A stretch of DNA of 64,000 bases from Enterobacter phage CC31. Of this stretch, positions 1 through 64,000 are shown one piece after another. The notes beneath the pieces were generated by a model, which saw only the letters and a program-made list of their open reading frames with translations, had not been told where the DNA came from and ran no database searches. Each line of letters starts with the position of its first letter. Positions within the stretch are counted from its first letter, which is position 1. A program made the position numbers and the translations under genes. The stretch is from the sequence record NC_014662.1. One strand, written 5' to 3'.

Positions 1-1432
1 TGGTAAAATTGTAACTGATTCTGGTGTTCTGTTAACTGAACCAGAAACTGCTACCGAGCAAATGACTTCAGTTGCGTTCCAAACTGCGTTAAAAACTTAT
101 GGAATGCCAGGTGTCGCTGCTCTTTATCCAGGTGAGCTTGGTTCTCAGTTAGAACTTGAAATTGTCTCTAAAGCTGGATTTGAACAGGGCGCTGCTACAC
201 AGCTTCCAATTTATCCTGCTGGTGGTACTCGAGTATCAACTGCTCGTGCTGTATTCGGTTATGGACCACAATCTGACGACCAATATTGCATTATCGTTCG
301 CCGCGATGGAGCTATTGTAGAAAGCTTCGTTCTGTCTACTGAAAAAGGCTCTAAGGACGTTTACGGAAATAACATCTATATTGATGATTTCTTCTCTAAA
401 GGTTCAAGCAATTACATCTTTGCTACTGCTCAAGGCTGGCCTGCTGGATTCTCCGGTATTGTTCAGTTATCTGGCGGTGTATCAGCTAACGAATCTGTTA
501 CTGCTGGCGATGTAATGCAAGCATGGGATTTATTCGCTGACCGTGAAGCTCTGCATGTTAACCTCTTAATTGCTGGTGCATGTGCTGGTGAAGACCAAGA
601 ATTCGCATCTACCGTTCAGAAACACGTAGTATCAATTGCCGATGAACGTCAAGATTGTCTGGCTCTTATTTCTCCTCCACGTAGTGTGCTGGTTAATATT
701 CCACTGACTCGTGCGATTGATAATCTGGTCGATTGGCGTACAGGTCAAGGTACCTACACTGATGCAAACATGAATATTAGTTCAACTTATGCATCTATTG
801 ATGGTAACTACAAATATCAGTATGACAAATATAACGATGTTAACCGTTGGGTTCCGTTAGCTGCTGATATGGCTGGTCTGTGTGCTCGTACTGATAATAT
901 CAGTCAGCCTTGGATGTCTCCAGCTGGTTATAACCGTGGACAGATTCTGAACGTCATTAAATTGGCAATCGAACCTCGTCAGAGCCAACGTGACCGTCTG
1001 TATCAGGAAGCAATTAACCCTGTTACTGGCACCGGTGGTGACGGATTCGTTCTGTTTGGCGATAAGACTGCAACCAAAGTTCCTACTCCGTTTGACCGCA
1101 TCAACGTACGTCGTCTGTTCAACATGCTGAAAACGAATATTGGAAACGCTTCTAAATATCGTCTGTTCGAGATGAACGATAACTTCACTCGTTCAAGCTT
1201 CCGTATGGAAACCTCTCAGTACTTGTCTGGAATTAAATCTCTGGGCGGTGTATATGAATTCCGTGTGGTATGTGATACTACGAACAACACGCCTGCTGTA
1301 ATCGACCGCAATGAGTTTGTTGCATCGTTCTACATCAAGCCAGCTCGTTCTATCAACTACATCACTCTGAACTTCGTTGCTACTGCTACGGGTGCTGATT
1401 TCGATGAACTGATTGGACCACAAGCTCAATAA
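1..1432 (+). CDS. 18: tail sheath protein, C-terminal ~476 codons; 5' end is upstream of the window
   Basis: Frame is open from the window edge to TAA at 1430-1432; sits directly upstream of the tail tube gene as in T4. Confidence 0.8.
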   Translation, partial: GKIVTDSGVLLTEPETATEQMTSVAFQTALKTYGMPGVAALYPGELGSQLELEIVSKAGFEQGAATQLPIYPAGGTRVSTARAVFGYGPQSDDQYCIIVRRDGAIVESFVLSTEKGSKDVYGNNIYIDDFFSKGSSNYIFATAQGWPAGFSGIVQLSGGVSANESVTAGDVMQAWDLFADREALHVNLLIAGACAGEDQEFASTVQKHVVSIADERQDCLALISPPRSVLVNIPLTRAIDNLVDWRTGQGTYTDANMNISSTYASIDGNYKYQYDKYNDVNRWVPLAADMAGLCARTDNISQPWMSPAGYNRGQILNVIKLAIEPRQSQRDRLYQEAINPVTGTGGDGFVLFGDKTATKVPTPFDRINVRRLFNMLKTNIGNASKYRLFEMNDNFTRSSFRMETSQYLSGIKSLGGVYEFRVVCDTTNNTPAVIDRNEFVASFYIKPARSINYITLNFVATATGADFDELIGPQAQ

Positions 1433-1527
1433 TTCTAAGACATTTAGGGACCTTCGAGAGGAGGTCCATAAATACAATCATCTTAGGAAAACTAATTCAT
1501 CTCGGCCGCTCTGGCGAATCAGAGCGG

Positions 1528-1535
1528 TATAAATA
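1528..1535 (+). promoter_or_regulatory. late promoter core TATAAATA upstream of gene 19
   Basis: Exact T4 late consensus ~15 nt upstream of the start codon. Confidence 0.65.
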
Positions 1536-1549
1536 TAACAGGAACTCAC

Positions 1550-2041
1550 ATGGAACTTACAGATTTAACTCGTGCATTTGAATCCGGTGATTTCGCGCGT
1601 CCTAACCTGTTTGAGGTAGAAATTCCTTATCTCGGTAAGAACTTCAGCTTCAAATGTAAAGCAGCTCCACTGCCTGCTGGTATTGTTGAAAAAATTCCGG
1701 TCGGTTATATGAACCGTAAGCTTAACGTTGCCGGTGACCGTACATTCGACGATTGGACCGTGACTATCTACAATGACGATGCTCATAATACTCGTCAAGC
1801 TATTGTTGAATGGCAGGGTATCGCAGCAGGTCAAGGTAATGAAATTACTGGTGGCTCACCTGCAGAGTATAAGAAAAAAGCAATTGTCCGTCAATTCGCA
1901 CGTGATAGTAAAACAATCACTCGTGAAATTGAAATTACGGGCGTTTGGCCAACTAACGTTGGTGAAGTCCAGCTCGACTGGGATTCAAACAACGAAGTTG
2001 AGACCTTTGAAGTAACATTCTGTCTCGACTGGTGGTTGTAA
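1550..2041 (+). CDS. 19: tail tube protein
   Basis: 163 aa, same length and close match to recalled T4 gp19; TATAAATA late promoter just upstream. Confidence 0.9.
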   Translation: MELTDLTRAFESGDFARPNLFEVEIPYLGKNFSFKCKAAPLPAGIVEKIPVGYMNRKLNVAGDRTFDDWTVTIYNDDAHNTRQAIVEWQGIAAGQGNEITGGSPAEYKKKAIVRQFARDSKTITREIEITGVWPTNVGEVQLDWDSNNEVETFEVTFCLDWWL

Positions 2042-2046
2042 AATGT

Positions 2047-2060
2047 GGGCCTTCGGGCCC
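2047..2060 (+). terminator. GC hairpin GGGCCTTCGGGCCC after gene 19
   Basis: 5-bp GC stem with UUCG-type loop; no U-run, so termination is uncertain. Confidence 0.45.
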
Positions 2061-2061
2061 A

Positions 2062-2069
2062 TATAAATA
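2062..2069 (+). promoter_or_regulatory. late promoter core TATAAATA upstream of gene 20
   Basis: Exact consensus between the gene 19 hairpin and gene 20 start. Confidence 0.6.
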
Positions 2070-2101
2070 TTAGTATGCTTTAACCCTTATTGGAGACTCT
2101 A

Positions 2102-3670
2102 ATGAAATTTGACGTCTTAAGTTTGTTCGCGCCGTGGGCCAAAGTCGACGAACAGGAATACGACCAGCAGCTAAATAATAATTTAGAGTCTATCACGGCC
2201 CCTAAATTTGATGACGGCGCGACAGAGATTGAATCGGAACGTGGAGACATTGCAGGCGCTGGATTATTCCAGAGAATGTACGGTCAAAATGAACCGGGAA
2301 TGAAAAACACCAGGGAGCTTATCGATACTTACCGTCAGTTAATGAATAACTACGAAGTAGATAATGCTGTCCAAGAAATCGTCTTAGATGCAATCGTATA
2401 TGAAGACGAACATCCAGTAGTTGCACTGGATTTAGATAAAACAAATTTTAGCCCAGCGATTAAAGACCGACTGCAAGAAGAATTTAATGAAGTTCTTACT
2501 TGTCTGAATTTCGAAAGAAAAGGTCTCGACCATTTCCGTCGCTGGTACGTCGATTCTCGTATCTTCTTCCATAAAATTATTAACCCTAAAAACCCGAAAG
2601 AAGGTATTCAAGAGCTTCGTCGTTTAGACCCTCGCAATATTCAGTTCGTTCGTGAAGTTATCACTGACACTGAAGCGGGCGTGAAAATCGTTAAAGGCTA
2701 CAAAGAATATTTCGTTTATAACACCGGTCACGAATCTTATCAATGTGACGGTCGAATTTACGACGCTGGAACAAAAATTAAAATTCCAAAGGCTGCAGTT
2801 GTTTATGCACACTCTGGATTAGTTGATTGCTCAGGAAGAAACATCATCGGTTATTTGCACCGAGCTGTTAAACCTGCAAACCAGCTTAAACTGCTTGAAG
2901 ACGCAATGGTGATTTATCGTATTACACGTGCACCAGACCGTCGAGTATTTTACATTGACACAGGGAATATGCCTTCCCGTAAAGCTGCTGCTCATATGCA
3001 ACACATCATGAACACCATGAAAAACCGTGTGGTATATGATGCATCTACTGGTAAGATTAAAAACCAGCAGCATAATATGTCAATGACAGAAGATTATTGG
3101 TTACAGCGTCGTGACGGTAAAGCTGTTACTGAAATCGATAATATGCCTGGTGCTACTGGTATGAACGAAATGGACGATGTCCGTTGGTTCAAGAACAACC
3201 TTTACCAAGCATTACGTGTTCCACTGTCTCGTATTCCGAACGACCAGCAAGGCGGAGTTCAATTCGATGCGGGTACAGGTATTACGCGTGACGAGTTACA
3301 GTTTGCTAAATTCATTCGTGAATTGCAGCATAAGTTCGAAGAAATTTTCCTCGACCCTCTTAGAACGAATCTTGTTTTAAAAGGCGTAATGAGCGAAGAT
3401 GATTGGAAAGATGAAATAAATAACATTAAGATAGTATTTCATCGTGACAGTTACTTCACTGAACTTAAAGATGCTGAAGTTACCGAACGCAGATTCAATA
3501 TGCTTCAAATGGCCGAACCGTTTATCGGTAAGTATATTTCTCACCAGACAGCTATGAAGACTATTCTTCAAATGACTGATGAACAAATTGAACAAGAGGC
3601 TAAGCAAATTGAGCTAGAGTCTAAAGAGGCTCGTTTCCAAGACCCAGACCAAGAACAAGAGGATTTCTAA
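2102..3670 (+). CDS. 20: portal vertex protein
   Basis: N-terminus [14 protein letters not shown] and long blocks match recalled T4 gp20; ORF track start at 2090 is a TTG, ATG at 2102 preferred. Confidence 0.9.
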
Positions 3671-3912
3671 TGGAAGATTTCATCTCCGCACTCAAATCCA
3701 ACGACCTCGTTAAAGCAAAGAAAGCCTTTGGTGCTATTATGCTTGAACAGACCGCTGATTTGATTAGCCAACGTCGTGTTGAGATTGCCCAATCTATTAT
3801 GATTGAAGGCGAAGAAAAAGAAGACGACGAAGACGAGAATGATGATTCTGAAGATGAAGGTAAAGAAAAACCTGAATCTAAAGATGAAAAAGATTCTGAA
3901 GACGAAGACTAA
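3670..3912 (+). CDS. 67: prohead core protein gp67
   Basis: 80 aa with acidic C-terminal tail; ATGA overlap with gene 20 stop; T4 position. Confidence 0.8.
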   Translation: MEDFISALKSNDLVKAKKAFGAIMLEQTADLISQRRVEIAQSIMIEGEEKEDDEDENDDSEDEGKEKPESKDEKDSEDED

Positions 3913-3927
3913 GAATAAGGAGTCGCA

Positions 3928-4353
3928 ATGCTGATTGTTCCTGATGAGTACGAAGTCGTACTTGAAAACATCGAAGCAGCTATTCCTGAAGCCGAATCTC
4001 GTTTTAAGCAGTTGTCAGAAGCTCTCGATAAAGCAGACATAAATACAATTGTAGAAAACATGTTGCCAATTGAACCTGAAGTAGCAATTGCTATGGGTTC
4101 ACTGAATGAAGAAATGCAGCTCAATGAATTTATCGTTAAGCATGTTTCTTCTCGTGGAGAAATTACGCGTACTAAAGACCGTAAAACCCGCGAGCGTCAA
4201 GCATTCCAAACAACTGGTTTATCTAAAGCTAAACGTCGCGCTATCGCTCGAAAAGTCGTTAAGTCCAAACGCGCTAATCCGTCTGGTACTGTACGAGGCA
4301 ACCGCAAACGTAAGAAAGCTATGAAACGTCGTCAGGCGTTAGGATTAAGCTAA
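3928..4353 (+). CDS. 68: prohead core protein gp68
   Basis: 141 aa, basic C-terminus, T4 position between 67 and 21. Confidence 0.75.
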
Positions 4354-4994
4354 TGAATGAACCCCAATTACTCATTGAGCATTGGGGTCAACCCGGCGAA
4401 ATTTTGAATGGCGTACCGATGCTTGAGTCATACGATGGCTCAGATGCTGGGCTAAAACCTGGATTATACATCGAAGGCGTGTTCATGCAAGCCGAAGTAG
4501 TTAACCGAAATAAGCGTCTTTATCCAAAGAGAGTGTTGGAAAAAGCCGTAGCTAATTATATTAAAGAGCAGGTTTCTACTAAACAAGCACTTGGAGAATT
4601 AAATCACCCACCACGTGCTAACGTTGACCCGATGCAAGCCGCAATCATCATCGAAGATATGTGGTGGAAAGGAAACGATGTTTATGGACGAGCTCGTATT
4701 ATTGAAGGTGACCACGGTCCTGGAGATAAACTCGCTGCAAACATTCGTGCTGGCTGGATTCCTGGAGTATCTAGTCGTGGACTAGGCTCATTAACGGAAA
4801 CCAATAAAGGCTACCGTATCGTAAACGAAGGATTTAAACTCACCGTTGGCGTTGATGCTGTGTGGGGACCTTCTGCACCAGATGCTTGGGTAACTCCGAA
4901 GCAGATTTCGGAATCCGCTGAGGCGCAAGTCGCCAAAAAGAATGACGATGAGTCATTTAAAGCTCTCGTAGAGAGTCTCGAAAAAGCATTATAA
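4353..4994 (+). CDS. 21: prohead core scaffold protein and protease
   Basis: 213 aa, T4 gp21 length and position. Confidence 0.85.
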   Translation: MNEPQLLIEHWGQPGEILNGVPMLESYDGSDAGLKPGLYIEGVFMQAEVVNRNKRLYPKRVLEKAVANYIKEQVSTKQALGELNHPPRANVDPMQAAIIIEDMWWKGNDVYGRARIIEGDHGPGDKLAANIRAGWIPGVSSRGLGSLTETNKGYRIVNEGFKLTVGVDAVWGPSAPDAWVTPKQISESAEAQVAKKNDDESFKALVESLEKAL

Positions 4995-4997
4995 ATA
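4990..4997 (+). promoter_or_regulatory. late promoter core TATAAATA upstream of gene 22
   Basis: Exact consensus overlapping the gene 21 stop codon. Confidence 0.6.
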
Positions 4998-5027
4998 ATA
5001 ATGTAACTTAACAACAGGACTAACAAA

Positions 5028-5843
5028 ATGCTGAAAGACATCCTGCTCCAGGAAGCTCAGAATATTGAAGCTACCGTAGCTGTGGACAGTATTTTCGAAT
5101 CGGTCGAGCTTTCTCCGGAAGTAAAAGCGAAGTTCGAAACTGTATTCGAAGCAACTGTAAAGAAACATGCCGTTGAACTGGCTGAATCCCACATTACCAA
5201 AATTGCTGAAATGGCTGACGAAAAGCTGAAAGATGCTAAAGACGAAGCCGAAGAAAAAGCTGAAAAGAAACTGACTGAACATGCTTCTCGTTTCTTCAAT
5301 CACATCGCTCAAGAATGGATGAATGAAAACAAACTGGCTGTTGATAAAGGCATCAAAGCTGAACTGTTTGAATCCATGTTCGCTGGTATGAAAGAACTGT
5401 TCGTTGAACACAACGTTGTTCTGCCAGAAGAATCAGTTGATGTAGTTGCTGAAATGGAAGAAGAACTGGCTGAAGCTCGTGAAGAAATCAGCAATCTGTT
5501 CGAAGGTATTTCTGCTCGCGACGAAAAAATTAATACCATGCTGCGTGAAAGCGCTGTAATGGAATCAACTAAAGACTTGACCGACGTTCAGAAAGAGAAA
5601 GTAGCTTCTCTGACCGAAGGTATGGAATATTCCGACGAATTCTCAAGTAAGCTGTCTGCCATCGTCGAAATGGTTAAAGGCTCCGTCGAGAAAGAGGTAG
5701 TAAATGAAAGCATAAATACTACCGACAATGATGCTGACGGTCTCAACTTCATTACTGAAGAACATATTGAGCCAGAAGAAAAAGTATCAAAACAGCCATC
5801 GATGATGGACGCATACGTAGCCTCTGCGGCACGTCTTTCTTAA
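5028..5843 (+). CDS. 22: prohead scaffolding protein
   Basis: 271 aa, highly acidic and helical, T4 gp22-like; late promoter upstream. Confidence 0.85.
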   Translation: MLKDILLQEAQNIEATVAVDSIFESVELSPEVKAKFETVFEATVKKHAVELAESHITKIAEMADEKLKDAKDEAEEKAEKKLTEHASRFFNHIAQEWMNENKLAVDKGIKAELFESMFAGMKELFVEHNVVLPEESVDVVAEMEEELAEAREEISNLFEGISARDEKINTMLRESAVMESTKDLTDVQKEKVASLTEGMEYSDEFSSKLSAIVEMVKGSVEKEVVNESINTTDNDADGLNFITEEHIEPEEKVSKQPSMMDAYVASAARLS

Positions 5844-5865
5844 TTTTTAAAAGGTTATAAAACAC

Positions 5866-7428
5866 ATGAAAAAGATTAATCCGTTAGTAGAAAAATGGAC
5901 TCCGCTGCTTGAGAACGAAGCACTGCCTGAAATCGTTGGTGCTGGTAAAAAAGCTCTGATTGCAAAAATCATGGAAAACCAGGAATCAGCTATTAAAACT
6001 GAACCTGCATTCCGTGATGAAAAAATCGCTGAAGCATTTGGTTCGTTCCTGACTGAAGCAGAAATTGGTGGTGACCACGGTTATGATGCTCAGAACATCG
6101 CTGCTGGCCAAACCTCTGGTGCAGTAACTCAGATTGGACCAGCTGTTATGGGCATGGTACGTCGTGCAATTCCTAACCTGATTGCTTTCGACATCTGTGG
6201 TGTTCAGCCAATGAGTTCTCCTACCGGTCAGGTATTCGCTCTGCGTGCCGTTTACGGTAAAGACCCTCTGGCTGCTGGTGCTAAAGAAGCATTCCACCCA
6301 ATGTACGCTCCAGATGCAATGTTCTCTGGTCAGGGTGCTGCTGAGAAATTCGCTGCTGTAAAAGCTGCTGACGTTCTGACTGTTGGTACTATCGTAGTTC
6401 ACGATTTCGCTGATGTTGGTCGCGCTTACTTCCAGGTTGCTGAAGGTTTCACAGTAGATGCTGGTGCTACCGATGCTGAAAAACTGGATAAAGCAGTTAA
6501 AGCTGCTGAAGAAGCTGGTCAGCTGGTAGAAATCGCTGAAGGTATGGCTACCTCCGTAGCTGAACTGCAGGAAAACTTCAACGGTTCTACTGATAACCCA
6601 TGGAATGAAATGGGCTTCCGTATCGATAAACAAGTTATCGAAGCTAAATCCCGTCAGCTGAAAGCTCAGTACTCTATTGAACTGGCTCAAGATTTACGTG
6701 CTGTTCACGGTATGGACGCGGATGCTGAACTGTCTGGTATCCTGGCTACCGAAATCATGCTGGAAATCAACCGCGAAGTTGTAGATTGGATTAACTACTC
6801 TGCTCAACTGGGTAAAACCGGTATGACTCAGACTGTTGGTTCTAAAGCTGGTGTATTTGACTTCCAGGACCCAGTAGATATTCGTGGCGCTCGTTGGGCA
6901 GGTGAAAGCTTCAAAGCTCTGCTGTTCCAAATCGACAAAGAAGCTGCTGAAATCGCACGTCAGACTGGTCGTGGTGCTGGTAACTTCATCATCGCTTCTC
7001 GTAACGTAGTTAACGCTCTGGCAGCTGTTGATACTGGCGTTACTCCTGCTGCTCAGGGTCTGGGTCAAGGCTTCAATGCTGATACCACTAAGACTGTGTT
7101 CGCAGGTATTCTGGGCGGTCGTTATAAAGTATACATCGACCAGTACGCTCGTCAGGACTACTTCACCATTGGTTACAAAGGTGCTAACGAGATGGATGCT
7201 GGTATCTACTACGCTCCATACGTTGCTCTGACTCCACTGCGTGGTTCCGACCCTAAAAACTTCCAGCCAGTCATGGGCTTCAAAACCCGTTACGGTATTG
7301 GTATCAACCCGTTTGCTGATAGTGCATCACAGCAGCCGAATGCTCGCATTCAGTCTGGTATGCCTTCTATCGTCAACTCTGTTGGTAAGAACGCGTACTT
7401 CCGTCGCATCTGGGTTAAAGGTCTGTAA
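5866..7428 (+). CDS. 23: major capsid protein
   Basis: 520 aa, close match to recalled T4 gp23; followed by GNRA-loop terminator. Confidence 0.95.
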   Translation: MKKINPLVEKWTPLLENEALPEIVGAGKKALIAKIMENQESAIKTEPAFRDEKIAEAFGSFLTEAEIGGDHGYDAQNIAAGQTSGAVTQIGPAVMGMVRRAIPNLIAFDICGVQPMSSPTGQVFALRAVYGKDPLAAGAKEAFHPMYAPDAMFSGQGAAEKFAAVKAADVLTVGTIVVHDFADVGRAYFQVAEGFTVDAGATDAEKLDKAVKAAEEAGQLVEIAEGMATSVAELQENFNGSTDNPWNEMGFRIDKQVIEAKSRQLKAQYSIELAQDLRAVHGMDADAELSGILATEIMLEINREVVDWINYSAQLGKTGMTQTVGSKAGVFDFQDPVDIRGARWAGESFKALLFQIDKEAAEIARQTGRGAGNFIIASRNVVNALAAVDTGVTPAAQGLGQGFNADTTKTVFAGILGGRYKVYIDQYARQDYFTIGYKGANEMDAGIYYAPYVALTPLRGSDPKNFQPVMGFKTRYGIGINPFADSASQQPNARIQSGMPSIVNSVGKNAYFRRIWVKGL

Positions 7429-7439
7429 TCCAATTAAAT

Positions 7440-7469
7440 GGGAGCCGCAAGGCTCCCATTGTTGTTTCT
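7440..7469 (+). terminator. intrinsic terminator after gene 23
   Basis: GGGAGCC-GCAA-GGCTCCC stem-loop followed by ATTGTTGTTTCT. Confidence 0.7.
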
Positions 7470-7513
7470 ACGGATGATAAATAAAAGTATAATCCACTAG
7501 AGGAAAAGCGACG

Positions 7514-8797
7514 ATGGCTAACATCCATGACCTTCTGCGCGAATCAACTACAACGACGAGTTCAATTTCTGCCCGTCCTAGCCTCGTTGCATTGACTCGC
7601 GCTACTACTAAATTAATTTACTCTGATATTGTAGCTACTCAGCGTACTACTCAACCTACTGCTGCTTTCTACGGTATCAAATATTTGAACCCTAACAAAG
7701 AATTAACGTTCCTTACTGGTGCTACCTACGCAGGTCAAACTGGTACTGAGGACCGTAAATCTATTGAAACATTAACTGCTTCAAATAAAGATTCATTTGG
7801 CAAGGGTGATTTGTTCAAATACGATGACATTGTTTACAAAGTACTTGTAGATAATCCATTTGACCAGATTACTGAAACTGATTTAGAAGTTGTAATTCAG
7901 ATTTCTCTGGTTAAACTCACTACTCGTTTAATGTCTGACGCTGCTATCACTTCCAAGTTTGAAACTGCTGGAGCTGATATCGCTGAAGCTAAATTCCAAA
8001 TTGATAAATGGCAGACTCAAGTTAAATCTCGTAAACTTAAAACGAGCTTGACTGTTGAATTGGCCCAGGACCTTGAAGCTAATGGCTTTGATGCTTCCAA
8101 TTTTATCGATGATTTACTGGCTACTGAAATGGCCGATGAAATTAACAAAGACATTTTACAAAGTCTTGTGACAGTTTCAAAACGATATAAAGTTGAAGGT
8201 ATCACAGATACTGGATTCATCGATTTATCTTATGCATCTGCTCCAGAAGCTGGTCGTTCTCTGTATCGCATGGTATGCGAAATGGTTTCTCATATTCAGC
8301 GCTCAACATCCTTTACGGCAACATTCGCTGTAGCATCTACTCGTGCTGCTGCTGTTCTTGCTGCATCAGGTTGGTTGAAGCATAAACCTGAAGATGATGA
8401 TTATCTGTCACAGAACGCTTATGGTTTCCTGGCAAACGGTTTGCCTCTGTATTGCGATACTAACACTCCACTCGATTATGTAATCGTCGGTGTAGTAGAA
8501 GATATTGGTGATAAAGAAGTTGTATCGAGTATTTTCTATGCTCCATACACTGAAGGTATCGACCTTGATGACCCGGAACACGTTGGTGCATTTAAAGTAA
8601 TTGTTGACCCAGAAAGCTTACAGCCTTCTGTAGCTTTATTCGTTCGTTATGCATTGTCTGCTAACCCGTATACTGTAGCTAAAGATGAAAAGGAAGCTCG
8701 AATCATTGATGGCGGGGATATGGATAAGATGGCAGGACGTTCTGATTTATCAGTTCTTCTTGGTGTTAAGTTACCAAAAATCATCATTGAAGACTAA
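7514..8797 (+). CDS. 24: capsid vertex protein
   Basis: 427 aa, gp23 paralog at the T4 gene 24 position. Confidence 0.9.
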   Translation: MANIHDLLRESTTTTSSISARPSLVALTRATTKLIYSDIVATQRTTQPTAAFYGIKYLNPNKELTFLTGATYAGQTGTEDRKSIETLTASNKDSFGKGDLFKYDDIVYKVLVDNPFDQITETDLEVVIQISLVKLTTRLMSDAAITSKFETAGADIAEAKFQIDKWQTQVKSRKLKTSLTVELAQDLEANGFDASNFIDDLLATEMADEINKDILQSLVTVSKRYKVEGITDTGFIDLSYASAPEAGRSLYRMVCEMVSHIQRSTSFTATFAVASTRAAAVLAASGWLKHKPEDDDYLSQNAYGFLANGLPLYCDTNTPLDYVIVGVVEDIGDKEVVSSIFYAPYTEGIDLDDPEHVGAFKVIVDPESLQPSVALFVRYALSANPYTVAKDEKEARIIDGGDMDKMAGRSDLSVLLGVKLPKIIIED

Positions 8798-8803
8798 AAG
8801 AAA

Positions 8804-8826
8804 GGGAACCTCACGGTTCCCTTTTG
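8804..8826 (+). terminator. intrinsic terminator after gene 24
   Basis: GGGAACC-TCAC-GGTTCCC followed by TTTTG. Confidence 0.7.
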
Positions 8827-8829
8827 TAG

Positions 8830-9375
8830 TTATAAAGCAAATATATCGAATGTTGGTGCGTATTTTTCTTTAAATCTCTGATAGATTTCTTTCTCGTACA
8901 GATTGTAGCAAGGTATACCATGACGCTTGGCTATATCAACGGCCACTCGTGTCCCTCCAGTAACGCTAGAGAGTTTTATTGGAGCATAGAATAGTACCAT
9001 ATCCACAGGTGACTGGCAATCCTCTCCGAGCACCTGAAGTGCATTGCGGGCAAATAGAGTCTTCACTATATCCCGGCACTCATCCCAGTAGCTTGTCACT
9101 TCTCTTGCTTTAATTACACTCCTGATTCTCACTTCATTTGGAAAGTCTTTCCACACCTTTACTCCAACTCCAGTTTTAAGACCATTGAAGCCTTCGTATG
9201 GTATGATACGTAATGAACGTTCACGGTCGTATCTACTGAGCCATGATTCATCTGCACCAGGAGCACCTCCCGAATACGAAAAATGGCCTGACTCCGAAAG
9301 AGCCTGACCAGTTAATGACATGACATCTAAAACACGACGTGGCGTCTCTCGAGAACCGATTAACGCCAAACGCAT
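8830..9375 (-). CDS. conserved protein with DprA/Smf-like Rossmann (SLOG-type) motifs
   Basis: 181 aa; motifs IGSRETP ... SGGAPGADESW ... SSVTGGTRVAVDIA resemble the DprA/Smf nucleotide-binding fold; convergent with gene 24. Confidence 0.6.
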   Translation of the reverse strand: MRLALIGSRETPRRVLDVMSLTGQALSESGHFSYSGGAPGADESWLSRYDRERSLRIIPYEGFNGLKTGVGVKVWKDFPNEVRIRSVIKAREVTSYWDECRDIVKTLFARNALQVLGEDCQSPVDMVLFYAPIKLSSVTGGTRVAVDIAKRHGIPCYNLYEKEIYQRFKEKYAPTFDIFAL

Positions 9376-10379
9376 TAGTTACTTACCAGTTCAATCCAAA
9401 CTGGACGAATTACGCCTTGCACGTAATTGACAAGTTCTTTCTTGACTACATCAGGATTATCAGCGTCAGTAATGAAGATTTCTTCACGGCCAGCTTCTTC
9501 CAGAATATCCTGGACAGTAAGACCCATAACTTTACCAAAGTCCTTTGGACCAACTTGGCCAATCTTACTGATAACGTTATTGACTCGGTTCAGAGTAGCA
9601 TAAGCTGCCAGCGTAGAGAAAGCAACCTTATCAACATCAGTTAATTCAACCTTAGCTTTAATAGGCTTATCGGATTTAGCTTTCTCAGAGAACTTGGAGT
9701 TCTTGCATTTAATAGCTACGCGAGAACCATTAGGGAAAAATTTAGGGTAGCATGGTTTCAGAACGTAGCCTTCGGCGATATTACTTTCTGATACAACCGC
9801 TTGGAATGGCATAGTATTAGCTTCTTCAAGACCATGAGCTTCAATAGCTTGATTATAGCGATTAACTACAACATCCAGCATATTAGGAATTTGAATCAGG
9901 TCATCGAATTTACCACGGCCCAGAAGTGGAGCCATTTTAAACCCAAAGACGTTACACATACGTTCCATCATAAAATCATCAACGTAAGACGATTCACCTG
10001 ATTCGGTAGTCACTTTAATATCAAAGACGTAGAAGTCTTTTTCACCGTAATCAACACCCTTCTGAATTCCGCCGCCAGCAAATTCACCAAAGATTTGATA
10101 AGCTACTGTAGCACCAGTCAGTGCAGCTTGAACAGCTTTAAAGGACTCGTTATAACGACCCATGATAACCATATAGCCAAAGAAGTCTTCTGCTGGCAGA
10201 ATAGGACCAGTACGCTTGGCAGGTTGGATGCTATCTTTAGTTACGATAACAGAGAAGTTAGTGCCGTGAATTTTCTCACGCGCTACCCAAGTTTCAGAGA
10301 CATCAAAACCAGCATTACGAATACGCTCAATGAATTTACCGTTGTAGTGGTTCTCGAGCGTTGAATATTTCTCAAACAT
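9375..10379 (-). CDS. rnlB: RNA ligase 2
   Basis: 334 aa; [10 protein letters not shown] lysine-nucleotidyltransferase motif and overall match to recalled T4 Rnl2. Confidence 0.9.
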
Positions 10380-10387
10380 ATTTCACC

Positions 10388-10636
10388 TTAGAATTTAATT
10401 TTGAAAGATTTGCCCTGGTAGTCAGAATTGAACTCATAAGAGAACTTTTCTTTATTCAGGAATCCTTTTATAGCGGTTTCATGAGAATACCACTCACTTG
10501 GAATAATATAAAGGGCTTCAAACTTGCCGCGGGCGGCAGCGTCGCGAAGATGGTCTTCAATATGGGTTTGAACTTCTTTTGGTAAATTTGTATTAGCTGA
10601 CTCAGCCATATTCCTGTAGAAATTAGCAAGACTCAT
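10388..10636 (-). CDS. hypothetical protein
   Basis: ORF-track ORF trimmed to the ATG (MSLANF) that has a GGTGA ribosome-binding site. Confidence 0.55.
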   Translation of the reverse strand: MSLANFYRNMAESANTNLPKEVQTHIEDHLRDAAARGKFEALYIIPSEWYSHETAIKGFLNKEKFSYEFNSDYQGKSFKIKF

Positions 10637-10750
10637 TATAATCACCATATAAATATCAATAATTAGGGAGGGTTCTATCCTTCTATCGTCAAGCGTATGT
10701 ACTAGAAAGAATCCGTGAAACCATTATACCACGCGGATTCTTTAAGCATA

Positions 10751-11332
10751 TTATAGAGGGATTACTTTATACTTCTTATTGCCACGAGCATCACGCTTAC
10801 AAACTAATTTGCACTTCATGCCGCTTGTGATAGTGTAATCTTCATCAACCTTCATCCGCATCCAGTCTAATACCATTCCAGATGGGTTCAAAGATTTTTC
10901 AACTTCAACCATAATTTTAGTGCCAGACTTATAAAACTTAGATTCTTGTTGCTCATAGTCAGATAGTGCGCGAGCAAACGCAGATGGGCTTAAGAATTTA
11001 TTATAACCGTGAGCAGCAGCCACAAATGTATTATCTAAAGCATGTTTGATATTTTTGATTACGACTGTTGCGTAACCGATGTGTTTTTCTGGATAGTGAG
11101 TCATTACAAAGTCCTCATGAACTGCGAAAGTTTTTTGATGACGAGATTTTACATCAACATTTGATAAGCGTTTACGATAAACCACTTTCTCTTTTCGTTT
11201 AGATTTAGCTTTTGCCGATTCAACTTTAGCATAATATAAAGCTGCTTCTTCGGGTTTAATACCCGCTTCTCTCGCAATTTCAATAAAACTCAATCCGCAC
11301 TCATGCTTAAAATGAATCTCAATCGGTGTCAT
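10751..11332 (-). CDS. hypothetical protein with N-terminal helix-turn-helix-like segment
   Basis: 193 aa; GLSFIEIAREAGIKPEEA resembles an HTH; lysine-rich linker. Confidence 0.65.
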   Translation of the reverse strand: MTPIEIHFKHECGLSFIEIAREAGIKPEEAALYYAKVESAKAKSKRKEKVVYRKRLSNVDVKSRHQKTFAVHEDFVMTHYPEKHIGYATVVIKNIKHALDNTFVAAAHGYNKFLSPSAFARALSDYEQQESKFYKSGTKIMVEVEKSLNPSGMVLDWMRMKVDEDYTITSGMKCKLVCKRDARGNKKYKVIPL

Positions 11333-11377
11333 GGTAATATCCTACAGTAAAAGATGTTGATATAATACCACTCTCCA

Positions 11378-11404
11378 GAAAAAGCAAAAGGAGCCTTCGG
11401 GCTC
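11378..11404 (-). terminator. intrinsic terminator after hoc (minus strand)
   Basis: GGAGCC-CGAA-GGCTCC on minus strand followed by TTTTGCTTTTT. Confidence 0.7.
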
Positions 11405-11407
11405 CTT

Positions 11408-12106
11408 TTAATAGATGATACCAGCTTCTAAAGCTGAACGATGAACAATACGTCCATTACGTGATTCTTGAACATCAACTTCAGGGTAGTCTTCAATCAT
11501 TTTAGCTAACGTAGCCAAATGACAGTAATAAGGAGTATCAGAAGCGGTTGCAGTTTTCCAGTCTTTACCTTCTTCAGTAAGTTTCTGAATTGCATCCATA
11601 ACCCACCAACCAGCCCAGATATAAGCACTAGAGCGATGCGGAAGTGGATGAACATAGAGAATTGGGCATTCGTCTGGAACAACTGGCTCGGCAGCTTCAA
11701 CTGTAATATTCAGCACATTTGAAGTTTTAACAGTGTCTTCGTATCCAGTTGCTTTAGCAGTTACTTCACATGTTAAAGCAACATTTCCTTCCGTTTGAGC
11801 TACTGCACTAATATCAGCCGTAGTTTCTCCGGTTGACCATTTGTAAGCAAGAGTTGCTCCTGATGGTTGACCTGTTACTCCACAGGTTGCACTATAGCTT
11901 TCACCAACTTTAACAGTTTGAGACTGAGCTGAAATAGTAACAGTAAGATTCATAACGTCATTTACTGTTAAGTTAGTAGTTGCGGTTTGAATATCGTCTG
12001 GGTCTTCACCAGCTTTAGTGGTTGAAGTAACTTTAACTACTTTAGTTCCAGCCGAGTCAGCGGTGTAATCCAAAGTATCAGTCACAGATGATTGTACTAC
12101 AACCAT
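11408..12106 (-). CDS. hoc: outer capsid decoration protein Hoc, main reading frame (232 codons)
   Basis: Ig-like repeats plus C-terminal capsid-binding block PLPHRSSAYIW.GWWVMD...YPEVDVQESRNG matching recalled T4 Hoc; the true N-terminus lies in another frame (next feature). Confidence 0.8.
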   Translation of the reverse strand: MVVVQSSVTDTLDYTADSAGTKVVKVTSTTKAGEDPDDIQTATTNLTVNDVMNLTVTISAQSQTVKVGESYSATCGVTGQPSGATLAYKWSTGETTADISAVAQTEGNVALTCEVTAKATGYEDTVKTSNVLNITVEAAEPVVPDECPILYVHPLPHRSSAYIWAGWWVMDAIQKLTEEGKDWKTATASDTPYYCHLATLAKMIEDYPEVDVQESRNGRIVHRSALEAGIIY

Positions 12107-12219
12107 TCATAAGTTATAGTTGCTCCTTCTGGCGCTCCGTTAACAGTTGCTGTAAACTGTTGTGAATCTCCAACTTTGATAGTGGGATTTAGAGGAGTTA
12201 AATCTACTGTAGTAGCCAT
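12097..12219 (-). pseudogene. hoc: hoc N-terminal fragment, 40 codons in a different frame from the main hoc ORF
   Basis: MATTVDLTPLNPTIKVGDSQQFTATVNGAPEGATITYEWL then TAG; resembles the start of Hoc Ig domain 1; frames differ by one nucleotide. Confidence 0.6.
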
Positions 12220-12252
12220 ATAATTTCCATTATTTAAGAGGGACAAGCCCTC

Positions 12253-13008
12253 TTATGATAAAGTTACAAATGAAGAGTTTCGGGTTTCTCTTACTTGAAC
12301 TGAACCATTACGTTTGATGTAATAAATCAAGCTCAAAAGAGTTTGATGAGCAGTAGGATGCTCAAATGACAGTGGTCTAGATTTCCAATCTGGATTTTCA
12401 AGAATCCACTGATAAATCCACCAAGGAAGAGTAGCATAACCTGGATTACGCCCAATTAAATGCAGAGATGGACTGAAATCAGCCGGAAGCTCGAATGTGT
12501 CAGTTTCAATAACTTTGACAACTTTATCCATAGCTTCATTAAATTCATCTTGGGTCATATTCCCTACTGGAATTTTATGAACTTCGCCGTCATCTGAAAC
12601 TGCAATAACAGAATCACCAATCGGAGCTTCAAGGATTACACCTTTAACTGAGTCCATTGGCTTACCAAAATGAGGGTCGATATCAGTTACTTTCACTTGT
12701 GGTGCGTCAGCAGATACAGAATCAATCAATAGACGAGCTTCTTCTTTAGCTTCATCTTTAAAAATAGCAGTGCCTTTGGCTTCATCATCAGCTTGAATGA
12801 GGTCATAAATTGAAAGACCGTCATTATCTTCTGGCATAGGTTCTTCTGCTAGTTTAGCCAATTCGACTTCAAGGTCAGCGACCATATTGTCGAAGGCTTT
12901 AGTTTTCTTCAGCTTAATACCGAAGGTTTCAGCGTACTCGGCAAGCTTCTCTTTGGCTTCTTTTTTCTCAAGTGCACCGATTTCAGCAATATAATCTTTA
13001 TCTAACAT
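12253..13008 (-). CDS. inh: inhibitor of prohead protease
   Basis: N-terminus MLDKDYIAEIGALEKKEAKEKLAEYAETFGIKLKK matches recalled T4 Inh; start taken at the internal ATG 13008 behind a late promoter. Confidence 0.8.
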   Translation of the reverse strand: MLDKDYIAEIGALEKKEAKEKLAEYAETFGIKLKKTKAFDNMVADLEVELAKLAEEPMPEDNDGLSIYDLIQADDEAKGTAIFKDEAKEEARLLIDSVSADAPQVKVTDIDPHFGKPMDSVKGVILEAPIGDSVIAVSDDGEVHKIPVGNMTQDEFNEAMDKVVKVIETDTFELPADFSPSLHLIGRNPGYATLPWWIYQWILENPDWKSRPLSFEHPTAHQTLLSLIYYIKRNGSVQVRETRNSSFVTLS

Positions 13009-13023
13009 AGTAGCCTCGTTGTG

Positions 13024-13031
13024 TATAAATA
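13024..13031 (+). promoter_or_regulatory. late promoter core TATAAATA upstream of uvsW
   Basis: Exact consensus 30 nt upstream of the uvsW ATG. Confidence 0.6.
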
Positions 13032-13037
13032 TAAATG

Positions 13038-13045
13038 TATTTATA
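13038..13045 (-). promoter_or_regulatory. late promoter core TATAAATA (minus strand) upstream of inh
   Basis: Exact consensus on minus strand, divergent from the uvsW promoter. Confidence 0.55.
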
Positions 13046-13060
13046 ACTAAGGAATCGGCA

Positions 13061-14563
13061 ATGCACGATATCAATGTAAAATTTCATGATTTTAGTCATG
13101 TGTTTATTGAATGTGATGAATCCACATTTCATGAACTAAGAGACTATTTTAGTTTTGAAGCTGATGGCTACAAATTCAATCCAAAATACCGTTATGGGCA
13201 TTGGGATGGACGTATTCGTCTTCTGAACTACGATCGTCTGCTTCCGTTTGGCCTCGTCGGACAAATCCGCAAATTCGCTAATAGTATGGGTTATTCAGTT
13301 TACTTCGAACCGAAGATTTTTGAGACTGAAGAAATTACTCGTGAAGCGTTTGATGATTGGCTGGGCAATCTCAATATTTACTCTGGGAGTAAAAAGATTG
13401 AGCCTCACTGGTATCAGAAAGATGCAGTGTTTGAAGGATTAGTTAATCGCCGTCGAATTTTGAACCTTCCAACGTCTGCTGGTAAATCTTTAATTCAATG
13501 CTTACTTGCTCGTTATTATGTTGAGAATTATGAAGGTAAAATTTTAATCATCGTTCCAACAACAGCATTAGTAGACCAGATGATTAACGACTTCTGTGAT
13601 TATCGTCTATTTGGTAAACAACATTGTCTTGGTATTCGTTCAGGTACAAAGCGTGATTCTGATGCAATGATTTATGTTGCCACCTGGCAAACAGCAGTAA
13701 AACAGCCAAAAGAGTGGTTCCATCAATTCGGCATGATGATGAACGATGAATGCCACCTGGCTACCGGTAAGTCTATTTCTACTATCGTTGCTGGTCTAAA
13801 TAACTGCATGTTTAAGTTCGGCTTATCCGGTTCATTAAAAGACGGAAAAGCTAATATCATGCAATATGTTGGAATGTTTGGTGAAATTTTCAAACCAGTT
13901 TCAACATCACAGCTTATGGAAGATGGACAAGTAACTGACTTAAAAATTAACTCTATTTTCCTTCGGTACCCGGATGAGTTTACCGTCAAAATGAAAGGTA
14001 AAACTTATCAAGAAGAAATTAAAGTTATTACAAATGCAAAACGTCGCAATAAATGGATAGCTAATCTTGCAGTAAAATTGGCTAAGCGAGACGAAAATGC
14101 ATTTCTGATGTTTAAACACGTGGCTCACGGTAAAGAGCTATTTGAAATGATTAAAGAACTTGGGTATGAGAAAGTGTATTATGTTTCAGGGGAAGTTTCT
14201 ACTGAAGTTCGTAATGCTCTGAAGGTGATGGCTGAAAATGGAACAGGAATTATCGTAGTTGCGTCTTATGGCGTTTTTTCTACTGGCATTTCTGTAAAGA
14301 ATCTCCATCATGTTATTTTAGCTCACCCAGTTAAATCAAAAATTATCGTTCTGCAAACAATCGGTCGCGTACTTCGTAAACATGATTCTAAATCAGTTGC
14401 TACAGTATGGGATATCATCGATGATATGGGTGTTAAACCAAAATCAGCAAATGCTAAGAAAAAATATGTTCATTTGAACTATGCTTTAAAGCACGCGCTG
14501 GAGCGCATTCAAAGATATGCAGACGAAAAATTCAATTACGTAATGAAACAAATCGATATTTGA
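13061..14563 (+). CDS. uvsW: UvsW DNA/RNA helicase
   Basis: SF2 helicase motifs (PTSAGKS, DECH, QTIGRVLR) and close match to recalled T4 UvsW; start at MHDINVKF. Confidence 0.9.
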   Translation: MHDINVKFHDFSHVFIECDESTFHELRDYFSFEADGYKFNPKYRYGHWDGRIRLLNYDRLLPFGLVGQIRKFANSMGYSVYFEPKIFETEEITREAFDDWLGNLNIYSGSKKIEPHWYQKDAVFEGLVNRRRILNLPTSAGKSLIQCLLARYYVENYEGKILIIVPTTALVDQMINDFCDYRLFGKQHCLGIRSGTKRDSDAMIYVATWQTAVKQPKEWFHQFGMMMNDECHLATGKSISTIVAGLNNCMFKFGLSGSLKDGKANIMQYVGMFGEIFKPVSTSQLMEDGQVTDLKINSIFLRYPDEFTVKMKGKTYQEEIKVITNAKRRNKWIANLAVKLAKRDENAFLMFKHVAHGKELFEMIKELGYEKVYYVSGEVSTEVRNALKVMAENGTGIIVVASYGVFSTGISVKNLHHVILAHPVKSKIIVLQTIGRVLRKHDSKSVATVWDIIDDMGVKPKSANAKKKYVHLNYALKHALERIQRYADEKFNYVMKQIDI

Positions 14564-14570
14564 GGAAGTT

Positions 14571-14801
14571 ATGAAAACATTCGAAGAAGTCATTTACGAA
14601 GCTACTATCGACACGTTTATGAGTAAGATTGCTCAGTGCCAAACTTTAGAAGGTTTAGAAGAACTGGAAGCTTATTACAAAAAGCGTGTTAAAGAAGCTG
14701 ACCTGAAAGATACTGATGATATCTCTATTCGAGATGCATTGGCAGGAAAAAGAATGGAATTTGAATCTGAAGATGAGTCAGAATCAGAAGAAGAATTCTA
14801 A
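14571..14801 (+). CDS. uvsW.1: UvsW.1 small acidic protein
   Basis: 76 aa directly after uvsW as in T4. Confidence 0.75.
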   Translation: MKTFEEVIYEATIDTFMSKIAQCQTLEGLEELEAYYKKRVKEADLKDTDDISIRDALAGKRMEFESEDESESEEEF

Positions 14802-14802
14802 T

Positions 14803-14827
14803 AAAAAAGGCCCCTCAAAAGAGGGGC
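14803..14827 (-). terminator. intrinsic terminator after uvsY.-2, between convergent transcription units
   Basis: GCCCCTC-TTTT-GAGGGGC on minus strand followed by CTTTTTTATT. Confidence 0.65.
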
Positions 14828-14854
14828 AAACCACAAGTGGCATAAAACACTAGG

Positions 14855-15022
14855 CTACATTAAAAGTTGCGTTTCGTTTAATTGCTCTTCTGCGCTTTCG
14901 CTTACCGGCAATTCAATCGCATAATTATAACAAGCACCTGGATGAACAGGGCCTTTATCTGTTTCAACAACCAACGCCGAATCAATCGGTTGCTTACAGA
15001 CAGCACAAATCTTTTCAGACAT
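14855..15022 (-). CDS. hypothetical protein (T4 uvsY.-2 position)
   Basis: Small ORF with CxxC pair, start taken at MSEKICAV. Confidence 0.5.
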   Translation of the reverse strand: MSEKICAVCKQPIDSALVVETDKGPVHPGACYNYAIELPVSESAEEQLNETQLLM

Positions 15023-15055
15023 GATTGTCTCCTCAGTTATTAACAATTCTATTTA

Positions 15056-15469
15056 TTAGTCGCCTGCTTCAAACCTACGCATATCAATAATGTGCTTGAT
15101 TGAAAATCCGCGAGACTTAATAGCATCCATCGCATCGCGACAGAACTCTAACAAAATTCCCCAGTATTGCAAACTTGTATCAATACGAAGAACTTCTTTA
15201 TCGGCAGACAGAACAGTCTTCATCTCAGACTTTTCATAACGGTCCATGCTGAACTCGTCACCATCACCTCTACCTGTATAGTAATCCAACTTCTGCTTTA
15301 ACGCGGACTTCTTCGAAGCCTCGATGCGAAGCATTTCTTTACGAATAGCAGACAATTTTGTCAACCACTTACCATAAAGAACTGGATTATTAGCTGCTTC
15401 ATACTGCAATTTAGTTGAATCAATAATCAAATCTTGTTTCAACTCTTCCTGTAAATCTTCAAGCTTCAT
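15056..15469 (-). CDS. uvsY: UvsY recombination mediator
   Basis: ~137 aa; LEDLQEELK...STKLQYEAANN...SLQYWGILL match recalled T4 UvsY. Confidence 0.9.
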   Translation of the reverse strand: MKLEDLQEELKQDLIIDSTKLQYEAANNPVLYGKWLTKLSAIRKEMLRIEASKKSALKQKLDYYTGRGDGDEFSMDRYEKSEMKTVLSADKEVLRIDTSLQYWGILLEFCRDAMDAIKSRGFSIKHIIDMRRFEAGD

Positions 15470-15518
15470 AATCACCTTTCTTTGTTCAATTTGTTACTCT
15501 AGCAAGGAACTCAAAACC

Positions 15519-15548
15519 ATTATAACCATCTTGAAATAAAAGCGATTA
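15519..15548 (-). promoter_or_regulatory. candidate MotA-dependent middle promoter of uvsY (oriF-like region)
   Basis: Minus strand reads AATCGCTTTTA (MotA-box-like) about 12 nt upstream of TATAAT, ~45 nt before the uvsY ATG. Confidence 0.4.
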
Positions 15549-15944
15549 GTTACGGCTTGAGCTTGCCAATTGAAGCTTAATCTGTTCAAGGTCGTCCGGG
15601 TTGTCAATGACGGAGAACTGAACTTCAACGATAAGCGTGTAATCATCGTAAACCGGAGTGACGTTCACCTGAAGACGACGAATGCGTGGTTCATAGTTTC
15701 TTATAGCAGATGTGATGTTTCGTTCTACTGTGTCAGCCGTAAGAGGAGTCATGTTCTCGAAAAGCTGGTCTTGTAAATCACACCCAAAGTTAGGGTCAAA
15801 TGGACGGCTTCCCTTTCTTGTTGTTATAATACCTAAAAGAGAGTTTTTAATTGCTCGTAACCCACGAGCACGTGCAACGTCTTTGGACCAGTTCATTTTA
15901 AGTTCAGGGTCCAAATCCGAATAAAGGTCGTTTATATTTGCCAT
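15546..15944 (-). CDS. 25: baseplate wedge subunit gp25
   Basis: 132 aa, near-identical in length and sequence to recalled T4 gp25. Confidence 0.9.
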   Translation of the reverse strand: MANINDLYSDLDPELKMNWSKDVARARGLRAIKNSLLGIITTRKGSRPFDPNFGCDLQDQLFENMTPLTADTVERNITSAIRNYEPRIRRLQVNVTPVYDDYTLIVEVQFSVIDNPDDLEQIKLQLASSSRN

Positions 15945-16573
15945 TACAGATACCTGAAGAATTCTTTAAGGCCTTTAATCACTTCAACGTGAGTTGCTCC
16001 GCATTTCTGACATTTCACAGGAACTGCTAGATAAACGGTAGGCTTTAAAAGCATATTTTTGATGCGGATAATATCCTCTTCAGTGATAGCTGAGTAAAGG
16101 TCATCGATTTCTTTGTCATTCAAATCTTCGATTGAAATGGTTTCACCATTCACATAGATGTACTCGATACACGTAGCAATCATCTGTGCGATGTTTTTAT
16201 CATCGAATAATTTTGGATAACGAAGCTTAAGTTTAAAATTCGCTAGAGGATACCAGAGTTCCTCTGGTTCATCGATTTGTGCAGATGTAAAGTTAATCGG
16301 CGTTAATGTTTCGTGACCTTCTGGACATATCCAGATGTTCTCATGATTAACCTCACCTAATGAGTGAGACCATAACTGAATCAGCAGAAGTTCTGACTCT
16401 TGCTTGTTAAGGTTTCGTGCTGATGTACAATTATTAATCAGCCGTTTTACTACTTCACCAATGTTTCCATTGATTTTGCCATCGATGAGCTCTTTGTATT
16501 CTTCTAACGTAAAAGCTCTGCATTGGATATCAGAGCCATTAATCTGGACTTCAAATTTGTAATCGTAGTTCAT
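15944..16573 (-). CDS. 26: baseplate hub subunit gp26
   Basis: 209 aa, T4 position; divergent late promoter with gene 51. Confidence 0.8.
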   Translation of the reverse strand: MNYDYKFEVQINGSDIQCRAFTLEEYKELIDGKINGNIGEVVKRLINNCTSARNLNKQESELLLIQLWSHSLGEVNHENIWICPEGHETLTPINFTSAQIDEPEELWYPLANFKLKLRYPKLFDDKNIAQMIATCIEYIYVNGETISIEDLNDKEIDDLYSAITEEDIIRIKNMLLKPTVYLAVPVKCQKCGATHVEVIKGLKEFFRYL

Positions 16574-16590
16574 ATTAGCTCCTTACGGAC

Positions 16591-16598
16591 TATTTATA
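16591..16598 (-). promoter_or_regulatory. late promoter core TATAAATA (minus strand) upstream of gene 26
   Basis: Minus-strand consensus overlapping the plus-strand one. Confidence 0.55.
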
Positions 16599-16602
16599 AA
16601 TA
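16595..16602 (+). promoter_or_regulatory. late promoter core TATAAATA upstream of gene 51
   Basis: Exact consensus 20 nt upstream of gene 51. Confidence 0.6.
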
Positions 16603-16622
16603 TTTCAATAAAGGAGACCTCT

Positions 16623-17375
16623 ATGGCCAATATAATTCGTTGTGTACTACCGGACGGGGTCCATCGTTTTAAACCCTTCACGGTAGCTGATTACAGAGAT
16701 TTCCTTCTGGTTCGTAATGATATGCAACATAAAACTTACGAAGAGCAGAAGGTGATTATAAAAGAACTTTTAGCTGATTACTTTGGTGAATATCCTGAGA
16801 CTTTACGTCCATACATGTTCATGAAGGTATTCACTGGCTCAATCGGTAAAACAAAAATTCCAGTAGCTTTCACCTGTCCGACTTGCGAAAAACAAAAGCA
16901 AGTTCTGTTTGACATCAGCCAAGAAGATTTGGTTGAGCCTACTATTGAAGTTGCCGGAATCACAATAGCTTTTAAATTCCCTGAGAAGGAATACGAAGAT
17001 AAAGCTGCAATGATTTACGATTGCATTAAAGCAATTAAATACAACAATCAATGGTATCCTTGGAAAGAGATGTCAGAAGACAACCAAATCCAAGTGATAG
17101 AAGCAATTGACTTTACAACGTTTGAAAAGATTTACACTCAACTAACTCCAATGAGATTTGAACTTAAAATGAAATGTTGCGAGTTAAGAACAAACGTGTA
17201 TGAAGACATTTTATCAGTCTTTAAGCTTCTTATAAACCCAGATGAAATTTTTAGCTTCTATCAAATCAATCACACTCTGGTTAAAAGTTCATATGATTTG
17301 AACAGCATAATGGGTATGATTCCAATCGAGCGAAGCATCGCCCTTTCGTTAGTAGAGAAGGACAATAAGAAATGA
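16623..17375 (+). CDS. 51: baseplate hub assembly catalyst gp51
   Basis: 250 aa, T4 position. Confidence 0.8.
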
Positions 17376-18556
17376 CAGTACTACAACGTCCAGGTTTTCC
17401 TAACTTAAGCATAAAGCTCTATGAAAATTACGATGCTTGGTTAGATAACCGTTTCCTTGAATTAGCAGCAACTGTAACGACACTCACTATGCGTGATGGT
17501 CTTTATGGCAGAAATGAAGGGATGCTGCAATTTTATGATAACAAAAATATGCATACCAGAATGAATGGTGACCAAATCATTCAGATTTCTGTGGCCAATG
17601 CAAACAGTAAAAGAACATTGAACCGCATTTACGGTTGTAAGCATTTTTCAGTTTCAGTTGACTCTAAAGGCGATAACATCATCGCAATTCAACTTGGATT
17701 GGTGCACGAGATTATCAACCTCAAGTTTAGTCGTTGTTTCTTCAACGATGCTGGTGAGTCAATTAAAGAGATGATTGGTGTAATTTACCAAGAAACTCCT
17801 CATATTGCTCCAGCTATAAACTCGATTAACACCTACGTTCCACGGGTTCCATGGACGAGTACGTTAAAGGACTATTTAGCTTGGGTTAGAGAAATTTCAC
17901 TTGCCGTTGAAAGTGACCAATTCGTATTTGTGTGGGAAGACATCTATGGCATTAACATGATGGACTATGCATTTATGATTGCACAAGAGCCTATCCCGGT
18001 TGTGGTCGGTGAACCAAGACAAATCGGTCAAATGGTTAATGAGTTGAATACGGACTTGGCATATGACTTTGAATGGCTCACTAAAGCTAACCAATTTACC
18101 CGAAACCCAATGGCTAACGCTACATTTTATGCTCACAGCTTCTTGGATAATCAATTCCCTCGAATTGTTACGGGCGATGGTTATAACTCGGTGTTAGTGT
18201 CTCGTTCAGGTTCATATTCTGAAATGACTTATCGTAACGCATACGAAGAAGCTCTGCGATTAGGAACGATGGCACAATATGATGGTTATGCTAAGTGCAC
18301 GATGGTTGGTAATTTTGAATATACTCCAGGTCAAAAGATAAACTTCTTTGACCCTAAAAACCAATTCCGCACAAACTTTTACGTAGATGAAGTTATTCAT
18401 GAAGTTTCTAATAACGAATCAATAACTACATTGTATATGTTTACTAACGGACAGAACTTAAGTCCAGTAGAACCAATTAAGGTGAAAAATGAATTTAAAC
18501 CTAATACTTCCAATGAAAACAATTCAAGTGAACCAGAAGGAAATAAAAATTCCTAA
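17372..18556 (+). CDS. 27: baseplate hub subunit gp27
   Basis: 394 aa, T4 position and length. Confidence 0.85.
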
Positions 18557-19016
18557 GCTTGGATTGAAGCATCACAACATGCTGAAAGAAGTTAAATCTC
18601 CGGAAGAGAATTTATCTCTGCTGATTAATTCAATTCATCCGGGTTTAACACCAGCCGAAATCGATTACGTTTCAATTCATTTACTTGAGTTCAACGGTAA
18701 GATTAAAAGTAAGGTAGTCAAAGACGATTTTGAATATGACCTTTCAACTTTAAGAATTGTTCAACGATTAGAATTTCAATTCGCTGGTCATACTTTCAAA
18801 TTCAGAGCTCCTGAGCAGTTTGAAGGATTTGGCGGTGTTGATAAGATGCTTTCAAAATGCCTTGAAACGGTAGACGGTAAAAAAGAAGATGTCGACTTCA
18901 TGAAGATGCCAGCATTTGTGACCAAATGGGCAGATGACATTTCAAGTACCGTAGCAGTAAGCGGCCCTAATGGCGACATCAGAGGAGTTGCCAAAATCAT
19001 AGGAATTTTTGAATGA
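18489..19016 (+). CDS. 28: baseplate hub distal subunit gp28
   Basis: 175 aa overlapping the gene 27 3' end; start codon uncertain. Confidence 0.75.
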
Positions 19017-20773
19017 AAACCGAAAACATGAAGACTATGCGTCGGAAGGTTATTGAAGAGGGTCGTAGTGAAAGAGATGCAGCGAAAGCTGCATCAACTC
19101 AAGCCGAATCTTTATCAGTTCTTTCTTCACAGCTTGATGATTTACAAACTCAAGCTGAGCTTACGTCTGAAGTAATTGAGGATAAAGGTAATCAAGTTAT
19201 TGATGCCTTGAATCGAGTTGACCAAAGCATAATTGATACTACTGCCGGGGCTGAATTAACTGCCGAAGCATCTGAAAGAACCACGGAAGCTGTTAAGCAA
19301 CAGACCGAAGTGTCAAACAAGATTTCAGATAAGCTCAGTAAGCTGACTGAACTTTTAAATGAACGTCTTTCAGCTATCACTCCGAATCTTCCGCAGATAT
19401 CTGTTCCCGATACATCTCTGTCTGTAGTTGAAGATGCAGTACCTGTTGATATAGTGACACCAGGGTTACCAGAGTTACTTCAGGAGTTAATTCCTGACCC
19501 TGTCAATAATACCAATAACCCTAACGATGCGTTCTTCCCTACCGTTCCAGAGAACCCAGAGAGTGATTCTAAAAAGGGAGCTGACGAGGAACGTAAGAAG
19601 AAAGACTCTGACACTCTGAGTAATCTGCTTAAAGCTACAAAAAGTGGATTTAAGGCTTCAATGAGTATCACGGATAGAATAGCTGGAATGCTTTTCAAGT
19701 ACACGGTAACTGCTGTGATTGAAGCTGCTAAAACAGCCGCATTGCTGTTCTCTATTGTGCTCGGTATCGATGTCATAATGAAGCACTTCAAATATTGGTC
19801 AGACAAATTCACTTCAGACTTTGATAAGTTCTCTGCTGAAGCTGGCGAATGGGGAAGCACATTATCATCTATATTCGGAACACTTGAAAACATTCAGAAG
19901 TTCTGGGAAGCTGGAGACTGGTCTGGATTGACTGTTGCTATTGTAAAAGGCGTAACTGAAATCATTTACAACCTCAGTGAACTCATTTCTTTAGGAATGT
20001 CAAAAGTAGCTGCCGCTATTCTTTCACTTATTCCTGGCTTAGGAGATGCTGCATTATCTGTTGAAGGAGCTGCATTAGAAGGTTTCCAAGAAAGAACCGG
20101 TAACTCTCTTTCTAAAGAAGACCAAGATACATTAGCTAAGTATCAATCATCTAAGATTGAAAAAGGCGAAAACTTCTTCGATAAAGTATCTCAAGGTAAA
20201 ACTTGGATTGTTAACAAAATAACTGGAGATGCTAACATTTCTGATTTTGTTACAGACGAAGAAAGAACAGCTCAGAACGAAAAACTCCGTCAGATGAAAC
20301 CTGAAGAAAGGGAACAAGTTCTGAAGAAAGGTAATGAAGCTCGTGCTGCTATTGTCAGATTTGAAAAATACATGGAACAAATCAATCCTGACGATAAACG
20401 TTCAGTTCAATCAGCTGATAAAGCATACGCTAATCTTCAGACACAGTTAAATGACACTGACCTGAATAATTCTCCTATTACCAAAAAAGAATTAAATGCT
20501 CGTATGAATATTGTTACTGCTAAGTATGATAAGCTCAAAGGCAAAGAACCACAGCCTGCTCCATCATCTCAATCTGAAGATGTTAAAAAAGTCGAAAGTA
20601 TCGAGAAGAATAAAGCAGCTGAAAAAGCTTCATTAGGAACTGGCGCAGGAGCTGCAGCAGCTAACTTGTTCAATACAAACAACGTCATTAACAACAGTAG
20701 AACTATAAATACTGTTAGTCCTGTAACGAGCACTAATGCTCCAGGCGTATTTGGTGCAACTGGTGTTAACTAA
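19013..20773 (+). CDS. 29: baseplate hub subunit / tail length determinator gp29
   Basis: 586 aa, T4 position and length. Confidence 0.85.
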   Translation: MKTENMKTMRRKVIEEGRSERDAAKAASTQAESLSVLSSQLDDLQTQAELTSEVIEDKGNQVIDALNRVDQSIIDTTAGAELTAEASERTTEAVKQQTEVSNKISDKLSKLTELLNERLSAITPNLPQISVPDTSLSVVEDAVPVDIVTPGLPELLQELIPDPVNNTNNPNDAFFPTVPENPESDSKKGADEERKKKDSDTLSNLLKATKSGFKASMSITDRIAGMLFKYTVTAVIEAAKTAALLFSIVLGIDVIMKHFKYWSDKFTSDFDKFSAEAGEWGSTLSSIFGTLENIQKFWEAGDWSGLTVAIVKGVTEIIYNLSELISLGMSKVAAAILSLIPGLGDAALSVEGAALEGFQERTGNSLSKEDQDTLAKYQSSKIEKGENFFDKVSQGKTWIVNKITGDANISDFVTDEERTAQNEKLRQMKPEEREQVLKKGNEARAAIVRFEKYMEQINPDDKRSVQSADKAYANLQTQLNDTDLNNSPITKKELNARMNIVTAKYDKLKGKEPQPAPSSQSEDVKKVESIEKNKAAEKASLGTGAGAAAANLFNTNNVINNSRTINTVSPVTSTNAPGVFGATGVN

Positions 20774-20782
20774 GGAATAATC

Positions 20783-21832
20783 ATGGCTATAAGAGCTACA
20801 GAAATTCTAGATAAAGCTTTCGGCAGTGGAGAAAAGACCTCTGCCGGCCAAAGCTCTATTTCATCAACTCGAAGAAGTACTGTAACAGCTCAATATCCGG
20901 CAGAACGTTCTGCCGGTAACGACGCTGCAGGAGACCTTCGTGTTCATGACCTTTATAAGAACGGATTGCTGTTTACTGCATACGATATGAGTTCAAGAAC
21001 GACTCCCGACCTTCGTAGTATGCGTCAATCACAATTGAGTAAATCAGCAAGTTCTATTCTCAATAGTCTTGGAATTAAAAACAACGGACAAGTCGATAAA
21101 TCTCCGATTGCGAATATTTTACTTCCACGTTCTAAATCAGACGTTGAATCAATATCACACAAGTTCAATGATGTTGGTGATTCATTAATGACTCGTGGTA
21201 ATAACTCAGCTACTGGAGTATTGAGTAACGTTGCATCTACAGCAGTATTTGGTGCATTAGATTCAATCACTCAAGGTCTGATGGCTGACAATAACGAGCA
21301 AATCTATAACACTGCACGAAGCATGTATGCGGGCGCAGATAACAGAACGAAAGTATTCACTTGGGATTTGACTCCTCGTTCAGTGGCGGATTTGGTTTCA
21401 ATTATTCAAATATACGAGTACTTTAACTATTTCAGCTACGGTGAAACCGGTAATTCAACTTATGCTAAAGAGTTGAAAGGACAATTAGATGAGTGGTACA
21501 AAACAACTCTGTTATCTCCATTGACTCCAGATGGAGCTGATTTGAATAACACAATGTTTGAAAATATCACTTCATTCTTAAGTAATGTTATTGTTGTGAC
21601 TAACCCAACGGTATGGTTCATCAGAAACTTTGGTAAGACATCTAAATTCGATGGAAGAGCTGAAGTGTTTGGCCCATGCCAGATTCAGAGTATTCGCTTC
21701 GATAAAACTCCGAATGGTCAATTCAATGGTTTAGCAATTGCTCCTAATATGCCAAGCACATTCACTCTGGAAATTACTTTCCGTGAAATCTTGACACTGA
21801 ACAGAGCATCACTTTATGCAGAAGGTTTCTAA
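20783..21832 (+). CDS. 48: baseplate tail tube cap gp48
   Basis: 349 aa, T4 position. Confidence 0.8.
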   Translation: MAIRATEILDKAFGSGEKTSAGQSSISSTRRSTVTAQYPAERSAGNDAAGDLRVHDLYKNGLLFTAYDMSSRTTPDLRSMRQSQLSKSASSILNSLGIKNNGQVDKSPIANILLPRSKSDVESISHKFNDVGDSLMTRGNNSATGVLSNVASTAVFGALDSITQGLMADNNEQIYNTARSMYAGADNRTKVFTWDLTPRSVADLVSIIQIYEYFNYFSYGETGNSTYAKELKGQLDEWYKTTLLSPLTPDGADLNNTMFENITSFLSNVIVVTNPTVWFIRNFGKTSKFDGRAEVFGPCQIQSIRFDKTPNGQFNGLAIAPNMPSTFTLEITFREILTLNRASLYAEGF

Positions 21833-22794
21833 TGCTTAATTTAGATGAATTCAACAACCAAGTAATGAACGTTGATTTCCAACGTACAAATATGTTTAGT
21901 TGTGTATTCGCAACGTCTCCATCTGCAAAGTCTCAATTACTGTTGGACCAATTCGGTGGAATGCTTTATAATAACTTGCCAGTCTCAGGAGACTGGCTTG
22001 GATTATCTCAAGGCGAATTTACACAAGGACTTACATCAATTATCACCGCAGGTACTCAGGAACTTGTTCGTAAATCGGGCGTATCTAAGTACCTTATTGG
22101 AGCAATGACTAATCGTGTTGTTCAGTCTTTATTGGGAGAATTTGAAGTCGGTACTTATTTACTTGACTTCTTCAATATGGCTTTCCCAACATCAGGATTG
22201 ATGATTTATTCAGCTAAAATTCCTGATAATAGACTGTCTCATGAAACAGACTGGCTTCATAACTCTCCGAATATTCGTATCACCGGAAGAGAATTAGAGC
22301 CGCTTACTTTAAGTTTCCGAATGGATTCTGAAGCAAGTAACTGGAGAGCAATGCAAGACTGGGTTAACTCTGTACAAGACCCTGTCACTGGATTAAGAGC
22401 TCTTCCTGTTGACGTTGAAGCTGATATTCAAGTTAACTTGCATGCACGCAATGGACTACCTCATACAGTGTGTATGTTCACAGGTTGTGTTCCAGTTTCA
22501 TGTGGTTCACCTGAATTTACTTGGGATGGTGACAACCAAATTGCTGTATTTGACGTTCAGTTTGCTTATCGTGTTATGCAGGTAGGTGCTGTTGGTCGTC
22601 AAGCTGCTGCTGACTGGGTTGAAGATAGACTTGTTCATGCTATTGGAAATATTTCTGATGACATGGGTCTGGACTCATCACTGTCAAGACTTAGTAGATT
22701 AGGAGGCGCTGCTGGAGGTATTACTCAGATGGGTAATGCGATAGGGCGTAAGACTGGAATGTGGAATAGTACTTCCAAGATACTTGGACTATAG
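21832..22794 (+). CDS. 54: baseplate tail tube initiator gp54
   Basis: 320 aa, gp19-like, T4 position; followed by strong terminator. Confidence 0.85.
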   Translation: MLNLDEFNNQVMNVDFQRTNMFSCVFATSPSAKSQLLLDQFGGMLYNNLPVSGDWLGLSQGEFTQGLTSIITAGTQELVRKSGVSKYLIGAMTNRVVQSLLGEFEVGTYLLDFFNMAFPTSGLMIYSAKIPDNRLSHETDWLHNSPNIRITGRELEPLTLSFRMDSEASNWRAMQDWVNSVQDPVTGLRALPVDVEADIQVNLHARNGLPHTVCMFTGCVPVSCGSPEFTWDGDNQIAVFDVQFAYRVMQVGAVGRQAAADWVEDRLVHAIGNISDDMGLDSSLSRLSRLGGAAGGITQMGNAIGRKTGMWNSTSKILGL

Positions 22795-22799
22795 AAAAA

Positions 22800-22829
22800 G
22801 GGAGCCGCAAGGCTCCCTTTGTTTTATTT
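22800..22829 (+). terminator. intrinsic terminator after gene 54
   Basis: GGGAGCC-GCAA-GGCTCCC followed by TTTGTTTTATTT; hairpin identical to the one after gene 23. Confidence 0.75.
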
Positions 22830-23114
22830 GCGGAACACCACGAAAGCATTCAGAACAACTTCCGAAGATTGCTCAATGTTAGTTACAGTGATTTTAAACG
22901 GAACTTCACCATTGAACTTACCGTTCAGAGTGTAAGCGATATACCCCTCACATTTGTCTTCTGGAATTCCGAAAGGTGCCAGTGGAACCATTTCAACCAT
23001 TCCTTTAGCAATCTTTTGAATCTCGTTAAAGACCATGTTATTGAATTCGTCAGATACTGGAACTACACCTTCAACAACAGTTTCTTGGCCATTCATACGC
23101 AGAATCGATTTCAT
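22824..23114 (-). CDS. hypothetical protein (T4 alt.-1 position)
   Basis: ORF trimmed to MKSILRMNGQ because an early promoter -10 lies over the longer N-terminus. Confidence 0.55.
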   Translation of the reverse strand: MKSILRMNGQETVVEGVVPVSDEFNNMVFNEIQKIAKGMVEMVPLAPFGIPEDKCEGYIAYTLNGKFNGEVPFKITVTNIEQSSEVVLNAFVVFRK

Positions 23115-23140
23115 GATGTTCTCCTCAGTTAGTGTAAGTC

Positions 23141-23171
23141 TATAGTAACACACTTCCATGTGCGTGTAAAC
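23141..23171 (-). promoter_or_regulatory. early promoter (GTTTAC -35, TGTGT-TACTAT -10)
   Basis: Member of an eight-copy family; -35 abuts the alt stop codon. Confidence 0.6.
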
Positions 23172-23173
23172 GG

Positions 23174-25309
23174 TTAAAGAACGAACTTCTCTGGAGTGTC
23201 TTCAACATCAATCATTGAAGCCAACAGAGCAAGAATCTTGTTGCTTTCTGATGCCTTTGTGGACTTAACAAATCCTTCAAAATCATATGGACTTGGTTCA
23301 GGCTGAGGCTCGTCACTGTATTCTACTACTTCACCGGTTTCCATAAGAACGTCACCATCATAAACAACAGCTTCGTCTAACTGGTCAGCTGTCATTACTT
23401 CGCCTTGGATGAATTTCTGATTGTCATACACTAGACCATCACTATAAGAAGCATCTACAATGCTGTTGACTTTCAGCATAGTACCGCGAGGCAGAATAAC
23501 TTCCATTTCACCAGACATGTTGCTCAGGTCACCAGGATAAACAACGTTAACTTTCTCACCACCAGTAATAGCCCAACCAATCATGACTCTCGTGCTTTCC
23601 GCCTGCTGAACGTCTTTAGCTGCATGAACCTCATCAGTAAGACCTAATTCAGCATAAGTCATAGAAGCTAACTTGACAGTTTCTGCACTGTTATCTGGCT
23701 GATTCAATACTGCACGAGTATTATCAGAAGCCATTGCAACCGCTTGGTTACCTTTCCAACCACCAAAAATAATTGGAGACAGAGAAGTTGAAACATAGTT
23801 TCTGAAATAGAATACTCTGTTCTTAACCATTGCTTCAAAAATTGGTTTACGGACTGACTGCGAACGCCATAAGGTAAGTCCTTCTGGAATTCTGTCACCG
23901 CGTTTAAAAGCATCATCCAGATTTTTGATAGCAGTAGTAACTTCTTTATAAGACAGCGTATCGTAATTGTCAGCTCTATAACGGCCTAAAAGCATATTGT
24001 TGATGTCTGAATAGCCGGAACCAACATACTCTTTGATGCCGCGTTTTTCTGCATTTGTATATTGAAGAGGTGTACGAGTACGAGTAATATCTTCGATAGT
24101 AGCAGAAACGTTTTTAGCATAACCTTGAAGAGCAGCTTTAATCATTTTGGTACGTTCAATGTTCCAAAGATTGTTAGCCATTTGCTCTTTATCTTTTGGT
24201 TCAAGGTATTGTGGAACTTTAGTCATGATATGTTCCATTGCTTCATATTTACGCTCTTCTAATGTGTCTAAAAGAGTTTGAGTATATGCTTGCATACTCT
24301 GAACTGAAGTTAATGGAGCATTACCAATTCTTGATTCAAGTTCTTTTACGAATCTCTGCTCAAATTTTTCTGACTGACTTAATTTAATTGTAGTCAGTGA
24401 TTTCAAATGGAATATAGCTCCAGTGGCTGCCAATTGAGCAGAACGAGCTTTAGCCGCTTTAGATTCTACCGCGTCCTTTAACTGCTGAGCTTCCGGAATA
24501 GGATTTGCTGTAGCTGGTTTACTGAATTCAGCAGCAGTGGCTTCATACTTTTCAAATTCTTCCGGGTCATGAATGATATCAGAAGTTAATGATTGACTTG
24601 CCGCAACTTGACGACGAGATACCTTAGCACGAGCAATAACAGATTGGTCAGTACGTTTGTCATTCTCTTGAGCAATAGTAGCTGCTAACGCTTCCGATTT
24701 AGAAACTTGCTTACCTGACTTATTGTTGATGTAAACATCACCGACCGCAGTGTCAACCTTAGTGAACTCTTCTGTTGATATCTCTGGGATGCCAGGGATG
24801 GTCGAGAGGTCAACATTCTTACGATGAATAAGAACATATACGTACTTCTTATCGTAATCATAGAGTTCTTTCAGGATAACAAAACGACCACCCAGACGAC
24901 TCATCACCAAACGGTTGATAATCATCTGCACTGCTCGAGCTTGTCCACCCATCTTAGACTTATTGATGCGGAACATTACAGCATCCATTTTGTATTTCTT
25001 CACAGTTTGAGATACTAAGTCAAACATGGTAGAAATAACACCCAATGGATTGCCACCAAGATTTTTCAGCTTAACCAAAGTACCTTTTTCAGATACACCG
25101 AGCACAATAGCATGCATCATTTTATCACCAGGCTTAACGTTCTTGTTAACGTCTCCGCCGCCAGTGTAAGAACACATACGAAGAGCTACTGAACCTTCTG
25201 GAGCAGCAATAGCAAAAATCTGTGGAATTTTAGTTTTCGGATAAAGATTAGTGACCGGAAGCATTTCTGAATCCGCGTCAAAAATCTCATTTAATTGAAA
25301 TTCGGTCAT
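23174..25309 (-). CDS. alt: Alt ADP-ribosyltransferase
   Basis: ~711 aa; N-terminal TNLYPKTKIPQIF and YVLIHRKNV blocks match recalled T4 Alt; late promoter upstream. Confidence 0.85.
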   Translation of the reverse strand: MTEFQLNEIFDADSEMLPVTNLYPKTKIPQIFAIAAPEGSVALRMCSYTGGGDVNKNVKPGDKMMHAIVLGVSEKGTLVKLKNLGGNPLGVISTMFDLVSQTVKKYKMDAVMFRINKSKMGGQARAVQMIINRLVMSRLGGRFVILKELYDYDKKYVYVLIHRKNVDLSTIPGIPEISTEEFTKVDTAVGDVYINNKSGKQVSKSEALAATIAQENDKRTDQSVIARAKVSRRQVAASQSLTSDIIHDPEEFEKYEATAAEFSKPATANPIPEAQQLKDAVESKAAKARSAQLAATGAIFHLKSLTTIKLSQSEKFEQRFVKELESRIGNAPLTSVQSMQAYTQTLLDTLEERKYEAMEHIMTKVPQYLEPKDKEQMANNLWNIERTKMIKAALQGYAKNVSATIEDITRTRTPLQYTNAEKRGIKEYVGSGYSDINNMLLGRYRADNYDTLSYKEVTTAIKNLDDAFKRGDRIPEGLTLWRSQSVRKPIFEAMVKNRVFYFRNYVSTSLSPIIFGGWKGNQAVAMASDNTRAVLNQPDNSAETVKLASMTYAELGLTDEVHAAKDVQQAESTRVMIGWAITGGEKVNVVYPGDLSNMSGEMEVILPRGTMLKVNSIVDASYSDGLVYDNQKFIQGEVMTADQLDEAVVYDGDVLMETGEVVEYSDEPQPEPSPYDFEGFVKSTKASESNKILALLASMIDVEDTPEKFVL

Positions 25310-25332
25310 GACAAGTCCTCTATTGTTTCTTA

Positions 25333-25340
25333 TATTTATA
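25333..25340 (-). promoter_or_regulatory. late promoter core TATAAATA (minus strand) upstream of alt
   Basis: Exact consensus 24 nt upstream of the alt ATG at 25309. Confidence 0.55.
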
Positions 25341-25363
25341 GACAACAAAAGCCCCGAAGGGCT

Positions 25364-25582
25364 TTAGACTGCAATAATATTCCTGAAGATTTCAACCTTT
25401 CCACCGCCACGGGTAGCAATGACCTCATGCTTGTTAATTCCGGAAACTCGACCATCTGTAAATGATTCCACTTCACCCTGTGGACGGAATGGTAATTCGA
25501 CCAAACTCTGTGTTACATTAGCGGCTCGTCCTGAGCCTTCACCTGGATGAGCAATTGTGATAATTTCTAAATAGAATTTCAT
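25364..25582 (-). CDS. hypothetical protein
   Basis: 72 aa, ATGA overlap with gene 30 stop. Confidence 0.55.
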   Translation of the reverse strand: MKFYLEIITIAHPGEGSGRAANVTQSLVELPFRPQGEVESFTDGRVSGINKHEVIATRGGGKVEIFRNIIAV

Positions 25583-27027
25583 AGACCAGTTACCTCATGG
25601 AAATCACCCCAGATATCAGCAAACGTATTTGCTACATCTTTATCACGACGCATTTTAATCGCAATAGGCAAGAACAGCTTGACATAATCAGTTCGCCCTT
25701 CAGCAGCTAACCAACCATTACATTCGGATTCAAGAACACCACCGATGTAGTCATTCTTGTTTTCCCAAATTCGAGTTCGGTCTAACTCATGAGCATCTTT
25801 ACCTGGTTTGTCTTTAAGACCTGAACCAGCTTTAACTTTAATCAGACCACATTCGGATTCAAGATAAAAACCACCGGCTTTACCTGGCTGCTTGCTATGC
25901 TCATAGATATCAACAATACGAAGGTCAATCGTAATAACTTCTTTGAACTTATAAAGGTTTTTAGAACGGGTGTTTTCCCAGAAAGCCCCAATGTTCTTCA
26001 GGATAATACCTTCAAGACCTTCATCAACGTATTTGCGATAAATGACCTTAGCTTCATCAAGATTATGAACGATGTGGTTCTCAATCAGAATCATCTGAGA
26101 GTAACCTTGAACCATCAGTTCTAATGCACGGAAGCGAACATCATAAGCAAATCCAGATTGCTTACCTTCGGAATAAACAACATCCAACGGAACGTAATCC
26201 CATACTTGGAATTTCATACCAGCAGCTTCTTTAGCTGAGATAGTTCCTTTCAGAGATTTGTTAGCCAACCCGTTTGACATTGTACGGGATTCTTCTTTGA
26301 ATTCCTTAGCTTTACTCAGCTCGGGTAAATCACCGAAGATATCGTCCAATGGACCAGCTGGGAGAGTGCTTGCATGATAGACGAGTTCACCATCAATCAT
26401 TACACCGCCAGGATGACGTTCACGAGCTTCTTTGGTCATTTCAATGAGTTGTTGTTTTAACAAATCAAGACCAAGATACTCGTTACCCGCTCGGGACAGA
26501 ATTTTTACATCATCTAATTCATCACCACGAACTTCAGCAAATGCTCTGGCACCATCGGCTTTAAGCTGTGCAAATGCAGGGAACTTGATGTTCTTTTCAA
26601 TACCTTTTTCATCATAAGATGAAGCAAGCATCTGTGGCTGTTCGGGAATTAGATTTTTCCATACTTTATTCGCAATACTACGGGATGCGCCACAGCGCAA
26701 ATCACGAAGCAGAACTTTCTTAACAACTTCTGCATCTGCATCAGATGTTTGAGATAAAGCAATTTCAAGTTTTTCCTTTGCGGCATTACCGGTCACAACT
26801 CGCTTAGCTAATTTTTCTTCTAACAAATAAAGCATGTCTTCAAGAGTAAGATGAATATCACCTTTAGGTCTCGTATCCCACTTCTTGATGTAATACTGGA
26901 GCTTGCCATCATAAGTCATTCTGAATACTCGCTTCAGAAGCTCATTATCTTTATGACGACGGATGATAGCTTCTTTTTCTTTGGTAGAGCCAATTGAAGC
27001 AATTTCATTGATAATATCTAAAATCAT
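25579..27027 (-). CDS. 30: ATP-dependent DNA ligase
   Basis: KFPAFAQLKADGAR adenylation motif and long blocks match recalled T4 ligase; start at MILDIINEIASIGSTKEK. Confidence 0.9.
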   Translation of the reverse strand: MILDIINEIASIGSTKEKEAIIRRHKDNELLKRVFRMTYDGKLQYYIKKWDTRPKGDIHLTLEDMLYLLEEKLAKRVVTGNAAKEKLEIALSQTSDADAEVVKKVLLRDLRCGASRSIANKVWKNLIPEQPQMLASSYDEKGIEKNIKFPAFAQLKADGARAFAEVRGDELDDVKILSRAGNEYLGLDLLKQQLIEMTKEARERHPGGVMIDGELVYHASTLPAGPLDDIFGDLPELSKAKEFKEESRTMSNGLANKSLKGTISAKEAAGMKFQVWDYVPLDVVYSEGKQSGFAYDVRFRALELMVQGYSQMILIENHIVHNLDEAKVIYRKYVDEGLEGIILKNIGAFWENTRSKNLYKFKEVITIDLRIVDIYEHSKQPGKAGGFYLESECGLIKVKAGSGLKDKPGKDAHELDRTRIWENKNDYIGGVLESECNGWLAAEGRTDYVKLFLPIAIKMRRDKDVANTFADIWGDFHEVTGL

Positions 27028-27085
27028 ATTCACCTCGTTTATTGTCCCGAGCGGGTATGACAATTATATCATACCCTTTATAAAG

Positions 27086-27316
27086 CTATTGCCCGCGATA
27101 CTCACGAATGAGTTCAGCCAGAGTTCGGTGGTAAAGTACTCCACCATTTTTACGAGTAATGTAGATTGCGCCATTGAACATCGCATCAATCATTTCACGT
27201 TGTTTTTGATTATCAGCATGAATGTTACGCGCCTTGAAGAACTCTTCTTTGTTTGCGAAACTTTCTAAACGCTTAGTTTTGTCAGTTTGCGGGAACCATT
27301 CAATTACGTTAATCAT
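27086..27316 (-). CDS. hypothetical protein (T4 30.1 position)
   Basis: 76 aa ORF. Confidence 0.55.
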   Translation of the reverse strand: MINVIEWFPQTDKTKRLESFANKEEFFKARNIHADNQKQREMIDAMFNGAIYITRKNGGVLYHRTLAELIREYRGQ

Positions 27317-28182
27317 GCTTTACCTATAGTAGTTTTAGCTGTAGGCTGACGATTCAGATATTCGATACCTGTCCCAATTCCGTATCCTACACCTGGATTG
27401 TAAACAGGAAGATTACCTGGATGCTCATACCACGGCTTATAATCAGAAGGACCTGGATTTACCCATTTCTTTGGAAATTCTGGAAACTTATCAAATGGCC
27501 AATTCGGAGTAGTCTTTTCAACCTTTTTGAATAAGTCGCTCAGCTTATCACCGAGGCTTTCCTGGAATTCGCGCTGATTCATCAGACGCTGAACATGTTC
27601 CCAGTTATGCACCTTTTCTCCATATTTAGAGGAGGTGTCTCGCTGACCACGAGGCATAAACATGCAATTGACTTCACCGCCAAAGACTTCATAAGCTGAA
27701 TCTACATGATGAGGAAGGTCATCAATATAAGCAACAACTCTGTCGCCATATTTTTCTTTGATTTTCTCAAAGAGTTTAGTCTTTGGCTCAGCATGGTCAC
27801 AGATGAAAGTTTCAAGGAAAGCACCTGGGAACAAAGCATTCAAGTTGAATTGACGATTCAGTTTAGCATCTACAGAAGTACCAAGTGCCGTTACTGCAAC
27901 GAAGTCATACTTATCTTTCAGAGCATTGACAACCTTCAAAGCATCGTCATACGCAGCCAGATAGCGAATGAAATCTGAGCAATTATATTTGACCATCAGT
28001 TGTTGAGCAAATTCTTCGTCTACACCAAACAAATCTTTTGGAGCAACGAATTGGTCGTCAATAATCATTTCAAGAATGTGATGAACAGGCAGATTGTACT
28101 TCTGAGCGAAGTAAGGCAAGCCTGATTGCCACTTTACTAATACACCGTCTACATCAGTAGAGATAATTGGTTTATTTGACAT
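27313..28182 (-). CDS. HAD-superfamily phosphatase-like protein (T4 30.2 position)
   Basis: 289 aa; N-terminal ISTDVDGVL is a HAD motif I (DxDGV). Confidence 0.65.
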   Translation of the reverse strand: MSNKPIISTDVDGVLVKWQSGLPYFAQKYNLPVHHILEMIIDDQFVAPKDLFGVDEEFAQQLMVKYNCSDFIRYLAAYDDALKVVNALKDKYDFVAVTALGTSVDAKLNRQFNLNALFPGAFLETFICDHAEPKTKLFEKIKEKYGDRVVAYIDDLPHHVDSAYEVFGGEVNCMFMPRGQRDTSSKYGEKVHNWEHVQRLMNQREFQESLGDKLSDLFKKVEKTTPNWPFDKFPEFPKKWVNPGPSDYKPWYEHPGNLPVYNPGVGYGIGTGIEYLNRQPTAKTTIGKA

Positions 28183-28348
28183 TTTTAGCCTTCATTTTAG
28201 CAATCATGTAAGCCGCGATACAAGATTTACCCGGCAGCGATGGTTGTCCAACTCCACTTAATAGAGTAGTTAACTCTCCTACTTTAATACCGCCTTGATT
28301 TAAGCGTTTTAAAACATCAAGACCTTTCATATCATATTTGACTTGCAT
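28172..28348 (-). CDS. hypothetical small protein (58 aa), not in ORF track
   Basis: Hand-translated MQVKYDMKGLDVLKRLNQGG...AKMKAKNVK; stop overlaps the start of the downstream gene; conflicts with ORF-track ORF 28327..28548. Confidence 0.35.
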   Translation of the reverse strand: MQVKYDMKGLDVLKRLNQGGIKVGELTTLLSGVGQPSLPGKSCIAAYMIAKMKAKNVK

Positions 28349-28495
28349 AACATTTTCTCAAAGGTTGCGATACTGTTAGCTGGGCCACTTAGAGTTATCT
28401 CTATGAACCCAGGCTGACTTGAAGGACCAATTCTGTATATACATATGGCTAATGTTCTTGCGTATTCCAGAAGGTCCTTCGTTAACCCTCTTACA

Positions 28496-28699
28496 TTAAA
28501 CTGTTTCATAAATTTCGTCATTAGCAGCTTTAAGAGGTTCGATTTCACATTCTAAACGAATATCAGTATTCCCATCAACCCATTGTACTTCATAAGCAGG
28601 TTGAACACCATATTCTGGGATTGCTTCAGCAGTATCACAGATGACTCCCGGAATACCGCCTTTTCGCAGCTGTACGGCTTGTAAAATGTGGTATTTCAT
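28496..28699 (-). CDS. hypothetical protein
   Basis: 67 aa, ATGA overlap with the upstream small ORF. Confidence 0.5.
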   Translation of the reverse strand: MKYHILQAVQLRKGGIPGVICDTAEAIPEYGVQPAYEVQWVDGNTDIRLECEIEPLKAANDEIYETV

Positions 28700-28863
28700 T
28701 CTGCCACCGCATAAGTTGGAATTTGACGAAAGAAATCAGGGCATTCAAGCTGATACTTAACTTCTGTATCAGAGACAGTTACACCCAGCACTTCAATCAT
28801 TGGATTGCTCAACATGCCGCGTTCAAATTCAGGTGCTTTATTACGAGGAATAGTGATAATCAT
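28696..28863 (-). CDS. hypothetical small protein (55 aa), not in ORF track
   Basis: Hand-translated MIITIPRNKAPEFERGMLSN...; TAATG overlap upstream and ATGA overlap downstream, typical T4 packing. Confidence 0.45.
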   Translation of the reverse strand: MIITIPRNKAPEFERGMLSNPMIEVLGVTVSDTEVKYQLECPDFFRQIPTYAVAE

Positions 28864-29330
28864 TACAGAGTCTCCAATACAGTTTTTACTTTAGCTTCAG
28901 CAACTTGTTTAACAATCAGAACACGAACACCTTCAATCGCGTTGCGAATTTGCTTTTGAGCTTTTTCTGTAGCTTCATCTTCAGTGTAAGGACCAACACA
29001 GAAGGGCGATTGAGAACGACTGGCCGGGATGGTCATCATCCAGAAATCTTTATCTACAGAAGCTTGCTTAACTTCTTCAAGATACTTATGAATATCAGTA
29101 GCCAAGAAGAAGCACCATACTACATTGAATACACCAACATTAGCATGATGAAGTTTACCATCAACATCAATTGCAATAATGTTTCCACCGCCGTCTATCT
29201 TTTTGACTGTAAATGAAGTTAGTCCGTTATTCAACAGCTTAAGAAGTTCATCAGAATAAGAACTTCCACGATTCTTAAGACAAGTAACACCGGATTCAGT
29301 CAGTTTAAACTCTTTATCAATAATGCTCAT
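28863..29330 (-). CDS. hypothetical protein
   Basis: 155 aa with GAGGAA ribosome-binding site. Confidence 0.6.
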   Translation of the reverse strand: MSIIDKEFKLTESGVTCLKNRGSSYSDELLKLLNNGLTSFTVKKIDGGGNIIAIDVDGKLHHANVGVFNVVWCFFLATDIHKYLEEVKQASVDKDFWMMTIPASRSQSPFCVGPYTEDEATEKAQKQIRNAIEGVRVLIVKQVAEAKVKTVLETL

Positions 29331-29369
29331 AACTATTTCCTCAAGTAGAGGGGCCGAAGCCCCTAATTT

Positions 29370-29732
29370 TTAGATTACGAATTCGTTTGAAACGATATCC
29401 CAAATTGCTTCACGTTGTTCTTCAGTAGTTTTGAGGCTGAGAACATGACGCAGATAAAGTTTAACCAGAATTTTACGATTATCACCGTTCCAAGAAGGAT
29501 GAGTTCCTAAATCGCGAGTACGATGATCATCGTGGAAACCAATTGAAATGACTGAACCTTTGAGTTTGACGTCTAAGGTTGGGCCATTTTCAAAACTGAT
29601 GAAGACGTAGTTATCTTCCCAGTACATATCGATTTGAGCAACTGTGCCATTTTTATGTTCCCAGAGTAAAGTTGTTGAAACGTCCCATGCATTATCTTGA
29701 ACGTATTTTCTGTTAAAGTTTGTGAAGTTCAT
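29370..29732 (-). CDS. hypothetical protein
   Basis: 120 aa; preceded by early promoter and ACGGAG ribosome-binding site. Confidence 0.6.
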   Translation of the reverse strand: MNFTNFNRKYVQDNAWDVSTTLLWEHKNGTVAQIDMYWEDNYVFISFENGPTLDVKLKGSVISIGFHDDHRTRDLGTHPSWNGDNRKILVKLYLRHVLSLKTTEEQREAIWDIVSNEFVI

Positions 29733-29766
29733 TTTGTTCTCCGTTGTATCTGTTTGTTTTTGAGTT

Positions 29767-29799
29767 TATATACTAACACATACAACGGAGGATGTAAAC
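29767..29799 (-). promoter_or_regulatory. early promoter (GTTTAC -35, TGTGT-TAGTAT -10)
   Basis: Family member; 18-nt spacer. Confidence 0.6.
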
Positions 29800-29802
29800 G
29801 GT

Positions 29803-30324
29803 TTAGTTCACTTCTGTGAAAATTGTTTGAGGAACTTGCTCGGTTTTGGCAGTTGCAATCATCTTCATAATGGCAGCTTTTCCTTCAATGTTTTTACGCA
29901 AGAACGACTTGCATGCATCATGAGCTTCTTCGGACGTCATAAGCGTAGCTATTGAACGCGCTTCCCCTACTTGGTCCAGATTCAACCAAACGTTTTCTTT
30001 CTTAGTCTGGCCAAAAGCCGCATACATCACTTCAACGGTCTTTTCTTCAGTTTCAATCAGAAAATTTTTAATTTCATTTGAAGTAAACCAAGGACACGAA
30101 TCGCCATTCATACCATCAATATCAGCACCCTTTGGACTTATCCAGCCTTCATTTTCAAATCGGATAAGACCAATAGAACCTGAAGCAATTGCTTCACCCT
30201 TTGCAATGTAAAAAGGTCTGTCACCGATATAATCGGCAATCAATTGATTTACTCGCTGATTGCATCCTTCAGCGAACTTTAAAAAACCTTCTTTGTCTAA
30301 GCGGTACAGAACATCACTTTTCAT
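29803..30324 (-). CDS. hypothetical protein
   Basis: 173 aa ORF in the early gene run. Confidence 0.6.
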   Translation of the reverse strand: MKSDVLYRLDKEGFLKFAEGCNQRVNQLIADYIGDRPFYIAKGEAIASGSIGLIRFENEGWISPKGADIDGMNGDSCPWFTSNEIKNFLIETEEKTVEVMYAAFGQTKKENVWLNLDQVGEARSIATLMTSEEAHDACKSFLRKNIEGKAAIMKMIATAKTEQVPQTIFTEVN

Positions 30325-30348
30325 AGTTTCCTCATAAGGCCCGAAGGC

Positions 30349-30723
30349 CTAGAACATTTTACGTTCGGTCCAGTTATCAAGATTAACTGTGCCAGTTTTC
30401 TTCATTTTCTCAATCAAGTTATCTGCGCGAGTGCGTCCATTTTCATACCACACTACATCTTCAGAATAACCATCTTCGTCTTCATAAGTTTCTGAACGAA
30501 TGTGACCGTGAATGCTTGTTTTCAAAACGTATTCAGAGCCAGTGAACCAGTTAGTCAAAACGATGTACCAGCAGAAATCAGTAGATGGACCATCAGGAGT
30601 CATACAGTGAACTACATCTCCTTGCCATGAAGACAGATGCCACATTGGCTCTTCTACTTCAATTGCTTTATATCCGTCATGGTCTTTCGTTTTGATTTTA
30701 GCGTTCAGATTAATTGTGTTCAT
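30349..30723 (-). CDS. hypothetical protein
   Basis: Trimmed to MNTINLN behind early promoter and ACGGAG ribosome-binding site. Confidence 0.6.
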   Translation of the reverse strand: MNTINLNAKIKTKDHDGYKAIEVEEPMWHLSSWQGDVVHCMTPDGPSTDFCWYIVLTNWFTGSEYVLKTSIHGHIRSETYEDEDGYSEDVVWYENGRTRADNLIEKMKKTGTVNLDNWTERKMF

Positions 30724-30758
30724 TTTATTCTCCGTTACCATATTGGTTATTGAGATTC

Positions 30759-30789
30759 TATCATAACACAACTTTCAACAGATGTAAAC
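30759..30789 (-). promoter_or_regulatory. early promoter (GTTTAC -35, TGTGT-TATGAT -10)
   Basis: Family member. Confidence 0.55.
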
Positions 30790-30791
30790 GG

Positions 30792-30995
30792 TTAGAGTTT
30801 TTCGCAACTATGATATTCAGTATCTGTCCAAATACCAAATGACGGCAATGATTCTAGCATTGAGTTTCCGACTTTAACTGCGTCTTCCCATGGCCAAAGC
30901 GTAGCAACCTTTTCATAGAAAAAGATTGAATCCATGTGTGAATATTCTGCTGGGTATTCTGATGTAACTTTGAAAATAAATTTACGCTTAAACAT
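30792..30995 (-). CDS. hypothetical protein
   Basis: 67 aa ORF. Confidence 0.45.
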   Translation of the reverse strand: MFKRKFIFKVTSEYPAEYSHMDSIFFYEKVATLWPWEDAVKVGNSMLESLPSFGIWTDTEYHSCEKL

Positions 30996-31008
30996 ATGAA
31001 CCTCTTAA

Positions 31009-31036
31009 ACAAAAAAGGGACTCCCGAAGGAGTCCC
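31009..31036 (-). terminator. intrinsic terminator (minus strand)
   Basis: GGGACTCC-TTCG-GGAGTCCC on minus strand followed by TTTTTTGTTT. Confidence 0.65.
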
Positions 31037-31047
31037 GAACTTATGCT

Positions 31048-31227
31048 TTATGCTTTCTTACGTGGATTACCAAAAGCCGTGTCGTGAGCAATAACTTTAC
31101 GAGCACGAGATGCTAACTTATCTGTTAGCTGATTGATACGCTTGTTCGAACCACGCTTGTAGCCAGCGCGTTTAGAGGTACCAACAACTTCTTTTACTGC
31201 AGTTTTTGCTTTAGCTTGTTTAGCCAT
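31048..31227 (-). CDS. small basic protein (59 aa), not in ORF track
   Basis: Hand-translated MAKQAKAKTAVKEVVGTSKRAGYKRGSNKRINQLTDKLASRARKVIAHDTAFGNPRKKA; followed by a hairpin plus U-run terminator; weak ribosome-binding site. Confidence 0.4.
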   Translation of the reverse strand: MAKQAKAKTAVKEVVGTSKRAGYKRGSNKRINQLTDKLASRARKVIAHDTAFGNPRKKA

Positions 31228-31375
31228 TTTTAGTCTTCCATATAAGGAGGTAATAAAAGAGCTCTAAGTCTTAGACAGCTAACCTTTTGCTGACGCATAG
31301 AGCCGTTGTTAATGGAAGTTTTGGATATTTAACGTCTGGATAACTACCAACCACGACCAAGTCCTCGAAGGGTAC

Positions 31376-31630
31376 TTATTTCAAAGTCACTACGAAGTGA
31401 CGAACCGCTTTACGAGCTGCTGAACACAGAGGTTTAGCAAACTTCAACTCATCTTTCAGAGCAAGTGCATCGCGGAGGTCTGCCTGAACAGGATTCAGAT
31501 GTTTGAAACCTTTCAGAACTTCCAGTGCTTCGGCGTAAACGTCGATAGATGCACCGTAGTTTTCGTGACCTGCGTTCCAGGAGTTGCGCTGCAGATGCAG
31601 AGCGTGTTCAAGTTGTTTGTTCATTGACAT
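31376..31630 (-). CDS. rIII: rIII lysis-inhibition accessory protein
   Basis: ~84 aa directly downstream of gene 31 as in T4; late promoter upstream. Confidence 0.6.
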   Translation of the reverse strand: MSMNKQLEHALHLQRNSWNAGHENYGASIDVYAEALEVLKGFKHLNPVQADLRDALALKDELKFAKPLCSAARKAVRHFVVTLK

Positions 31631-31747
31631 TATGTCATTCCTCAATACGAGGTTAATAAAAGGTAGACGGTATCAGAGTTTAATCTATGCGTCTACCACC
31701 TTGTAATTTCTCCGGGTAACTTTTGTCCGGCAGCCAAATTACAATAA

Positions 31748-31755
31748 TATTTATA
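31748..31755 (-). promoter_or_regulatory. late promoter core TATAAATA (minus strand) upstream of rIII
   Basis: Exact consensus immediately after the gene 31 stop. Confidence 0.5.
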
Positions 31756-32079
31756 TCACCCGTAGATACACGGAATTGATTTCCAATGACAAGTCACAAA
31801 TTTTTGTGCAATTTCTTTTGGTTTTTTCATACCAGCAGCGACAAGCGGATGAGGTACATTACGAATCTGACCAGTTGGCAGCGGCACTAACATACCGACT
31901 TCGAAAATACCTTCAGGAACATCCGCGCCGATTGAATATATTTCACACATATCGGGGATTTGTCCGGTTTCTTGTTTGCCGATAACAATACCGCCAGAAG
32001 AAACGATTTCATCACCTTGCTGAGGCGGTTCAGAAACCAAGATAACATGTTCGCCGATAGCTTTAATTGGTAAATCCAT
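31756..32079 (-). CDS. 31: co-chaperonin for GroEL (gp31)
   Basis: [16 protein letters not shown]...GQIRNVPHP...[12 protein letters not shown] match recalled T4 gp31; start at MDLPIK with AAGGTG ribosome-binding site. Confidence 0.85.
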
Positions 32080-32135
32080 TGTTACACCTTGTTGTTTGAG
32101 CATGAAATAATATTATCATGCTCATATTTAAGCAA

Positions 32136-32465
32136 TTAACCTTTGACCTGAACCAGTTTCAGCAGATGCTCTACTTTAACACCATTCACTGAAACGATAG
32201 AATCCAGTTTGAATGAACGCCATGCGTGTTTTTCAGTGTCCCACACAGGAATAGCTTCTGTAGATTCTTTACGAGACACCTGAGAACCAGTGCTTTCAAC
32301 CAGGTCACTTGGAATGATGTCATGGTCGCGAGTACAACGCAGAGAGCGGATAGTACCGTCTACTTTCTCAAATACTACCTGAGATTCGCCACGAGCCAGA
32401 ATTGGTTTCAGAGTATCACGGATTTGTACTTTTTCAGCTTCAGTCAGTTTAGTTTTCTTAGTCAT
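32136..32465 (-). CDS. hypothetical protein (T4 31.1 position)
   Basis: ORF, start codon uncertain. Confidence 0.55.
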   Translation of the reverse strand: MTKKTKLTEAEKVQIRDTLKPILARGESQVVFEKVDGTIRSLRCTRDHDIIPSDLVESTGSQVSRKESTEAIPVWDTEKHAWRSFKLDSIVSVNGVKVEHLLKLVQVKG

Positions 32466-32772
32466 TAGTTTGGCCTTTATATTCAGCAAGATATTGGAAG
32501 CGGAATTTATACTTACCGCTCGGTTCTTTTGTTACTTCTCGTAAAAATACAACAATTGGATTGTACTCGTTGATTGCTGCGATAGCATAATCCAAATCAT
32601 CGGCAATCTTAGATACAACCTCGAAGCAAGAAGCTCCGTTGGCTTGTTCCAGTTGGAACGTTGGGCCAGGAATTTCAACGGTGTAGATTTCCAAGTCACG
32701 CAGACGTTGTGCTACATATCCAGTGATATCTTCCGGTTCAGCAGTAATCTTGGTTTTATTCAAATCAAGCAT
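32458..32772 (-). CDS. hypothetical protein (T4 31.2 position)
   Basis: ORF, start codon uncertain. Confidence 0.55.
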   Translation of the reverse strand: MLDLNKTKITAEPEDITGYVAQRLRDLEIYTVEIPGPTFQLEQANGASCFEVVSKIADDLDYAIAAINEYNPIVVFLREVTKEPSGKYKFRFQYLAEYKGQTND

Positions 32773-33331
32773 TTTCAACACCACAGTAGTTTTCAACATT
32801 ATACCAATTGAGTTTATTCAGGTTCGTCTTAGGAACATGATGAATCTCAATACCAGCATCGCGGAGTATGTTATCCCAACCATCGATGTTTTTATCGTAT
32901 GTTTCACAATATACGAGTTTCTTAATTCCAGATTGAGCAATAGCTTTAGCACAGTCTGGGCATGGTGAAAGTGTAACGTACATCGTAGCGCCTTCAATTG
33001 AAGAACCATTACGTGCTGCGAACAGAATAGCATTCAATTCAGCATGTATTTCGTTAATTTTCGACCACTCAGAGTGTTCAGCTCGGAATTTAGTGTCTAA
33101 TCCATATTTTGGAATTGGTCCATCTTGACGAAGACCACTTCCAGGTTTCTTAACTAACCACCCTTTATCTTCAGCGTGGTCGCAACAGTTAACTCCACCG
33201 GCAGGAGAACCATTATAGCCGGTAGAAATGATACGACCATTTTTCTCAATAACTGCACCGACTTTCCAGGAGCAGCATTTCGATTCTTGGGAAATCAGAT
33301 AAGCGATTTGTAAGACGGTGCTAGCTTTCAT
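32765..33331 (-). CDS. cd: dCMP deaminase
   Basis: 188 aa with CDHAE and SPCPDCAKAI zinc-binding deaminase motifs. Confidence 0.85.
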   Translation of the reverse strand: MKASTVLQIAYLISQESKCCSWKVGAVIEKNGRIISTGYNGSPAGGVNCCDHAEDKGWLVKKPGSGLRQDGPIPKYGLDTKFRAEHSEWSKINEIHAELNAILFAARNGSSIEGATMYVTLSPCPDCAKAIAQSGIKKLVYCETYDKNIDGWDNILRDAGIEIHHVPKTNLNKLNWYNVENYCGVENA

Positions 33332-33678
33332 TATTGAATCACCAAATAGTTTGAACGGTCAGTTTTAATCAGCGTGATTTCAGTATGAAGAGGAATAATC
33401 TCTTGTACCGTACTAGTGATTATAAACACCCCGTCTTTAAAGCGTTTCTTTTTGTCAAAGAAAACATCGCCATAAAAACGTTCACCTACGACAGGAGAAG
33501 TCTGGTCTTTTGAAGTGATAAGGATTCCATCATACCCCACGCAAGAATTCACCAGACGGTCACACGCTAACACAGAACGAATGAATCCAACACCATCTTC
33601 AGTGAATTGAGATTTATCACCACACGCGTTGTAATGTTCTTTTCGGACACCATCGAAGATGTCAGTTAAATTCATCAA
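33331..33678 (-). CDS. hypothetical protein
   Basis: 115 aa ORF. Confidence 0.55.
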   Translation of the reverse strand: MMNLTDIFDGVRKEHYNACGDKSQFTEDGVGFIRSVLACDRLVNSCVGYDGILITSKDQTSPVVGERFYGDVFFDKKKRFKDGVFIITSTVQEIIPLHTEITLIKTDRSNYLVIQ

Positions 33679-33905
33679 ATTATATCACCTAAAACGTTAG
33701 TCATTGTAACATGCCCATGACGGTCAAGAGTTAACAAAGCTGTCTGGTCCTTTCCGTTATGAGTGATTGTAATCAAAGCTCCATTAGAAACGCGGTCAGG
33801 ACGGAGCTGAACCTCAGCTCCTGGTACTTTATTTGCTAAAGCCTGCGCGAATTCTTTGAGCTTTTCCAGAAATTCAATCCGGGTAAAAGTTTTATCAGAA
33901 GTCAC
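33675..33905 (-). CDS. hypothetical protein
   Basis: 76 aa ORF. Confidence 0.5.
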   Translation of the reverse strand: MTSDKTFTRIEFLEKLKEFAQALANKVPGAEVQLRPDRVSNGALITITHNGKDQTALLTLDRHGHVTMTNVLGDII

Positions 33906-34188
33906 TGTTGTCCCAGCTATAAATTACGGAGAAGAAAATAGGGTCATCTTTATCAATATCTAAACGGAAATCAAAAGTCATTGAATAGCTATTGAAAGAT
34001 GGTGTAACTTTAAATTTAATGCCTTTCCACAGAATTTGTAAAGCACCTACAATATCCGCATGAATTTGCGCATGAGTCGGTGCTGTTGCTGGAACAAATA
34101 GAAAGTTATCTGCAACCTGAGCTACAACAACTTCAGCCACTTTACGAAAACTTGAAAGACCTGGACGTACTTCAGTATGAATTCCCAT
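33895..34188 (-). CDS. hypothetical protein
   Basis: 97 aa ORF. Confidence 0.5.
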   Translation of the reverse strand: MGIHTEVRPGLSSFRKVAEVVVAQVADNFLFVPATAPTHAQIHADIVGALQILWKGIKFKVTPSFNSYSMTFDFRLDIDKDDPIFFSVIYSWDNSDF

Positions 34189-34406
34189 TAGTGCACCGTG
34201 TGTACTTTAACGTTAACGACAAAGTGAGTAATAACCTCACCAATTGGAACGAACTCTACATAATACTCATCTTTGTATCGAGAGTTCATATCGGTGCGAA
34301 TTTGAGCAAGCTTATTAATGAGCTCAGGTGTCATATTCATACCGACTATTTCACGAAGAAGCTTGTAAGCTTCCTCTTTAACCTGTTCGTGTTTATTATA
34401 CATCAT
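34188..34406 (-). CDS. hypothetical protein
   Basis: 72 aa ORF. Confidence 0.5.
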   Translation of the reverse strand: MMYNKHEQVKEEAYKLLREIVGMNMTPELINKLAQIRTDMNSRYKDEYYVEFVPIGEVITHFVVNVKVHTVH

Positions 34407-34419
34407 TTCACCTTATGCA

Positions 34420-34611
34420 TTATCGACGATGCCACGGGAGCATGAGCTTAGTTTTCTTGACAGTATAACTTCTTTCAGGATTAGCTGCTCGAACTTTTAA
34501 GCATGTTTCCCAAGCAGCACCTTCTTCGCCATATACGCAATAATGATTATCAAATATAACTACGCAACCGGTGCTGCTATTAATGATAGCCCAACATTCA
34601 TGATAACCCAT
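34420..34611 (-). CDS. hypothetical cysteine-rich small protein
   Basis: Trimmed to the internal ATG that overlaps the pseT stop. Confidence 0.45.
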   Translation of the reverse strand: MGYHECWAIINSSTGCVVIFDNHYCVYGEEGAAWETCLKVRAANPERSYTVKKTKLMLPWHRR

Positions 34612-35498
34612 CAGAAATCTCCATGAGCAACTTGCCAGCATTCAACACCGATACGACGCCACATTTCAACTACTTGTGCTCGGTCATCTACTGCAAGCTT
34701 AATGTTATAATGAGGAGCAATATCGCGCCAGAAGATTTCTTCTTTTACGATATCATCTTTACGAGAATCGCCCTGCTTACGCTGCCAATGCCCATGAGTT
34801 TCACCGACATGGTCTAATACCCATTTCTGAGTCATGCGACGATAAACAGTTTCATCTTCTTTTGTACCAGATTCGCGCCCAGATACAGTAAGAATTTTAA
34901 ACCCTTTCTGCCGAAGCATTTTCAGGAGTTCAATAACCATTTCTTTTGGAGCATCTTCAGCACATTTATCAAGGTCAAATGGTGAACGATGATGGTTATC
35001 TGCAAGAGTTCCATCAAGGTCAAAGATAACCGCTTTTGGCTTAGACAAATCAGGAACGTAAACTTTCTCAACTTCCATCAGTGTATAAAAATGGCGCAGA
35101 ACATCAATCGGGACTGCTTTATCGCCACGATATTGGTTGCGCTTAACCAGTTCAGTCCAAGGAACATGGAAGTCCTGGAAAGACATTTCATACAGACCTT
35201 TGAAACGAAGTTCCCATTTCTCGACGGTTTTAGGGTTCAAGTTAGTGTCGCAGACTATAACACCTTTGGTGTGTTCAAGGTCAAGCAGAGACACTGCAGC
35301 AGAAATTTGAGCAGCTGTTACTGCACGCTCTTTATGCTTAGAATATTTGTAAGCATTGCGAGCATCAAGGCCAAACAGCTTTTCACGGAAATCATCACGA
35401 GACAGAATGTACCAACCAGGATTTTTAGCGACATATTCATTTGCCCAAGTTGACTTTCCACAACCTGGAGCACCGCGAGTCAAAATAATCTTTTTCAT
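34611..35498 (-). CDS. pseT: polynucleotide 5'-kinase / 3'-phosphatase
   Basis: Walker A GAPGCGKST, HAD motif DLDGTLA, C-terminus RRIGVECWQVAHGDF match recalled T4 Pnk. Confidence 0.9.
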   Translation of the reverse strand: MKKIILTRGAPGCGKSTWANEYVAKNPGWYILSRDDFREKLFGLDARNAYKYSKHKERAVTAAQISAAVSLLDLEHTKGVIVCDTNLNPKTVEKWELRFKGLYEMSFQDFHVPWTELVKRNQYRGDKAVPIDVLRHFYTLMEVEKVYVPDLSKPKAVIFDLDGTLADNHHRSPFDLDKCAEDAPKEMVIELLKMLRQKGFKILTVSGRESGTKEDETVYRRMTQKWVLDHVGETHGHWQRKQGDSRKDDIVKEEIFWRDIAPHYNIKLAVDDRAQVVEMWRRIGVECWQVAHGDF

Positions 35499-35833
35499 TC
35501 AAGTTCCTTTACGAAGTTATCAACATCAGCCTTAGCTTTATTATAATCAGCTAGAGTTTTAGCTAACCATTCTTCTTTGCGGCCTTTAAGCAAAGCAGAC
35601 AAATATGAACCCTGAGCAAATAGCTGTGTAGTCATTAAATTTGACATAACATTTGCTAGTTCTGGCGCTTTAGCTTTTACGGCGCGTCGTAAATTTGCTC
35701 CAGCTTCGTCTAAGTCTCTGGCGATGTTTTCAAGTTCTTGTTCTGCGCGAACTGAACCATCATCTACACGAAGTCCATACGAATAAGCATATGAAGCTTT
35801 GCGGTATTTTTCGAGTAGAATTTTAATGGACAT
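35495..35833 (-). CDS. hypothetical protein
   Basis: ORF, start uncertain. Confidence 0.5.
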   Translation of the reverse strand: MSIKILLEKYRKASYAYSYGLRVDDGSVRAEQELENIARDLDEAGANLRRAVKAKAPELANVMSNLMTTQLFAQGSYLSALLKGRKEEWLAKTLADYNKAKADVDNFVKELE

Positions 35834-36038
35834 TAGCAATTTCCTCAATAATGACGTTTACACGCGCAGTAGCTTCATCGTATCGAGCTTTAGCTTGCAT
35901 TGTTTCTACAACAAGGTCTTCGTAAGTCAAATAACCGTCTTCCATTTGCATACGAGTTTTAGCTGAACCATAGTCAATTGCGCGAGCCTTAAGTTCAGAG
36001 ATAGCGCCTTCAAGAGCCATTTTAGCAAATTTGTTCAT
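35823..36038 (-). CDS. hypothetical protein
   Basis: 71 aa ORF. Confidence 0.5.
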   Translation of the reverse strand: MNKFAKMALEGAISELKARAIDYGSAKTRMQMEDGYLTYEDLVVETMQAKARYDEATARVNVIIEEIANVH

Positions 36039-36514
36039 AGTCCAAGTGCCTCATATAATGATTTACGAATATCACGAACATCTTTACCTGCTGGTCGCAT
36101 TGAACCCTCGACATCCGAAATAAATCCGTTTGCACAATTGGATTTAATTTGCCCGTAAATTGAAGCTGCTTCAATAAGCTTGTCAATCAAATCACGTTTA
36201 TAGTCTTCTTCCATGCGAATGCCATACCATTCATCGTAATCTTCAACAGGAGCAAATATTTTGAACCAAGTTTCTTCTGAAATATAAGTTTGTTCTTTGA
36301 GCTTAAAGACATGAGATGGAATAGTTTCAGTTCCAGGAGCGAATACTCTCACAGAAACTACAGTAGGCTTTCCACCAATAATTTCAAACCAGGGACTCAC
36401 AGTAGCTTTACGCATCAATGGAGTTTTGTGACGGGCACCCTGCATACACAATTTGCGTAGCTGGGTCTTTTTAATTGCAGATAAGAATGAGCCATCTTTT
36501 ACAAAATAACGCAT
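36035..36514 (-). CDS. hypothetical protein
   Basis: Trimmed to MRYFVK; the longer ORF-track N-terminus would read through an intergenic UUCG hairpin. Confidence 0.55.
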   Translation of the reverse strand: MRYFVKDGSFLSAIKKTQLRKLCMQGARHKTPLMRKATVSPWFEIIGGKPTVVSVRVFAPGTETIPSHVFKLKEQTYISEETWFKIFAPVEDYDEWYGIRMEEDYKRDLIDKLIEAASIYGQIKSNCANGFISDVEGSMRPAGKDVRDIRKSLYEALGL

Positions 36515-36565
36515 ATTATTTTCCTCAAAGTTTATTATCCCGATGAGGCCCGAAGGCCTCAATTA

Positions 36566-36661
36566 AAACGTAACTACCATTGCAAGAGCTACGGAACATG
36601 CAACTGCAGCGATGAACAGACCGAAACAAAACAGCTTTGCACCTAACGTGAATTTACGCAT
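36566..36661 (-). CDS. small hydrophobic peptide (31 aa), not in ORF track
   Basis: MRKFTLGAKLFCFGLFIAAVACSVALAMVVTF with AAAGGA ribosome-binding site 8 nt upstream. Confidence 0.4.
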
Positions 36662-36945
36662 TTTGGTTCCTTTAATTCGTAGCGATAGTAACATATCATA
36701 CCATTAGCATCTTTGGTATAACGAAGAACATCATTTAACCAAATTCTAAACTCCTGAGAATCAGAATAAGGCATTCCCACGAATGGACGACCATCAACTT
36801 CAACGATAGTCCAATGCCCGTTCCAAGGCTTGATTTGGTCAGGCCAAGATGGATGCACTACCGTTGGCTGGGGTAACTCTGGTGTCTTCTGGGAACATCC
36901 AGCCAATAGTCCAATTGATAATACAGTGGCTACTAAGAGTTTCAC
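36643..36945 (-). CDS. outer-membrane spanin lipoprotein (Rz1-like; T4 pseT.2 position)
   Basis: Signal peptide with LLAGC lipobox, proline-rich mature part; ATGA overlap with the i-spanin gene. Confidence 0.7.
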   Translation of the reverse strand: MKLLVATVLSIGLLAGCSQKTPELPQPTVVHPSWPDQIKPWNGHWTIVEVDGRPFVGMPYSDSQEFRIWLNDVLRYTKDANGMICYYRYELKEPKCVNSR

Positions 36946-37298
36946 TTGGTGGCCTCCTGAAACTCTAGAGTCAATTTGTTGAAAGACTCATTTAACTGCT
37001 TTTCAACCAGCTTAGGCTTAGCTTTGACCACATGCTCACGCTTGGCATCTTTAGCCATTTTAGCGTCAGACTTATCAGCCTCTGCTCTGTTTTCTTTACG
37101 AGTCTCATCATACTTATTGAGATTCACAAAGTCTGTTTTTAACTTTTCAATAGCTTTGCCATTAGCTTCAGCTATTTGTTGCATTTGCTTAAGGTCTTCT
37201 TTTAAGCCATCAATCCGTGAAGATTGATATTGAATGAACCCATAAGCTGTTAATCCGAGCGCCACTAAAATGACGTGGATGTTTGTTATTTTGAACAT
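36942..37298 (-). CDS. inner-membrane spanin (Rz-like; T4 pseT.3 position)
   Basis: N-terminal TM helix (ITNIHVILVALGLTAYGFI) followed by charged coiled-coil region. Confidence 0.7.
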   Translation of the reverse strand: MFKITNIHVILVALGLTAYGFIQYQSSRIDGLKEDLKQMQQIAEANGKAIEKLKTDFVNLNKYDETRKENRAEADKSDAKMAKDAKREHVVKAKPKLVEKQLNESFNKLTLEFQEATK

Positions 37299-37792
37299 AA
37301 TTTGATGATTGCCTGTACAATATCGTCCTGAGAAAGACCATTGATAAGAATATGATGTTCAGCAGGAGAGTTTTGAATTTTGAAGCAAGGGTCCACCATC
37401 TCTGCCATTTCTGAAGCAGAAAGACGAGGATTTGAAACACCCAGACGATGCTTTCCATAGATTGGGTCTACGATGATGTAGCACTTACAACCATTTACAT
37501 GAACGTTTGGTTGGGAAATGTTAATCATCACTTCTGCGCCGTACTTGGTCAGATGATTATCTAAGAAGCTGCGCATTTCTTCTACTGCTTCAGGCATCTT
37601 CTCAGCACGTTCTTCATTTACCCGATTGCTGTATTCTTTACGAGCCTTTTGACGCTTTTGGTCGCGAGAGTAAGCTACACGTAAATCAGTGATGTAACCC
37701 AGAGGACGAGAATTTTTGAAAATACGAATCCCGTCATGGTGTGTACCTTCGTAAATTTCTACTAGCTCTTCGGCAGTGATTAAGTTCAGCAT
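37286..37792 (-). CDS. alc: Alc-like protein (transcription termination on dC-DNA), by position
   Basis: 168 aa at the T4 alc position between spanins and rnlA; early promoter upstream; sequence identity not verified. Confidence 0.55.
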   Translation of the reverse strand: MLNLITAEELVEIYEGTHHDGIRIFKNSRPLGYITDLRVAYSRDQKRQKARKEYSNRVNEERAEKMPEAVEEMRSFLDNHLTKYGAEVMINISQPNVHVNGCKCYIIVDPIYGKHRLGVSNPRLSASEMAEMVDPCFKIQNSPAEHHILINGLSQDDIVQAIIKLCSK

Positions 37793-37822
37793 TTCGTTTT
37801 CTCCATTTGGTTAGTGTAGAGA

Positions 37823-37853
37823 CATAGTAACACAATCAAATGGAGATGTAAAC
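37823..37853 (-). promoter_or_regulatory. early promoter upstream of alc
   Basis: Family member. Confidence 0.6.
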
Positions 37854-37855
37854 GG

Positions 37856-38986
37856 TTAGATGTACTCAGCCGGAGTGAATGGCTTTGTGTTCTTCAAGAA
37901 TGCACAGTTGAGCTTGGTGATGAGCTGGTCGTCATCAAGGTCTCCTGCATACATTTTCATGATGATACCGAAAACTTGAGGTAGACCGGCCAATGCGGTT
38001 TCAGCTTGAGCGTTTGCTGCGTAAGACTTACGGTCTTTACCACGATGAGTAGCATAGAAGTCCTGGCACAGCTTAAGAGAAGAACGCAGATAGTTCAAGT
38101 ACTGAGTTTCGAAAGCATTGATTTTACCCAACGCAAACTCGTCAGAATCGAACATACCACGAAGGTCATCTGCCGCGTTATTCACGATGCACTCAAACAG
38201 ACGCTCGTTGTTGATAATGGAGTCTTTGGTGTGGTGCAGAGCCGTGTACCATTCGGTTTTCAGCTTAAAGCGTAAACCATCTTCCATAACCATCACGTAA
38301 CCTTCGATTTGCTCTTCAGCTCGAAGCTTGGAAACAAAATCACCTTTAGGAACTTCAAAGGCTTCTACCAGATACTTACGAAAAACTGGATGAGCCAGAA
38401 GGTCTTCGTAGTCAACATACTCACCAGTATCGTTTTCACGAACGTTCAGAAGAACAAGCATCTTTTTAGGATAGCTCAGAACAATTCGGTTCTGCGGAGA
38501 GCAGTATTCGAAGTTAGCGGTGAAGCCATCTTTTGCTAAATCAATCAGAGCTTCAGCCAAATCCAAATGCTCAATACTTGCCAGCATTGCAGAAGCTTCA
38601 ACAGCCTGCTCAGATTTGATAGAAGTCTTAGACTTAAAGCGAATACGATTTTCGCCGTCTAGATAAGTAGAAACCAAAGAACCATCTTCTTTAGCCAGCA
38701 TGTACTTAACTTTGGAAAGGTCTAGATTCATTGTGAACGGAGTTTCATTCAGGTTGAAGAACTTTTCCATTGGACGAGATGCAATACGCACTGGGATGTC
38801 ATCAACATCAAGTTCAAACATGATGCCACGGCACTCTAATGCAGACGGCAGAAGCCAGTCAGAGTAAGATGCGTAATGGTAAGAAAACGTGCGGTATTTG
38901 TACCCCATTGGAGATACATCATCACGGTAGAAGAAACGAGTTTCATCGTTACATAGAGTCATGAGCTCATTGAATAATTTTTTCAC
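37856..38986 (-). CDS. rnlA: RNA ligase 1
   Basis: 376 aa; blocks RIASRPMEKFFNLNE, KEDGSLVSTYLDG, GFTANFE match recalled T4 Rnl1. Confidence 0.9.
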   Translation of the reverse strand: MKKLFNELMTLCNDETRFFYRDDVSPMGYKYRTFSYHYASYSDWLLPSALECRGIMFELDVDDIPVRIASRPMEKFFNLNETPFTMNLDLSKVKYMLAKEDGSLVSTYLDGENRIRFKSKTSIKSEQAVEASAMLASIEHLDLAEALIDLAKDGFTANFEYCSPQNRIVLSYPKKMLVLLNVRENDTGEYVDYEDLLAHPVFRKYLVEAFEVPKGDFVSKLRAEEQIEGYVMVMEDGLRFKLKTEWYTALHHTKDSIINNERLFECIVNNAADDLRGMFDSDEFALGKINAFETQYLNYLRSSLKLCQDFYATHRGKDRKSYAANAQAETALAGLPQVFGIIMKMYAGDLDDDQLITKLNCAFLKNTKPFTPAEYI

Positions 38987-39396
38987 TTTTTACCCTTATG
39001 TTGAGTATTCCACGGAGGATTGAATTTTTTGATGAACATCGGTTCTTCAAGGTCCATCGTTGAGATTGACATTTCACCGAGTTCGTTGTTTATCAGGAGA
39101 TTAAAGCACTGTCGAGCATAAAAGCTAACAGTCTTTCCTGACATCAGAGCATCGTAAATCTTAGCTGACTTAGTTGAGTCTGACGTCTGGTCTTTGCGAT
39201 TAATCGCTGTCCTGTAATAATTTATTCTCTTTCTGAGATTCTTGGTCTTACCGATGTAGACCAACTCATCATCAACTGCAATTGCATATACCACGTTCAA
39301 CTTGTTTGGAACTTGGACTTGGTCTATAGTGCAATCAGGTAGCAGCTTCAGTTGAGTGTATTCTATAAAAGAAAACTCGTTAGCAATATCTTTCAT
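38983..39396 (-). CDS. denA: endonuclease II (GIY-YIG family)
   Basis: 137 aa; VVYAIAVDDELVYIGKTKNLRKRINYYR GIY-YIG motif and near-identity to recalled T4 DenA. Confidence 0.85.
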   Translation of the reverse strand: MKDIANEFSFIEYTQLKLLPDCTIDQVQVPNKLNVVYAIAVDDELVYIGKTKNLRKRINYYRTAINRKDQTSDSTKSAKIYDALMSGKTVSFYARQCFNLLINNELGEMSISTMDLEEPMFIKKFNPPWNTQHKGKK

Positions 39397-39422
39397 AACA
39401 GAAGGGCCCGAAGGCCCTCTCC

Positions 39423-40598
39423 TTACAAATACTTTCTGAATTTCAACAGCACATCAGCATCGACATCGTTGTCAATCTGAGCTACAAGGTAACTTGAGAT
39501 TTCAACTTCTTGTGGAGCAGATTGTACCGCATCTGAGTTTAAGTATTCACGAATCCATGGGATTGGGTGACGAACAGGAGCGTCAGTAATCGGGCATGGA
39601 AGACCACAGCTACGCATACGTGAAACTGTCAGATAGTCAATGAAGTCATGAAGGATTTTCACAGATAGACCAGGAACCCCGCCATCGCGCCACAGATGAA
39701 CTGCCCATTCTTTTTCTTGGCGGTTGATTTCCATGAAGATATCAACTGCTTCTTGTTCGCATTCACGAGCAATCTGAACCCATTCTTCGCCATCAGTACC
39801 AAGCTGAAGCTGACGAATAATGTACTGTGTACCCTTAAGATGGAGCTGTTCATCACGTGCGATGAACTTCATAATCTTGGAGTTACCTTCCATGATTTCC
39901 ATGTTCTTATGGAAATTGAAGGTACATGCGAAAGATACGTAAAAACGAATTGCTTCAAGACCATTGATGACATGCAGACACAGATAAAGTGCTTTCATTA
40001 GTTCACGTTTAGCATCAATGACATATCCTTCATACATTTCAATGTCATTTTGTTGGCATGAACCAAGAGATTCTTCATACCGCTCTTTAGCGTTTTCCCA
40101 CAGACGAGTCTTCAGAATTACATCGTCATAATAATGACCAATTGTCTCAGCTCGTTTCATAATTGCTTCATCGAGAACAATCTCATCAAACACCTTTGCC
40201 GGGTCATTCAGCAGGTTACGCATGATGTGAGTATATGAACGAGAGTGAATCGTTTCAGAGAACGTCCAGGTCTGGTTCCATGTATCGAGTGATGGGTCAG
40301 AAATCAGAGCAGAAAGAACAGCAGCTGGAGCTCGGCCTTGGATTGAATCCAGAAGGCTTTGATATTTCAGATTATCAAGGAATACGTTTTGCTGGCCAAC
40401 TGGAAGCTTTTCAAATTGAGCTCGGTCAGTCATCAGGTTAACTTCTTCAGGACGCCAGAAGAACGAGAGTTGTTTCTCAATCAGTTCTTCAAATGTACGG
40501 TGGCGCTGAATATCATATCGTGCAATACCAAGCCCACTTCCGAAGAACATCGGCTCGGTCATCAAATCTACTTGTTGCGTATTAAAAACTGTGCTCAT
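39423..40598 (-). CDS. nrdB: ribonucleotide reductase small subunit (intron-free)
   Basis: 391 aa continuous ORF at the T4 nrdB position. Confidence 0.9.
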   Translation of the reverse strand: MSTVFNTQQVDLMTEPMFFGSGLGIARYDIQRHRTFEELIEKQLSFFWRPEEVNLMTDRAQFEKLPVGQQNVFLDNLKYQSLLDSIQGRAPAAVLSALISDPSLDTWNQTWTFSETIHSRSYTHIMRNLLNDPAKVFDEIVLDEAIMKRAETIGHYYDDVILKTRLWENAKERYEESLGSCQQNDIEMYEGYVIDAKRELMKALYLCLHVINGLEAIRFYVSFACTFNFHKNMEIMEGNSKIMKFIARDEQLHLKGTQYIIRQLQLGTDGEEWVQIARECEQEAVDIFMEINRQEKEWAVHLWRDGGVPGLSVKILHDFIDYLTVSRMRSCGLPCPITDAPVRHPIPWIREYLNSDAVQSAPQEVEISSYLVAQIDNDVDADVLLKFRKYL

Positions 40599-40645
40599 TA
40601 TTTACCTCTTAAGACCATCCGTGGTCCAATTATAAACTGAAAGAA

Positions 40646-42901
40646 TTAAAGCTTACATGCAGAACAATCTTCGGCTTTTGGTTTTTCGATTTCAAAATCG
40701 TCGTTACCAGAACCATCACGAGTGTTATGATAGTACAACGTCTTACCGCCAAAGTACCAGAAGTAAAGCAAGTCGTCCATCATAACAGACATTGGCACTT
40801 TACCTTTCTCATAGTTCTGAGGGTCATAGTAAGTATTAGCTGATGCAGATTGGCATACCCACTTCAACATAATAGCTACTTGAGTCAGATAAGGTTTGTT
40901 ACCCTGTTTAGCAAGTTTCCATGCATAATCATAGAGGTCAGCATTCAGTTCAACATTCGGAACTACTTGGTTGAAGCTTCCTTCTTTAGACTCTTTAATA
41001 GAGACTGGACCTCGTGGCGGCTCAATACCGTTTGTGCTGTTGGAAACCTGGGAGGAGGACTCACATGGCATGAGTGCGGACAATGTACTGTTACGGATGC
41101 CATATTGCTTGAGTTCTGCACGGAGTGCTTCCCAGTCACAAACGTAATTCGGCGCCGCGAGCTGGTCAATTCTCTTATTGTACCAGTCGATAGGTAATTC
41201 GCCTCGAGACCAACGAGTGTCTTTATAATACTCGCAAGGTCCTTTTTCTTTTGCAAGTTTAATTGATGCTTTAATGAGTGCATATTGCAGCCTTTCAAAC
41301 AGTTCATGAGTCAGGTCGTTTGCATCAGCGTATGTAGCAAAGTTATCTGCCAACCAAGCAGCATAGTTCGTTACACCAACACCCAATGCTCGGCGTTTAA
41401 GAGCTTTCAAAGCTTCTTTAACTGGATAACCTTGATAACTCAAGAGGTTGTCGAGTGCTCGGACTTGGACTTCTGCGAGTTCGTTAATAGTTTCTTGGTC
41501 TTGCCAATCGAAGTTGCCGAGCACGAACGCAGACAACGTACACAGCGCAATTTCTGCGTCTTCTGAGTAGACGTCTTTAGTAGGTAACGCAATTTCTGCG
41601 CAGAGGTTCGATTGCTTAATCGTAGCCACATCACGAATAAAAGGACCATAATCACCAACGTTATCTACGAAGTAAGGATAGATACGAGCAGTACCCGAAC
41701 GCTCAGTCAAGAACAGTTCAATTAATTCACGAGCTTTAACACGTTTCTTACGAACATCTGGGTTCTTTTCAAGAGCTTCATATTGTTCACGGAACGCAGC
41801 AGCATCTTTGAAATAGTTCTCATACAAACGACCCGCATCAATATCCGGAGAGAACAGAGTGATGTAGTCGTCTTTAATCAGACGTTCAAACATCAGGTCG
41901 TTGATTTGAACACCATAATCCAAGTGACGAATTCGGTTTTCATCTACGCCTTTGTTGTTCTTAAGTACGAGGAGGTTCTCAACTTCAAGGTGCCAGATTG
42001 GATAGTACAATGTCGCCGCGCCACCACGGACTCCGCCTTGGGAACAAGACTTAACTGCTGTTTGGATGTGTTTCCAGAAAGGAATAACTCCAGTATGCTT
42101 GACTTCTCCGAAGCCGATTTTTGAACCTTCTGCACGAATCATACCTGCGTTAATGCCGATACCAGCACGTTTAGAGATGTACTCTACAATTGATTCAGCT
42201 GATTTGTTAATTGACTTCAGTGAATCACCAGCTTCAATAACAACGCAAGAACTGAATTGACGAGTAGGAGTACGAGCACCTGCCATGATTGGAGTTGGCA
42301 GAGAAATTTTCTTAGTTGACACAGCATCATAAAAACGAATAGTGTTAACCAAGCGATTTTCACCATCATCCTGGTGCAGAGTCATACCGATGAGCATGAA
42401 TGCAAACTGAGGAGTTTCGATGATTTGACCCGTGCTGCGGTCTTTAACCAGGTATTTTTCAATGAGCTGCATTGTACCAGCATACGTCATTTCAAAATCA
42501 CGGTCATGAACAATTTTACTTTCAAGCAGAGCAATTTCTTCAGCAGACCATTTGGCAAGAACTTCTTTGTCATATTTGTTGTGATTAACACCAAATGAAA
42601 TCTGGTCAATAAATGAACGAGGCTCAAACTGCCCATAAACTTGCTTACGGAGATTGAACATCGCCAGATTACTTGCGACGTACTGATAATCTGGTTCTTC
42701 AATTGAAATCATTGAAGCTGCAACCTTAGTAGCTGCGCGTTGAATGTCATACGTCGTCATTCCATCTTGCAGATGTGGAACGATAGCTTGATATAGCTCA
42801 TATGGGTCAACTCGGGTGTTTTCACAACCCCATTCCAGAACCTTAATAAGTTTTTCTGGAGTAAATTCCTGAGAGGTACCACTGGACTTAATTACTTTCA
42901 T
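40646..42901 (-). CDS. nrdA: ribonucleotide reductase large subunit
   Basis: 751 aa class Ia RNR alpha chain at the T4 nrdA position. Confidence 0.9.
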   Translation of the reverse strand: MKVIKSSGTSQEFTPEKLIKVLEWGCENTRVDPYELYQAIVPHLQDGMTTYDIQRAATKVAASMISIEEPDYQYVASNLAMFNLRKQVYGQFEPRSFIDQISFGVNHNKYDKEVLAKWSAEEIALLESKIVHDRDFEMTYAGTMQLIEKYLVKDRSTGQIIETPQFAFMLIGMTLHQDDGENRLVNTIRFYDAVSTKKISLPTPIMAGARTPTRQFSSCVVIEAGDSLKSINKSAESIVEYISKRAGIGINAGMIRAEGSKIGFGEVKHTGVIPFWKHIQTAVKSCSQGGVRGGAATLYYPIWHLEVENLLVLKNNKGVDENRIRHLDYGVQINDLMFERLIKDDYITLFSPDIDAGRLYENYFKDAAAFREQYEALEKNPDVRKKRVKARELIELFLTERSGTARIYPYFVDNVGDYGPFIRDVATIKQSNLCAEIALPTKDVYSEDAEIALCTLSAFVLGNFDWQDQETINELAEVQVRALDNLLSYQGYPVKEALKALKRRALGVGVTNYAAWLADNFATYADANDLTHELFERLQYALIKASIKLAKEKGPCEYYKDTRWSRGELPIDWYNKRIDQLAAPNYVCDWEALRAELKQYGIRNSTLSALMPCESSSQVSNSTNGIEPPRGPVSIKESKEGSFNQVVPNVELNADLYDYAWKLAKQGNKPYLTQVAIMLKWVCQSASANTYYDPQNYEKGKVPMSVMMDDLLYFWYFGGKTLYYHNTRDGSGNDDFEIEKPKAEDCSACKL

Positions 42902-43199
42902 GCAAATCCTCTAGCGTAAATGTGTCTTTGAATAATCTGTTTACTATATGAGCTATTATATCACCATGGCAAGCTTTAGGTTTACAAGTGCATCCTAATC
43001 TCATTCCACGGAGAGTCTCCAGGTGCTCACGTTTTATTTCACCACTCCTAATACGCTTAATGAAGTCCTCTTTAAAGGCTTCAATGGCAGCCTCCCGGCT
43101 GCCAGCATTTTTACCAACGTCATTACCCCACATTGTACCTCGTTGGATATTAACGTCGAAATCGGAATGGTATTTATTAACCACTCGACAAGCTCTCAT
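42888..43199 (-). CDS. hypothetical protein with LGCTCKPKACHGD motif
   Basis: 103 aa; start overlaps nrdA by 14 nt. Confidence 0.6.
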   Translation of the reverse strand: MRACRVVNKYHSDFDVNIQRGTMWGNDVGKNAGSREAAIEAFKEDFIKRIRSGEIKREHLETLRGMRLGCTCKPKACHGDIIAHIVNRLFKDTFTLEDLHESN

Positions 43200-43429
43200 T
43201 TAACTTCCACAATAAACCATGTATCATGAATTAATTGATTAGATTCAAGTCCGAATTCTTCAAAACCGTGCGCTTTTTCGTATGCATGGACAACGTTACG
43301 AACATAGAGACGCGCTCCACGAACTTGAATAATTGAACCGACCTTTGGAATTTCAGAATCACGGATGTTATAAACTTCTGCGATAGGGTCTTCTTCATTA
43401 TTTTGAATTACAATTCTAAGATGTGGCAT
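43196..43429 (-). CDS. hypothetical protein
   Basis: 77 aa ORF. Confidence 0.55.
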   Translation of the reverse strand: MPHLRIVIQNNEEDPIAEVYNIRDSEIPKVGSIIQVRGARLYVRNVVHAYEKAHGFEEFGLESNQLIHDTWFIVEVK

Positions 43430-44475
43430 TATGCTTTACTCACAATAACAACGCGTTCAGTAGATTCACCAACAATTTCAATGTGATGAGCCAGAACTAT
43501 ATGAAAATAGCCATTAATCATAATAGAAGAGTTTAATTTGAAGTCAGCATCGCACAGTTGCTCATCAGTTTGAGCATAAACGATACTTCCCAAAGCATTT
43601 GTAAATTTAGTAATCATACAGCCATTTTTTCCTTTGATTGTTGGGTGACTTTCATAGTTAACTAACTTGAAGTCTTCGATAACAGCAAATCGGTTTATCC
43701 ACTTAAGCTGAGATGAAGTTTGCCAGCGCTCAAACTCAATTGGAAAATCAATTTCAAGATTGCAGAGTTCTTTTGGCTCTCGACGAAGAATTTCTTCGCA
43801 CTGCTCAATATGATTTGAATAAATGTGAGTGTTGCCGCCAGTAAATACCAAATGACCAGGTTTTAAGCCAGTCATTTTAGCTACGATATGAATCAAAGCA
43901 GCATACGACGCAATATTGAATGGTAGACCAAGGAATACATCTACCGACCTCTGGTACCACTGGAGGTCCAGAAGCCCATTGCGTACGTTGAACTGATATA
44001 TCATATGGCATGGTGGAAGCGCCATCTTAGGGATGTCTAGAGGGTTCCAGGCGGTCACAATTTGACGGCGGTCATTAGGTAGTTCTTTGATTCGGTTAAT
44101 AACCAAAGTCAATTGGTCAACACCCATAAAGTCTCGCCACTGCTTACCATAAACCGGACCAAGCTCGCCGTCGACATATCCCATTGAACGAGCTTGATTT
44201 TCGTAGTTGTCGTCCCAAACAGTTTTACCATTTGTCGGAGACCCATGCTGACGAAGACGCAAATCGTTTACATTCGTTGAACCGGACAAGAACCACAGAA
44301 GTTCTGCAATACATGCTTTCCAAGCAAGCTTCTTGGTAGTCACTGCTGGAAAACCTTCTTGCAAATCAAATCGTAATTGAGTACCAAACACAGCACAAGT
44401 GCCAGTTCCTGTGCGGTCGTCAGTTACATAGCCTTCATCAAAGATGTGTTGAATTAGTTGTTGATATTGTTTCAT
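43429..44475 (-). CDS. td: thymidylate synthase, intron-free; ORF as sequenced carries a 62-codon C-terminal extension
   Basis: TS motifs (ALPPCHMIYQF, DVFLGLPFNIASYA) complete through HPTIKGK at about residue 283; frame then continues to 43429, see finding. Confidence 0.85.
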   Translation of the reverse strand: MKQYQQLIQHIFDEGYVTDDRTGTGTCAVFGTQLRFDLQEGFPAVTTKKLAWKACIAELLWFLSGSTNVNDLRLRQHGSPTNGKTVWDDNYENQARSMGYVDGELGPVYGKQWRDFMGVDQLTLVINRIKELPNDRRQIVTAWNPLDIPKMALPPCHMIYQFNVRNGLLDLQWYQRSVDVFLGLPFNIASYAALIHIVAKMTGLKPGHLVFTGGNTHIYSNHIEQCEEILRREPKELCNLEIDFPIEFERWQTSSQLKWINRFAVIEDFKLVNYESHPTIKGKNGCMITKFTNALGSIVYAQTDEQLCDADFKLNSSIMINGYFHIVLAHHIEIVGESTERVVIVSKA

Positions 44476-44822
44476 TGGTTTCCTGGACGAAAGAAGATTT
44501 CACGGCCTTGTTTATCAAAACGACCAAAAACAGTCATCGTATTACCGGAGATAACAACGTTACCTTTAGCAATATGATGAATTGTTTGACGAGTGTTCAT
44601 CATAATTTTAACACCTAAACCATGAGCAATTCTGATGCCTTCATCAGCTGCCCAAGTGTCATTGATTTCAACGTCAATACGATAAAATCCATGAGGAATT
44701 GTTTTGTACAGCTCAGGTTTACGCTTATACTGTTCAATAGTAGGAGGATTACCCTCGATTACTAAAGCCCAATTCTTTTGGGCTTCTTCTTGTATCAACG
44801 TCAAATGATTATTGATTTTCAT
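44472..44822 (-). CDS. hypothetical protein, paralog B of a tandem pair
   Basis: Shares HG.Y and GNV..S.G..T..G.F.K.G...FF.P blocks with 44809..45129; start codon uncertain (ORF-track start 44879). Confidence 0.55.
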   Translation of the reverse strand: MKINNHLTLIQEEAQKNWALVIEGNPPTIEQYKRKPELYKTIPHGFYRIDVEINDTWAADEGIRIAHGLGVKIMMNTRQTIHHIAKGNVVISGNTMTVFGRFDKQGREIFFRPGNQ

Positions 44823-45129
44823 ATTGTTCTTCCAACGGATTGAAGAATACTTGACTTCCGCTTTTAAAGAAGTCTCCAATCATTGTAACACACCCATTTG
44901 AAAAGCTAACATTACCGTTCATTGAAGCAAGCAGTACTGATTTCATTGAACGACAAAGCTCAATTGGATTATTTCCGGTGCCGTCATATATAGTGTACTC
45001 ACCATTACGGTATTCTCTGATATCTCCAACCGCAAAGGATAACTCATACACGCCGTGTACTTTGTTCCAGTTCTTCCATTTCTTTTGAGTTTTGTAAGTC
45101 TCTAACAAACGAAGATTATATCCGTTCAT
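44809..45129 (-). CDS. hypothetical protein, paralog A of a tandem pair
   Basis: 106 aa; similarity to the downstream ORF visible by eye. Confidence 0.55.
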   Translation of the reverse strand: MNGYNLRLLETYKTQKKWKNWNKVHGVYELSFAVGDIREYRNGEYTIYDGTGNNPIELCRSMKSVLLASMNGNVSFSNGCVTMIGDFFKSGSQVFFNPLEEQYENQ

Positions 45130-45709
45130 AGACAGTCTCCGTTAATGAAGTTAGTTCATCACAACGTACCCAAGAAGTTTCTACCATTTGGAATGCGTTT
45201 TCCCATGCTGGATATGAAATGAAGCTCATGTCCAGAGTGACATCAGAGTTAACGCGATGCTTCTTCTGTATTGACGTTTGGACTATACGGTCTGCGTATG
45301 GCTGAGCCGTCTCTAGAATCCCCTTACCACCAATAACAGAATAGTTATCATTCGGAAGAAGACGAATACGAATGCCACCATGATTTGTGTAGTAGTTATT
45401 AGTTTTGTCAAGGAAAGCTTTAAATTCTTCTGGGCTCATGTAGCCATCAGGAAATAAACCATCTTTTGCTTGAGCAAATGGACGATTCATATCTTGGACA
45501 ACAATGCACTTGCGACCTTTAAGAGCAGTAGGCATGCTCATCCAAGTTTTTGCACCCATGATAACGACAGTGTCTTTAGTGCGTTTTGCAAAGTTTTGCA
45601 TATCACGCTTGATATGACCCCAAGGCAAGCCATCTTTAAGACCAAAAGCATATTCGTTTTGACCGTCAACGGTCTTGGTTCCGCAATAAGCATATACGAG
45701 TTGTAGCAT
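45116..45709 (-). CDS. frd: dihydrofolate reductase
   Basis: GLPWG, IMGAKT and VIGG motifs; start at MLQLVYAY overlapping the upstream stop. Confidence 0.85.
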   Translation of the reverse strand: MLQLVYAYCGTKTVDGQNEYAFGLKDGLPWGHIKRDMQNFAKRTKDTVVIMGAKTWMSMPTALKGRKCIVVQDMNRPFAQAKDGLFPDGYMSPEEFKAFLDKTNNYYTNHGGIRIRLLPNDNYSVIGGKGILETAQPYADRIVQTSIQKKHRVNSDVTLDMSFISYPAWENAFQMVETSWVRCDELTSLTETVYERI

Positions 45710-45921
45710 TATGATTTCCTGCATTTGATGAGTGCGTTGTAAAGGCGACGAGTAAATTCAATATTAGCTTCACGACCAATACGAGAGAAGAAGCCTTTAG
45801 TCATATCATCATATGATTGCTTTAAGCCAGTAGTGATTTCATCGACAGCCTTATTATATCCGGATTTATGAGCTTTGGCTTTAGCTTCTTCAAACTCTTC
45901 AAGAGTCATTGTGATTTGCAT
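45709..45921 (-). CDS. hypothetical protein
   Basis: 70 aa ORF. Confidence 0.5.
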   Translation of the reverse strand: MQITMTLEEFEEAKAKAHKSGYNKAVDEITTGLKQSYDDMTKGFFSRIGREANIEFTRRLYNALIKCRKS

Positions 45922-46160
45922 TATCGCACCTCAATATAAGCGACATACTTAGGAAGAATATAACCATCATCACCAGAACCAATAGCAAAGCGATAATTTT
46001 TATTGCGGCCCTGTTCCCAGACTAATTCAACCGTGTGAACTGTGCCATAAGTAGTTTCAACGATGAATGGCTTATCATATGCTTCATTTGCATAAAGTGT
46101 ATCAAGGCAAAAATCAGGACCAATTTTAACCAAACAGATGTCTTTGTATTCAAGTTCCAT
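45921..46160 (-). CDS. hypothetical protein
   Basis: 79 aa ORF. Confidence 0.5.
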   Translation of the reverse strand: MELEYKDICLVKIGPDFCLDTLYANEAYDKPFIVETTYGTVHTVELVWEQGRNKNYRFAIGSGDDGYILPKYVAYIEVR

Positions 46161-46402
46161 TACAATAATCCTTTTTCTTCAATGAATGCAATATCATCTG
46201 GGTCTATACCATAATCCATATCTTCACCAGGTTTCACAAAGCTAAAATGACCATCCTCCTTGCAAAGTTCTGCTTGGAAAATAGAACCCCATTTATCTTC
46301 AAGAACTAAAAGGCCACTGTAATGCTGGCTTTTCATCATTAGCCCGAGCTCATGAGGAGTTTTGTATTCAAATTCTTTTAATTCAATATTTTTACGTTTC
46401 AT
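46160..46402 (-). CDS. hypothetical protein
   Basis: Trimmed to the ATG in TAATG overlap with the upstream small ORF. Confidence 0.5.
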   Translation of the reverse strand: MKRKNIELKEFEYKTPHELGLMMKSQHYSGLLVLEDKWGSIFQAELCKEDGHFSFVKPGEDMDYGIDPDDIAFIEEKGLL

Positions 46403-46500
46403 TAACCTTGCCTCATTCCGCATTTAAAGCATTTACCGCCAAGTGACCACAAACCGGCACCACAATACTTGCATTCCCAATCAGAAAGAATTCGAATCAT
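46402..46500 (-). CDS. putative zinc-ribbon mini-protein (32 aa), not in ORF track
   Basis: MIRILSDWECKYCGAGLWSLGGKCFKCGMRQG with two CxxC pairs; overlaps upstream gene end by 20 nt. Confidence 0.3.
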   Translation of the reverse strand: MIRILSDWECKYCGAGLWSLGGKCFKCGMRQG

Positions 46501-46804
46501 AACCAGCAGCCCTTACAAGACGACGCATCAGTTCCATTCCGTCTTCAACAGCACAAGCAAGTTCTTCAAATGCTGCTTTAGTGAAGATGAAAGCCGCACC
46601 TACTTTCTGGCGTTGAAGATAACCGTTGATGATTTGGTCATCCAGCGGGAAGGTGCCATATCCAGTTTCAATTATGCCTGACACTCGGTTACCACGGGAG
46701 TGTGGGTCATACTCCATAGTAATCCAAGATACACCTGGAAAATTCTCAAACTGACAACGTACTTTAACTTTAGGATACGCAATTGAGTGAATATGGTTAG
46801 ACAT
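46481..46804 (-). CDS. hypothetical protein
   Basis: 107 aa ORF. Confidence 0.55.
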   Translation of the reverse strand: MSNHIHSIAYPKVKVRCQFENFPGVSWITMEYDPHSRGNRVSGIIETGYGTFPLDDQIINGYLQRQKVGAAFIFTKAAFEELACAVEDGMELMRRLVRAAGYDSNSF

Positions 46805-47088
46805 TATTTTGGTTCCTTTTTAGCAATTTTCCAGGCCGCTTTGAAAGCTTCGACTTCAGAAATTTCAATCCAAAAACCGCTGCCAAAGCCATCGTTATAG
46901 CAGGGACAGCCATCGCAGTAATTGTCCCAAGTAAGTACCAGACCATCACCACGAACAGCACCAGTTTCCATTTCGCGAAGGCGATCTTCAGCAGCTTCAA
47001 TAACTTCTGGGTCATTCCCTTCAATGATAAAGTACCACTTGCCATTGTATTCGCTTCCGAGTTTAATTGATTGACGTTGAAGTTTCAT
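46804..47088 (-). CDS. hypothetical protein
   Basis: Trimmed to MKLQRQ behind early promoter and GGAG ribosome-binding site; CDGCPC motif. Confidence 0.55.
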   Translation of the reverse strand: MKLQRQSIKLGSEYNGKWYFIIEGNDPEVIEAAEDRLREMETGAVRGDGLVLTWDNYCDGCPCYNDGFGSGFWIEISEVEAFKAAWKIAKKEPK

Positions 47089-47114
47089 TTTGTTCTCCTT
47101 TGTTTTGATAGGGC

Positions 47115-47145
47115 TATAGTAACACACCATAGCCCTGATGTAAAC
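47115..47145 (-). promoter_or_regulatory. early promoter
   Basis: Family member; -10 flanked by GGGCTAT/ATAGCCC inverted repeat. Confidence 0.6.
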
Positions 47146-47147
47146 GG

Positions 47148-47396
47148 TTAGTCGTCTACTTTTAGCAACTTTTTGAAAGCATCAAATGTTTTCATATGCT
47201 TAGCTTCAACATAAACATGCTTAACCATCTTGCCTTCAAGTGAGAAGACTTCAACTACCAAGTCATAGCACTCATCTTCAACGAGTTTCATGCATTTTGG
47301 AGTAGAAGCTTTGTCAAACAGCTGTACCAAGTTGTTGCCAGCCCAGATGTTTTTGCTGCCATCATAGCTATAATCTTCAGAAAGAACATAAAACAT
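47148..47396 (-). CDS. hypothetical protein
   Basis: Trimmed to MFYVLSEDY; longer N-terminus would read through an intergenic hairpin. Confidence 0.55.
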   Translation of the reverse strand: MFYVLSEDYSYDGSKNIWAGNNLVQLFDKASTPKCMKLVEDECYDLVVEVFSLEGKMVKHVYVEAKHMKTFDAFKKLLKVDD

Positions 47397-47428
47397 TTCA
47401 ATCTCCAAAGGGCCCGAAGGCCCCATTA

Positions 47429-47701
47429 TTAAGCGGTGTAATCTTCCATCATTTCCATGATGTATTCATAATCTTCTTCGTCTTGAGCATAAAAATTCTT
47501 AACCCAAAGACCGATGTCTACTTGATGACCAATTAATTTAATTTCTGGCCATCCGTCGCCTTGACCACTTTCATTTACAACTTCAAATTTCAAACCACTA
47601 AACGGGCTATTGAAACGAGAGCCATCGTCAAACTGCAAATCAACTACTTTACCATTTTCTTTAACGAGGTCGCATACGATGTCAATTACAAGTTGTTTCA
47701 T
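47429..47701 (-). CDS. hypothetical protein
   Basis: 90 aa behind early promoter. Confidence 0.55.
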   Translation of the reverse strand: MKQLVIDIVCDLVKENGKVVDLQFDDGSRFNSPFSGLKFEVVNESGQGDGWPEIKLIGHQVDIGLWVKNFYAQDEEDYEYIMEMMEDYTA

Positions 47702-47730
47702 TTTGATTTACTCTCTGTTGTTTTGATAGT

Positions 47731-47763
47731 GCTATAATACCACATCCATGTGGTGATGTAAAC
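47731..47763 (-). promoter_or_regulatory. early promoter (GTTTAC -35, TGG-TATTAT -10)
   Basis: Family member; palindrome CCACATCCATGTGG in the spacer. Confidence 0.6.
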
Positions 47764-47765
47764 GG

Positions 47766-47990
47766 TTAGTTGCAAATTTCAGAAATAGTGTCAGCCAAGA
47801 ATTCGCCAGTTTCGTCAGCGCCTACGCAGTAAGATTCAGTTAAGAATTTTACAATTTTCTCACGAGGACCGAATACTTTGTATTCATATCCCCATTCTAC
47901 ATCGCCTGCTAATTCGCAGTTAAGACCAAATTGTTCAACTTCAGCTTCGAAATGTTCTTCATCTGCAACGCCGAGATAGATATGTGCCAT
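47766..47990 (-). CDS. hypothetical protein
   Basis: 74 aa behind early promoter. Confidence 0.55.
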   Translation of the reverse strand: MAHIYLGVADEEHFEAEVEQFGLNCELAGDVEWGYEYKVFGPREKIVKFLTESYCVGADETGEFLADTISEICN

Positions 47991-48021
47991 TTTGTTTTAC
48001 TCCGTTTGGTTGGTGTAAGAG

Positions 48022-48052
48022 TATAGTAACACAGCTTAAAGCGGATGTAAAC
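48022..48052 (-). promoter_or_regulatory. early promoter
   Basis: Family member, just downstream of the palindromic repeat pair. Confidence 0.6.
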
Positions 48053-48059
48053 GGCAGAA

Positions 48060-48121
48060 TTAACGTAACGTATAAGTTACTTTAGGTGGGAATTGGGAGG
48101 TTAATGTAACGTATAAGTTAC
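48060..48121. repeat. two direct copies of a 21-bp element TTAAYGTAACGTATAAGTTAC, each holding the palindrome GTAAC-N6-GTTAC
   Basis: Copies at 48060-48080 and 48101-48121, centres 41 bp apart, between the gene 32 terminator and the next early promoter. Confidence 0.8.
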
Positions 48122-48127
48122 GATTCC

Positions 48128-48156
48128 AGAAACAACAAAAGGAGCCCGAAGGCTCC
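48128..48156 (-). terminator. intrinsic terminator after gene 32 (minus strand)
   Basis: GGAGCC-TTCG-GGCTCC on minus strand followed by TTTTGTTGTTT. Confidence 0.75.
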
Positions 48157-48164
48157 TTCTTTTA

Positions 48165-49085
48165 TTACAGACCGTTCAGCAGTTCGTCGAGGTCTTCATC
48201 ACCGCTGGAGGCAGAACCGCCAGTTTCCATGAAGTCTTCAGCTGGTGCTGATTTCTGAGAACCTGCGTTAAAGTTCGCGAGGTCATCTTCAAAGTTGTCC
48301 AGGTCTTCACCAACTTTATCAGCCTGAGCAGAAGCGCGAGACGCGGCAGTACCCATAGCAGCTGTACCCATAACCTGAAGGAATTTCTTCTGGTTATCTT
48401 CGAAAGATTTGAACTGGTCTTTCGCAGTCAGAGTGGTCAGGTCGACCATTTGTTCCTGCAGTTGTGCCTGATAAGCTTCATCTTCGATATTAGGAATCTC
48501 AGATTGACCAAGGAACTTGGATTCATCGTAGTTGCTGAAACCAGATACTTTCTTAACTTTCAGAACGAAGTTAGCACCTTCAAACGCACAAGTTACGTCG
48601 ATTGGAGTTTCGCCCATTTCAACGTCAACGGCAACCATTGCATTGATTTTGTCCCAAATTTTCTTACCGAAACGATATTTGAAGACTTTACCTTCGTTTT
48701 CTGGAGCAGCCGGGTCTTTAACAACCAGGATGTTCGCGTAGTAAGAAGTTTTGCGTTTCAACAGCTTGTATTCTTCGTTGTTGGTGTTATATGAATCATT
48801 CTTGGACAGATATTGACATACTGGGCAAGAATCATAATCACCGTGGGTAGAAGTACAGTTTTCAATGTACCATTTACCGCCTTTCTTGAAGCCGTGATTC
48901 ACCAGAACAGCGAATGGTACGCCTTCATCACCTTTACCTGGCAGGAAACGGATGACCGCTTGACCGTTACCAGCATTATCCAACTTCAGTTTCCATTCAC
49001 CTTTATCTTCGGAATTGAAACCTTTAGAACCAGACAGGGAAGCCAGTTGGGAAGCCAGGGCAGCAGGATTTTTACGCTTAAACAT
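48165..49085 (-). CDS. 32: single-stranded DNA-binding protein gp32
   Basis: 306 aa; N-terminus MFKRK, blocks [15 protein letters not shown] and acidic C-terminal tail match recalled T4 gp32; terminator downstream. Confidence 0.9.
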
Positions 49086-49095
49086 AGATTTTACC

Positions 49096-49749
49096 TTAAT
49101 ATTTACAGTTTTTGACAGTTTTTATGAACAGTTGTTTTGCTTCTTCGCGGTCAACATTAAGTATCTTTCGATACGCATGTAACTTTGTAGAGTAGTTTGA
49201 CCAGACCAGATTATCGGTTGCTTGGTCATGTTTATTTATAATGTCCAGAAACGAGTCCAGAATTATAAAAGTCTCGAAAGAGATGATATTACTTTGAAGT
49301 AATTTGAATATGTATGACGAGTTAACCTTATCATTATAATCAAATAACTCATTAAGCGATTTAACTTCAACTTTCTTGCTGAAATAGTAAATATTGCGAA
49401 CGTCTTCTTCGAAGTTCGACTTGATTAATTTCAGCTTACCGATATATTCACGATAAAACACTAACGCATCAGCATCGGAAATTTCACCAATCCAAGCGTC
49501 CTGGTTAGCTACCAGGTTACTGATGAATATCAAGGTCAATTCTTTTAATGTGTACTTCTCAGATAACTTCTTGAAGAAGTATTTGTCACGACGTTTATCG
49601 TAAGCCTTATCTGATACTCGCATGCACCAGTTGTACTTGACAACATCATATCGACCGTTGAAGTGATTCTTCAACATCAAGTACAACTTGTACACAGACT
49701 TACCGTCGATATATCGTCCACCATTTGGTGGCATGCGCAATTTAATCAT
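49096..49749 (-). CDS. 59: helicase loader gp59
   Basis: 217 aa, near-identical to recalled T4 gp59 (MIKLRMP...[10 protein letters not shown]...). Confidence 0.9.
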
Positions 49750-50087
49750 AACAGGAAATCGAGTGTATTTGTCTTTTGCTGTTTACTAAAGGATGGACGC
49801 AATAGATTATCGTCCAATGCTTCGCTCATAATCTTTTCAATTATATTACCAGGAATATATTTAGCGAATGCAGTTTCAGGGAAAGAATTTTCTTCTAACC
49901 AGTGTGTAGCAGCTTCAAGATAACTCATTCCATGTTCATTAACTAAAGCTTCGATAGCGAAGCCATTGTTCTGTTTATCTACTAATGTAGTAACAGAATC
50001 CGGCTTTTCAGCCGGAGTTTCATCATTTAGGGAAAACAGTGTCATACAGCTCAATCGCCTCTTCAGTTTCGGCTTCAAATTCATCAC
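49746..50087 (-). CDS. 33: late-transcription accessory protein gp33
   Basis: T4 position between 59 and dsbA; start codon uncertain since ORF-track start overlaps dsbA. Confidence 0.7.
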   Translation of the reverse strand: MMNLKPKLKRRLSCMTLFSLNDETPAEKPDSVTTLVDKQNNGFAIEALVNEHGMSYLEAATHWLEENSFPETAFAKYIPGNIIEKIMSEALDDNLLRPSFSKQQKTNTLDFLL

Positions 50088-50298
50088 GAGCAGATTTGAA
50101 GTATAGAGTCAGCAGTCGGTTAAACATCTTACCGTCAACGCCAAGTTCATCTTTAGCGCGAGTACGAATATCACCAATTAGGGTCTGGAAACCGGAGATT
50201 TTCAGTTTATGGTCGGCAGCTTCAACAATTAGTTTCTTGAGGTCAGCACCATGCACTGCTTCGTCAAATTCAACTGGTTCTTTCTTTTCTTTAGCCAT
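50023..50298 (-). CDS. dsbA: dsDNA-binding protein DsbA
   Basis: 91 aa at the T4 dsbA position. Confidence 0.8.
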   Translation of the reverse strand: MAKEKKEPVEFDEAVHGADLKKLIVEAADHKLKISGFQTLIGDIRTRAKDELGVDGKMFNRLLTLYFKSARDEFEAETEEAIELYDTVFPK

Positions 50299-50305
50299 AA
50301 TTTCC

Positions 50306-51229
50306 TCAGAAATCGTTAACGTTTTTGGTTAATTTTGAAAGTCCTGATTTCACGAAGTAAGGATAGATTTTACCACGTGGAGGTACTTTATAAGAGTTAT
50401 AATAATCCAGAATTTGATTAGCAATATCTTCTGGAATATAATCGAAGTCGATAAGCACTCGGTTTTCATAAAACCGTTTGAGCTGCTCACCTTCAAGAAT
50501 AGTTGTGATATCTTCTGCGTCACAACACTGTTCAACAAAAGCAGTTTTAGTTGGTGGAGTACGTTCACCATCTACGCGAGTATACCAGAAATCAGAACGC
50601 ACAGTAATTGCTGCCACGTTATCTTTCTTATCGCCTTTGACTACTTTCATCATACAATCAAGTGCAGGAGAACCTGTCTTCGCTTTAACGAATTTCTTCT
50701 GCATCGGAGACCATTGAGTTACATTCGGATATTTGTGCAACTGAGTAAAGTCACCATCTGATGAAACGATAAGTACTTTATTACCTTCTAGCGAAAGCTT
50801 TTTAGTGAGGACCGCAATATGGTCATCCGCTTCCATTTTATCAATATTCATCATATGATAAGGCATGTACTTTTCAAATTCTTCAATTACAGTACGAATA
50901 CCTTCGAAATAGCCTTCCCAGTCCCATTCAGACTCTTCGCGACCATCTGCACGGTTCTTTTTGTAGTAATAAGCTTTATCACGACGCCAATAGCCGGACT
51001 TAGCATTATCACAACAAATAATTACCTTGTTGTAACCGTCTTTGCGGAATTTGAATGCGTTAAATTTCAGAGTGCTCAATACCAGATGACGAAGCATCGG
51101 AGTAGTGATTTTCTCTTTATCTTTGAAAGTGTGCATCGCTGTCGCCAATGCGATTTGAGACAAGTCGACTAGAATGTAACCATCTTTTACTTGGTCTTCT
51201 TCGTCGAAGAGACAGTTTAAATTAGACAT
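50306..51229 (-). CDS. rnh: RNase H / 5'-3' exonuclease
   Basis: FEN-family blocks (CDNAKSGYWRRD, SSDGDFTQL, GDKKDNV) match recalled T4 RNase H. Confidence 0.9.
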   Translation of the reverse strand: MSNLNCLFDEEDQVKDGYILVDLSQIALATAMHTFKDKEKITTPMLRHLVLSTLKFNAFKFRKDGYNKVIICCDNAKSGYWRRDKAYYYKKNRADGREESEWDWEGYFEGIRTVIEEFEKYMPYHMMNIDKMEADDHIAVLTKKLSLEGNKVLIVSSDGDFTQLHKYPNVTQWSPMQKKFVKAKTGSPALDCMMKVVKGDKKDNVAAITVRSDFWYTRVDGERTPPTKTAFVEQCCDAEDITTILEGEQLKRFYENRVLIDFDYIPEDIANQILDYYNSYKVPPRGKIYPYFVKSGLSKLTKNVNDF

Positions 51230-51260
51230 TAGAACCTCGTTCATTTAGTAACAGAGTCAT

Positions 51261-51268
51261 TATAAATA
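51261..51268 (+). promoter_or_regulatory. late promoter core TATAAATA upstream of gene 34
   Basis: Exact consensus 30 nt upstream of the gene 34 ATG. Confidence 0.65.
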
Positions 51269-51298
51269 AGTTCTATAATAGCAAATAGGAGCACCATT

Positions 51299-54200
51299 AT
51301 GGCAGATTCAATCAAACGCAAGTTTCGTGGCGCTGAAGGCTTCGATGCTGCGGGTGAAAAAATAGTCAACGTTGCTACTGCTGACCGCACGGTGTTATCC
51401 GATGGCGTCAACGTTGAATTCCTTATACAAGAAAACACATTACAACAATATGATGAAACACGTGGCTACACTTCTGGCTTCGCAGTAATTTACGACAACC
51501 GTATTTGGGTTTCAAATCGTGATATTGCAAAACCTGCCGGTGCATTCAACGAACTCTTCTGGAACTCAGTACGTACTGACGCCAAGTGGCGAGTAGTTTC
51601 AAGCGGAACCACTACTCTGAAATCAGGTGAATTCATTTCAGTCGACACCAATAAAGGTAACGACATGGTATTCACTCTGCCGAATAACCCACAAGACGGC
51701 GATACAATTATGCTGAAGGATATCGGGAACAAAACCGGTACTGTAGGCGTAGTTATTAACGCATCAGTACAAGATATCGTTCTGCGTGACCCTACGAATA
51801 AAGTTCGTTCTGTTCGTATGACTCATCCGTTGTCTCAGTACGTGTTTGTGTTCAGTAACAGATTGTGGAACCTTTACGTTTCAGATTACGCTCGTTATGC
51901 TCGCATTGTAACTCCAAGTGCAGTTGTACAAGCACAATCAAACGACTTTATCGTTCGTCGCTATACTTCTCCAGGTCCAATTCGTATCACTTTACCTAAG
52001 TTTGCGAATACCGGAGATATTATCAACTTTACTGACCTTGATGGAAAGAACCCTCAATTCCACATGATTGTTAGTACTTTTGATGATAACACTAACATCG
52101 GTACTGTTGGTCAAAAATCAGTAGAAGTTCGTACTTCAGGCGACGGATTCATCGTATATGATGCTTCAGAATCTATCTGGAGAATCTGGGAAGGTGATTT
52201 ACGCCCACGTATGCGTATCATCACTGATAACGTAACTTTAATTCCAAACGATGTTGTTACTGTTTTTGGTGTAAATAACACTACCCAGAAAACTATTGAC
52301 ATCACTTTGCCTACTGATATTGCTGTTGGTGATACCGTCACTATCGCAATGAATTATATGCGCAAAGGCCAAAAGGTAAATATCAGAGCAGCTACTGGAG
52401 ACAAAATTGCTTCAAGTCTTCAATTACTGCAATTCCCTAAACGCTCAGAGTATACGCCTGATGCAGCTTGGGTAATGAATGATGTTCTTACTTTCGACGG
52501 CACTACTTCTTATGTTCCAGTGCTTCAGTTATCTTATATTGAAAATGCTGGTTCAAAATACTGGATTGTAGCAGATAATGCTCCGACGGTAGAACGTGTT
52601 GATTCAAAAGATAATGAAACTCGTAAGCGTCTTGGTGTTATTGCTCTTGCTTCTCAAGCTCAAGCTAACGTTGATTATGAAAATAGTCCAGAAAAAGAAT
52701 TAGCAATTACTCCAGAGACTTTAGCAAACCGTATTGCTACCAAGATTCGTCGTGGTATTGCTCGTCTGGTCACATTAACTGAAATTCAGGCTCCAACTTC
52801 TGGTCCGCATCTGGATGATGTTATTGTTACTCCAGCTATGCTGAATGAAAAAACAGCTACTGAAGAAAGACGCGGTGTTGCTGAAACCGCTACTCAGGCT
52901 GAAGCAAATGGTTCAACTGATGATGAAAGAATTGTTACTCCGAAGAAGCTGCATAACCGTATTGCTTCTGAGACGTTGACTGGTATTCTTAAATTAGTAA
53001 GAACTGTTGGAACTGCGGCGGGTATTGGACGAGATACGAAAGGTACTAACATTTATGACTATGATAACAACATTGATGCGGTAACTCCAAAATCACTGTT
53101 CCAATTCAAGTCTACTGAGCAAGCTCAGGGCGCTGTTTATCTGGCTACTCAAAACGAAGTAATTGCTGGTGGTCCAGCTCAACCTGGTTTCCCAGTCGTT
53201 GTTACTCCACAAACGCTTCACGGTAAAACTTCAACTGATTCAAGAATCGGTTTGATTCAAATTGCTAAACAAGCTGAAGTAGATGCTGGCACAGATTACA
53301 CAAAAGCAGTTACTCCTAAAACTCTGAATGACCGTAAGGCTCGTGAAGATTTAAGTGGTATTGCTGAAATTGCAACTCAAGCTGAATTTGATACTGGAAC
53401 AGACGATACTCGTATCGTAACTCCATTAAAGGTTAAAACTCGTTTCAATTCAACCGATAGAACATCTGTTGTTGCTCTGTCTGGATTAGTTGAGCAAGGA
53501 ACCTTGTGGGACCATTATACATTAGATATCAAAGAAGCATCTGAGACCCAGCGTGGTACCGCTGCTCTGGCTACTCAAGTACAAGTTGATGCTGGCACTG
53601 ATGATAAGACGATTGTTACGCCTAAGAAATTACAGGCTAAGAAAGCGACTGAGACTACCGAAGGTATTATCCAAGTTGCTAACCAAACTGAAACTGTAGC
53701 CGGCACCATCGCTATTAAAGCAGTTTCTCCGAAGAACTTGAAGTATATTGCTCAGGAAGAAAAAACTTGGGAATCTACTATAGCTCGTCGTGGTTTTGTT
53801 AAATTGTCAGAAAAAGCACTTACCTTTAAAGGGGATGCTACTAATGGTTCTGGCCGTCTGCTTCCAGGTGACTTAATCAACGAACCTGCTTTGACAGATT
53901 TGCCTAAAGAAGGATATGCAGTATCTCCATATGAGATGAACCGTGCGCTGCAATACTTCTTACCGGCTAAAGCGAAAGCTGTTGATTCTGATTTGCTTGA
54001 TGGACTTGATTCAACTCAGTTTGTACGCCGTGATATCGACCAAGTAGTTAATGGTAAAATTACGTTCAAAAAGGATGTTACTCTAGAAGCTCCTCTGGTG
54101 TCCTCTAGTACGGCCAAGTTCACTACCGTGAATGCTACTATATCTGTTGATATTGGTGACACCCTGGGTAATTCTAGAATCAATTTGAATACTCTGGCGA

Positions 54201-55093
54201 ATGGTTGGAACATCGAGACGCTGGCGAATGGTTCAACTCTTGATTTTACTGCCGTAGATAAAGTTCTGACACTTAATCGTAATGGAAACGTAACGGTTGC
54301 TCAGACTCTGACTGCAATGAACAAAGTTGATGCTAGTAAGGGCTTTTCAGTCGAAGGTGGTACAATGGTTATCAATCCTTCCTCTACTGAAATTGTCATT
54401 GGTACTCAATCTAAGCAAGTAACACTGCAGAACAAAGATGCTAAGACATTCTCAGTTGTAGACCCTTCTGGTACTTACACCATTCTGAATACCAAGAATG
54501 CTTTTGAAATAACGGCTCAAGGGTTCGTTAAGAAAGCTGGTGATTCAATGACTGGACCACTTCAAATTCAAGCTCCATTAACTGTTCAGATTCCTGAAGG
54601 ACGAGTTGCTCCTGATGTTAAACCATCAGATGATAACCCAGCTTCATGGTCTGCATCAATTACCACAGCAACGATTTACAATAAGTTGCCTGGTTATGGT
54701 GTTCCAGTTATGGAAAAAGATTCTGAAGGACAAGATACTGGTTTCGTAGACCATTACGAATATGTTAAAGGTCCTGGTGTATTAACTCAACATGGTATTG
54801 GTAAGACTGCGGTCTATCAAATTTGGGCACCTCGCCCAACAGTTCAAGAGTTAAACCACAATGCTCAGACTTTCTGGATTCGTAACTTCAACATTGTAAC
54901 TAATGATTGGGACGAATGGGGTAAGATGTACACCTCAGTTCAGAGACCTACTGCAGGCGAAATTGGTGCTGTATCAACTTCTGGTTCGGCTTTCAATAAC
55001 TTAACAATTCGCGACTGGTTACAAATTAAGAACGTTCGTATTGTTCCTAATGAAACCACTCGTACTGTTGACTTCATTTGGGTTGATGAATAA
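51299..55093 (+). CDS. 34: long tail fibre proximal subunit
   Basis: 1264 aa; N-terminal region and repeated TPKKL/TPKTL motifs match recalled T4 gp34; late promoter upstream. Confidence 0.9.
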   Translation: MADSIKRKFRGAEGFDAAGEKIVNVATADRTVLSDGVNVEFLIQENTLQQYDETRGYTSGFAVIYDNRIWVSNRDIAKPAGAFNELFWNSVRTDAKWRVVSSGTTTLKSGEFISVDTNKGNDMVFTLPNNPQDGDTIMLKDIGNKTGTVGVVINASVQDIVLRDPTNKVRSVRMTHPLSQYVFVFSNRLWNLYVSDYARYARIVTPSAVVQAQSNDFIVRRYTSPGPIRITLPKFANTGDIINFTDLDGKNPQFHMIVSTFDDNTNIGTVGQKSVEVRTSGDGFIVYDASESIWRIWEGDLRPRMRIITDNVTLIPNDVVTVFGVNNTTQKTIDITLPTDIAVGDTVTIAMNYMRKGQKVNIRAATGDKIASSLQLLQFPKRSEYTPDAAWVMNDVLTFDGTTSYVPVLQLSYIENAGSKYWIVADNAPTVERVDSKDNETRKRLGVIALASQAQANVDYENSPEKELAITPETLANRIATKIRRGIARLVTLTEIQAPTSGPHLDDVIVTPAMLNEKTATEERRGVAETATQAEANGSTDDERIVTPKKLHNRIASETLTGILKLVRTVGTAAGIGRDTKGTNIYDYDNNIDAVTPKSLFQFKSTEQAQGAVYLATQNEVIAGGPAQPGFPVVVTPQTLHGKTSTDSRIGLIQIAKQAEVDAGTDYTKAVTPKTLNDRKAREDLSGIAEIATQAEFDTGTDDTRIVTPLKVKTRFNSTDRTSVVALSGLVEQGTLWDHYTLDIKEASETQRGTAALATQVQVDAGTDDKTIVTPKKLQAKKATETTEGIIQVANQTETVAGTIAIKAVSPKNLKYIAQEEKTWESTIARRGFVKLSEKALTFKGDATNGSGRLLPGDLINEPALTDLPKEGYAVSPYEMNRALQYFLPAKAKAVDSDLLDGLDSTQFVRRDIDQVVNGKITFKKDVTLEAPLVSSSTAKFTTVNATISVDIGDTLGNSRINLNTLANGWNIETLANGSTLDFTAVDKVLTLNRNGNVTVAQTLTAMNKVDASKGFSVEGGTMVINPSSTEIVIGTQSKQVTLQNKDAKTFSVVDPSGTYTILNTKNAFEITAQGFVKKAGDSMTGPLQIQAPLTVQIPEGRVAPDVKPSDDNPASWSASITTATIYNKLPGYGVPVMEKDSEGQDTGFVDHYEYVKGPGVLTQHGIGKTAVYQIWAPRPTVQELNHNAQTFWIRNFNIVTNDWDEWGKMYTSVQRPTAGEIGAVSTSGSAFNNLTIRDWLQIKNVRIVPNETTRTVDFIWVDE

Positions 55094-56241
55094 TGGCTAA
55101 AATGATGGCGAGTTTTGGACAAGGATTTGTCCAAACTCAAGTTCTTTCTGAGAACAATTCCGTCAAGTATAAGCTAGCATTTGCGGCAGGGGTAGCTCAG
55201 TCTACCCCTTCTGAAGCTTATTATACTTTCCAGGATGAACCTGCTGGGGTTCAATATGACGGCCCAGGTATAAACCTGAGAGAATTTAATCCAGCAACTA
55301 ATCAAATGCTTAACTTCAAAACTTTTAATTTAAATCCTGAAGACGCAAACGCGGCTACTAAAGCATTTGTGCAACATATGCAAACCCTCCCGGCTTCTGA
55401 TAATTTGCTTATCATTACATCATATGAGAGGCTTTATTCAAGCCCTTCTGTAGATGCTTTGATGAAATCTCTTGGTTCAGTTATGTGGCCAAGTATATTT
55501 CTTACTACAAATTATGGATGCAATTACTGTGCTTTGTACTCTATTAGAAGAAAGAAAATAATTGCTGAAAACACAACATATTCAGATTTCAAAAAAGAGA
55601 ATAGAGACATACGTCCAGCTTTAGAATTCATTTATGATAAAGCAAATGATATCGGAGCTACTGGATATTCACAAAAAGCTATTGATGATTCAAACACATA
55701 TATCATTGATAAAGATAATCCAAGTAAAAGATTTCCGCAGCAGCTTGAGCAAATATCTCCAATAAATCAATACGGAATTGCTCCTGGAGATAAAATGCAG
55801 TGGAACTTTGAAGTAAAAGGAGATTCTTCTTTAACAGCTCCAGGACAAAACATTAGAGTAAATCTTCGTTGGTTCCAAGGCACTTCATATCTTTCTGGAG
55901 CAGTAGTTGAAACACAACCGACTGACGCAGATAAATGGATGTGGCACCAGAGATATGTAACCGTTCCTGATAATGCTGATGGATTTACAATAATTGCTTC
56001 TCGTTATCCAGAAGTAGCTGGTTCTGAAGGAAGCGGTGCTATTCGTGAAATGATGCTCACTCAAGTATCGAGAGCTGTAGAACCTCTTATGGACCCGGCT
56101 GGATTTGGTGTAAACGGAATCAGAATGAACAATATGATTTCTGATGGTGTAGATGAAAATACACTGTTAGTTCTTCCTGATACAGAAGACGATAAATCTG
56201 GTAATATCTACTCGGCTGACTTCAGAGAGTATAATGACTAA
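55093..56241 (+). CDS. 35: long tail fibre hinge connector gp35
   Basis: 382 aa, ATGA overlap with gene 34, T4 position. Confidence 0.8.
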   Translation: MAKMMASFGQGFVQTQVLSENNSVKYKLAFAAGVAQSTPSEAYYTFQDEPAGVQYDGPGINLREFNPATNQMLNFKTFNLNPEDANAATKAFVQHMQTLPASDNLLIITSYERLYSSPSVDALMKSLGSVMWPSIFLTTNYGCNYCALYSIRRKKIIAENTTYSDFKKENRDIRPALEFIYDKANDIGATGYSQKAIDDSNTYIIDKDNPSKRFPQQLEQISPINQYGIAPGDKMQWNFEVKGDSSLTAPGQNIRVNLRWFQGTSYLSGAVVETQPTDADKWMWHQRYVTVPDNADGFTIIASRYPEVAGSEGSGAIREMMLTQVSRAVEPLMDPAGFGVNGIRMNNMISDGVDENTLLVLPDTEDDKSGNIYSADFREYND

Positions 56242-56300
56242 AGCCCTTCGGGGCTTTTGTTGTTTCTGAATAAATACAACAAACATATAAGGGGAAGGCC

Positions 56301-56954
56301 ATGGCTGATTTAAAAGCTAACAGTACAATTGGCGGATTACCGATTTGGCACCAGGGGAGTTTCCCTCTTTTTCCAATAAACGATACTCTGCTTTACAAGA
56401 CTTATAAAGTCTACACAGAATATGATAAGCCACAAGCTGCAGATAACGACTTCGTTTCTAAAGCTAATGGCGGCATTTATGCAAAACCAGTTCAATTCAG
56501 TCAGGGATTAACTTTCCTGGATGATAAAGGAGCGACTGTTACAATAGGCAAAGCCACTGGAACAGCTGGAGCAACTTATACTGCTTCAATCAAAGTTCCT
56601 GCTCAATTTGCTTTTGAGACTGGCGAAGGCAAACCATTTGTAATTTTTGACCCAGTAACTGACATGACTAAGCCTCGTCTTGTTGTAATGGGAGATGTCT
56701 TAGGCAAGTTTTTATACGACGAAGCTGGTCGAGTTTATTCACCTGGAAATAAGCCAAATAACGTTGACGTTGGTTTAGGAAATGTAAGTAATGACGCCCA
56801 GGTGAAAATAAATACAACTACGTTACAAACAATGGCTGGTCCATTGGCTGCACCGAACTTAAGTTCTTTAAACGCAGCTTCTGCACCACAACACGTTCCA
56901 CGTTTTGACCAGATTGTCGTAAGAGACTCTATTCAAGATTTCGGAACCTATTGA
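56301..56954 (+). CDS. 36: long tail fibre distal connector gp36
   Basis: 217 aa, T4 position. Confidence 0.8.
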   Translation: MADLKANSTIGGLPIWHQGSFPLFPINDTLLYKTYKVYTEYDKPQAADNDFVSKANGGIYAKPVQFSQGLTFLDDKGATVTIGKATGTAGATYTASIKVPAQFAFETGEGKPFVIFDPVTDMTKPRLVVMGDVLGKFLYDEAGRVYSPGNKPNNVDVGLGNVSNDAQVKINTTTLQTMAGPLAAPNLSSLNAASAPQHVPRFDQIVVRDSIQDFGTY

Positions 56955-56961
56955 GGAATTT

Positions 56962-59574
56962 ATGGCAACTATCAAACAAATTCAATTTAAGCGTTCTAAC
57001 GTTGCTGGTAAAAGACCGCTTCCAGCTGATATCGCTGAAGGCGAATTAGCAATTAATATCAAGGATTCGACTTTATTCACTAAGAACGCTGATGGGCAAA
57101 TCATTGACCTCGGTTTTGCAAAAGGCGGCAGAATCGACGGTGACGTTGTACAAGTAGGTAATTATACTCAGACCGGTAATTACATTACTTCTGGTGATGT
57201 CAGTGCTAAAACTATTTTAGCCTCAGCAGGTGTTTCATCAAATGGTGATATTGTTGCTGAAAGAGGCGTAATTCGAACTCGTGCTGCTTCTTCAGGCAAC
57301 GCTCATTTGTGGTTTGAAGGCGAAGAAATTACAGGTGAAAACCGTAATAAAGAACGTGGTGTTTTATATGCTACCCAACAAACAGATACAGATGGGCGAG
57401 TAAACCTTCGAGTTTACAATGGTAAAGCCCACGCGGCTAATACAAACAACGCGCTGTTCGTGTTTAACGGTGCCGGGGATTTCGCGGCTCCTAAAGATTT
57501 GTATGGCCAGCGCTCTCGTTTAAGTATTGAGTCTATAGCCCCAGTAATGAATACAAATCGCCTTTTAACGGCGAATAAACCATTCGCAAACCAAGTGTAT
57601 AGCTTTGATGATATAGTCAATTATAAAGCCGGCGAGAATGGCGCTCTTGCGTTAAACTATGTGTACAAAGGCCGGGCGCATCAGACCGGCACGATTTGGC
57701 ATCATTTAATCGACGAACGCGAAGCTCCTGAATGGGCTCTTTATACTGGTTCGGGTCCAGCAAATAAAATGTTCGCGATTCGTTCAGTTGGTACATTAGG
57801 ACATGCTCAATTCACTGGTAGCTTATTCTTAGGTTCTGGTAGCAGTGGAACTGGTTTTGTATCTGGAATGGGTGAAGGTTCTTTAGCATTGGGTGATAAT
57901 GATACTGGTTTCCGTAACGATGGCGACGGGATGTTTAGTGTAATGGCTAACTCTCGGGCTCTTGTTAATTATAATGCTTCAGCCCCGAAGTTCCAAATTG
58001 AGCACAGAAAAGCTACTAGAATCACCCACACTGATAATACAAACACAACTATTCTTCCAAGTAACAACAATTCTTTATTGGAAATTGACACTTCGTTAGA
58101 TGGAAATAATGCTGGTGGAAACGGGTTAACTCTTTTAGGTTATATTTCAAGCGGAAAATATTATCATTATTTCAGAGGTTCTGGATATGTAGCTTATGAT
58201 ATGGATGAAGGCGTTAAAATTAATAAAGGTGGCTTGAATGTAGGCGGTAATACATCTATAACAGGAAATACTTATGTAACTGGCGCTGTTACATCAAATG
58301 GACAGTTTAAAACTTCCGCAAATGATGGTTTAAAAATTTGGAATGGCGATTATGGTATGATACTGCGTCGTTCTGAAAATAACTTTTATCTTATCCCAAC
58401 TGCGCAAGGTCAAGCCGAAAATGGTGGTATTAGTAATTTGCGCCCGTTTTATATTGATTGTGCTACCGGCAACGCTACTTTAGGACATAACGTAACAATT
58501 AATGGCCAATCTACGTTAAATGGCAACGTTACTTTAGGTTCGGGTCAAATTAACTTGCTTGGGGGTTCAGGTAATATTGGATTTGCAAAAGCAGGTACAA
58601 GCCCTTATTCAATGCGAATTTTCTATGCTGGGAATACTGAACGTGGCAACAGACTAGAAATAGCTGATGATTCGTCTTATTTGATGTATATTGAACGTCA
58701 TCCATCTATAGGTATTCAATTAGTTACTAATGGTGGTCACATAAAAACTAATGCTGGTAGCGTTTATACTGAAGCTATAGCGTTAAATAGCGGTGCAAGA
58801 TTTGTGGCTGATGGAAACATTTATTTACCAAATGCTACTAACGGATTTTCTGCTGGTTGGGTATTAGGTCAAATTAACAGCCGTCTTAACGCTGCTGTTC
58901 AAAAATCTGGCGATACCATGACTGGTACCTTGACTATTAACAACGGTGCAAACACTGGTGTAATGGTTTCTGGTATTACATCTGGTAGTGATAAAGGATT
59001 AATACGAGGTAACGTCGACGGTGGCGCTCATGATCAATGGGAAAACCGTTCTTCTGGTCTTCAATTAGATTGCCCGAGTTCCGATGATAGCGCATATAAC
59101 GTATGGAAAGCAACTAAATGGGGAGCTTATCATATTGCTGCAATGGACGTTTATGCTCCAAGTGGTAATGGTTATGTTCGCTTAGTTATTCGTAACGGCG
59201 GAGCCCACATTTGGAATAACAGCAGTTATACTTCTCCAGTGCAGATTAATGCTCCAGAATTTTATCTGACTTCAGATATTTCGTTGAAGAAAGATATTCG
59301 TTCAATCGAAGATTCTCGTTCTAACTTGCATAAAGTTGAAATTAAACGATATGCAATGAAAGATGGTTCTAACGATAATGCAATCGGTGTTATTGCACAA
59401 GAAGTTCAAGAAGTTTATCCAGAACTTGTTAATGAAAATAAAGACACTGGCAAATTATCTGTTAACTATCGTGGACTTTCTTCTGTTCTTTGGAAAATTG
59501 TTCAAGAGCAAGATAAAGAATTGGAAGATGTTAAATCTCGTTTAGCTCGCATTGAAGAACTTTTGTCTAAATAA
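56962..59574 (+). CDS. 37: long tail fibre distal subunit gp37 with C-terminal intramolecular-chaperone-like domain
   Basis: 870 aa; C-terminal ~100 aa (SDISLKKDI...VIAQEVQEVYPELV...RLARIEELL) resembles self-cleaving chaperone domains of other fibres. Confidence 0.8.
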   Translation: MATIKQIQFKRSNVAGKRPLPADIAEGELAINIKDSTLFTKNADGQIIDLGFAKGGRIDGDVVQVGNYTQTGNYITSGDVSAKTILASAGVSSNGDIVAERGVIRTRAASSGNAHLWFEGEEITGENRNKERGVLYATQQTDTDGRVNLRVYNGKAHAANTNNALFVFNGAGDFAAPKDLYGQRSRLSIESIAPVMNTNRLLTANKPFANQVYSFDDIVNYKAGENGALALNYVYKGRAHQTGTIWHHLIDEREAPEWALYTGSGPANKMFAIRSVGTLGHAQFTGSLFLGSGSSGTGFVSGMGEGSLALGDNDTGFRNDGDGMFSVMANSRALVNYNASAPKFQIEHRKATRITHTDNTNTTILPSNNNSLLEIDTSLDGNNAGGNGLTLLGYISSGKYYHYFRGSGYVAYDMDEGVKINKGGLNVGGNTSITGNTYVTGAVTSNGQFKTSANDGLKIWNGDYGMILRRSENNFYLIPTAQGQAENGGISNLRPFYIDCATGNATLGHNVTINGQSTLNGNVTLGSGQINLLGGSGNIGFAKAGTSPYSMRIFYAGNTERGNRLEIADDSSYLMYIERHPSIGIQLVTNGGHIKTNAGSVYTEAIALNSGARFVADGNIYLPNATNGFSAGWVLGQINSRLNAAVQKSGDTMTGTLTINNGANTGVMVSGITSGSDKGLIRGNVDGGAHDQWENRSSGLQLDCPSSDDSAYNVWKATKWGAYHIAAMDVYAPSGNGYVRLVIRNGGAHIWNNSSYTSPVQINAPEFYLTSDISLKKDIRSIEDSRSNLHKVEIKRYAMKDGSNDNAIGVIAQEVQEVYPELVNENKDTGKLSVNYRGLSSVLWKIVQEQDKELEDVKSRLARIEELLSK

Positions 59575-59579
59575 TTTAA

Positions 59580-59593
59580 GGGCCTTCGGGCCC
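59580..59593 (+). terminator. GC hairpin GGGCCTTCGGGCCC after gene 37
   Basis: Identical to the hairpin after gene 19; no clean U-run. Confidence 0.4.
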
Positions 59594-59607
59594 TAGAGGA
59601 TTTTTAT

Positions 59608-60393
59608 ATGGCTATAGCTGGTCCTAATATTGGGACATCATGGTTTAGAGAAACCGGTCAAAGACCGATGTCTGCCGCTCGAGTGGCAGTAAGACTTCCG
59701 GCAAGACCTGGAGGCGCTCGACAAATGGTTGGCTTATCTAAAGAAGTAAATTATAACATCGGCGCAAATAACTCTTACAATAAAGACACATTAATTAACT
59801 ACTTACGCTCTCAAGGCTCAACACCTGTAGTTGTTACTATCACTGGTAATTTAGTAAGTTATAGTTCTGGTGTAGCATGTCTTGAATTTCCGGCTAATTT
59901 ACCAAATGCTTATGTACATCTCATTATAAATGGCGGTGTTACTCTTTATGGAAGAGGAGGTAACGGTGGCGTTAAAGGGAATGGAGCTGCAGGCGGTCAT
60001 GCTATTAACAACCAATTTGGTACTCGTCTTCGTATTACAAATAACGGTGCAATAGCAGGCGGTGGTGGTGGAGGTGGAGGAAACTCTGCTAATGGTGGTA
60101 TGGGTGGTGGTGGTAGACCATTTGGTTATGCCGATAAAACACATCCGCCTGCTGCAGCTACTTCACGTGCTGCTACTGATGGTACTTTAACATCTCCAGG
60201 TATTGGTGCTGAATATAAAATTGGTACTGCAGTTCAATATACTTGTGGTTCTGGTGGTAATGTTGGAGCAAATGGTGGTGCATCTACAGGAAGGTTAGGA
60301 ACAAACTATGGAGGCGGATCTGCCGGTAGAGCTGTTATAGGTAATGCTCCTACATGGAATAAAGTTGGTACCATTTATGGGTCACGAGTTTAA
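59608..60393 (+). CDS. 38: T2-type receptor-binding adhesin gp38 with glycine-rich motifs
   Basis: 261 aa; several poly-Gly/GxG segments separated by variable segments. Confidence 0.75.
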   Translation: MAIAGPNIGTSWFRETGQRPMSAARVAVRLPARPGGARQMVGLSKEVNYNIGANNSYNKDTLINYLRSQGSTPVVVTITGNLVSYSSGVACLEFPANLPNAYVHLIINGGVTLYGRGGNGGVKGNGAAGGHAINNQFGTRLRITNNGAIAGGGGGGGGNSANGGMGGGGRPFGYADKTHPPAAATSRAATDGTLTSPGIGAEYKIGTAVQYTCGSGGNVGANGGASTGRLGTNYGGGSAGRAVIGNAPTWNKVGTIYGSRV

Positions 60394-60421
60394 ACATAAA
60401 TACCCTTGAAAAGGAGGGTAT

Positions 60422-61078
60422 ATGACCCAGAGAACACCACTACCAGGAATATCTGACATTTTATTTGGTGTTCTAGACAGACTCTTCAAAGATAACGCAA
60501 CCGGGAGGGTACTTGCTTCCCGGATTGTTGCTCTGATAGTTGTTTTCATTCTTTCGCTTACATGGTATCGCTTGGATGCTATAATGCAAGTATGGAAAGA
60601 GTCTCGTTATGAGACTTACACTAAAGTTTTGCAACAAGATAAAGAGGCTAAATTTGAAGCATCAGCTCTAGAACAACTACAGATAGCTCACGTTTCGAGC
60701 AATGCAGATTTTTCCGCAATTTACTCATTTAGACCACGCAACTTAAACTACTTTGTGGATTTAATTGCATATGAAGGGCGACTGCCTAGCACAGTCAACG
60801 AAAAAAATTTGGGAGGATTTCCAGTTGATAAGACTTCGAACGAATATTCTGCTCATTTGAGAGGTGCATATTTCTCTTCTGAGGATGAATTTGTTTTCTT
60901 ACCGACTAAGAAAAAGGATGGGGAGTTGAAGTACATGTACTCGTGCCCGTATTTCAACCTGGACAACGTTTATGCCGGGACAGTTTCCATGTACTGGTAT
61001 AGCAAACCACTCTTAAATGAAAATAGATTGGCCGCAATTTGTAGTCAAGCTGCTAGAACTTTAGGAAGAGCCAAGTAA
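60422..61078 (+). CDS. t: holin
   Basis: 218 aa; SDILFGVLDRLFKDNATG..VLASR and C-terminal YMYSCPYFNLDN match recalled T4 holin. Confidence 0.9.
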   Translation: MTQRTPLPGISDILFGVLDRLFKDNATGRVLASRIVALIVVFILSLTWYRLDAIMQVWKESRYETYTKVLQQDKEAKFEASALEQLQIAHVSSNADFSAIYSFRPRNLNYFVDLIAYEGRLPSTVNEKNLGGFPVDKTSNEYSAHLRGAYFSSEDEFVFLPTKKKDGELKYMYSCPYFNLDNVYAGTVSMYWYSKPLLNENRLAAICSQAARTLGRAK

Positions 61079-61086
61079 CAAGGATG

Positions 61087-61359
61087 TTACGGCTTGCTGT
61101 ACATCATCATATAGCGATATACTGATTCAAAACCTTCATTAAACTCTTCAACTAGCTGCTGTTTTTCTTCAGCTGTCATTTCTTCAATCATTTTACGGAA
61201 GTTACTCTGATTCAGAGGACGACCCAAATCATTCTTAATTCCAATTTCATTCAAAAATGCAATAAAATGTTCGCGTTTTTCAAGAATGTGTTCAGAACCA
61301 AATTTAATCAATACAGAAGCCACAGTAACAATTTCACGAACAATTTCAAGTTTAGACAT
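61087..61359 (-). CDS. asiA: anti-sigma70 factor AsiA
   Basis: 90 aa, close match to recalled T4 AsiA (VREIITVASILIKF, IAFLNEIG, NEGFE.VYRY); early promoter upstream. Confidence 0.9.
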   Translation of the reverse strand: MSKLEIVREIVTVASVLIKFGSEHILEKREHFIAFLNEIGIKNDLGRPLNQSNFRKMIEEMTAEEKQQLVEEFNEGFESVYRYMMMYSKP

Positions 61360-61392
61360 ATCAAGTATTTCCTACGACTTAATGGATTGAGA

Positions 61393-61424
61393 TTATAATA
61401 ACACAGTCTACTGCGAATGTAAAC
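61393..61424 (-). promoter_or_regulatory. early promoter upstream of asiA
   Basis: GTTTAC ... TGTGT-TATTAT, family member. Confidence 0.6.
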
Positions 61425-61426
61425 GG

Positions 61427-61684
61427 TTAGTTCACTACTTCCCAGCGTTGAAGTACATGGCCTGGTAGAGTCACATATTCGTCACCAGAGTCATAGCGAA
61501 TGGCGTAGCGACCATCAATCAACTCAGCTGATATATACCATTCGGCTCCTACTACACGAACCCTACGTTTCATCCAGTGACAAATCTCCATGGCCTCTTG
61601 ATAGCTGTAGTCCACCATGTCACCGAGCGCAAGCTTGTTCATCATTCCTTCAAGATAGCGTTGAATCTCTACTGTCTGGTTCAT
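61427..61684 (-). CDS. hypothetical protein
   Basis: 85 aa ORF. Confidence 0.55.
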   Translation of the reverse strand: MNQTVEIQRYLEGMMNKLALGDMVDYSYQEAMEICHWMKRRVRVVGAEWYISAELIDGRYAIRYDSGDEYVTLPGHVLQRWEVVN

Positions 61685-62034
61685 TAAATTTTCTCGTAGT
61701 TTATTTTCAATTCAAATTCGTCAGCAACACCTTTGAGGAATTGATAACCTTGCATGACGTCAGAAACACTACGCTTAGAGCTTACGGTGAAATAACAAAA
61801 TGTTTCTTCACTTGCTTTTATTTCGCAGTGAGTGAGTAGAGATTCTGGATGATTAATAGCGTTGACAAATTTTTGAAAAGTTGTATCTTCAAAATATTTC
61901 CAAGAGCAATCTTGCTCCTCTTGGCTCAAAGAGAACCATACCACGAGATGATACACTGGAGTTATTGCATCTACAACACTGGTGTGTTCATCCCATGCTT
62001 TCCGTTCGGCTTCGATATGAGAAATCTTATTCAT
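61684..62034 (-). CDS. hypothetical protein
   Basis: 116 aa ORF. Confidence 0.55.
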   Translation of the reverse strand: MNKISHIEAERKAWDEHTSVVDAITPVYHLVVWFSLSQEEQDCSWKYFEDTTFQKFVNAINHPESLLTHCEIKASEETFCYFTVSSKRSVSDVMQGYQFLKGVADEFELKINYEKI

Positions 62035-62305
62035 AATATCCTTCTGTCATTTCGTCAATAATATTGTCAATATGAGCAATAGCATCTTCAATTCGCTTAT
62101 CGGAAATTGCTACAATTTCAAACGTACCATTCAAAAACATACGAATGATGAAATCATTGTCATTAATATCCGATTTGACATCATTTTCAATTTCACTTAG
62201 AGTATCATAGAAAATGCCAGTGCCATTAAATTGGTCCTGGAACTCACGGAGTCTCTCGCTGGTATAAGTGACGTAAGGTACCATTTTAATTTCAGATGTG
62301 CTCAT
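62027..62305 (-). CDS. hypothetical strongly acidic protein (possible DNA mimic, Arn-like by size and charge only)
   Basis: 92 aa with ~23 Asp/Glu versus ~7 Lys/Arg. Confidence 0.5.
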   Translation of the reverse strand: MSTSEIKMVPYVTYTSERLREFQDQFNGTGIFYDTLSEIENDVKSDINDNDFIIRMFLNGTFEIVAISDKRIEDAIAHIDNIIDEMTEGYYE

Positions 62306-62388
62306 AACCTTTTCCTTTATGCTTTTGCTTACGACGAGATTCTTTTTCCTGGCGCTTCATATCTTTATGAGCGCCGCCTTTATTGAAA

Positions 62389-62604
62389 TCATGCTTTGCT
62401 ACTGGATTGTTCATAATGCTCTATAACCTCTCTTAGACAATATGACTCTAAGTTAAATCTTTTAGCAATCCCACACTCTATAATGTGGGACTTCAATTCG
62501 TTTGGAACAATATAACCTAATTCAACTATAAAGCGTTTAATCTGAGCCTTCTCTGAACGATTAAGGCTATTGAAATAATCACTCTTTCTGTGTATTGTTC
62601 TCAT
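62389..62604 (-). CDS. hypothetical protein
   Basis: 71 aa ORF. Confidence 0.45.
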   Translation of the reverse strand: MRTIHRKSDYFNSLNRSEKAQIKRFIVELGYIVPNELKSHIIECGIAKRFNLESYCLREVIEHYEQSSSKA

Positions 62605-62890
62605 TTAATTGTTCCAAACGTCGTTCGAGTTCTTTAATCATTTCGTTGTTCATTGCTTTGTATATATCAAGCAAGAATGGCTTAACACCGCCGTTATAAG
62701 GAGTTTCAAACGGACAGATATAATCTTTACCAAGAAGCTTCTTCATGAAAGGATGCTCTGCCATTCTGAATCCAGGGTCATTTGCATAAGTTCCCCAGTT
62801 TTCATCCATCATTTCATTAGCACGTTGCAGAGAAGCAATTTGAGTTTTGATTAAAATGATGTTGTGACGCAGACATGATAAATCAGACAT
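62579..62890 (-). CDS. hypothetical protein
   Basis: 103 aa ORF. Confidence 0.5.
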   Translation of the reverse strand: MSDLSCLRHNIILIKTQIASLQRANEMMDENWGTYANDPGFRMAEHPFMKKLLGKDYICPFETPYNGGVKPFLLDIYKAMNNEMIKELERRLEQLNENNTQKE

Positions 62891-63273
62891 TAGTATAAAT
62901 CCTCGGAAAATAATGTATCAGCAGGGCCGCCTTTCTGGCGGCGAGTATTAATTTGACCAGCATGAGTTGCAATGATTAATGCTTCTTTGCGAGTAAGATA
63001 ATTTCCCCATTGGTCCAGGAAACCTTGGTCATCACCATAAACTTGTTCAGAAACTACCTTATCACGCATTTGGTCTAATACTAGAGCCATGTCTTTTGAA
63101 TAATGACGAGTCCCTGGAATAACTAACTCTCCGCCATCTTTCAATTTAAAACGATTAGCTGCACAGACGATAACTCGTTGAAGTAAACGGCCATCCCACC
63201 AGTCAGCTTTAATGAAACAGATTTCAGGAATTCGTTCGCCGATATTCTGAGTTTCGATTAAATCACCATTCAT
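62890..63273 (-). CDS. hypothetical protein
   Basis: 127 aa with conserved-looking blocks VIVCAANR, GTRHYS, IATHAGQ. Confidence 0.55.
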   Translation of the reverse strand: MNGDLIETQNIGERIPEICFIKADWWDGRLLQRVIVCAANRFKLKDGGELVIPGTRHYSKDMALVLDQMRDKVVSEQVYGDDQGFLDQWGNYLTRKEALIIATHAGQINTRRQKGGPADTLFSEDLY

Positions 63274-63680
63274 TTGAAGAATCCTTTAATTTTCTGCCAC
63301 AGAGTTTTTGGTTCACGAATTCCCCAAACACGAAGTTCAGGTTCTTTAACTACTTCGTTAATCCACTCTTCAACTTCTTCAAGCTCTTTCTTTGCGATGA
63401 CGACAGAACATGAATCAATGAAGCGAGCCAATGCCTGCATGTAAGTTGCACAATCACCACAGTGACGACCTAAAGAACTGTGAACTGCATAACAACCTTT
63501 GTATTTACGTTCAATGCTACCAAGATGTGTTCCACGGAACCAGACTTCCCATGCTTCGGTTGGTAAGTAGTGTTCATCTGTTACTCGTTCAGCACAACGC
63601 TGAAGTTCATTCAAAATCGCTGGACGGTTCATTGACTTTTTGACGCGGTCGATTTGAGCATTCAGGTTTTTCATGTTCAT
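63270..63680 (-). CDS. hypothetical protein with Cys/His cluster
   Basis: 136 aa; C..H....HCGDC arrangement. Confidence 0.55.
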   Translation of the reverse strand: MNMKNLNAQIDRVKKSMNRPAILNELQRCAERVTDEHYLPTEAWEVWFRGTHLGSIERKYKGCYAVHSSLGRHCGDCATYMQALARFIDSCSVVIAKKELEEVEEWINEVVKEPELRVWGIREPKTLWQKIKGFFK

Positions 63681-63694
63681 CTTTAATTTCCTTA

Positions 63695-64000
63695 TTACAG
63701 AGTGTCAACAGCGTGGATGATGTTTTCAATGTTTTCCTGAGTACGTGGAATGTCCAGGTATACATTGCCATTTTTGGAATGTTTAGCAACCATTCCGAGG
63801 TCTTCGAAGTGTTTAACTTGTTCTTCAGTCATTTTGTAACCAGAGATACGGAAGTTACCTTTGTTTGATACCTCGAAGCTGCGAATACCGAAAGTACGTT
63901 TTTCAAGTACCGCGATGAAGTTGCTACGATAAACATCCAGTTTTTTGATTGTGAACAGATTATCTTTAGTAGCCAGAATTTCCATCATCAGATTTTTGTC
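63695..64000 (-). CDS. motA: middle-transcription activator MotA, C-terminal DNA-binding part; 5' end beyond window
   Basis: VYRSNFIAVLEKRT.GIR.FEV...GN.RI.GYKM...KNGNVYLDI matches recalled T4 MotA C-terminal domain; frame open to window edge. Confidence 0.8.
   Translation of the reverse strand, partial: DKNLMMEILATKDNLFTIKKLDVYRSNFIAVLEKRTFGIRSFEVSNKGNFRISGYKMTEEQVKHFEDLGMVAKHSKNGNVYLDIPRTQENIENIIHAVDTL

What the first reader, a model, noticed from the sequence alone, without database searches (positions are those of the whole stretch)
59270..60393. Receptor-recognition module is T2-type: gp37 with a C-terminal chaperone-like domain plus glycine-rich gp38 adhesin
The gp37 C-terminus (about 100 aa, SDISLKKDI...AQEVQEVYPELV...RLARIEELL) resembles self-cleaving intramolecular chaperone domains of other phage fibres. 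gp38 is about 261 aa with several poly-glycine motifs separated by variable segments, including a run of 8 consecutive Gly encoded by repetitive GGT/GGA codons (about 60060-60085). The variable segments are the likely host-range determinants, and the repetitive codon tracts are recombination and slippage hot spots.
Basis: partly seen in the sequence, partly recalled or inferred. Interest (0 to 1): 0.45.

Follow-up and report, generated by a model that had tools for sequence, protein, structure and literature searches.

The report
T2-type phage tail-fibre tip: gp37 plus gp38 adhesin
This is the ordinary, well-described receptor-binding tip of a T2/S16-type T-even phage: a fibre protein with a self-cleaving C-terminal folding domain, capped by a glycine-rich adhesin. 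It sits here in a new Enterobacter-type (Karamvirus) phage whose adhesin gene is a recombinant.

Summary

**Locus.** The window carries a Karamvirus-like long-tail-fibre operon: genes 34, 35, 36, 37, 38 and t.

**gp37 (870 aa).** It ends in a 100-aa Peptidase_S74 intramolecular-chaperone domain (aa 771-870, window 59272-59571). The Ser771/Lys776 dyad is intact. The predicted cut is EFYLT^SDISLK.

**gp38 (261 aa).**
- It matches Pfam GP38 adhesin at 1.6e-74.
- It aligns end to end with the S16 gp38 crystal chain (1e-43).
- Its AlphaFold model (pLDDT 91.5) matches only the S16 and PP01 gp38 structures.
- It has no similarity to the T4 gp38 chaperone (E = 60).
- The 8-Gly run (60058-60081) aligns with the run the S16 authors call PGII helix 3.

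**One sub-claim is not supported.** The Gly-codon tract does not look like a slippage hot spot. Its columns have no indels in 110 homologues. The mapped recombination breakpoints lie elsewhere.

**What is new is modest.**
- The module is a mosaic. Window 58816-60377 is 99.3% identical to phage EnA02.
- EnA02 carries two tandem gp38 genes. The window's single gene fuses the body of copy 1 to the last 16 nt of copy 2.
- The Karamvirus-type attachment domain lacks the three tryptophan "prongs" of S16 gp38.

The parts
56962..59574 (+). gene 37, distal long-tail-fibre subunit (870 aa). The N-terminal ~575 aa are homologous to T4 gp37; the C-terminal part is not T4-like.
   Evidence: ORF. BLASTP to T4 gp37: 33% identity over aa 1-575, nothing beyond. 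Pfam Gp34_trimer at aa 398-498 and Peptidase_S74 at aa 771-823.
59272..59571 (+). gp37 C-terminal intramolecular chaperone (IMC, Peptidase_S74) domain, aa 771-870. Predicted to be removed by autoproteolysis.
   Evidence: Pfam 4.2e-12. Aligns with the S16 gp37 IMC. AlphaFold model has pLDDT about 90 over the domain. Foldseek matches MyRF ICA 7DC3 (prob 1.0, TM 0.69) and 3GW6.
59269..59289 (+). Predicted autocleavage site Thr770^Ser771, with the Ser771 (59272-59274) / Lys776 (59287-59289) dyad in the motif SDISLK.
   Evidence: Ser, Asp and Lys(+5) are invariant in the 14-sequence alignment A3 and conserved in all 18 S74 sequences of a second alignment. The motif aligns with the published S16 site DLNVS^SDRRIKK (PMC7917993).
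59579..59594 (+). GGGCC-TTCG-GGCCC hairpin in the 33-nt spacer between genes 37 and 38. The gp38 ribosome-binding site GAGG follows it.
   Evidence: Sequence and fold. The fold is not significantly better than shuffles (z = -1.0), so its function is inferred only.
59608..60393 (+). gene 38, monomeric receptor-recognising adhesin (261 aa).
   Evidence: Pfam GP38 1.6e-74. 6F45_D 1e-43 and PP01 gp38 9V85 8e-30. AlphaFold pLDDT 91.5. Foldseek finds only gp38 structures.
59608..59742 (+). gp38 N-terminal attachment domain (aa 1-45, three short helices), Karamvirus subtype without the three Trp prongs.
   Evidence: Pfam Gp38_N 2e-8. Helices at aa 8-16, 21-27 and 37-40 in the model. S16 W7/W20/W36 align with N7/P20/G36.
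59743..59946 (+). First part of the gp38 central beta-helix domain (aa 46-113).
   Evidence: Alignment to S16 gp38. Strands in the model.
59947..60345 (+). Glycine-rich motif / hypervariable segment region (aa 114-246), predicted to form the polyglycine-II sandwich. It includes two beta-helix rungs at aa 131-150.
   Evidence: Conservation profile of 110 homologues. Fold match to 6F45_D and 9V85.
60058..60081 (+). Run of 8 Gly (aa 151-158). By alignment it equals S16 151-GGGGGGGG-158, which its authors call PGII helix 3.
   Evidence: PMC6851490.
60082..60102 (+). Hypervariable segment 1 (NSANGGM).
   Evidence: High entropy and gaps in the family alignment.
60127..60186 (+). Hypervariable segment 2 (YADKTHPPAAATSRAATDGT), at the long end of the family range.
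60205..60246 (+). Hypervariable segment 3 (GAEYKIGTAVQYTC). The model predicts a beta-hairpin at aa 202-212.
60280..60309 (+). Hypervariable segment 4 (ASTGRLGTNY).
58816..58849 (+). 5' recombination boundary. Upstream, the window is KaAlpha/Pet-CM3-4-like and differs from EnA02 about once every 4-5 nt. Downstream it is 99.3% identical to EnA02.
   Evidence: Mismatch list and sliding identity.
60372..60377 (+). 3' crossover inside the conserved C-terminal motif (TAAAGTTGGTA[C/A]CATTTA). To the left the window follows EnA02 gp38 copy 1. From 60378 it follows EnA02 gp38 copy 2 and gene t.
   Evidence: Four-way alignment and mismatch list.
60395..60421 (+). CATAAATA box (60395-60402), resembling a T4 late promoter, overlapping a 7-bp hairpin (60400-60421) that pairs with the Shine-Dalgarno sequence of holin gene t.
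   Evidence: Fold -11 kcal/mol, z = -2.7. T4 has an exact TATAAATA at the equivalent place. Function is inferred.
60422..61078 (+). gene t (holin), the downstream neighbour that fixes the synteny 34-35-36-37-38-t.
   Evidence: Pfam Phage_holin_T 1.3e-77. Same gene order in T4 and in the Karamvirus records.

Best explanation
The region encodes the distal tip of a T2/S16-type long tail fibre in a Karamvirus-like phage. Proposed mechanism:

1. gp37 trimerises with the help of its own C-terminal 100-aa intramolecular chaperone.
2. That chaperone then cuts itself off between Thr770 and Ser771, using the Ser771/Lys776 dyad.
3. The new gp37 end is the docking surface for one monomer of gp38, which attaches through its three-helix N-terminal domain.
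4. The gp38 glycine-rich motifs pack into a polyglycine-II sandwich. The 8-Gly run aligns with the S16 run designated PGII helix 3.
5. The hypervariable loops between the motifs contact the host receptor.

The gene pair is also a recombinant cassette.
- The 3' third of gene 37 plus gene 38 are almost identical to phage EnA02.
- The rest of gene 37 resembles KaAlpha and Pet-CM3-4.
- The last 16 nt of gene 38 come from a second, resident-type gp38 gene.
- The simplest origin is a deletion between two tandem gp38 genes of an EnA02-like ancestor.

Shown here: homology, fold, conserved catalytic residues, and mosaic boundaries. Inferred: actual cleavage, 3:1 stoichiometry, the receptor, and the direction of the recombination event.
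For: - **Synteny and ORFs:**
- **gp38 as adhesin:** Pfam GP38 1.6e-74 plus Gp38_N. S16 gp38 6F45_D at 1e-43 over the full length and PP01 gp38 at 8e-30. AlphaFold pLDDT 91.5, matching only 6F45_D (TM 0.79/0.83) and 9V85. 163 homologues with E <= 1e-10, named 'receptor-recognizing protein' where a source names them.
- **gp37 chaperone:** Pfam S74 4.2e-12. The SD...K motif is conserved in all 18 aligned domains. Fold match to MyRF ICA and 3GW6. The published S16 cleavage site aligns (PMC7917993).
- **Not T4-type:**
- **Conserved/variable pattern:**
- **Mosaic and crossover:**
- **Karamvirus precedent:** in Pet-CM3-4, point mutations in the gp38 variable segments change host range (PMC10194368).
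Against: - No experimental data exist for this phage; cleavage and gp38 attachment are inferred by homology.
- The three tryptophans described as the attachment prongs of S16 gp38 are absent (N7, P20, G36). The docking chemistry must therefore differ from the solved complex.
- The mature gp37 tip upstream of the cut resembles S16 only weakly (about 24 aa).
- The direction of the tandem-to-single gp38 event rests on parsimony alone.
Confidence: 0.93

Rival explanations
1. T4-type arrangement: gp38 is only an assembly chaperone that is not kept in the virion, and the gp37 C-terminus itself binds the receptor.
For: The gene order 37-38-t is the same as in T4. The gp37 N-terminal 575 aa are homologous to T4 gp37.
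Against: No similarity to T4 gp38 (E = 60). The gp37 C-terminal 295 aa do not align with T4 gp37 and instead end in an S74 chaperone domain. gp38 matches the adhesin family and its structures.
Confidence: 0.01
2. The gp37 C-terminal domain is a degenerate, non-cleaving relic, and gp38 attaches in another way. The loss of the Trp prongs could hint at this.
For: The three S16 tryptophans are missing. The mature gp37 tip is only weakly S16-like.
Against: The Ser/Asp/Lys catalytic motif and the IAQEV core are conserved. The domain and the residues before the cut are nearly invariant across five Karamvirus phages whose gp38 bodies differ by about 50%, which indicates purifying selection on a working module. 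Trojet et al. describe several matched gp37-tip/gp38-N-terminus subtypes as a lock-and-key pair (PMC3157838).
Confidence: 0.04
3. The glycine codon tracts, rather than the flanking conserved segments, are the sites where slippage and recombination diversify this adhesin.
For: Published crosses place exchanges in or near conserved motifs, including the glycine-rich ones (Tetart 1998, cited in PMC3157838). There is a weak GGTGGA x3.3 repeat and five imperfect 20-nt Gly-codon repeats. The window and EnA02 differ by one synonymous change inside the run (60066).
Against: The poly-G columns show no gaps in 110 homologues; the longest G-run varies only between mostly 7 and 9. Codons are mixed, and the longest perfect triplet repeat is (GGT)3. 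The mapped breakpoints are at 58816-58849, about 59697 and 60372-60377, none in a Gly run.
Confidence: 0.15

Closest known systems
Salmonella phage S16 gp37-gp38 adhesin tip (PDB 6F45; Dunne et al. 2018)
   Same: The domain order of gp38 is the same: attachment domain, beta-helix, polyglycine sandwich. An 8-Gly run sits at the same residue numbers (151-158). gp37 has a self-cleaving S74 chaperone with the SDxxxK motif. The sequence match is 1e-43 and the model TM-score is 0.79/0.83.
   Different: Identity is only about 41%. The three Trp prongs (W7, W20, W36) are replaced by N7, P20 and G36. Hypervariable segments 2 and 3 are longer (22 and 15 residues between anchors, against 17 and 10). The mature gp37 tip is largely dissimilar. 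The chaperone is 100 aa against 113 aa. The receptor is unknown, whereas S16 uses OmpC.
Enterobacter phage EnA02 (PQ096440), first of its two gp38 genes (EnA02_0267, annotated 'hypothetical protein')
   Same: 98.9% amino-acid identity. Window 58816-60377 is 99.3% identical at the DNA level, and gene t is nearly identical.
   Different: EnA02 has a 181-nt spacer and a second, resident-type gp38 gene before t; the window has one gene. The window's last 16 nt and C-terminal ...YGSRV come from the copy-2 type. Upstream of 58816, gene 37 differs strongly.
Karamvirus gp38 adhesins (Pet-CM3-4, KaAlpha, PG7); Pet-CM3-4 binds LPS (PMC10194368)
   Same: Same genus-level genome backbone (93-95% DNA identity over 25 kb). 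Same gp37 tip and chaperone. Same Trp-less type of attachment domain.
   Different: The gp38 body is only 51-59% identical. The glycine/hypervariable region is instead 85% identical to uncharacterised adhesins that carry a Trp-type N-terminus (P0002, P0003). The module therefore crosses lineage boundaries.
T2 / T6 / PP01 gp37-gp38 (classical T2-type; Drexler 1986, Riede 1987, Trojet 2011)
   Same: gp37 is processed at the C-terminus and capped by an adhesin of about 260 aa, built from glycine-rich motifs and four hypervariable segments. PP01 gp38 matches at 8e-30, with TM 0.86 on the target.
   Different: About 43-45% identity. The attachment-domain subtype differs, and the host genus differs.
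Intramolecular chaperone domains of K1F endosialidase (3GW6) and MyRF (7DC3), Pfam Peptidase_S74
   Same: The Ser-Lys motif, the conserved IAQEV core and a long C-terminal helix are shared. The fold match to 7DC3 has TM 0.69.
   Different: The preceding fibre domain is different. The match to 3GW6 is weak (E about 0.3) because the monomer model cannot reproduce the trimeric arrangement.

Membership tests
T2/S16-type gp38 adhesin (Pfam PF05268 + PF21721) | Sequence membership above the curated Pfam thresholds | tested here: met
   GP38 at 250.9 bits (cut-off 25). Gp38_N at 34.5 bits (cut-off 25).
T2/S16-type gp38 adhesin (Pfam PF05268 + PF21721) | Three-domain fold: N-terminal helical attachment domain, beta-helix, polyglycine-II sandwich | tested here: met
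   AlphaFold model with pLDDT 91.5. Foldseek finds 6F45_D (E 1e-20, TM 0.79/0.83) and 9V85, with nothing else below E = 1. The model coordinates were not inspected helix by helix.
T2/S16-type gp38 adhesin (Pfam PF05268 + PF21721) | Conserved glycine-rich motifs alternating with hypervariable segments | tested here: met
   Conservation, entropy and gap profile over 110 homologues. Segment lengths fall within the family range.
T2/S16-type gp38 adhesin (Pfam PF05268 + PF21721) | Three conserved Trp 'prongs' in the attachment domain that insert into gp37 pockets (as described for S16) | tested here: not met
   The aligned positions are N7, P20 and G36. 29 of 110 homologues share this Trp-poor Karamvirus subtype. 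This is a feature of the S16/T2 subtypes, not of the Pfam family.
T2/S16-type gp38 adhesin (Pfam PF05268 + PF21721) | Present in the virion at the fibre tip; determines receptor and host range | not testable with these tools
   Needs virion proteomics, adsorption assays and variable-segment swaps. A precedent exists in the Karamvirus Pet-CM3-4 (PMC10194368).
Peptidase_S74 intramolecular chaperone (gp37 C-terminus) | Sequence membership above the Pfam threshold | tested here: met
   46.6 bits against a cut-off of 22, aa 771-823.
Peptidase_S74 intramolecular chaperone (gp37 C-terminus) | Catalytic Ser and Lys (+5) at the start of the domain | tested here: met
   Ser771 and Lys776. Both are invariant in alignment A3 and conserved in the 18-sequence alignment.
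Peptidase_S74 intramolecular chaperone (gp37 C-terminus) | Fold of solved intramolecular chaperone domains | tested here: met
   7DC3 MyRF ICA, prob 1.0, TM 0.69. 3GW6 is weaker. The alignment behind the model has only 14 sequences.
Peptidase_S74 intramolecular chaperone (gp37 C-terminus) | Autoproteolytic release after trimerisation | not testable with these tools
   Needs a western blot or mass spectrometry of virion gp37, or expression of wild type against S771A.
T4-type gp38 assembly chaperone | Sequence similarity to T4 gp38 (183 aa) | tested here: not met
   BLASTP E = 60.
T4-type gp37 with a receptor-binding C-terminal tip | Similarity to the T4 gp37 C-terminal region | tested here: not met
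   The alignment to T4 gp37 stops at window aa ~575. Nothing significant follows.

The most novel reading that the evidence does not exclude
The window's single gp38 is the survivor of a two-adhesin stage. An EnA02-like ancestor carried two tandem gp38 genes with the same Trp-less docking domain, so that one virion could mount two kinds of fibre tip. That would fit EnA02's published dual dependence on a wcaJ-dependent glycan and on OmpW. A 16-nt-scale crossover in the conserved 3' motif then deleted the resident copy. The window phage would be left with only the imported adhesin and therefore a narrowed or switched receptor use. Tandem gp38 genes as a route to dual-receptor T-even phages did not turn up in the papers I could search.
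Probability: 0.2. Interest if true: 0.5.

Novelty: new member of a known kind. Interest (0 to 1): 0.17.

Why it matters
For annotation, this settles that the locus is a T2/S16-type receptor module. Host range of this phage should be sought in gp38 (window 59947-60345), not in gp37. That matters for anyone using Enterobacter/Klebsiella Karamvirus phages therapeutically. The nearly identical protein in the therapeutic phage EnA02 is still annotated 'hypothetical protein'.

Scientifically the architecture adds nothing new. Three smaller points may be useful:
- the precisely mapped natural crossover in the conserved 3' motif;
- the existence of relatives with two tandem gp38 genes;
- the Trp-less docking subtype.

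These bear on adhesin engineering and on how gp37 tips and gp38 N-termini co-vary.

Tried and rejected
- **T4-type reading.** Direct BLASTP against T4 gp38 and gp37 rejected it.
- **Slippage.** TRF and repeat searches found only weak, imperfect Gly-codon repeats. The family alignment shows no indels in the poly-G columns. Rejected as unsupported.
- **Donor of the adhesin body.** The closest outside relative is P0002 (85% amino-acid identity in the glycine/hypervariable region). Its contig (L007) is only 72% identical at the DNA level and shares no flanks, so it is not the direct donor.
- **gp37 C-terminus protein search.** The word-indexed search returned only 11 hits and missed the obvious Karamvirus gp37 proteins. 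I took those from the phage records instead.
- **Receptor prediction by similarity.** Adhesins with known receptors are only 35-50% identical, with different variable segments: S16 and PP01 use OmpC, Pet-CM3-4 uses LPS, and RB51/RB68 use OmpF/OmpW. No call is possible.
- **Exact-sequence look-up.** The window's gp38 is not in the public collection.
- **Hairpin between genes 37 and 38.** It folds no better than shuffled sequence (z = -1.0), so no function is claimed.
Full report
**1. What is at the coordinates**

ORF listing shows a co-linear + strand block:
- gene 34: 51299-55093, 1264 aa
- gene 35: 55093-56241
- gene 36: 56301-56954
- gene 37: 56962-59574, 870 aa
- gene 38: 59608-60393, 261 aa
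- holin gene t: 60422-61078 (Pfam Phage_holin_T 1.3e-77)

This is the T-even long-tail-fibre operon order, identical to T4 and to Karamvirus records. A 25-kb stretch upstream is 93-95% identical to the Karamvirus phages KaAlpha, UFV01 and PG7. No record in that collection matched it above 95%.

The quoted peptides are there, and SDISLKKDI starts at Ser771 (59272). gp38 has 57 Gly in 261 residues. The 8-Gly run is aa 151-158, window 60058-60081, encoded GGC GGT GGT GGT GGA GGT GGA GGA.

**2. gp38 is the adhesin type, not the T4 chaperone type**

- Pfam gives GP38 'phage tail fibre adhesin' at 1.6e-74 (aa 46-261) and Gp38_N at 2e-8 (aa 1-37).
- A search of PDB sequences aligns aa 1-259 with the S16 gp38 crystal chain 6F45_D (1e-43). 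It aligns aa 42-261 with PP01 gp38 (9V85, 8e-30).
- An AlphaFold2 model built on 94 homologues has mean pLDDT 91.5.
- Foldseek against the PDB returns only 6F45_D (E 1e-20, TM 0.79/0.83) and 9V85. Every other hit has E > 1.
- BLASTP against the T4 gp38 chaperone finds nothing (E = 60).
- A protein search found 163 homologues at E <= 1e-10. Those that a source names are mostly called 'receptor-recognizing protein'.

**3. Anatomy of gp38**

I aligned 110 full-length homologues together with S16. The alignment shows the published pattern of conserved glycine-rich motifs and hypervariable segments (PMC3157838, PMC12032242).
- Conserved: YGRGGNGG, GG, GAIAGGGGGGGG, GGGGRPFG, SPG.G, GSGGNVGANGG, GGGSAGRAV.GNAPTW..VG.IYGSRV.
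- Variable: VKGNGAA (aa 122-128), NSANGGM (159-165), YADKTHPPAAATSRAATDGT (174-193), GAEYKIGTAVQYTC (200-213), ASTGRLGTNY (225-234).

The 8-Gly run aligns residue for residue with S16 151-GGGGGGGG-158, which its authors describe as PGII helix 3 (PMC6851490). The run is therefore a structural requirement, not an oddity. The lengths of the variable segments lie within the family range; segment 2 is at the long end.

**4. The gp37 C-terminus is a self-cleaving intramolecular chaperone**

- Pfam Peptidase_S74 matches aa 771-823 (4.2e-12, 46.6 bits against a cut-off of 22).
- The segment aligns with the chaperone part of the S16 gp37 construct 6F45_A.
- In alignments with Karamvirus, S16, 8JOV and metagenomic S74 domains, the Ser, Asp and Lys(+5) of SDxxxK and the IAQEV core are conserved. 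Here these are Ser771 and Lys776.
- The published S16 cut is DLNVS^SDRRIKK (PMC7917993), so the predicted cut here is EFYLT^SDISLKKDI. This would remove 100 residues.
- A model of aa 740-870 has pLDDT about 90 over the domain. It matches the MyRF ICA domain 7DC3 (prob 1.0, TM 0.69) and, more weakly, the K1F endosialidase chaperone 3GW6.
- T4 gp37 aligns only with aa 1-575.
- C-terminal processing of T2 gp37 has been known since Drexler et al. 1986 (cited in PMC3157838).

**5. The slippage and recombination sub-claim**

Tandem Repeats Finder reports only GGTGGA x3.3 with score 33. The repeat finder reports five imperfect 20-nt Gly-codon copies. In the 110-sequence alignment the poly-G columns contain no gaps. 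The longest G-run is 7, 8 or 9 in 105 of 110 sequences, which fits substitution at the flanks rather than indels. I therefore find no support for slippage.

Recombination is real, but I mapped it elsewhere.
- Against KaAlpha, VPA32, KMB19 and Pet-CM3-4, DNA similarity of about 88% runs through gene 37 and the first 90 nt of gene 38, then collapses at window ~59697.
- Against EnA02, mismatches occur every 4-5 nt up to 58815. After that there are only 11 in 58816-60377, which is 99.3% identity.
- At the 3' end the window follows EnA02 gp38 copy 1 up to 60371. From 60378 onward it follows copy 2 and gene t, with no mismatch until 60901. The crossover lies in TAAAGTTGGTA[C/A]CATTTA.

At the protein level the modules have different nearest relatives.
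- The attachment domain is closest to Karamvirus types (67-69%).
- The glycine/hypervariable region is 85% identical to P0002 and P0003, which carry a Trp-type N-terminus.

This matches the modular shuffling described by Tetart 1998 and Trojet 2011.

**6. Differences from the solved S16 complex**

The three tryptophans reported to plug gp38 into gp37 (PMC6851490, PMC7917993) align with N7, P20 and G36 here. The resident Karamvirus type has N7, A20 and R36. In all, 29 of 110 homologues belong to this Trp-poor subtype.

The gp37 residues before the cut and the chaperone are nearly invariant in five Karamvirus phages, although their gp38 bodies are only about 50% identical. This fits the 'lock-and-key' subtypes of Trojet et al. 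(PMC3157838). It looks like a further docking subtype rather than a new mechanism. The interface itself could not be modelled, because only monomer prediction was available.

**7. Side observation on relatives**

EnA02 and an independent Logan contig carry two tandem gp38 genes separated by a 181- or 154-nt spacer. Among 664 phage records with a gp38 match, only EnA02 shows two places.

EnA02 is published as depending on two surface factors: a wcaJ-dependent glycan and OmpW (PMC12578640). A search of that paper's text found no mention of gp38 or adhesin. OmpW is already a documented gp38 receptor in RB68 (bioRxiv 10.64898/2026.04.02.716166).

The window's chimeric 3' end is most simply explained by a deletion between the two copies of such a tandem. 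This is an inference from parsimony.

**8. Verdict**

The system is the well-known T2/S16-type tip, already recognised in Karamvirus (PMC10194368). The specific protein is a new allele. The mosaic junctions and the Trp-less docking subtype are minor additions. Interest is low.

Noticed in passing
L001 (EnA02, PQ096440) 7285-8070 and 8252-9034; L006 (Logan ERR11525548_464) 4001-4786 and 4941-5723: Two tandem gp38 adhesin genes in close relatives of the window phage. Only 1 of 664 gp38-bearing phage records shows this. EnA02 is published as depending on two surface factors (wcaJ-dependent glycan and OmpW), and a text search of that paper found no mention of gp38.
   Followed up: partly
L001 8071-8251 and L006 4787-4940: The spacer between the two gp38 genes holds a long inverted repeat (TTCCGCTTGGGAAT...ATTCCCAAGCGG). 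It also holds a GC-rich 27-nt unit (CCGCCGCGCGACGAAGCTATCACTCCG) present twice in EnA02 and once in the Logan contig. The composition is foreign-looking for an AT-rich phage.
   Followed up: no
window 60395-60421: A CATAAATA box sits where T4 has an exact late-promoter TATAAATA before gene t. It overlaps a 7-bp hairpin (ATACCCT/AGGGTAT, -11 kcal/mol, z -2.7) that pairs with the Shine-Dalgarno sequence of t. A late transcript starting inside the hairpin would free the ribosome-binding site. T4 itself lacks the hairpin.
   Followed up: partly
window 59579-59594 and 56240-56257: GC-rich UUCG-tetraloop hairpins lie directly after the stop codons of gene 37 and gene 35. The second is followed by a T-run and scored as terminator-like. 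Neither folds significantly better than shuffled sequence.
   Followed up: partly
window 59608-59742 (gp38 aa 1-45): The Karamvirus-type attachment domain lacks all three Trp residues described as the gp37-docking prongs of S16 gp38. The window and EnA02 copy-1 variant has a Trp at a different position (W12).
   Followed up: partly
window 51261-51268 and 56268-56275: An exact T4 late-promoter consensus TATAAATA lies 30 nt upstream of the gene 34 start. A one-mismatch version (AATAAATA) lies upstream of gene 36. The motif occurs 13 times in the window against 3.7 expected.
   Followed up: no
window 58153-58455 (gp37 aa 398-498): gp37 contains a domain matching Pfam Gp34_trimer and the solved T4 gp34 C-terminal region (1e-9). 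It is a module shared between the proximal and distal fibre subunits.
   Followed up: no
L005 (Escherichia phage AV108, Krischvirus) 4001-4777: A gp38 adhesin that is 58% identical to the window's sits far from any gene 37 and is annotated 'tail assembly'. This is the displaced gp38 position known for Krischvirus.
   Followed up: no
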